DNA of 17,212 nucleotides, taken from NCBI GenBank assembly GCA_964638845.1, contig CAZXBN010000005.1, forward strand, positions 1-17,212, read 5' to 3'. The stretch comes from an uncultured Candidatus Saccharibacteria bacterium. Lineage in GTDB: Bacteria > Patescibacteriota > Minisyncoccia > Minisyncoccales > JANBVM01. The notes beneath the pieces are model-generated. The model did no database searches. It saw only the letters and a list, made by a program, of their open reading frames with translations, and had not been told where the DNA came from. The position numbers were made by a program, and so were the translations under genes. Of the stretch, positions 1 to 17,212 are shown in pieces; the first letter of the stretch is position 1; the number at the start of each line of letters is the position of its first letter.

Positions 1-237
1 AAAGTTAAAAACTTAGATTTAGATATTAAAAAATTTAATCTTATCTCAGAAGAAAGAATTAATATTTTGACTGAAGAAGGTTGGCAAATCTATTTAGATC
101 CTCAAAAAGATATTAATTGGCAGTTCACTAAACTTGAAACTGTTCTTAAAGGCTATCTTTCTTCTGACGAAAGAAAAAACTTAGAGTATATTGAATTAAG
201 ATTTGGTAATACAGCTCCTATTAAGAAAAGAGACTAA
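1..237 (+). CDS. C-terminal fragment of an FtsQ/DivIB-like cell-division protein (5' end outside window)
   Basis: Frame 1 is open from base 1 to TAA at 235-237 (78 codons: ...EEGWQIYLDPQKDINWQFTKLETVLKGYLSSDERKNLEYIELRFGNTAPIKKRD). The terminal L-x-YI(D/E)LRF-x-N pattern resembles FtsQ-family C-termini. It is absent from the ORF track because it has no start codon in the window. Confidence 0.4.
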   Translation, partial: KVKNLDLDIKKFNLISEERINILTEEGWQIYLDPQKDINWQFTKLETVLKGYLSSDERKNLEYIELRFGNTAPIKKRD

Positions 238-1964
238 GGGATATAGTAAATAAAGATTGATTTACCAGCTTTTGCTATTGGCTTATAGTCTTGAAGCCAA
301 CGATAGTAACCTCCATCATATTCAAAGCTAGGAAGAGGTTTTCCTGTTCCTGATTGAAGTAGGGTTGCTGAAACAGCAATATATCCTTTTGGTTTTTCTT
401 TTCGAGCATCAAACCATTCGGCTTTTTCTGGAAAATAATAATTTACATCAGCACCTCCAAAATAATCTATTTTAATTTTTTCAATATTATTTTCTTCAAC
501 CCATTTTTTAAGTCTTTTTAAATCTTGCCCCCAATCATAATTTGAATCAACAACATATTTATAGCCGTCATTAGTTCCAATCATTTCATTAAAGTAGGGA
601 ATATAATAAGGATAATTTAAAACTGAAGAAGCTGAATACCAACCAAGTGAAAAAAGAATAAAAGCAGACCCCATTACTTTAATTGTTTGTTTTTTACTTT
701 TTTGAATACTTTTTACAAGGTATGAACTTACAAGCATATAAGTAAAAGGAAAAACAGGGAGGAGGTGTCTAATTCCTAAGTTTAAATTTCCAAAAGCAGA
801 AGTTAGCCAATAAATTGCTAAAAAGATAAGCATTGATAATTCAGTAAAGTTATTTTTTAGTTTTTCTTTAATTGATTGGGTTTGTTTTTTAAATCTTTTT
901 ACAATGAATACTAATAAAGCAGTTATAGTTAAAACATGAAGTGCAATTGGAGCTTTAAGTAAATAGACTATTTGGAAATAATTTTTAAAACTTGCATTGT
1001 TTAATTTTCCAAGAAAGAAAGTTGTATTTCCAAACATTGTTCTTTGAGTTGCCATTAAAAGACCAGTAAAGTATAAACCTAAAGATCTTAAGATCGGGAT
1101 ATTTGATATTGAGATTAGCAAGTTTCTTAATGGGTCAAAAAAGTTTTTAGCTAGCATTCTAGTTGTATCTCTTAATTGTCTTTCTGGGGGGTAATTCATA
1201 ACATGCCATTGATATACTGGCCAAACAACAAAAATTACTGCTATTAAGCCAACTAAGACTGATTTAATAAGGTATTCAAACAGGTTTTTGTTTTTTAAGA
1301 AAACATAGATAAGAGTAATAATTCCAAAGAAGGGAACAAGAAGAGCCATTGAAAATTTAAGAAGTATTGTAAATCCAAAAACAAGACTAGTAATAATTAT
1401 GTTTTTTCGAGAAGGGTTTTTTAGAAATTTTAACCAAAAGTAGGTACTAACAACAAAGCCAAAAGTGGCTCCCAAATCGGTAGTAACTAATCTTCCGTGA
1501 GCTATAAGACTAGGTGAAAAAGAGAATAAGACTAAAACAAATAAAGCTGTTTTATTTCCATATTTTTCTTTAGCCCACTTAAAAAGAAACCAACCAAGAA
1601 AAACTAAAACAAAAAGCATTGGTATTCTAGCTAAAAAAACTATTTGATCAGCATTATTACCAGAATGGAAAATAAACTTATTACCGAAATCCCATTGGTT
1701 GTTTATTCCTTCTTGCCAAGCAGAACTTTCAGATGGGAAGTTTAAATCTAAAAATAAAAGAGGAATAGCTGATAAATCTTTAATGAAAGGAGGGTGTTCC
1801 GGGTTAATTCTAAAATCTTGTTGGGTTAAATAAGAATATCCGGCTGGAATATGAGATAGTTCATCAAAAGTCAGAGAATTATTTTTTACACTAAAAAAAC
1901 CTATTAAGAAAGTTATTGAAAGCAATAATATCGCAATAATGTTTGTTTTTTTATCTGTTATCAT
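234..1964 (-). CDS. GT-C fold membrane glycosyltransferase, PMT_2/ArnT-like (GT39/GT83-type, polyprenyl-phosphate-sugar dependent)
   Basis: 576-aa ORF with many hydrophobic segments. The first extracytoplasmic loop carries FDELSHIPAGYSY and NPEHPPFIKDL, the acidic DE motif plus EHPP-x-K signature of PMT_2/ArnT-type enzymes. The C-terminal domain looks soluble (YDWGQDLKRLKKW...). ATGA start/stop overlap with the upstream paralogue at 1961-1964. Confidence 0.8.
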   Translation of the reverse strand: MITDKKTNIIAILLLSITFLIGFFSVKNNSLTFDELSHIPAGYSYLTQQDFRINPEHPPFIKDLSAIPLLFLDLNFPSESSAWQEGINNQWDFGNKFIFHSGNNADQIVFLARIPMLFVLVFLGWFLFKWAKEKYGNKTALFVLVLFSFSPSLIAHGRLVTTDLGATFGFVVSTYFWLKFLKNPSRKNIIITSLVFGFTILLKFSMALLVPFFGIITLIYVFLKNKNLFEYLIKSVLVGLIAVIFVVWPVYQWHVMNYPPERQLRDTTRMLAKNFFDPLRNLLISISNIPILRSLGLYFTGLLMATQRTMFGNTTFFLGKLNNASFKNYFQIVYLLKAPIALHVLTITALLVFIVKRFKKQTQSIKEKLKNNFTELSMLIFLAIYWLTSAFGNLNLGIRHLLPVFPFTYMLVSSYLVKSIQKSKKQTIKVMGSAFILFSLGWYSASSVLNYPYYIPYFNEMIGTNDGYKYVVDSNYDWGQDLKRLKKWVEENNIEKIKIDYFGGADVNYYFPEKAEWFDARKEKPKGYIAVSATLLQSGTGKPLPSFEYDGGYYRWLQDYKPIAKAGKSIFIYYIP

Positions 1965-3451
1965 ATTTTAAAAATAGTTATATTATTTTGATGAATTATT
2001 TTTCCTTTTGGGAATTTTTCTTTTAATTTTTGAAACAATTGGTTATTTTCTTTATCAATTGGAACGATTACGGTGTTTTCTTTTTCTGGAATTTGGTTGA
2101 TATTTTCTGGGAATAAATATAATGATTTTTTATTCTCGATATTTTCTAAAAACATAGTTGTTTCAGATGTTACTGGAGAACTAATTACTATTTTATTAGT
2201 AGATGGAGGGAGAGAATTAAGGTATCTCCCAAGTTGAACATAATAATTTTTAAAAGCACTTCTAGTTTCTTCTTGATTAGACCAATTTATAAAATAATTA
2301 TTAAATTGGAGAAGAACGATTAAAACTAAAATAGACAAAAATATCTTTTTAATTATTTTTTTATTATATTTTTTTATACATTTTTGGTAGGTGGTTAAAA
2401 AACCAAGAGCTGAAATAATATAAACAGCTGGAACTATTCCAATGGTTCTTAAAGCATGCGGACAGCCCTGACTTGTTAAGATTCCTGGAAGTAGCATGGC
2501 AAAAAACCAAATAATTATAATCTTTTCTTTGGTTTTGTTCTTTTTTAAATTCTTAATAAGAAAGAAAAAACCAATTAGAAAAAACAGACCAACAATCCAT
2601 GATAATTGAGGTTTTGTAGCAATGTTATGACGCCAATTTTGATCTCCAAAAATATTAAACATTCCTAAATGGAGGAACAAGCTTTTAAATAATTCCATGA
2701 TTGGGGATTGGGTTTTAAAAACAGAAACTTGAGCTCCTCTGTTTAAAATCTTTTCTGGCTTTGTTAAGAGTAAAATACCCATCGGAAGAGCAGTTAAAAA
2801 AATTGTTAATAAATTTGCAATACTTATTTTTAAAAATCTTTTTAAGTTCTTTTTGTTTTTCCAATAAAAGAACAAGATAGAGAAGAGGATTATAATTGAT
2901 AAATAAAAAGGTGAATAAGAATAAAAACCTAAACCATAAAATATTCCGGCTAGGATAGATTTTCCAACTTTGTTTTCTCTAAAAGCTTTTAATAAGAAGT
3001 AGAAAGAGAAAGTTAATAAAAAAGGAACAAGAATTCCTCGAAAGGCAATTCTTGAAAAATTAACGTGCCAAAAAGAAACAGAGAGTAGGAAGCTTGCCAA
3101 TAAGGCAATTTTTTCTTTGTTTTTATTTTTAAAGAACAGTTCTTTTGTAAATAGATATAATCCAAGGGTTGTTAAAATTCCAATTATTATTGAGGGAAGT
3201 CGTAAGGTTGTAATACTTGGTTTAAACAATTGAAAGGAAAGAGAGATTAACCAAATAAAGAGACCTTCTCGTCCATTATTATGTTCATAAAATAATTGAA
3301 ATTTATTTTTTAAAGTTTTTAAAGCGTCATTTCCATTCACTGCTTCATCAGGATAAAGACCGGGGGGAGAATCAGAGATATTCCAGAATCTAAAAAAAAT
3401 AGCTATCCCTAAAATCAAGAACAATAAAATTTTAGTTTTTCTCTTAGACAT
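1961..3451 (-). CDS. GT-C fold membrane glycosyltransferase, ArnT/PMT_2-like (second paralogue)
   Basis: 496-aa ORF, strongly hydrophobic and multi-spanning. Loop-1 motif PPGLYPDEAVNGNDAL is the DE-containing signature of ArnT-like GT-C enzymes. First gene of a two-gene minus-strand unit. Confidence 0.8.
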   Translation of the reverse strand: MSKRKTKILLFLILGIAIFFRFWNISDSPPGLYPDEAVNGNDALKTLKNKFQLFYEHNNGREGLFIWLISLSFQLFKPSITTLRLPSIIIGILTTLGLYLFTKELFFKNKNKEKIALLASFLLSVSFWHVNFSRIAFRGILVPFLLTFSFYFLLKAFRENKVGKSILAGIFYGLGFYSYSPFYLSIIILFSILFFYWKNKKNLKRFLKISIANLLTIFLTALPMGILLLTKPEKILNRGAQVSVFKTQSPIMELFKSLFLHLGMFNIFGDQNWRHNIATKPQLSWIVGLFFLIGFFFLIKNLKKNKTKEKIIIIWFFAMLLPGILTSQGCPHALRTIGIVPAVYIISALGFLTTYQKCIKKYNKKIIKKIFLSILVLIVLLQFNNYFINWSNQEETRSAFKNYYVQLGRYLNSLPPSTNKIVISSPVTSETTMFLENIENKKSLYLFPENINQIPEKENTVIVPIDKENNQLFQKLKEKFPKGKIIHQNNITIFKI

Positions 3452-3497
3452 ATTTAGTCATTTTACTATATTTTCTGAAAGTCTTCTAATTATTGAA

Positions 3498-3524
3498 TTA
3501 GCACTCTAAATTGTTGACCGCTAA
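3498..3524. promoter_or_regulatory. CIRCE-like HrcA operator (TTAGCACTC-N9-GACCGCTAA)
   Basis: Left arm TTAGCACTC (3498-3506) is a perfect match to the CIRCE consensus. The spacer is exactly 9 nt (3507-3515). Right arm GACCGCTAA (3516-3524) matches GAGTGCTAA at 7 of 9 positions. It lies directly upstream of hrcA. Confidence 0.75.
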
Positions 3525-3541
3525 AATTATTTTGTTATAAT
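3514..3541 (+). promoter_or_regulatory. sigma70-like promoter of the hrcA operon (TTGACC-N16-TGnTATAAT)
   Basis: TTGACC at 3514-3519, a 16-nt spacer, extended -10 TG at 3533-3534, and TATAAT at 3536-3541. The -35 box overlaps the right CIRCE arm. The -10 box ends 1 nt before the first of three tandem ATGs (3543, 3546, 3549). Confidence 0.55.
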
Positions 3542-3542
3542 T

Positions 3543-4262
3543 ATGATGATGATTTCAGAGAGAAAAGAAAATATTTTAAAAGGAGTTTTAATGGAGTATA
3601 TAGATACAGCTAAACCTGTAAGCTCCAAGTTAATTAAAGAAAAGTATAAGTTGGATTTTTGTTCTGCAACAATTAGAAATGAGATGCAAGAATTGAGTGA
3701 ATTAGGATTTTTGAATCAGCCTCATATTTCAGCTGGCCGAATTCCAACCGATAAGGCTTATAGATTTTTTGTAAATGAGTTATTGAAAAAGAAAAAGTTT
3801 AAAAAAAGAACTTCTTCTAAGTTAAAAAAGATATTTAAAAAAGAAAATGACGTTTTCAATTTTACGACTAGACTATCTAAATTTTTAGCAAGAAGATCTT
3901 TGAATCTCGTTGCTATTCAGCTTCTAGAGGAAGAGTTTTTTTGCAAGGAAGGGTGGGGAAGTATTTTGAAAAAACCAGAATCTAAAGAGGAAAAATTTAC
4001 TGACGAATTAGTAGATCTTTTACAAATTTTTGAAAAAAAAGTTAAAAATGTAGATGTTAATACTCAGATCAAGATTTATATTGGTGAGGAAAACCCTTTT
4101 ACTAAGGCCAACAATTTTAGCATGATTATTACGAAATGCTCTTTTCCTAAAAAAAGAAAAGGAATTATTTCTTTGTTGGGGCCTAAAAGGATGAGGTATC
4201 AAGATAATATAAGTTTAATAAATTCAATATTAAAAAATTTAGAAAAAAATAATTATGAATAA
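3543..4262 (+). CDS. hrcA: Heat-inducible transcription repressor HrcA (unusually short, 239 aa)
   Basis: The N-terminus ERKENILKGVLMEYIDTAKPVSSKLI...CSATIRNEMQELSELGFLNQPHISAGRIPTDKAYRFFV matches the HrcA winged-helix signature (SATIRNEM, HTSAGRIPT). The C-terminus ISLLGPKRMRYQDNISLINSI matches the conserved GP-x-RM-x-Y end. The true start may be ATG 3546 or 3549 (see findings). Confidence 0.9.
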   Translation: MMMISERKENILKGVLMEYIDTAKPVSSKLIKEKYKLDFCSATIRNEMQELSELGFLNQPHISAGRIPTDKAYRFFVNELLKKKKFKKRTSSKLKKIFKKENDVFNFTTRLSKFLARRSLNLVAIQLLEEEFFCKEGWGSILKKPESKEEKFTDELVDLLQIFEKKVKNVDVNTQIKIYIGEENPFTKANNFSMIITKCSFPKKRKGIISLLGPKRMRYQDNISLINSILKNLEKNNYE

Positions 4263-4755
4263 AGAAAAAGATCAAGAAGATATCAAGGATTTATCTAAAA
4301 AAGAATTAAAAGAAAAGCTTGAAAAATGTAAAAAGACTAAAGATAAATATTTAGATAATTGGAAAAGAGAAAGGGCTGCTTTCTTGAACTATAAAAAAGA
4401 GGGAGCGAAAAGAATTGATTCTTTAACTGAATACATTAAAACAGGCATTATTTTAGAACTTCTTCCAGTTATTGATAATTTTGATTTAGCTGAAAAGAGT
4501 ATTCCAGAAGATTTAAAAAAAGACGAAAACGTAAAAGGACTTTTACAGATTAAAAGACAAATTAAAGATTTTCTTAAAGGGGAGGGTGTGACTGAGATTA
4601 AGTGTTTAGAAGAAGAATTTGATCCGAACCTTCATGATATTGTAGAGAGTGTTGAACAAGAAGGAGAATCAGGAAAAATAATTGAAGTCATTAAGAAAGG
4701 TGAAAAAATTAAAGAAAAACTTTTGCGGCCGGCAAAAGTTAAAGTAATAAAATAA
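4255..4755 (+). CDS. grpE: Nucleotide exchange factor GrpE
   Basis: 166 aa. Motifs WKRERAAFLNYKKE, LLPVIDNFDLAEK, and FDPNLHDIVESVE...LLRPAKVKV are typical GrpE. 8-nt overlap (ATGAATAA) with the hrcA stop. Confidence 0.9.
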   Translation: MNKEKDQEDIKDLSKKELKEKLEKCKKTKDKYLDNWKRERAAFLNYKKEGAKRIDSLTEYIKTGIILELLPVIDNFDLAEKSIPEDLKKDENVKGLLQIKRQIKDFLKGEGVTEIKCLEEEFDPNLHDIVESVEQEGESGKIIEVIKKGEKIKEKLLRPAKVKVIK

Positions 4756-4762
4756 TTTAAAA

Positions 4763-5038
4763 ATGAGTAAAAAAATAAAAATTAAAGCTAATAATGAAGA
4801 CTTAAAAGGTAGCTATTCGAATTTAGTACGAGTATCAAATCAAAAGGAAGAATTTGTTTTGGATTTCTTGATGGCAGCTGGAAAATCTGGAGTTTTAAGT
4901 TCAAGAATTATTGTTAGCCCTAATCATTTAAAGAGAATTGTTAAAACTCTTCAGAATAGTGTTGAAAAATATGAAGACCAGTTTGGCGATATTGAAGAGA
5001 GTAAAGGAGAAGAAAAAAAGATAGGTTTTGTAAAATAA
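4763..5038 (+). CDS. DUF3467-like small protein of unknown function
   Basis: 91 aa. The pattern YSNLVRVSNQKEEFVLDFLM...SRIIVSPNHLKRIVKTLQNSVEKYEDQFGDI matches my recollection of the DUF3467 family (Y-x-N...EEF-x-LDF...P-x-h-x-KRL...YE-x-x-FG-x-I). It starts 7 nt after grpE. Confidence 0.65.
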   Translation: MSKKIKIKANNEDLKGSYSNLVRVSNQKEEFVLDFLMAAGKSGVLSSRIIVSPNHLKRIVKTLQNSVEKYEDQFGDIEESKGEEKKIGFVK

Positions 5039-5084
5039 AAATTAAATATAATAGTCGTATTATTAACCAATTTAAAAAATAAAT

Positions 5085-5531
5085 ATGTCATTAATACCAT
5101 GGAGACCATTTTGGGGAATGGACAAATGGTTCGAAGAAGAACCAAGATTATGGGAAGACTTTGAAGGTGACTTTCCAATGATTCAACCTCGAATGGATAT
5201 TTATAAGACAGATAAAGATATAGTTGCTGAAATTGAATTACCAGGAGTTGATCCTGAAAAAATTAATGCTGAAGTAGAAGATAATGTTTTAAAGATTCAA
5301 GCAGACCAAGAAATGAAAAAAGAAAATAAAGAAAAAGATTATTACCGAAAAGAAATTAGTTCAACTTATTATAAGAGAATAATACCTTTACCAGTTAAGG
5401 TTAAGGAAGACAAGGCAGAAGCAAGTTATGAGGACGGAATGTTAAAGATTGTTATTCCAAGAAAAGAGGAAAAGGAAAAGAAAAATAAAAAATTAAAAAT
5501 TAAGGTTAAAAATAAAAAGTCGAAAAAATAA
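5085..5531 (+). CDS. Small heat-shock protein, Hsp20/alpha-crystallin family
   Basis: 148 aa. Alpha-crystallin domain features: PRMDIYKTDKDIVAEIELPGVDPEKINAEVEDNVLKI and AEASYEDGMLKIVIPRKEE (the A-x-Y-x-(N/D)G-(V/M)L-x-I-x-IPK motif). Lys-rich C-terminal tail. Confidence 0.9.
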   Translation: MSLIPWRPFWGMDKWFEEEPRLWEDFEGDFPMIQPRMDIYKTDKDIVAEIELPGVDPEKINAEVEDNVLKIQADQEMKKENKEKDYYRKEISSTYYKRIIPLPVKVKEDKAEASYEDGMLKIVIPRKEEKEKKNKKLKIKVKNKKSKK

Positions 5532-5550
5532 TTAATTAAATTAATCGAAG

Positions 5551-5589
5551 GCAGTTTGTAAGCAAAGGGTTTTGTTTACAAACTGCTTT
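5551..5589 (+). terminator. Strong hairpin plus short T-tract (intrinsic terminator or attenuator) between hsp20 and dnaK
   Basis: GCAGTTTGTAAGCAAA (5551-5566) pairs with TTTGTTTACAAACTGC (5571-5586), giving a 16-bp stem with one G-U pair and loop GGGT. It is followed by TTTATTCT. This is the only long hairpin I found in any intergenic space of the window. Confidence 0.6.
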
Positions 5590-5604
5590 ATTCTAAAAAA
5601 AATT

Positions 5605-7605
5605 ATGAGTAAAATTTTAGGTATTGATTTGGGAACAGCAATTTCCAAAATGGCTATTGTAAAAGACGGAGAACCAAAGTGTGTAGAAAATAGGGAAGGA
5701 TCTATTTTAACTCCTTCTATTGTTACTATTTCTAAAAAAGGAGAAAGATTAACTGGTGTTTTAGCTAAAAGACAAGCGATTACTAATCCAAAGAATACTA
5801 TTCATTCAGTAAAAAGATTTATTGGAAGAAGGTTTTCTGATCAAGAAGTTCAAGATGAAATTAAGAGAGTTTCTTATGATGTTAGAGAAAGAGATGACGG
5901 AGGGGTAGAGGTTAAATTGGGAGATGATTGGAAGAGTCCAATCACAATCTCTTCAATGATTTTGCAAAAATTAAAAATGGATGCTGAAGAGAATTTAGGA
6001 GAAGAAATAAATTCAGCTGTTATTACTTGTCCAGCTAACTTTGATGACTCACAAAGAAAAGCAGTTAAGGCAGCTGGAAAGATTGCTGGATTAAAAGTTT
6101 TAAGAATTATTAATGAGCCAACAGCCGCAGCTTTAGCTTATGGAATTGGTAGAAAAAAAGAAGAAACAATTGTTGTTTACGATTTTGGAGGTGGAACTTT
6201 TGATGTTTCAATTCTAAATATCTCACCTGATGTTGTTGAGGTTTTAGCAACTGAAGGAGCTCCTCATTTAGGGGGAAATGATTTTGATCAAAGGATTATT
6301 GATTGGTTGGCTAAAAAATTTAAAGAAGATCAAGGTATTGATTTATTAGAAGATCCTTTAGCTTTGCAAAGACTTAAAGAGGCAGCTGAAAAAGCGAAAA
6401 AAGAATTATCTTCAGCAATGGAGACAGAAGTTAATCTTCCATTTATTTCCTCAACTGACTCTGGTCCAAAACATTTAAATTATAATTTAACTAGAGCTAA
6501 ATTTAATGATTTAACTCGTGACTTAGTTGAAGAATCAATTGAGAAGGTTAAGGAAACATTAAGTCAAGTAAATCTTAAGGAAGAAGATTTAGAAAAATTA
6601 AATAAACAAGGAGGAGATGATGAAAAGCTTGAACCTAATGAAGTTGATGGTGTTGTTTTGGTTGGAGGAACAACTTTAATTCCAGCTATTAGAACTGCAG
6701 TTAAAGAATATTTTGGAAAAGAACCAGATAAATCTATTAATCCTCAAAAAGTAGTTGCAATGGGAGCTGCAATGGAAGGAGAAATATTAAGAGTAAAGGA
6801 AGAGGGTGGATCTGAAGAAGAAGCAAAAGATGTTTTATTATTAGATGTTTTACCATTATCTTTAGGAATGGAAACTTTAGGTGGAGTTAATACGACTATG
6901 ATAGAAAAAAATACAACTATTCCAACATCTAAAACTAAAACATTTTCAACTGCTGCTGATAATCAAACTACTGTTCAGATTAATGTTTTACAAGGAGAGA
7001 GGCCAATGGCTAAGGATAATAGATCACTAGGTCAATTTGTTTTAACTGATATTCCTCCAGCACCAAGAGGAACTCCTAAAATTGATGTTACTTTTGACAT
7101 TGATTCTAATGGTATTTTATCAGTAACAGCGGAAGATAAAGCAAGTGGAAAATCTAAATCAATTAAGATTGAAGGTTCAATTGGTTTATCTGATGAGAAA
7201 ATTGAAAAGATGAAAAGAGAAGCTGAAAAATATGCTGAAGAAGACAAAAAGAAGAGAAAAATGATTAAAGTTAAGAATAAAGCTAATAATTTAGTTTATC
7301 TTGCTGAAAAGACCTTAAGAGATTCAAAAGATAAGGTTTCTGAAGACATTAAAAAAGAAATTGAATCTAAAAAAGAAGAGTTGAAAAAGGCTAAAGAGAG
7401 TGATAACATTAAAGACATTGAAAAGAAAACTGCCGCTTTATCTAAAGCTATTCAGAAAGTTGGAGCCGAAATGTATAAGGATATAAATAAACAAAAAGCT
7501 GCAGGTGGACAAAGTTCAAAAAAAGAAAAAAGTTCAAAAAAAGAAAACGTTGAGAAAGGAAAGTATAAAGAAAAAAAAGATTCAAAAAAAGATAAGAAAA
7601 AATGA
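5605..7605 (+). CDS. dnaK: Molecular chaperone DnaK (Hsp70)
   Basis: Starts [11 protein letters not shown]. Contains [69 protein letters not shown], and [17 protein letters not shown]...[30 protein letters not shown] moved the start from the ORF-track TTG at 5572 to ATG 5605 because the extension lies inside the hairpin. Confidence 0.95.
7513..7548 (+). repeat. In-frame 18-nt tandem duplication in the dnaK tail
   Basis: AGTTCAAAAAAAGAAAAA (7513-7530) is followed by AGTTCAAAAAAAGAAAAC (7531-7548), 17/18 identical. They encode SSKKEK and SSKKEN. Confidence 0.7.
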
Positions 7606-8708
7606 AGGATTATTATAAGGTCTTAGGAGTATCGAAAGATGCTTCTCCTTCTAAAATTAAAAAAGCTTACTATAAGCTAGCCAAAAAACACCACCCTGAC
7701 AAGGGTGGTGATGAGGATAAGTTTAAAAAGATAAACGAAGCTTATCAAGTACTCTCTAATAAGAAAAAGAGAAAGCAATACGATAATTTTGGAAGAACGT
7801 TTGATCAGGGAGGACCTAGAGCTAGAAGAGGAGGAATGGGCGGGATGGGAGATGGTTTTTACAAACAATGGAGTTGGGGTAATAGTGGTGCTTCCGGACA
7901 AGGTTTTGATTTTAAAGATATTTTAAATGAAATTTTTGGAAGAAGTGGAGGAGGATTTAGACAGAAGAGAGATGTAAGAAGAGGAAACGATATAAAGATA
8001 AAAATTCATGTTCCTTTAAAAAATGTTTTAGAAAAACATGAGAAAGAAGTTTCCTTAAGAAAGAAACTAACTTGTCCAAGATGTGAGGGAAAGGGTGGCG
8101 AACCAGAAACAGAGATGAAAGAATGTTTTTCTTGTAGAGGAACAGGAAGAGTTAAAAAAATAAGAAGAACAATGTTAGGAAGCTTTACTGAAGACTCTAT
8201 TTGTCCAGAGTGTAATGGTCAAGGAGAAATTCCTGAAAAACCTTGTAATGTTTGTGGAGGAGACGGAAGAGTTGAAAAAGAAAAAACAATTAAAATTACA
8301 ATCCCAGCCGGAATAGATGACGATCAAGTTATTAAAATGAAAGGAAAAGGTAATGCTGGAATTAATGGAGGTCCAGCTGGAGATTTATATGTTGTTTTTT
8401 CAATTCAAAATGATTCTGATTTTGAAAGAAGAGGAGATAATTTATATACTGATAGAGAAATTAATTTCTCTCAAGCCTCTTTAGGAGGTGAAACTGAAAT
8501 TAAAACTTTAAGTGGAAAGGAGATTGTTTTAGAAATACCAAAAGGAACAGAGTCAGGAAAAGTTTTAAAAATTGAGAATAAAGGAATTCCTCATTTTGGT
8601 AGAGGAGGAAAGGGGGATCTCTTTGTTGAATTGAATATTAAGACTCCTCAGCGTTTGACAAAAAAACAGAAAGAGTTATTAAGAAAGCTAAGTAAAGAAA
8701 ATCTTTAA
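7602..8708 (+). CDS. dnaJ: Co-chaperone DnaJ (type I Hsp40)
   Basis: J-domain with YYKVLGV...[15 protein letters not shown] (HPD). G/F-rich region [10 protein letters not shown]. Four CxxCxGxG zinc-finger repeats ([32 protein letters not shown]). ATGA overlap with the dnaK stop. Confidence 0.95.
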
Positions 8709-8713
8709 TTTAA

Positions 8714-8785
8714 GCCCTCATAGCTCAACGGCAGAGCAGTAGCCTTTTAAGCTATTGGTTCCAGGTTCGAATCCTGGTGAGGGCA
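8714..8785 (+). tRNA. tRNA-Lys (anticodon UUU), no encoded CCA
   Basis: Folded by hand into a cloverleaf. Acceptor GCCCTCA/TGAGGGC. D-arm GCTC-AACGGCA-GAGC. Anticodon arm GTAGC-CTTTTAA-GCTAT with TTT at 8746-8748. Variable loop TGGTT. T-arm CCAGG-TTCGAAT-CCTGG. Discriminator A at 8785, followed by CAC rather than CCA. Confidence 0.9.
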
Positions 8786-8792
8786 CACTAAA

Positions 8793-9965
8793 ATGAATTT
8801 TTCAAATAAAAAATTTAATTATCTAGTTTTAATAATTATTGGGTTAGTTTGTTTTCAATTTGGTTCTTATTATGGACAAACAAGTTGTCGAATTTGTCCA
8901 CCTGAAGATTTAGATTTTTCTTTATTTTGGGAGGCCTATCATAAAATTGAAGATAACTTTGTAAAGGAGGAGTTGTTAACTAGAAAGAATATCTTATACG
9001 GGGCCATTAAAGGGATGACTGCTTCTTTAGAAGATCCTTATACTATCTTTTTACCTCCAAAAGATACTAAAACTTTTTTAGAAGATGTTGATGGTTCTTT
9101 TGAAGGGGTGGGAATGGAAATTACTATTCGCGACGATCAATTAAAGGTGGTTGCTCCTTTAGAAGGAACTCCCGCTAAAAAGGCTGGTTTAAGACCAGGT
9201 GATATTATTACTAAAATTAATGGAACCTCAACAATTGATATTACAATTGATGAGGCGGTTAATATGATTAGGGGAGAAAAAGGAACTGATGTTGTTTTAA
9301 CAGTTTTTAGAGAAAATTGGGAAGAAGTAAGAGATATTACTGTTACTCGAGGAGTAATAGAAATTCCTTCTTTAAAATTAGAGATTAAAGAAGAAAATAT
9401 TGCTTATCTTCAGATTTATCAATTTAGTCGATTATTAAGTAGTGATTTTAGAGATGCTGCTTATGAAATTCTAGATAGTAAAGCCGACAGAATAATTTTA
9501 GATTTAAGGAGTAATCCTGGTGGTTATTTAAGTGTTGCTCAAGATTTAGCTGGTTGGTTTTTAGAAGAAGATCAAATAGTAGTAATCGAGAAATTTAGAG
9601 ATGGTAGAAAAATATCTAAAAAAACAGAAGGGAATAGTCTTTTGAAAGACTATCCGGTTGTTGTTTTGATTAATGAAGGTTCAGCTTCTGCTTCCGAGAT
9701 TTTAGCTGGAGCTTTAAGAGATAATAGAGGTGTTCAGTTAATTGGAAAAAAATCTTTTGGTAAAGGATCAGTTCAAGAATTAAAATCTTTATCAAATGGT
9801 TCAAGTCTTAAAATTACAATTGCTGAGTGGTTAACTCCAAACGAAAATTTAATTAACGATGTTGGTTTAGAGCCTGACATTGAAGTTGAATACACTAAGG
9901 AGGATTATGAAAATGAGGTGGATCCTCAATTAGAAAAAGCCATTGAAGTCATTAAAAATCTATAG
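8793..9965 (+). CDS. S41 family carboxyl-terminal processing peptidase (Ctp/Prc-like) with PDZ domain
   Basis: 390 aa. N-terminal membrane anchor (YLVLIIIGLVCFQFG). PDZ motif GTPAKKAGLRPGDIITKINGTS. DLRSNPGGYL. Catalytic-serine context INEGSASASEILAGALRD and lysine context GKKSFGKGSVQ. TAG stop is followed immediately by TAA. Confidence 0.9.
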   Translation: MNFSNKKFNYLVLIIIGLVCFQFGSYYGQTSCRICPPEDLDFSLFWEAYHKIEDNFVKEELLTRKNILYGAIKGMTASLEDPYTIFLPPKDTKTFLEDVDGSFEGVGMEITIRDDQLKVVAPLEGTPAKKAGLRPGDIITKINGTSTIDITIDEAVNMIRGEKGTDVVLTVFRENWEEVRDITVTRGVIEIPSLKLEIKEENIAYLQIYQFSRLLSSDFRDAAYEILDSKADRIILDLRSNPGGYLSVAQDLAGWFLEEDQIVVIEKFRDGRKISKKTEGNSLLKDYPVVVLINEGSASASEILAGALRDNRGVQLIGKKSFGKGSVQELKSLSNGSSLKITIAEWLTPNENLINDVGLEPDIEVEYTKEDYENEVDPQLEKAIEVIKNL

Positions 9966-9980
9966 TAAACTTAATTTAAT

Positions 9981-10427
9981 ATGAAAGTTATTTTCTTAAA
10001 AAACGTTCCAAATGTTGCTCAAAAAGATGAGATCCAAGATGTTAAGAGTGGTTATGCTAGGAATTATTTAATTCCAAATGGTTTAGCTAAAATAGTCACC
10101 CCACAAGATCTTGAAAAAGTTCAACAAAGAAAAGAAAAGAAAAAAGAAAAGAAAGAAAAAGAGAAAGAGAAAAAAGAAAAATTATCTAAAAATCTTGAAG
10201 GAAGAAAATTTGAATTAGAATTTAAGGTTGGGGAGGAGGGTCAACTTTTTGAATCGGTTACATCTAAAAAAATTGCTGAAGCTCTTCAAGACGAGGGTTT
10301 TGAAGTTGAGGAAAAACAAATTAATTTAGATAAGCCAATAGATTCGGTAGGAGAATACCCAGTTGATTTAAACTTTGGAGAAGAATTAGAATCAAAAATT
10401 ATAATTACAATTACCAAATCTAATTAA
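9981..10427 (+). CDS. rplI: 50S ribosomal protein L9
   Basis: 148 aa. MKVIFLKNVPNVAQKDEIQDVKSGYARNYLIPNGLA is the L9 N-domain signature. It has a long central helix and a C-domain with GQLFESVTSKKIAEAL. Confidence 0.9.
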   Translation: MKVIFLKNVPNVAQKDEIQDVKSGYARNYLIPNGLAKIVTPQDLEKVQQRKEKKKEKKEKEKEKKEKLSKNLEGRKFELEFKVGEEGQLFESVTSKKIAEALQDEGFEVEEKQINLDKPIDSVGEYPVDLNFGEELESKIIITITKSN

Positions 10428-10433
10428 AAAAAC

Positions 10434-12053
10434 ATGAAGCCAAAATTTATTTTCGTTATCGGTGGGGTGATGTCGGGAGTAGGAAAAGGAATCACCGCTG
10501 CTTCGATTGGACGAATTCTAAAAATGAGAGGCTTCAAGGTTACTTCAGTTAAAATAGATCCTTATGTGAATGTTGATGCTGGAACTATGAATCCAGTTGA
10601 ACATGGGGAGGTTTTTGTAATGGATGATGGAACTGAATGTGATCAAGATATTGGTAATTACGAAAGGTTTTTAGAAGAAAACTTAACAGCTGATAACTAT
10701 TTAACAACTGGAAAAGTTTATCAGTCAGTTATTAAAAAGGAAAGGAATTTAGAATATAAGGGGAGGTGTGTTGAAGTTATTCCGGATATTCCAAATGAAG
10801 TTATTTCAACGATTGAAAAAGCATCAAAAAAGAATGATGCTGATTTTACTATTATTGAAATTGGAGGAACGATTGGTGAATATCAGGGGTTAGTTTTTCA
10901 AGAAGCAGCCAGGATGATGAAATTAAAAAATCCGAAGGATGTTAAATTTGTTTTAGTTTCTTATCTTCCAATTCCAGCTCATATTGGAGAAATGAAAACA
11001 AAACCAACTCAAACGGCTTCGCGCCTTCTTAATGAAACTGGGATTCAGGCTGACTTTATTTTTGGACGTTCGAAAGTTCCTTTAGATAAGCCAAGAAAAA
11101 GAAAAATTTCAACTTTCTGTAATGTTGATAAAGAAAATATAATTTCTGCTCCAGACGTTGATTCTATTTATGAAGTTTTATTAAATTTTGAAAAAGAAAA
11201 CTTAGGAGATAAAATTTTAAATGAATTTGGCTTAAAGAAGAAAAAAGCAAAACTTAAAAAATGGAAGAAATTAGTTAAAACTATTAAGGGAGCAAAAGAA
11301 AAAGTTAAGATTGGAATAGTTGGAAAATATTTTAAAACTGGTGATTTTGTTTTGTCTGATTCTTATATTTCCGTTATTGAATCGATTAAGCATGCAGCTT
11401 GGTCTTTTGGAAAAGAAGCCGAAGTTAAGTGGTTATCAGCTGAAAAGTATGAAAAAGATAAGAAAAAACTTAAAGAAATTGAAGATTTGGATGGGGTGAT
11501 TGTTCCTGGTGGTTTTGGATCTCGTGGAACTGAAGGTAAAATTAACGTTATCCAATATTGTCGTGAGAATAATATTCCTTTTTTTGGATTATGTTTAGGG
11601 ATGCAATTAGCAGTAATTGAGTTTGCTCGTCATGTTTGTGGTTTAAAAGATGCTCATTCAACTGAATTAGATCCTAAAACCAAGAACCCAGTTATTGATA
11701 TTATGGCTGATCAAAAAAAGTTATTAAAAGATAAAGATTATGGAGGAACGATGAGATTGGGTGCTTATAAATGTGCTTTAAAGAAAGGAACAAAGTCTTA
11801 TCAGGCTTATGGAAAGAAAAATATTGAAGAAAGACATCGTCATCGTTACGAATTTAATAATCAATATAAGAAGGTTTTAAATAAAAATGGGATTGTTTTT
11901 GCTGGTCAAAATCCAAAAAGAGATTTAGTTGAAATTATTGAGTTAGAGAAACACCCGTTTTTTGTTGGAGTTCAATTTCATCCAGAATTTAAATCTCGAC
12001 CTTTAAATCCTCATCCTTTATTTAAAAAATTTATTAAAACTTGTATTAAATAA
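10434..12053 (+). CDS. pyrG: CTP synthase
   Basis: 539 aa. KFIFVIGGVMSGVGKGITAASIG, DPYVNVDAGTMNP-x-EHGEVFV, glutaminase GLCLGMQ, and HRHRYEFN plus QFHPEF are all canonical PyrG motifs. Confidence 0.95.
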   Translation: MKPKFIFVIGGVMSGVGKGITAASIGRILKMRGFKVTSVKIDPYVNVDAGTMNPVEHGEVFVMDDGTECDQDIGNYERFLEENLTADNYLTTGKVYQSVIKKERNLEYKGRCVEVIPDIPNEVISTIEKASKKNDADFTIIEIGGTIGEYQGLVFQEAARMMKLKNPKDVKFVLVSYLPIPAHIGEMKTKPTQTASRLLNETGIQADFIFGRSKVPLDKPRKRKISTFCNVDKENIISAPDVDSIYEVLLNFEKENLGDKILNEFGLKKKKAKLKKWKKLVKTIKGAKEKVKIGIVGKYFKTGDFVLSDSYISVIESIKHAAWSFGKEAEVKWLSAEKYEKDKKKLKEIEDLDGVIVPGGFGSRGTEGKINVIQYCRENNIPFFGLCLGMQLAVIEFARHVCGLKDAHSTELDPKTKNPVIDIMADQKKLLKDKDYGGTMRLGAYKCALKKGTKSYQAYGKKNIEERHRHRYEFNNQYKKVLNKNGIVFAGQNPKRDLVEIIELEKHPFFVGVQFHPEFKSRPLNPHPLFKKFIKTCIK

Positions 12054-12241
12054 TGTTTTCTTTTAAAGGAAACCAAGACTTTATTTTATTTGTTGGTATT
12101 TTTTTAGTTGTTTTACTTTCTTTTGCTTGTGGCTTTATTGTTGCTAAAAAACAAGAAAAAGAATCAATTAAAATTTATAAATATGAAAGAACAAAAAGTA
12201 GCTATTGTTGGAGCTGGAATTTGCGGTCTTTATTTAGCTAA
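12053..12241 (+). CDS. Possible small single-pass membrane protein (uncertain)
   Basis: The ATG overlaps the pyrG stop (TAATG). Sequence MFSFKGNQDFILFVGIFLVVLLSFACGFIVAKKQEKESIK has one clean TM helix followed by a basic stretch. The last 59 nt overlap the next gene out of frame. T-rich DNA gives hydrophobic peptides in more than one frame, so coding status is unproven. Confidence 0.3.
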   Translation: MFSFKGNQDFILFVGIFLVVLLSFACGFIVAKKQEKESIKIYKYERTKSSYCWSWNLRSLFS

Positions 12242-13130
12242 AAAACTTTCTAAAAAACATCAGGTTACTATTTTTGAAAAAAAGAAAAAGATTGGAAAGT
12301 ATGCTTGTTCCGGTCTTTTTTCTGAAAAAATATTAAGCTTTATTCCAGAAAGTAGAAAATTAATTAAGAATAGGATTAGCTCAGCCTTATTACATTTTTC
12401 TAAAAAAGAAATTAAATTAAATTTTCCTAAAGATTTTTTAGTAATTGACCATTTTAAGCTTGATCAATTAGTTGTTAAGTTAATTGACAAGGATCAGGTA
12501 AAAATACTCTTAAATCGAGAAATAGAGGCTATTCCGAGCGGTTTTGATCGGGTTATAGGTTGTGATGGAGCCAACTCTATTGTTCGAAAAAAAGTTGGTC
12601 TCCAACCAACAAAATGTCGAATTGGAATTCAAGGATTTCTTAAAAAGAAGGATTCTTCTGGTTTTGTTGAGGTTTGGCCAACTGAAAATGGTTTCATCTG
12701 GAAAATTCCTCGAGGTAATGAAATAGAATATGGAATTATTGAGGAGGTAGAAAAAGCTCAGAAGTTATTAAATAATTTTTTAAAAGAAAAAGATATCCAA
12801 CTAAAAGAAACTAGATCAGCTCTAATCCCAGAAGGATTTCAAGTTCCTTCTAGTAAAAAAATAACTTTGTGTGGTGATGCTTTGGGATTAACTAAACCTT
12901 GGAGTGGGGGAGGAGTTATTTGGGGCTTAACAGCAGCTGACATTTTATTAAAAAACTTTCCTGATTTTTTGAATTATAAAAAGAAGGTTGAAAGATTTTT
13001 TAAGTTTAAAATTCTCTTTTCTAGAATATTAACTAAATTAGTTTATTTCTTTGGTTTTAATTTTCCCTTTATTATTCCTAGTAAAGTGGAAATTGAAAAT
13101 GATTTTTTAATTTTTAATAAAAATGAATAA
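12183..13130 (+). CDS. FAD-dependent oxidoreductase, geranylgeranyl reductase family
   Basis: From ATG 12183 the protein starts MKEQKVAIVGAGICGLYLAKKL (GxGxxG). It has a K-x-x-C-S-G motif (GKYACSGLF), RVIGCDGANSIVRKKVG, GFIWKIPRGNEIEYGI, and LCGDALGLTKPWSGGGVIWGL, the pattern of geranylgeranyl-reductase-type flavoproteins. I rejected the ORF-track TTG start at 12108. Confidence 0.75.
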   Translation: MKEQKVAIVGAGICGLYLAKKLSKKHQVTIFEKKKKIGKYACSGLFSEKILSFIPESRKLIKNRISSALLHFSKKEIKLNFPKDFLVIDHFKLDQLVVKLIDKDQVKILLNREIEAIPSGFDRVIGCDGANSIVRKKVGLQPTKCRIGIQGFLKKKDSSGFVEVWPTENGFIWKIPRGNEIEYGIIEEVEKAQKLLNNFLKEKDIQLKETRSALIPEGFQVPSSKKITLCGDALGLTKPWSGGGVIWGLTAADILLKNFPDFLNYKKKVERFFKFKILFSRILTKLVYFFGFNFPFIIPSKVEIENDFLIFNKNE

Positions 13131-13800
13131 AAATATACCAAGACATTTAGGAGTTATTATTGATGGTAATAGAAGATGGGCTCGAAAAAGAAATTTACCC
13201 ACCTTTGAAGGTCATAAAAAAGGTTTAAATAATCTTAAATCTTTAATTCAGTGGTCAAAAGAAAAAGGAATAAAAATTTTAACAATGTATATTTTTTCGA
13301 CTGAAAACTGGAATAGGTCAAAGAAAGAAGTTGATTATTTAATGAAGTTATTTAAAAAAGTTTTTAAAAAAGGACCTGAGATAGCTAAAGGCGACATTAA
13401 AATTAATATTGCTGGGGAAAGAGATATGGTTCCGGAAGAAATTATTAAAATAATTCAAGAAGTTGAAGAGGAGACTAAAAACAACAAAGAAATGATTGTT
13501 AATTTTGCTTTTAGTTATGGTGGGAGAGCTGAAATTATTAATGCAGTTAAGAAAATAGTAAAGAAAGATATAGAACCAGAAGAAGTTACTGAAGATTTAA
13601 TAAAAAATAATCTTTACATTCCTCAAGACTTAGATCTATTAATCAGAACAAGCGAAGAAAGGGTTTCTAATTTTTTAATTTGGCAATTAGCTTATGCAGA
13701 GTTTTATTTTTTAGATAAACTTTGGCCAGCTTTTAGTAAGAAAGATTTTGAAGAAGCGATAAAAGAATATCAAAATCGAAAACGACGATACGGTAGATAA
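13123..13800 (+). CDS. uppS: Isoprenyl transferase (undecaprenyl diphosphate synthase family, cis-prenyltransferase)
   Basis: 225 aa. HLGVIIDGNRRWARKRNLP, FSTENWNRSKKEVDYLM, and LIRTSEERVSNFLIWQLAYAEFYF are hallmark UppS motifs. 8-nt ATGAATAA overlap with the reductase gene. Confidence 0.92.
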   Translation: MNKNIPRHLGVIIDGNRRWARKRNLPTFEGHKKGLNNLKSLIQWSKEKGIKILTMYIFSTENWNRSKKEVDYLMKLFKKVFKKGPEIAKGDIKINIAGERDMVPEEIIKIIQEVEEETKNNKEMIVNFAFSYGGRAEIINAVKKIVKKDIEPEEVTEDLIKNNLYIPQDLDLLIRTSEERVSNFLIWQLAYAEFYFLDKLWPAFSKKDFEEAIKEYQNRKRRYGR

Positions 13801-13822
13801 TTTTTGGTTTTTATCTTATAAT
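13794..13822 (+). promoter_or_regulatory. Possible promoter for the 128-aa/802-aa gene pair
   Basis: Perfect TATAAT at 13817-13822, 8 nt upstream of ATG 13831. Weak -35 TAGATA (4/6) at 13794-13799 with a 17-nt spacer. Confidence 0.35.
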
Positions 13823-13830
13823 TAAAAAAT

Positions 13831-14217
13831 ATGGACGAAGAAAAATTAAATAAAAAATCTAATAAGGAAAACTTTAAAACTGATCAAGAAATAGAAAAAT
13901 CTTTGGAGCGAAAGCCAGAAAAAAGAGAGTTCTTTGAAAACAAAGAACAGCAAAAAGAAATTGAGGAGAAGCTTGAAGAGGAATTAGAGAAAATGAAGAC
14001 TGAACCTGATAAATTGAAAGAGGATATAGAAACTGAAAAACAACAAATCAAAAACTTAAAAAAGAAAGGAAAGATTAATCGGTTACTTAAAATTGCTGAT
14101 AAAAAGGGGGTTGCTTTTGCAATTGCTGTTGCTAAAGATATGGATAGTCCTTATATTTTAGATATTCTTCATGATGTTTTAGCTCACAAAGGTTTTTATA
14201 ATAAGTTTATCAAATAA
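13831..14217 (+). CDS. Hypothetical protein: Glu/Lys-rich coiled-coil N-terminus plus compact hydrophobic C-terminal domain
   Basis: 128 aa. Residues 1-85 are almost entirely E/K/Q heptad-like sequence. The C-terminus is NRLLKIADKKGVAFAIAVAKDMDSPYILDILHDVLAHKGFYNKF. The stop lies 1 nt before the next ATG. I recognise no family. Confidence 0.7.
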   Translation: MDEEKLNKKSNKENFKTDQEIEKSLERKPEKREFFENKEQQKEIEEKLEEELEKMKTEPDKLKEDIETEKQQIKNLKKKGKINRLLKIADKKGVAFAIAVAKDMDSPYILDILHDVLAHKGFYNKFIK

Positions 14218-14218
14218 A

Positions 14219-16627
14219 ATGGATTTATTGCTTTTGTTTTTAATGATTATAGTTGGAATTGGGGTTGGTTTTTTAGTTTATTTATTTTTGAAAAAAAGAG
14301 AAAAAGAGTATATTTCTGAAAGCTTGAAAATGTCTCTTTTTTTAGTTTTAATGCCCAAACATGACGTTGAAGGAAAAAGAGAAAACCAAAGAAAAGAAAA
14401 AATGTTGATTGGGCAAATGGAACAAGTTTTAACTAATTTTTTAAGTTTAAGAAAACCAAACATTTTTGAAAAAATAATTTATGGTGAGCCAAGGGTTGCT
14501 TTAGAAATAGCCTCTCAAATAGGAGGAAAGGATATTTGTTTTTACGTTGCTGTCCCGCACTATATAGAGAGTTCTTTTGAAAAGTATGTTCAAGGTGTTT
14601 ATGATCGAGCTATAGTTGAAAAAGTTAATAAGGACTATACTATTTTTGAACCAGAAGGAAAAACGAGTGGTTGTTATTTAGACTTATCAAGAAGTAATTT
14701 TCTTCCAATTAGCACTTACAAAAAATTAGAAAAAGATCCTTTAGCTAGCACAACAAACGCTTTAAGTAAAATTAAAGCAAATGAAGGCGCAGCTATCCAA
14801 ATAATTATTAAGAACAGTAATCGTTCTTGGAAGGGGTTAGGTCAGTCAGTTTTAGCAGAGTTAAAAAAAGGGAAGAGTTTTAGAGATGCAACTTTCGATG
14901 TTCATAAAAGTTTTTTTGCTGAGCTTTTAGAAGAGGTATTTAAAATCTTTATTCCTTCTGGAAAAAAACCGAAAACAAAACAACAAAACAATGTTGATGA
15001 GAAGACGATTAAAGCGGTTCAAGAAAAAACCCAAAAACCAATTTTTGATGCAAATATTCGAATTTTAACATCAGCCCTTAGTCAGGCTAGATCAGATCAA
15101 ATATTGAATCATATTGAAAGTTCTTTTAGTCAATTTTCTCTTTTTGCTCCTAATAGTTTTCAAATGAGGAAGGTAGAAAATAAAAAACTTCGAAATTTAG
15201 TTTATGATTTTAGTTTTAGAAATTTTAACAAATCACAAAGAATTAATTTAAACATAGAAGAACTAACAAGTGTCTATCATTTTCCTACTTATTATCTTGA
15301 AACTCCTTACATTAAATCAATTAAGAGTACTGGTTCTGAACCCCCAATTAATCTTCCTAAGAAAGGAATTAATTTATTGGGGGAGGTTAATTTTAGAGGA
15401 GAAAAGAAGAAGGTAATGTTTGCAAATAAGGCTGATCGTAGAAGACATTCTTATTTTGTTGGACAAACTGGAACTGGTAAAAGTGGTCTTTTAAGAGAAA
15501 TGATTCGTCATGATATTGAAAATGGAGAAGGGGTTGCGGTTATTGATCCACATGGAGATTTGATTAAAGATACTTTAGCTAATATCCCTAAAGAAAGAAT
15601 GAAAGATGTTGTTTTATTTGATCCTTCTGATATAGAAAGACCAATTGGCTTAAATATGTTGGAATGGAAAATGGAAGTTCAGAAAGATTTTGCTGTTCAA
15701 GAAATGATTTCAATTTTTTACAAATTATTTTCTGCTGAAAGTATGGGGCCAATTTTTGAACATTCAATGAGGAATGCAATGTTAGCAGTAATGGCCGATA
15801 AAGATAACCCTGGTACTTTAATTGATGTTTCTAGAATTTTTAAAGATGAAGAATATTTAGATAGGCAACTTAAAAAAGTTAAAAATCCAATGGTTAGAAG
15901 ATATTGGACTAAAGAGTGGAAACAATCTGGAGCTGGAGAAAAAGCGGAAATGACAACTTATGTTGTCTCTAAGATTGGAAGGTTTATTGAGAATAATATA
16001 ATGAAAAATATAATTGGACAGAGACGAAGTGGTTTTGATTTAACTAAAATTATGGATGAAGGAAAGATATTTTTAGCTAATCTTTCAAAAGGGTCAGTTG
16101 GTGAAATGAACACTTCTTTATTGGGTTGTATCTTGGTTAGTAAGATTCAAATGGGAGTAATGAAGAGAAATAAAATTCCTGAGAAAGAAAGAAAAGATTT
16201 TTATTTATATATAGATGAGTTTCAAAACTTTACAACAGATAGTATTGCGACCATTCTTTCGGAGGCAAGAAAGTATCATTTAAACTTAATTTTAGCTCAC
16301 CAATATATTCCTCAATTAAAGGATGAAATTAGAGAAGCAGTTTTAGGAAATACCGGAACAATTGGTTCTTTAAGGGTTGGGGCTAAAGATGCTGAATTTT
16401 TAGAATCACAGTTTCAACCAAGTTTTTCTAGGTTTGATTTAGTTAATTTAAGTAATTTTAAAGCTATAATAAAAATGATGTTAAATGGTTCAGCCTCCAA
16501 ACCCTTTAAGGTCGATTTGATTGAACCAAAAGAAGGTAATTACCAGCAAATTAAGAAAATTAAGCAAATTTCAAGAATGAAATACGGAAGACCAAAATCT
16601 ATTGTAGATAAGGAAGCTTCTATATAG
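14219..16627 (+). CDS. Membrane-anchored P-loop NTPase, TraD/TraG/VirD4 coupling-protein-like (HerA/FtsK clade), with uncharacterised N-terminal domain
   Basis: 802 aa. N-terminal TM helix LLLLFLMIIVGIGVGFLVYLFL. Walker A FVGQTGTGKSG (GQTGTGKS at 15461-15484). Walker B FYLYIDEFQNF (DE at 16214-16219). This is followed by SEARKYHLNLILAHQYIPQL, the layout of TraG-D_C/T4SS coupling-protein ATPase domains. About 380 residues between the TM helix and the P-loop carry no motif I recognise. Confidence 0.8.
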   Translation: MDLLLLFLMIIVGIGVGFLVYLFLKKREKEYISESLKMSLFLVLMPKHDVEGKRENQRKEKMLIGQMEQVLTNFLSLRKPNIFEKIIYGEPRVALEIASQIGGKDICFYVAVPHYIESSFEKYVQGVYDRAIVEKVNKDYTIFEPEGKTSGCYLDLSRSNFLPISTYKKLEKDPLASTTNALSKIKANEGAAIQIIIKNSNRSWKGLGQSVLAELKKGKSFRDATFDVHKSFFAELLEEVFKIFIPSGKKPKTKQQNNVDEKTIKAVQEKTQKPIFDANIRILTSALSQARSDQILNHIESSFSQFSLFAPNSFQMRKVENKKLRNLVYDFSFRNFNKSQRINLNIEELTSVYHFPTYYLETPYIKSIKSTGSEPPINLPKKGINLLGEVNFRGEKKKVMFANKADRRRHSYFVGQTGTGKSGLLREMIRHDIENGEGVAVIDPHGDLIKDTLANIPKERMKDVVLFDPSDIERPIGLNMLEWKMEVQKDFAVQEMISIFYKLFSAESMGPIFEHSMRNAMLAVMADKDNPGTLIDVSRIFKDEEYLDRQLKKVKNPMVRRYWTKEWKQSGAGEKAEMTTYVVSKIGRFIENNIMKNIIGQRRSGFDLTKIMDEGKIFLANLSKGSVGEMNTSLLGCILVSKIQMGVMKRNKIPEKERKDFYLYIDEFQNFTTDSIATILSEARKYHLNLILAHQYIPQLKDEIREAVLGNTGTIGSLRVGAKDAEFLESQFQPSFSRFDLVNLSNFKAIIKMMLNGSASKPFKVDLIEPKEGNYQQIKKIKQISRMKYGRPKSIVDKEASI

Positions 16628-16631
16628 GACC

Positions 16632-16660
16632 TTTACATTTTTTTTGAATTTTACTATTAT
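16632..16660 (+). promoter_or_regulatory. Possible sigma70-like promoter upstream of the YbaB-like gene (TTTACA-N17-TATTAT)
   Basis: TTTACA at 16632-16637, a 17-nt spacer, and TATTAT at 16655-16660. The ATG is at 16678. Confidence 0.45.
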
Positions 16661-16677
16661 TATAAGCCCTAAAAAAT

Positions 16678-16923
16678 ATGTTTGATAAACTTAAAAAATT
16701 AGGAAAAATTAAAAAATTACAGGACGAATTTCAGAAAAAAGAATTTGAATTTGAAAAAGAAGGAGTCAAAGCTATAGTTGACGGTAAATTTGAGGTCAGG
16801 AAAATTGTTATGAATAAAGAATTAGAAAAAGGAAAACAAGAAAAAATTTTGAAGGAATGTTTGAATAAGGCTCTTCAGAAGGCAAGAAAAGAAATGAGTC
16901 AGAGTTTTTCCAAAATAGTATAA
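16678..16923 (+). CDS. YbaB/EbfC-like nucleoid-associated DNA-binding protein (short form)
   Basis: 81 aa. LQDEFQKKEFEFEKEGVKAIVDGKFEVRKIVMNKEL...EKILKECLNKALQKARKE follows the YbaB layout: helix, G-x-V-K-V-x-x-x-G-x-x-E-V strand pair, then an L-E-x-x-I-x-x-A-x-N-x-A helix. Confidence 0.6.
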   Translation: MFDKLKKLGKIKKLQDEFQKKEFEFEKEGVKAIVDGKFEVRKIVMNKELEKGKQEKILKECLNKALQKARKEMSQSFSKIV

Positions 16924-16936
16924 AATTAAATAAATT

Positions 16937-17212
16937 ATGAAAAAAGTTAAAAAATTTGGTGACAAAAGAATAAGGATAAGATTTTTAAATCAAGAAGATG
17001 CTGAAAAAGCTTCTAAGATTAATAGGTTTGCTAATGAATTAGCAAAAGATGAAACAGCTTTTATTTCTAATGATATTGAAAAAGTTTTAGAAACAGAAGA
17101 TCATCAAGTTAATAGAAGATTGGAAGAAATAGAAAAAAATGAATCGGTTGTTCTTTTAGCTGAAAACGATAAGAATCACAGAATTATTGGAAGGGCTTCA
17201 ATTACTCCTAAA
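16937..17212 (+). CDS. N-terminal fragment of a probable GNAT-family acetyltransferase (3' end outside window)
   Basis: From ATG 16937 the frame stays open to the window end (92 codons). MKKVKKFGDKRIRIRFLNQEDAEKASKINRFANELAKDE...VVLLAENDKNHRIIGRASI resembles a GNAT N-terminus (IRIR-x-x-x-x-x-D followed by the beta4 I-I-G region). Confidence 0.45.
   Translation, partial: MKKVKKFGDKRIRIRFLNQEDAEKASKINRFANELAKDETAFISNDIEKVLETEDHQVNRRLEEIEKNESVVLLAENDKNHRIIGRASITPK

Follow-up and report, generated by a model that had tools for sequence, protein, structure and literature searches.

The window, that is, the entire analysed stretch of 17,212 nt, contains two adjacent forward-strand genes encoding, respectively, a small protein of 128 amino acids and an 802-aa ATPase (Table 1). 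As stated in the earlier note, a single nucleotide separates the two genes: the TAA stop codon of the small gene (14215-14217) is followed by one 'a' and then by the ATG of the ATPase gene at 14219. Judging from the sequence, this junction suggests translational coupling. The corresponding gap is 1-5 nt in close relatives and reaches ~150 nt at more distant loci. A TATAAT box (13817-13822) is indeed present, with 8 nt between its end and the ATG of the small gene, but the separate promoter that had been deduced from it is only weakly indicated because promoter-like sites are not enriched over shuffled sequences in this AT-rich window (23 found vs 18.3 +/- 4.2 expected). No terminator was found after the small gene or the ATPase gene. 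The neighbours were named correctly before, namely uppS (Pfam Prenyltransf, 1.7e-81), pyrG, rplI and a ybaB-like gene (Pfam YbaB, 1.2e-9), and searches of the 17,212 nt for T4SS, relaxase and integrase genes returned none, in agreement with the reported absence of VirB-type, relaxase and integrase partners.

Table 1. Features of the two-gene locus (positions in the window; residues numbered within each protein)
Feature	Position	Strand	Basis
Promoter-like TAGATA-17-TATAAT, 10/12 matches	13794..13822	+	candidate only
Small partner gene, 128 aa, type-1 family	13831..14217	+	ORF
Conserved C-terminal domain of small protein, residues ~82-128: INRLLKIADKKGVAFAIAVAKDMDSPYILDILHDVLAHKGFYNKFIK	14074..14214	+	alignments A2, A5
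Stop/start junction TAA-a-ATG	14215..14221	+	sequence reading
DUF8128 + T4CP-type ATPase gene, 802 aa	14219..16627	+	ORF
Single N-terminal TM helix, residues ~3-24	14225..14290	+	hydropathy, AF2 helix 2-36
DUF8128, alpha/beta domain, residues ~37-357, ends in EELTSVYHFP	14327..15289	+	precomputed PF26449, AF2
VirD4/TrwB-type nucleotide-binding domain, residues ~405-770	15431..16528	+	Pfam, hhalign, Foldseek
Walker A GQTGTGKS, residues 415-422	15461..15484	+	sequence; alignment A3
All-alpha insertion, residues ~486-600, where T4CPs have their all-alpha domain	15674..16018	+	AF2, hhalign
Walker B D666-E667 (LYIDEFQNF)	16214..16219	+	sequence; invariant in A3
RKYHLNLILAHQYIPQL motif, residues 684-700	16268..16318	+	aligned to TrwB RKAGLRVVAGLQSTSQL

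The C-terminal half of the 802-aa protein is a bona fide coupling-protein (T4CP) ATPase of the VirD4/TrwB type with intact Walker A and Walker B motifs, in accordance with the initial assignment of a TraD/VirD4-type P-loop domain, the motif coordinates of which proved accurate. Only this half is matched in the local Pfam copy (TrwB_AAD_bind, DUF87 and TraG-D_C), with TrwB_AAD_bind (PF10412) covering residues 406-702 with a score of 34 bits (cutoff 20.5). The same profiles recur among 56 family members (TrwB_AAD_bind in all 56, TraG-D_C in 55 and T4SS-DNA_transf in 44). In hhalign, TrwB of R388 is aligned over its residues 114-392 with a probability of 95.9% (E 5e-9), and Foldseek superimposes the AF2 model on TrwB at TMt 0.61-0.69. 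Residues G415, G418, G420 and K421 of Walker A, as well as R684, K685, Q695 and Q699 of the RKYHLNLILAHQYIPQL motif, are invariant in alignment A3. The predicted structure places helices 486-599 between strands 464-467 and 617-621, and the corresponding all-alpha stretch of TrwB is covered by the hhalign alignment.

The P-loop domain with its all-alpha insertion, the Walker A, Walker B and RK...Q motifs that align with TrwB, and N-terminal anchoring are accordingly common to the 802-aa protein and the T4CPs (VirD4/TrwB/TraD/TraG; PF10412, PF02534, PF12696). The protein differs from them in the extra ~320-aa DUF8128 between anchor and ATPase and falls far below the cutoffs of the NCBIfam TraD models (41 bits vs 366 for TIGR03743, 24 vs 648 for TIGR03754 and 14 vs 521 for TIGR02759). 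FtsK/SpoIIIE and HerA belong to the same ATPase superfamily, and matches to them are weak: FtsK_SpoIIIE is found in 42 of the 56 members (best 3.3e-4) and is not among the matches of the window protein, DUF87/HerA matches occur as well, and the HerA equivalog NF040819 reaches 16.7 bits, its cutoff being 970. Membrane tethering is common to FtsK and the 802-aa protein, but the latter possesses neither the multi-span N-domain nor the gamma domain of FtsK/SpoIIIE, and neither the HAS-barrel nor the NurA partner of HerA, there being no nuclease neighbour in the window.

The earlier description of the N-terminal domain as unrecognised holds for the local Pfam copy, in which the ~330 aa ahead of the ATPase, and residues 30-394 searched alone, have no match. 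The domain is, however, catalogued as Pfam DUF8128 (PF26449); this profile is absent from the local copy, and the assignment comes from a precomputed annotation. The annotation is attached to the identical database protein and to all of the best 120 of >5,581 homologs, and DUF8128 is carried by 1,036 clusters at 50% identity; a literature search found no paper that mentions DUF8128 or PF26449. As modelled, the domain appears most similar in fold to the VirB4 N-terminal domain. For the full-length AF2 model, the best PDB matches in Foldseek are TrwK/VirB4 (~900 columns, E 4e-15); for the domain-only model, TrwK/VirB4 structures occupy the first five places (E 7e-5 to 2e-3, TMq 0.37-0.48), followed by generic folds at TMq ~0.2. 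The VirB4 N-terminal domain (TrwK of R388; PDB 7o42, 7o43, 8rtd) is the best and only specific structural match of this model, which is of moderate confidence (pLDDT 69) and matches at TM <0.5, and no sequence link of DUF8128 to solved structures or to TrwK was found.

Given this resemblance, the protein might be conceived of as a divergent assembly ATPase of the VirB4 type, which would make it a second VirB4-like motor engaged in building a pilus or channel and not a coupling protein. The two-domain architecture, with the ATPase as the C-terminal part, and the size of ~800 aa agree with VirB4, as do the top structural matches of both models, and N-terminal TM segments, such as the one found here, occur in VirB3-VirB4 fusions. 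Nevertheless, the ATPase half is a T4CP by sequence (hhalign gives 7.7% for TrwK against 95.9% for TrwB), the VirB4-linked AAA_10 profile matches 9 of the 56 family members and does so weakly, and CagE_TrbE_VirB is outside the 25 most-matched Pfam families across these members. Moreover, no VirB3-like gene adjoins the ATPase gene at the loci examined, and most Patescibacteria encode separate canonical VirB4 proteins according to the available text of Quinonero-Coronel et al. 2025 (PMC12102498), so we regard a VirB4-type role as quite improbable.

The single N-terminal TM helix that had been proposed for the 802-aa product is borne out by hydropathy (Kyte-Doolittle 2.84 over residues 3-21) and by the AF2 model. 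Since KKREKE comes next, the helix is oriented N-out/C-in and anchors the ATPase on the cytoplasmic side of the membrane. All 49 non-fused first copies of alignment A3 have one such helix, which is missing from all five fused proteins in that alignment (see below), whereas canonical T4CPs have two.

The small protein contains no TM helix and is cytoplasmic. Its N-terminal two thirds are variable and K/E-rich, and its C-terminal helical domain is conserved, with D111 invariant and L85, G93, H114 and L117 retained in 90% or more of 36 sequences. A single-sequence search detected two homologs only and a profile search 23 matches, all unnamed; comparisons with Pfam, NCBIfam, PADLOC and PDB yielded coiled-coil noise alone. 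The arrangement resembles that in R388, where the ~120-aa trwA gene ends 1 nt before trwB. More generally, a small helical protein is encoded with, or acts on, a T4CP in the TrwB/TrwA and Cag-beta/CagZ pairs, and Cag-beta with CagZ (8dol) is among the Foldseek structural matches of the ATPase. The small protein differs from these in having no homology to solved structures or to TrwA, to which it is unrelated.

Co-occurrence of the two genes across relatives, a check that the earlier note had called for, was observed at 71 of the 79 loci with upstream sequence: the partner is a separate type-1 gene at 33 loci, a fused type-1 domain at nine, a type-2 gene at 21 and a type-3 gene at eight. No homology between type-1 and type-2 partners was detected with hhalign (probability 0.4%). 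In the ATPase tree, the partner types are monophyletic, with the fusions falling inside type 1; in this one subclade, the small-protein domain lies in frame at the N-terminus of the ATPase and replaces the TM helix. At least 28 of the best 150 of the 1,036 DUF8128 clusters show the fused form, with DUF8128 starting at residues ~137-172. Thus, the small gene, which occurs directly 5' of the ATPase gene across unrelated genomic contexts, co-evolves with it as three lineage-specific families, and the proposal that the two genes form a co-conserved module is sustained by both the conserved upstream position and the nine in-frame fusions.

The family is not an orphan because its >5,581 ATPase homologs, which NCBI names 'type IV secretion system DNA-binding domain-containing protein', span all Patescibacteria lineages sampled. 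At least 494 loci were confirmed in species-representative genomes of Parcubacteria, ABY1, Microgenomates, Peregrinibacteria and Berkelbacteria, with 38-59% identity over the full length, and mean column identity among close relatives is 70%. The ATPase/small-gene pair apparently is a phylum-wide, vertically inherited module of Patescibacteria; unlike typical T4CPs, the DUF8128 ATPases are chromosomal, unusually conserved and devoid of adjacent relaxase or MPF genes.

These features could also be accounted for by a T4SS-independent housekeeping motor: early in Patescibacteria, a coupling-protein ATPase would have been exapted for work on the chromosome, for example DNA translocation, segregation or remodelling coupled to replication or repair, and the small protein would target or regulate it. 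Such conservation is very high for a T4CP, the ATPase gene is always located among housekeeping genes, and the fused clade does without the membrane anchor. In the type-2 clade, a tight operon at 20 loci consists of the small gene, the ATPase gene, a gene for a ~210-aa protein of unknown function and dnaX; a 286-aa Xer-like recombinase is encoded just downstream at six loci of a Microgenomates-type clade, and ndk lies downstream of the ATPase gene in the fused clade. The ybaB gene, too, lies downstream in the window and its closest relative, but adjacency to it is limited to these two and was rejected as a general clue. However, these neighbours vary by clade, so their association carries little weight; no DNA-binding domain was identified; the sequence hallmarks of T4CPs are fully preserved, all-alpha domain included; and because Saccharibacteria, at least, have an annotated ftsK, lack of FtsK is not an obvious gap to be filled. 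We consider a housekeeping motor possible, albeit doubtful.

A mobile-element remnant or a defence-system ATPase similar to HerA or to mad8 of MADS has the slightest chance of the explanations weighed here. The PADLOC mad8 model matches the ATPase domain (1e-14), HerA matches weakly, the C-domain of DndH is among the Foldseek structural matches, and one locus (L001) has a recombinase/AbiEii/type I R-M island 3-10 kb downstream of the ATPase gene. Yet the HerA and mad8 matches reflect generic similarity within the FtsK-HerA superfamily and score below the T4CP profiles. The window itself is of uniform composition, with no flanking repeats and no integrase, and the phylum-wide, vertical-looking distribution, the co-evolving partner and the conserved synteny with housekeeping genes likewise argue against this origin.

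By their description, the DUF8128 ATPases are almost certainly the T4CP homologues of Quinonero-Coronel et al. 2025 (PMC12102498), the available text of which lists 5,713 VirD4-like homologs in 2,918 of 3,035 Patescibacteria genomes (96%), only 148 of them near virB4, and VirB4 in 2,417 of these genomes (80%). T4CP genes are reported there to be often far from virB4, so that such dispersed genes had already been published when the present pair was called an orphan, and exaptation is explicitly considered and not excluded by the authors, which agrees with a housekeeping role, as does the greater frequency of the family compared to VirB4. The same text contains no description of DUF8128, its fold, the small-partner families or the fusion with TM loss, and the available main text of Wang et al. 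2023 mentions neither VirD4 nor T4CP.

Physical linkage to a T4SS was observed once. In the closed genome CP179892.1 (locus L087), T4SS_pilin and PrgI/VirB3 genes are located 5.6-10 kb downstream of an ATPase homolog with 61% identity. No T4SS genes were found within +/-6 kb of the other 80+ loci, phmmer searches of their flanks with the L087 proteins as queries included, and relaxase or mating-pair-formation genes are absent from the window and from the flanks of the 80+ loci, with L087 as the sole exception.

The earlier note had tentatively proposed a self-contained two-component translocon, with the N-terminal domain, here DUF8128, and the small protein replacing the VirB channel and the relaxase. 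The pair is co-conserved, nearly always without adjacent T4SS genes, and more common than VirB4 (PMC12102498, available text), as this proposal would have it. It is nonetheless argued against by the loss of the TM helix in the fused subclade and the single helix per subunit elsewhere, the small protein contributing none: no part of the module could form a channel across membrane and wall. Replacement of T4SS partners also does not agree with the VirB4-type T4SSs present in 80% of genomes or with the homolog that lies 5.6 kb from T4SS genes, and Patescibacteria genomes offer T4SS, ComEC and type IV pilus systems outside this locus. We therefore find the self-contained translocon very improbable.

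Most likely, the pair is a T4SS-associated or exapted motor for nucleic acids or other substrates at the cytoplasmic face of the membrane, together with its adaptor. The more specific reading, a T4CP-type motor and adaptor that serve a separately encoded channel, probably a chromosomal T4SS, has about an even chance of being correct. The ATPase would assemble as a hexamer, recruit a substrate and energise the transfer of a macromolecule, most plausibly nucleic acid, at a channel encoded elsewhere, most likely the monoderm-type T4SS that the majority of Patescibacteria have at another chromosomal site. The small protein would be an adaptor or regulator, in parallel to TrwA with TrwB or CagZ with Cag-beta, and may dock near the membrane-proximal end of DUF8128; the topology of the fusion suggests this N-terminal end rather than the all-alpha domain.

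Several observations count against a link to T4SSs. T4SS genes are missing from the window and the +/-6 kb surroundings of the other 80+ loci, and according to the available text of PMC12102498, VirD4-like genes are more widespread than VirB4 (96% vs 80% of genomes) and t4cp is reported to be non-essential in S. epibionticum, where other T4SS genes are essential. Canonical T4CPs cross the membrane with two TM helices and lack a VirB4-like N-domain, anchor loss in the fused subclade is not what one would expect of a motor permanently docked on a channel, and dnaX (20 type-2 loci) and the Xer-like recombinase (six loci) point to chromosome metabolism. The VirB4-fold match, in turn, comes from a model of moderate confidence without sequence support (7.7% for TrwK in hhalign).

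It is conceivable, although unlikely, that the ATPase is a phylum-wide hybrid motor kept since the ancestor of Patescibacteria, combining a VirB4-like N-domain with a VirD4-type ATPase, that together with its rapidly diverging, lineage-specific adaptors powers the import or processing of host-derived DNA or RNA, either via the essential T4SS or independently of it. Such a hybrid might stand between VirB4 and VirD4 ATPases in evolution.

The gene pair is not an odd orphan, nor does it amount to a self-contained secretion system; it is a real, poorly understood module, with a predicted motor function, that is inherited together across nearly the whole phylum Patescibacteria. A large part of bacterial diversity falls into this phylum, whose members live at the expense of host cells, and recent reviews and preprints point to T4SS and the uptake of host DNA or RNA in their acquisition of macromolecules. 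Should the pair turn out to be the dispersed coupling protein of a known T4SS, the result would be a useful annotation rather than new biology. The VirB4-like fold predicted for DUF8128, the three partner families and the anchor-losing fusion offer handles for experiments and for classifying the evolution of T4CPs and VirB4, and a coupling-type motor that is nearly universal, strongly conserved and equipped with an adaptor of its own is an obvious, unstudied candidate component of macromolecule acquisition in Patescibacteria.

The window has a uniformly low G+C content (26-33%). Two glycosyltransferase genes at its left end are divergent to a co-directional run of housekeeping genes that fills the remainder: hrcA-grpE-DUF3467-hsp20-dnaK-dnaJ, tRNA-Lys, an S41 protease gene, rplI, pyrG, an FAD oxidoreductase gene and uppS, followed by the 128-aa gene, the 802-aa ATPase gene and ybaB. 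The order around DUF3467 is kept in L001, a close relative (69% identity), which also has a matching pair of 60-aa and 315-aa ORFs at the FAD oxidoreductase, so that the called start of this gene in the window may be too far 5′. In six other loci (L028, L037, L038, L041, L045, and L070), homologs of the 496-aa glycosyltransferase are encoded on the opposite strand, 0.2-4 kb upstream of the ATPase module. The gene pair is real and was accurately observed in the earlier note: all motifs reported there are found at their coordinates, and the junction between the two genes reads TAA-a-ATG. The TATAAT box 8 nt before the small gene, taken to suggest a separate transcription unit, is present as well, but promoter-like matches in the window are not above chance (23 vs. 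18.3 ± 4.2 expected from shuffled sequence).

Features of the window, of the 802-aa protein and of homologous ATPase loci from other genomes
Feature	Sequence	Position	Strand	Remarks
PMT_2-family glycosyltransferases	window	234-3451	-	tandem; 576 and 496 aa
DUF3467 gene	window	4763-5038		inside heat-shock operon
tRNA-Lys(UUU)	window	8714-8786		between dnaJ and S41 protease gene; sole Rfam match in window
62-aa ORF	window	12053-12241		hydrophobic stretch; overlaps TTG start of FAD oxidoreductase
FAD oxidoreductase	window	12108-13130		340 aa
Small partner	window	13831-14217		128 aa; type 1
ATPase	window	14219-16627		802 aa
TM helix	802-aa protein	2-36		AF2 model
Alpha/beta domain	802-aa protein	38-352		AF2 model
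Low-confidence stretch	802-aa protein	359-368		AF2 model
Nucleotide-binding domain	802-aa protein	~405-770		AF2 model
Inserted helices	802-aa protein	486-599		AF2 model; within nucleotide-binding domain, position of T4CP all-alpha domain
~210-aa protein	L019	9329-9961		no Pfam match; 19 other loci (e.g., L035:8468-9091)
Xer-like tyrosine recombinase	L073	8444-9301	-	constant 286 aa; also L061, L066, L069, L071, L081
Variable defence or mobile island	L001	15288-22418		tyrosine recombinase, AbiEii, type I restriction enzyme
T4SS-like cluster	L087 (CP179892.1)	18035-22454		T4SS_pilin, 825-aa unknown, 140-aa unknown, then PrgI/VirB3
Divergent ATPase paralog	L077	3587-6160		tandem with ATPase; no TM helix; partial DUF8128 match only
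Divergent ATPase paralog	L049	11624-14416		keeps N-terminal TM helix

The C-terminal half of the 802-aa protein is a coupling-protein ATPase. The Pfam domain TrwB_AAD_bind scores above cutoff in this protein and is found in all 56 diverse family members, accompanied by TraG-D_C in 55 and T4SS-DNA_transf in 44 of them; the VirB4-associated AAA_10 yields weak matches in 9 of the 56. The family profile aligns with R388 TrwB at 95.9% probability over TrwB residues 114-392, a stretch that covers both Walker motifs (A and B), the all-alpha region and the RK...Q motif, compared with only 7.7% for R388 TrwK/VirB4. The domain layout is taken from an AF2 model of the large protein (74-sequence alignment, pLDDT 82). 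Because matches to the NCBIfam TraD models fall far under the cutoffs, the protein is a divergent T4CP-type ATPase rather than the equivalog of a typed TraD; the ATPase is intact and highly constrained.

The N-terminal domain, described in the earlier note as unrecognised, does belong to a registered family: PF26449 (DUF8128) is assigned to the identical database entry and to each of the 120 best homologs, an assignment precomputed in the database, the profile being missing from the local Pfam copy. No mention of DUF8128 was found in the searchable literature. A phmmer search with this domain alone recovered 1,036 clusters at 50% identity, in which it always occupies residues ~35-380 or ~140-480. 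When the full-length model was compared with the PDB, the best matches were TrwK/VirB4 chains (~900 columns, E 4e-15), whereas TrwB ranked lower and matched the C-terminal half only. When residues 35-372 were modelled on their own (pLDDT 69, pTM 0.69), the top five matches were all TrwK/VirB4 (E 7e-5 to 2e-3, TMq 0.37-0.48), followed by generic ferredoxin-like folds (TMq ~0.2). The predicted structure of DUF8128 thus appears to resemble that of VirB4.

The large protein has more than 5,581 matches in the protein database; the best 120 share a common architecture of 774-830 aa and are named by NCBI as T4SS DNA-binding or conjugative transfer proteins (Nealsonbacteria, Minisyncoccales, Parcubacteria). 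Species-representative genomes contain at least 494 confirmed loci, the best 80 of which show 38-59% identity over the full length and come from Staskawicz-, Portnoy-, Magasanik-, Uhr-, Buchanan-, Komeili-, Falkow-, Berkel-, Levy-, Woese-, Peregrini-, Peri-, Nomura-, Vogel-, Niyogi-, and Adlerbacteria. This distribution fits the counts given in a survey of T4CP homologs in Patescibacteria, which lists 5,713 VirD4-like homologs in 2,918 of 3,035 genomes, only 148 of them near virB4, and VirB4 in 2,417 of the 3,035 (Quinonero-Coronel et al., 2025; PMC12102498). The description of the pair as an orphan, undescribed system was accordingly overstated, the gene family having been annotated, catalogued and counted. 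The loci L077 and L049 encode second, divergent ATPase paralogs that cluster together on the tree; their presence fits the literature figure of ~2 T4CP-like genes per genome.

Word-based searches with the small protein recover few homologs. Nevertheless, in four genomic contexts unrelated to one another, the ATPase gene is preceded at a distance of 1-5 nt by an ORF of 128-137 aa. These ORFs can be aligned: the N-terminus is K/E-rich and variable, whereas the C-terminal ~50 aa are conserved. A census by iterated HMM over six-frame ORFs of all loci placed such a protein (type 1) directly upstream of the ATPase in 33 loci and fused in frame to the ATPase N-terminus in nine, yielding proteins of 908-956 aa without a TM helix, in which the partner C-terminal domain is joined by a short linker to the first strand of DUF8128. 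Among the top 150 DUF8128 clusters, 28 or more have the fused layout, which therefore cannot be explained by assembly error. The type-2 upstream protein (21 loci; motif ...WLKxIPGVNKFFLEQEAKIKTDKI) is unrelated to type 1 by hhalign (0.4% probability). The type-3 protein, P/A-rich with an amphipathic, Trp-rich C-terminal helix, occurs in eight loci, five linked by jackhmmer and three by eye only, of a clade with Levy- and Woesebacteria (Microgenomates) among its members. The pair is co-conserved: in all, a recognisable partner is present in 71 of the 79 loci with upstream sequence. Given that each partner type is monophyletic on the neighbour-joining ATPase tree, with the fusions forming a single clade nested in type 1, the partner co-evolves with the ATPase, at a much faster pace.

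The flanking genes differ from clade to clade. The type-2 (ABY1-like) clade has a tight four-gene operon of small partner, ATPase, ~210-aa unknown and dnaX (20 loci); the type-3 neighbours are the Xer-like recombinase (six Microgenomates-type loci, 0.1-1.3 kb downstream on the opposite strand) and class II ribonucleotide reductase; that of the fused clade is ndk; and ybaB adjoins the ATPase only in the window and its closest relative. The island in L001 directly follows the block syntenic with the window, whose contig stops short of it. No T4SS genes were found in the flanks of the ATPase loci, with the exception of CP179892.1, a closed Nealsonbacteria genome in which a T4SS pilin gene (27.6 bits vs. 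a cutoff of 26.6) and PrgI/VirB3 start 5.6-10 kb downstream of a 61%-identical homolog. The cluster is preceded by comM-like, LysM/M23 peptidase and ksgA genes and comes directly after ksgA, a typical virB4 neighbour according to the same survey (PMC12102498); hence one member of the window's clade does have a T4SS.

Each subunit contributes no more than one TM helix, and in the fused clade even this one is missing, so that the module is not the self-contained translocon proposed in the earlier note. The large protein carries a single N-out/C-in anchor, and the fusion point puts the cytoplasmic partner close to the membrane, at the N-terminal end of DUF8128. The main rival reading is a T4SS-independent housekeeping role of the ATPase and its partner, for which speak the distribution of the family, broader than that of VirB4, the operon with dnaX, the dispensable anchor and the report of one non-essential t4cp, that of S. 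epibionticum, the reason for which exaptation "cannot be ruled out" according to the survey (PMC12102498); we consider this role less likely than the reading preferred below. Three points seem to have no earlier description in the searchable literature: the DUF8128 fold, to the extent that the models capture its likeness to VirB4; the partner families co-evolving with the ATPase; and the partner-ATPase fusion in which the anchor is lost. Precedents for the pair are trwA-trwB of R388, which shares the 1-nt gene junction, and CagZ, a small protein acting with the T4CP-type ATPase Cag-beta. The reading that we prefer, and to which we give an even chance, is that the ATPase would work as a hexameric motor on the cytoplasmic side of the membrane and deliver its substrate, for which nucleic acid is the most plausible candidate, to a channel encoded by other genes; the small protein would serve as adaptor or regulator of the motor.
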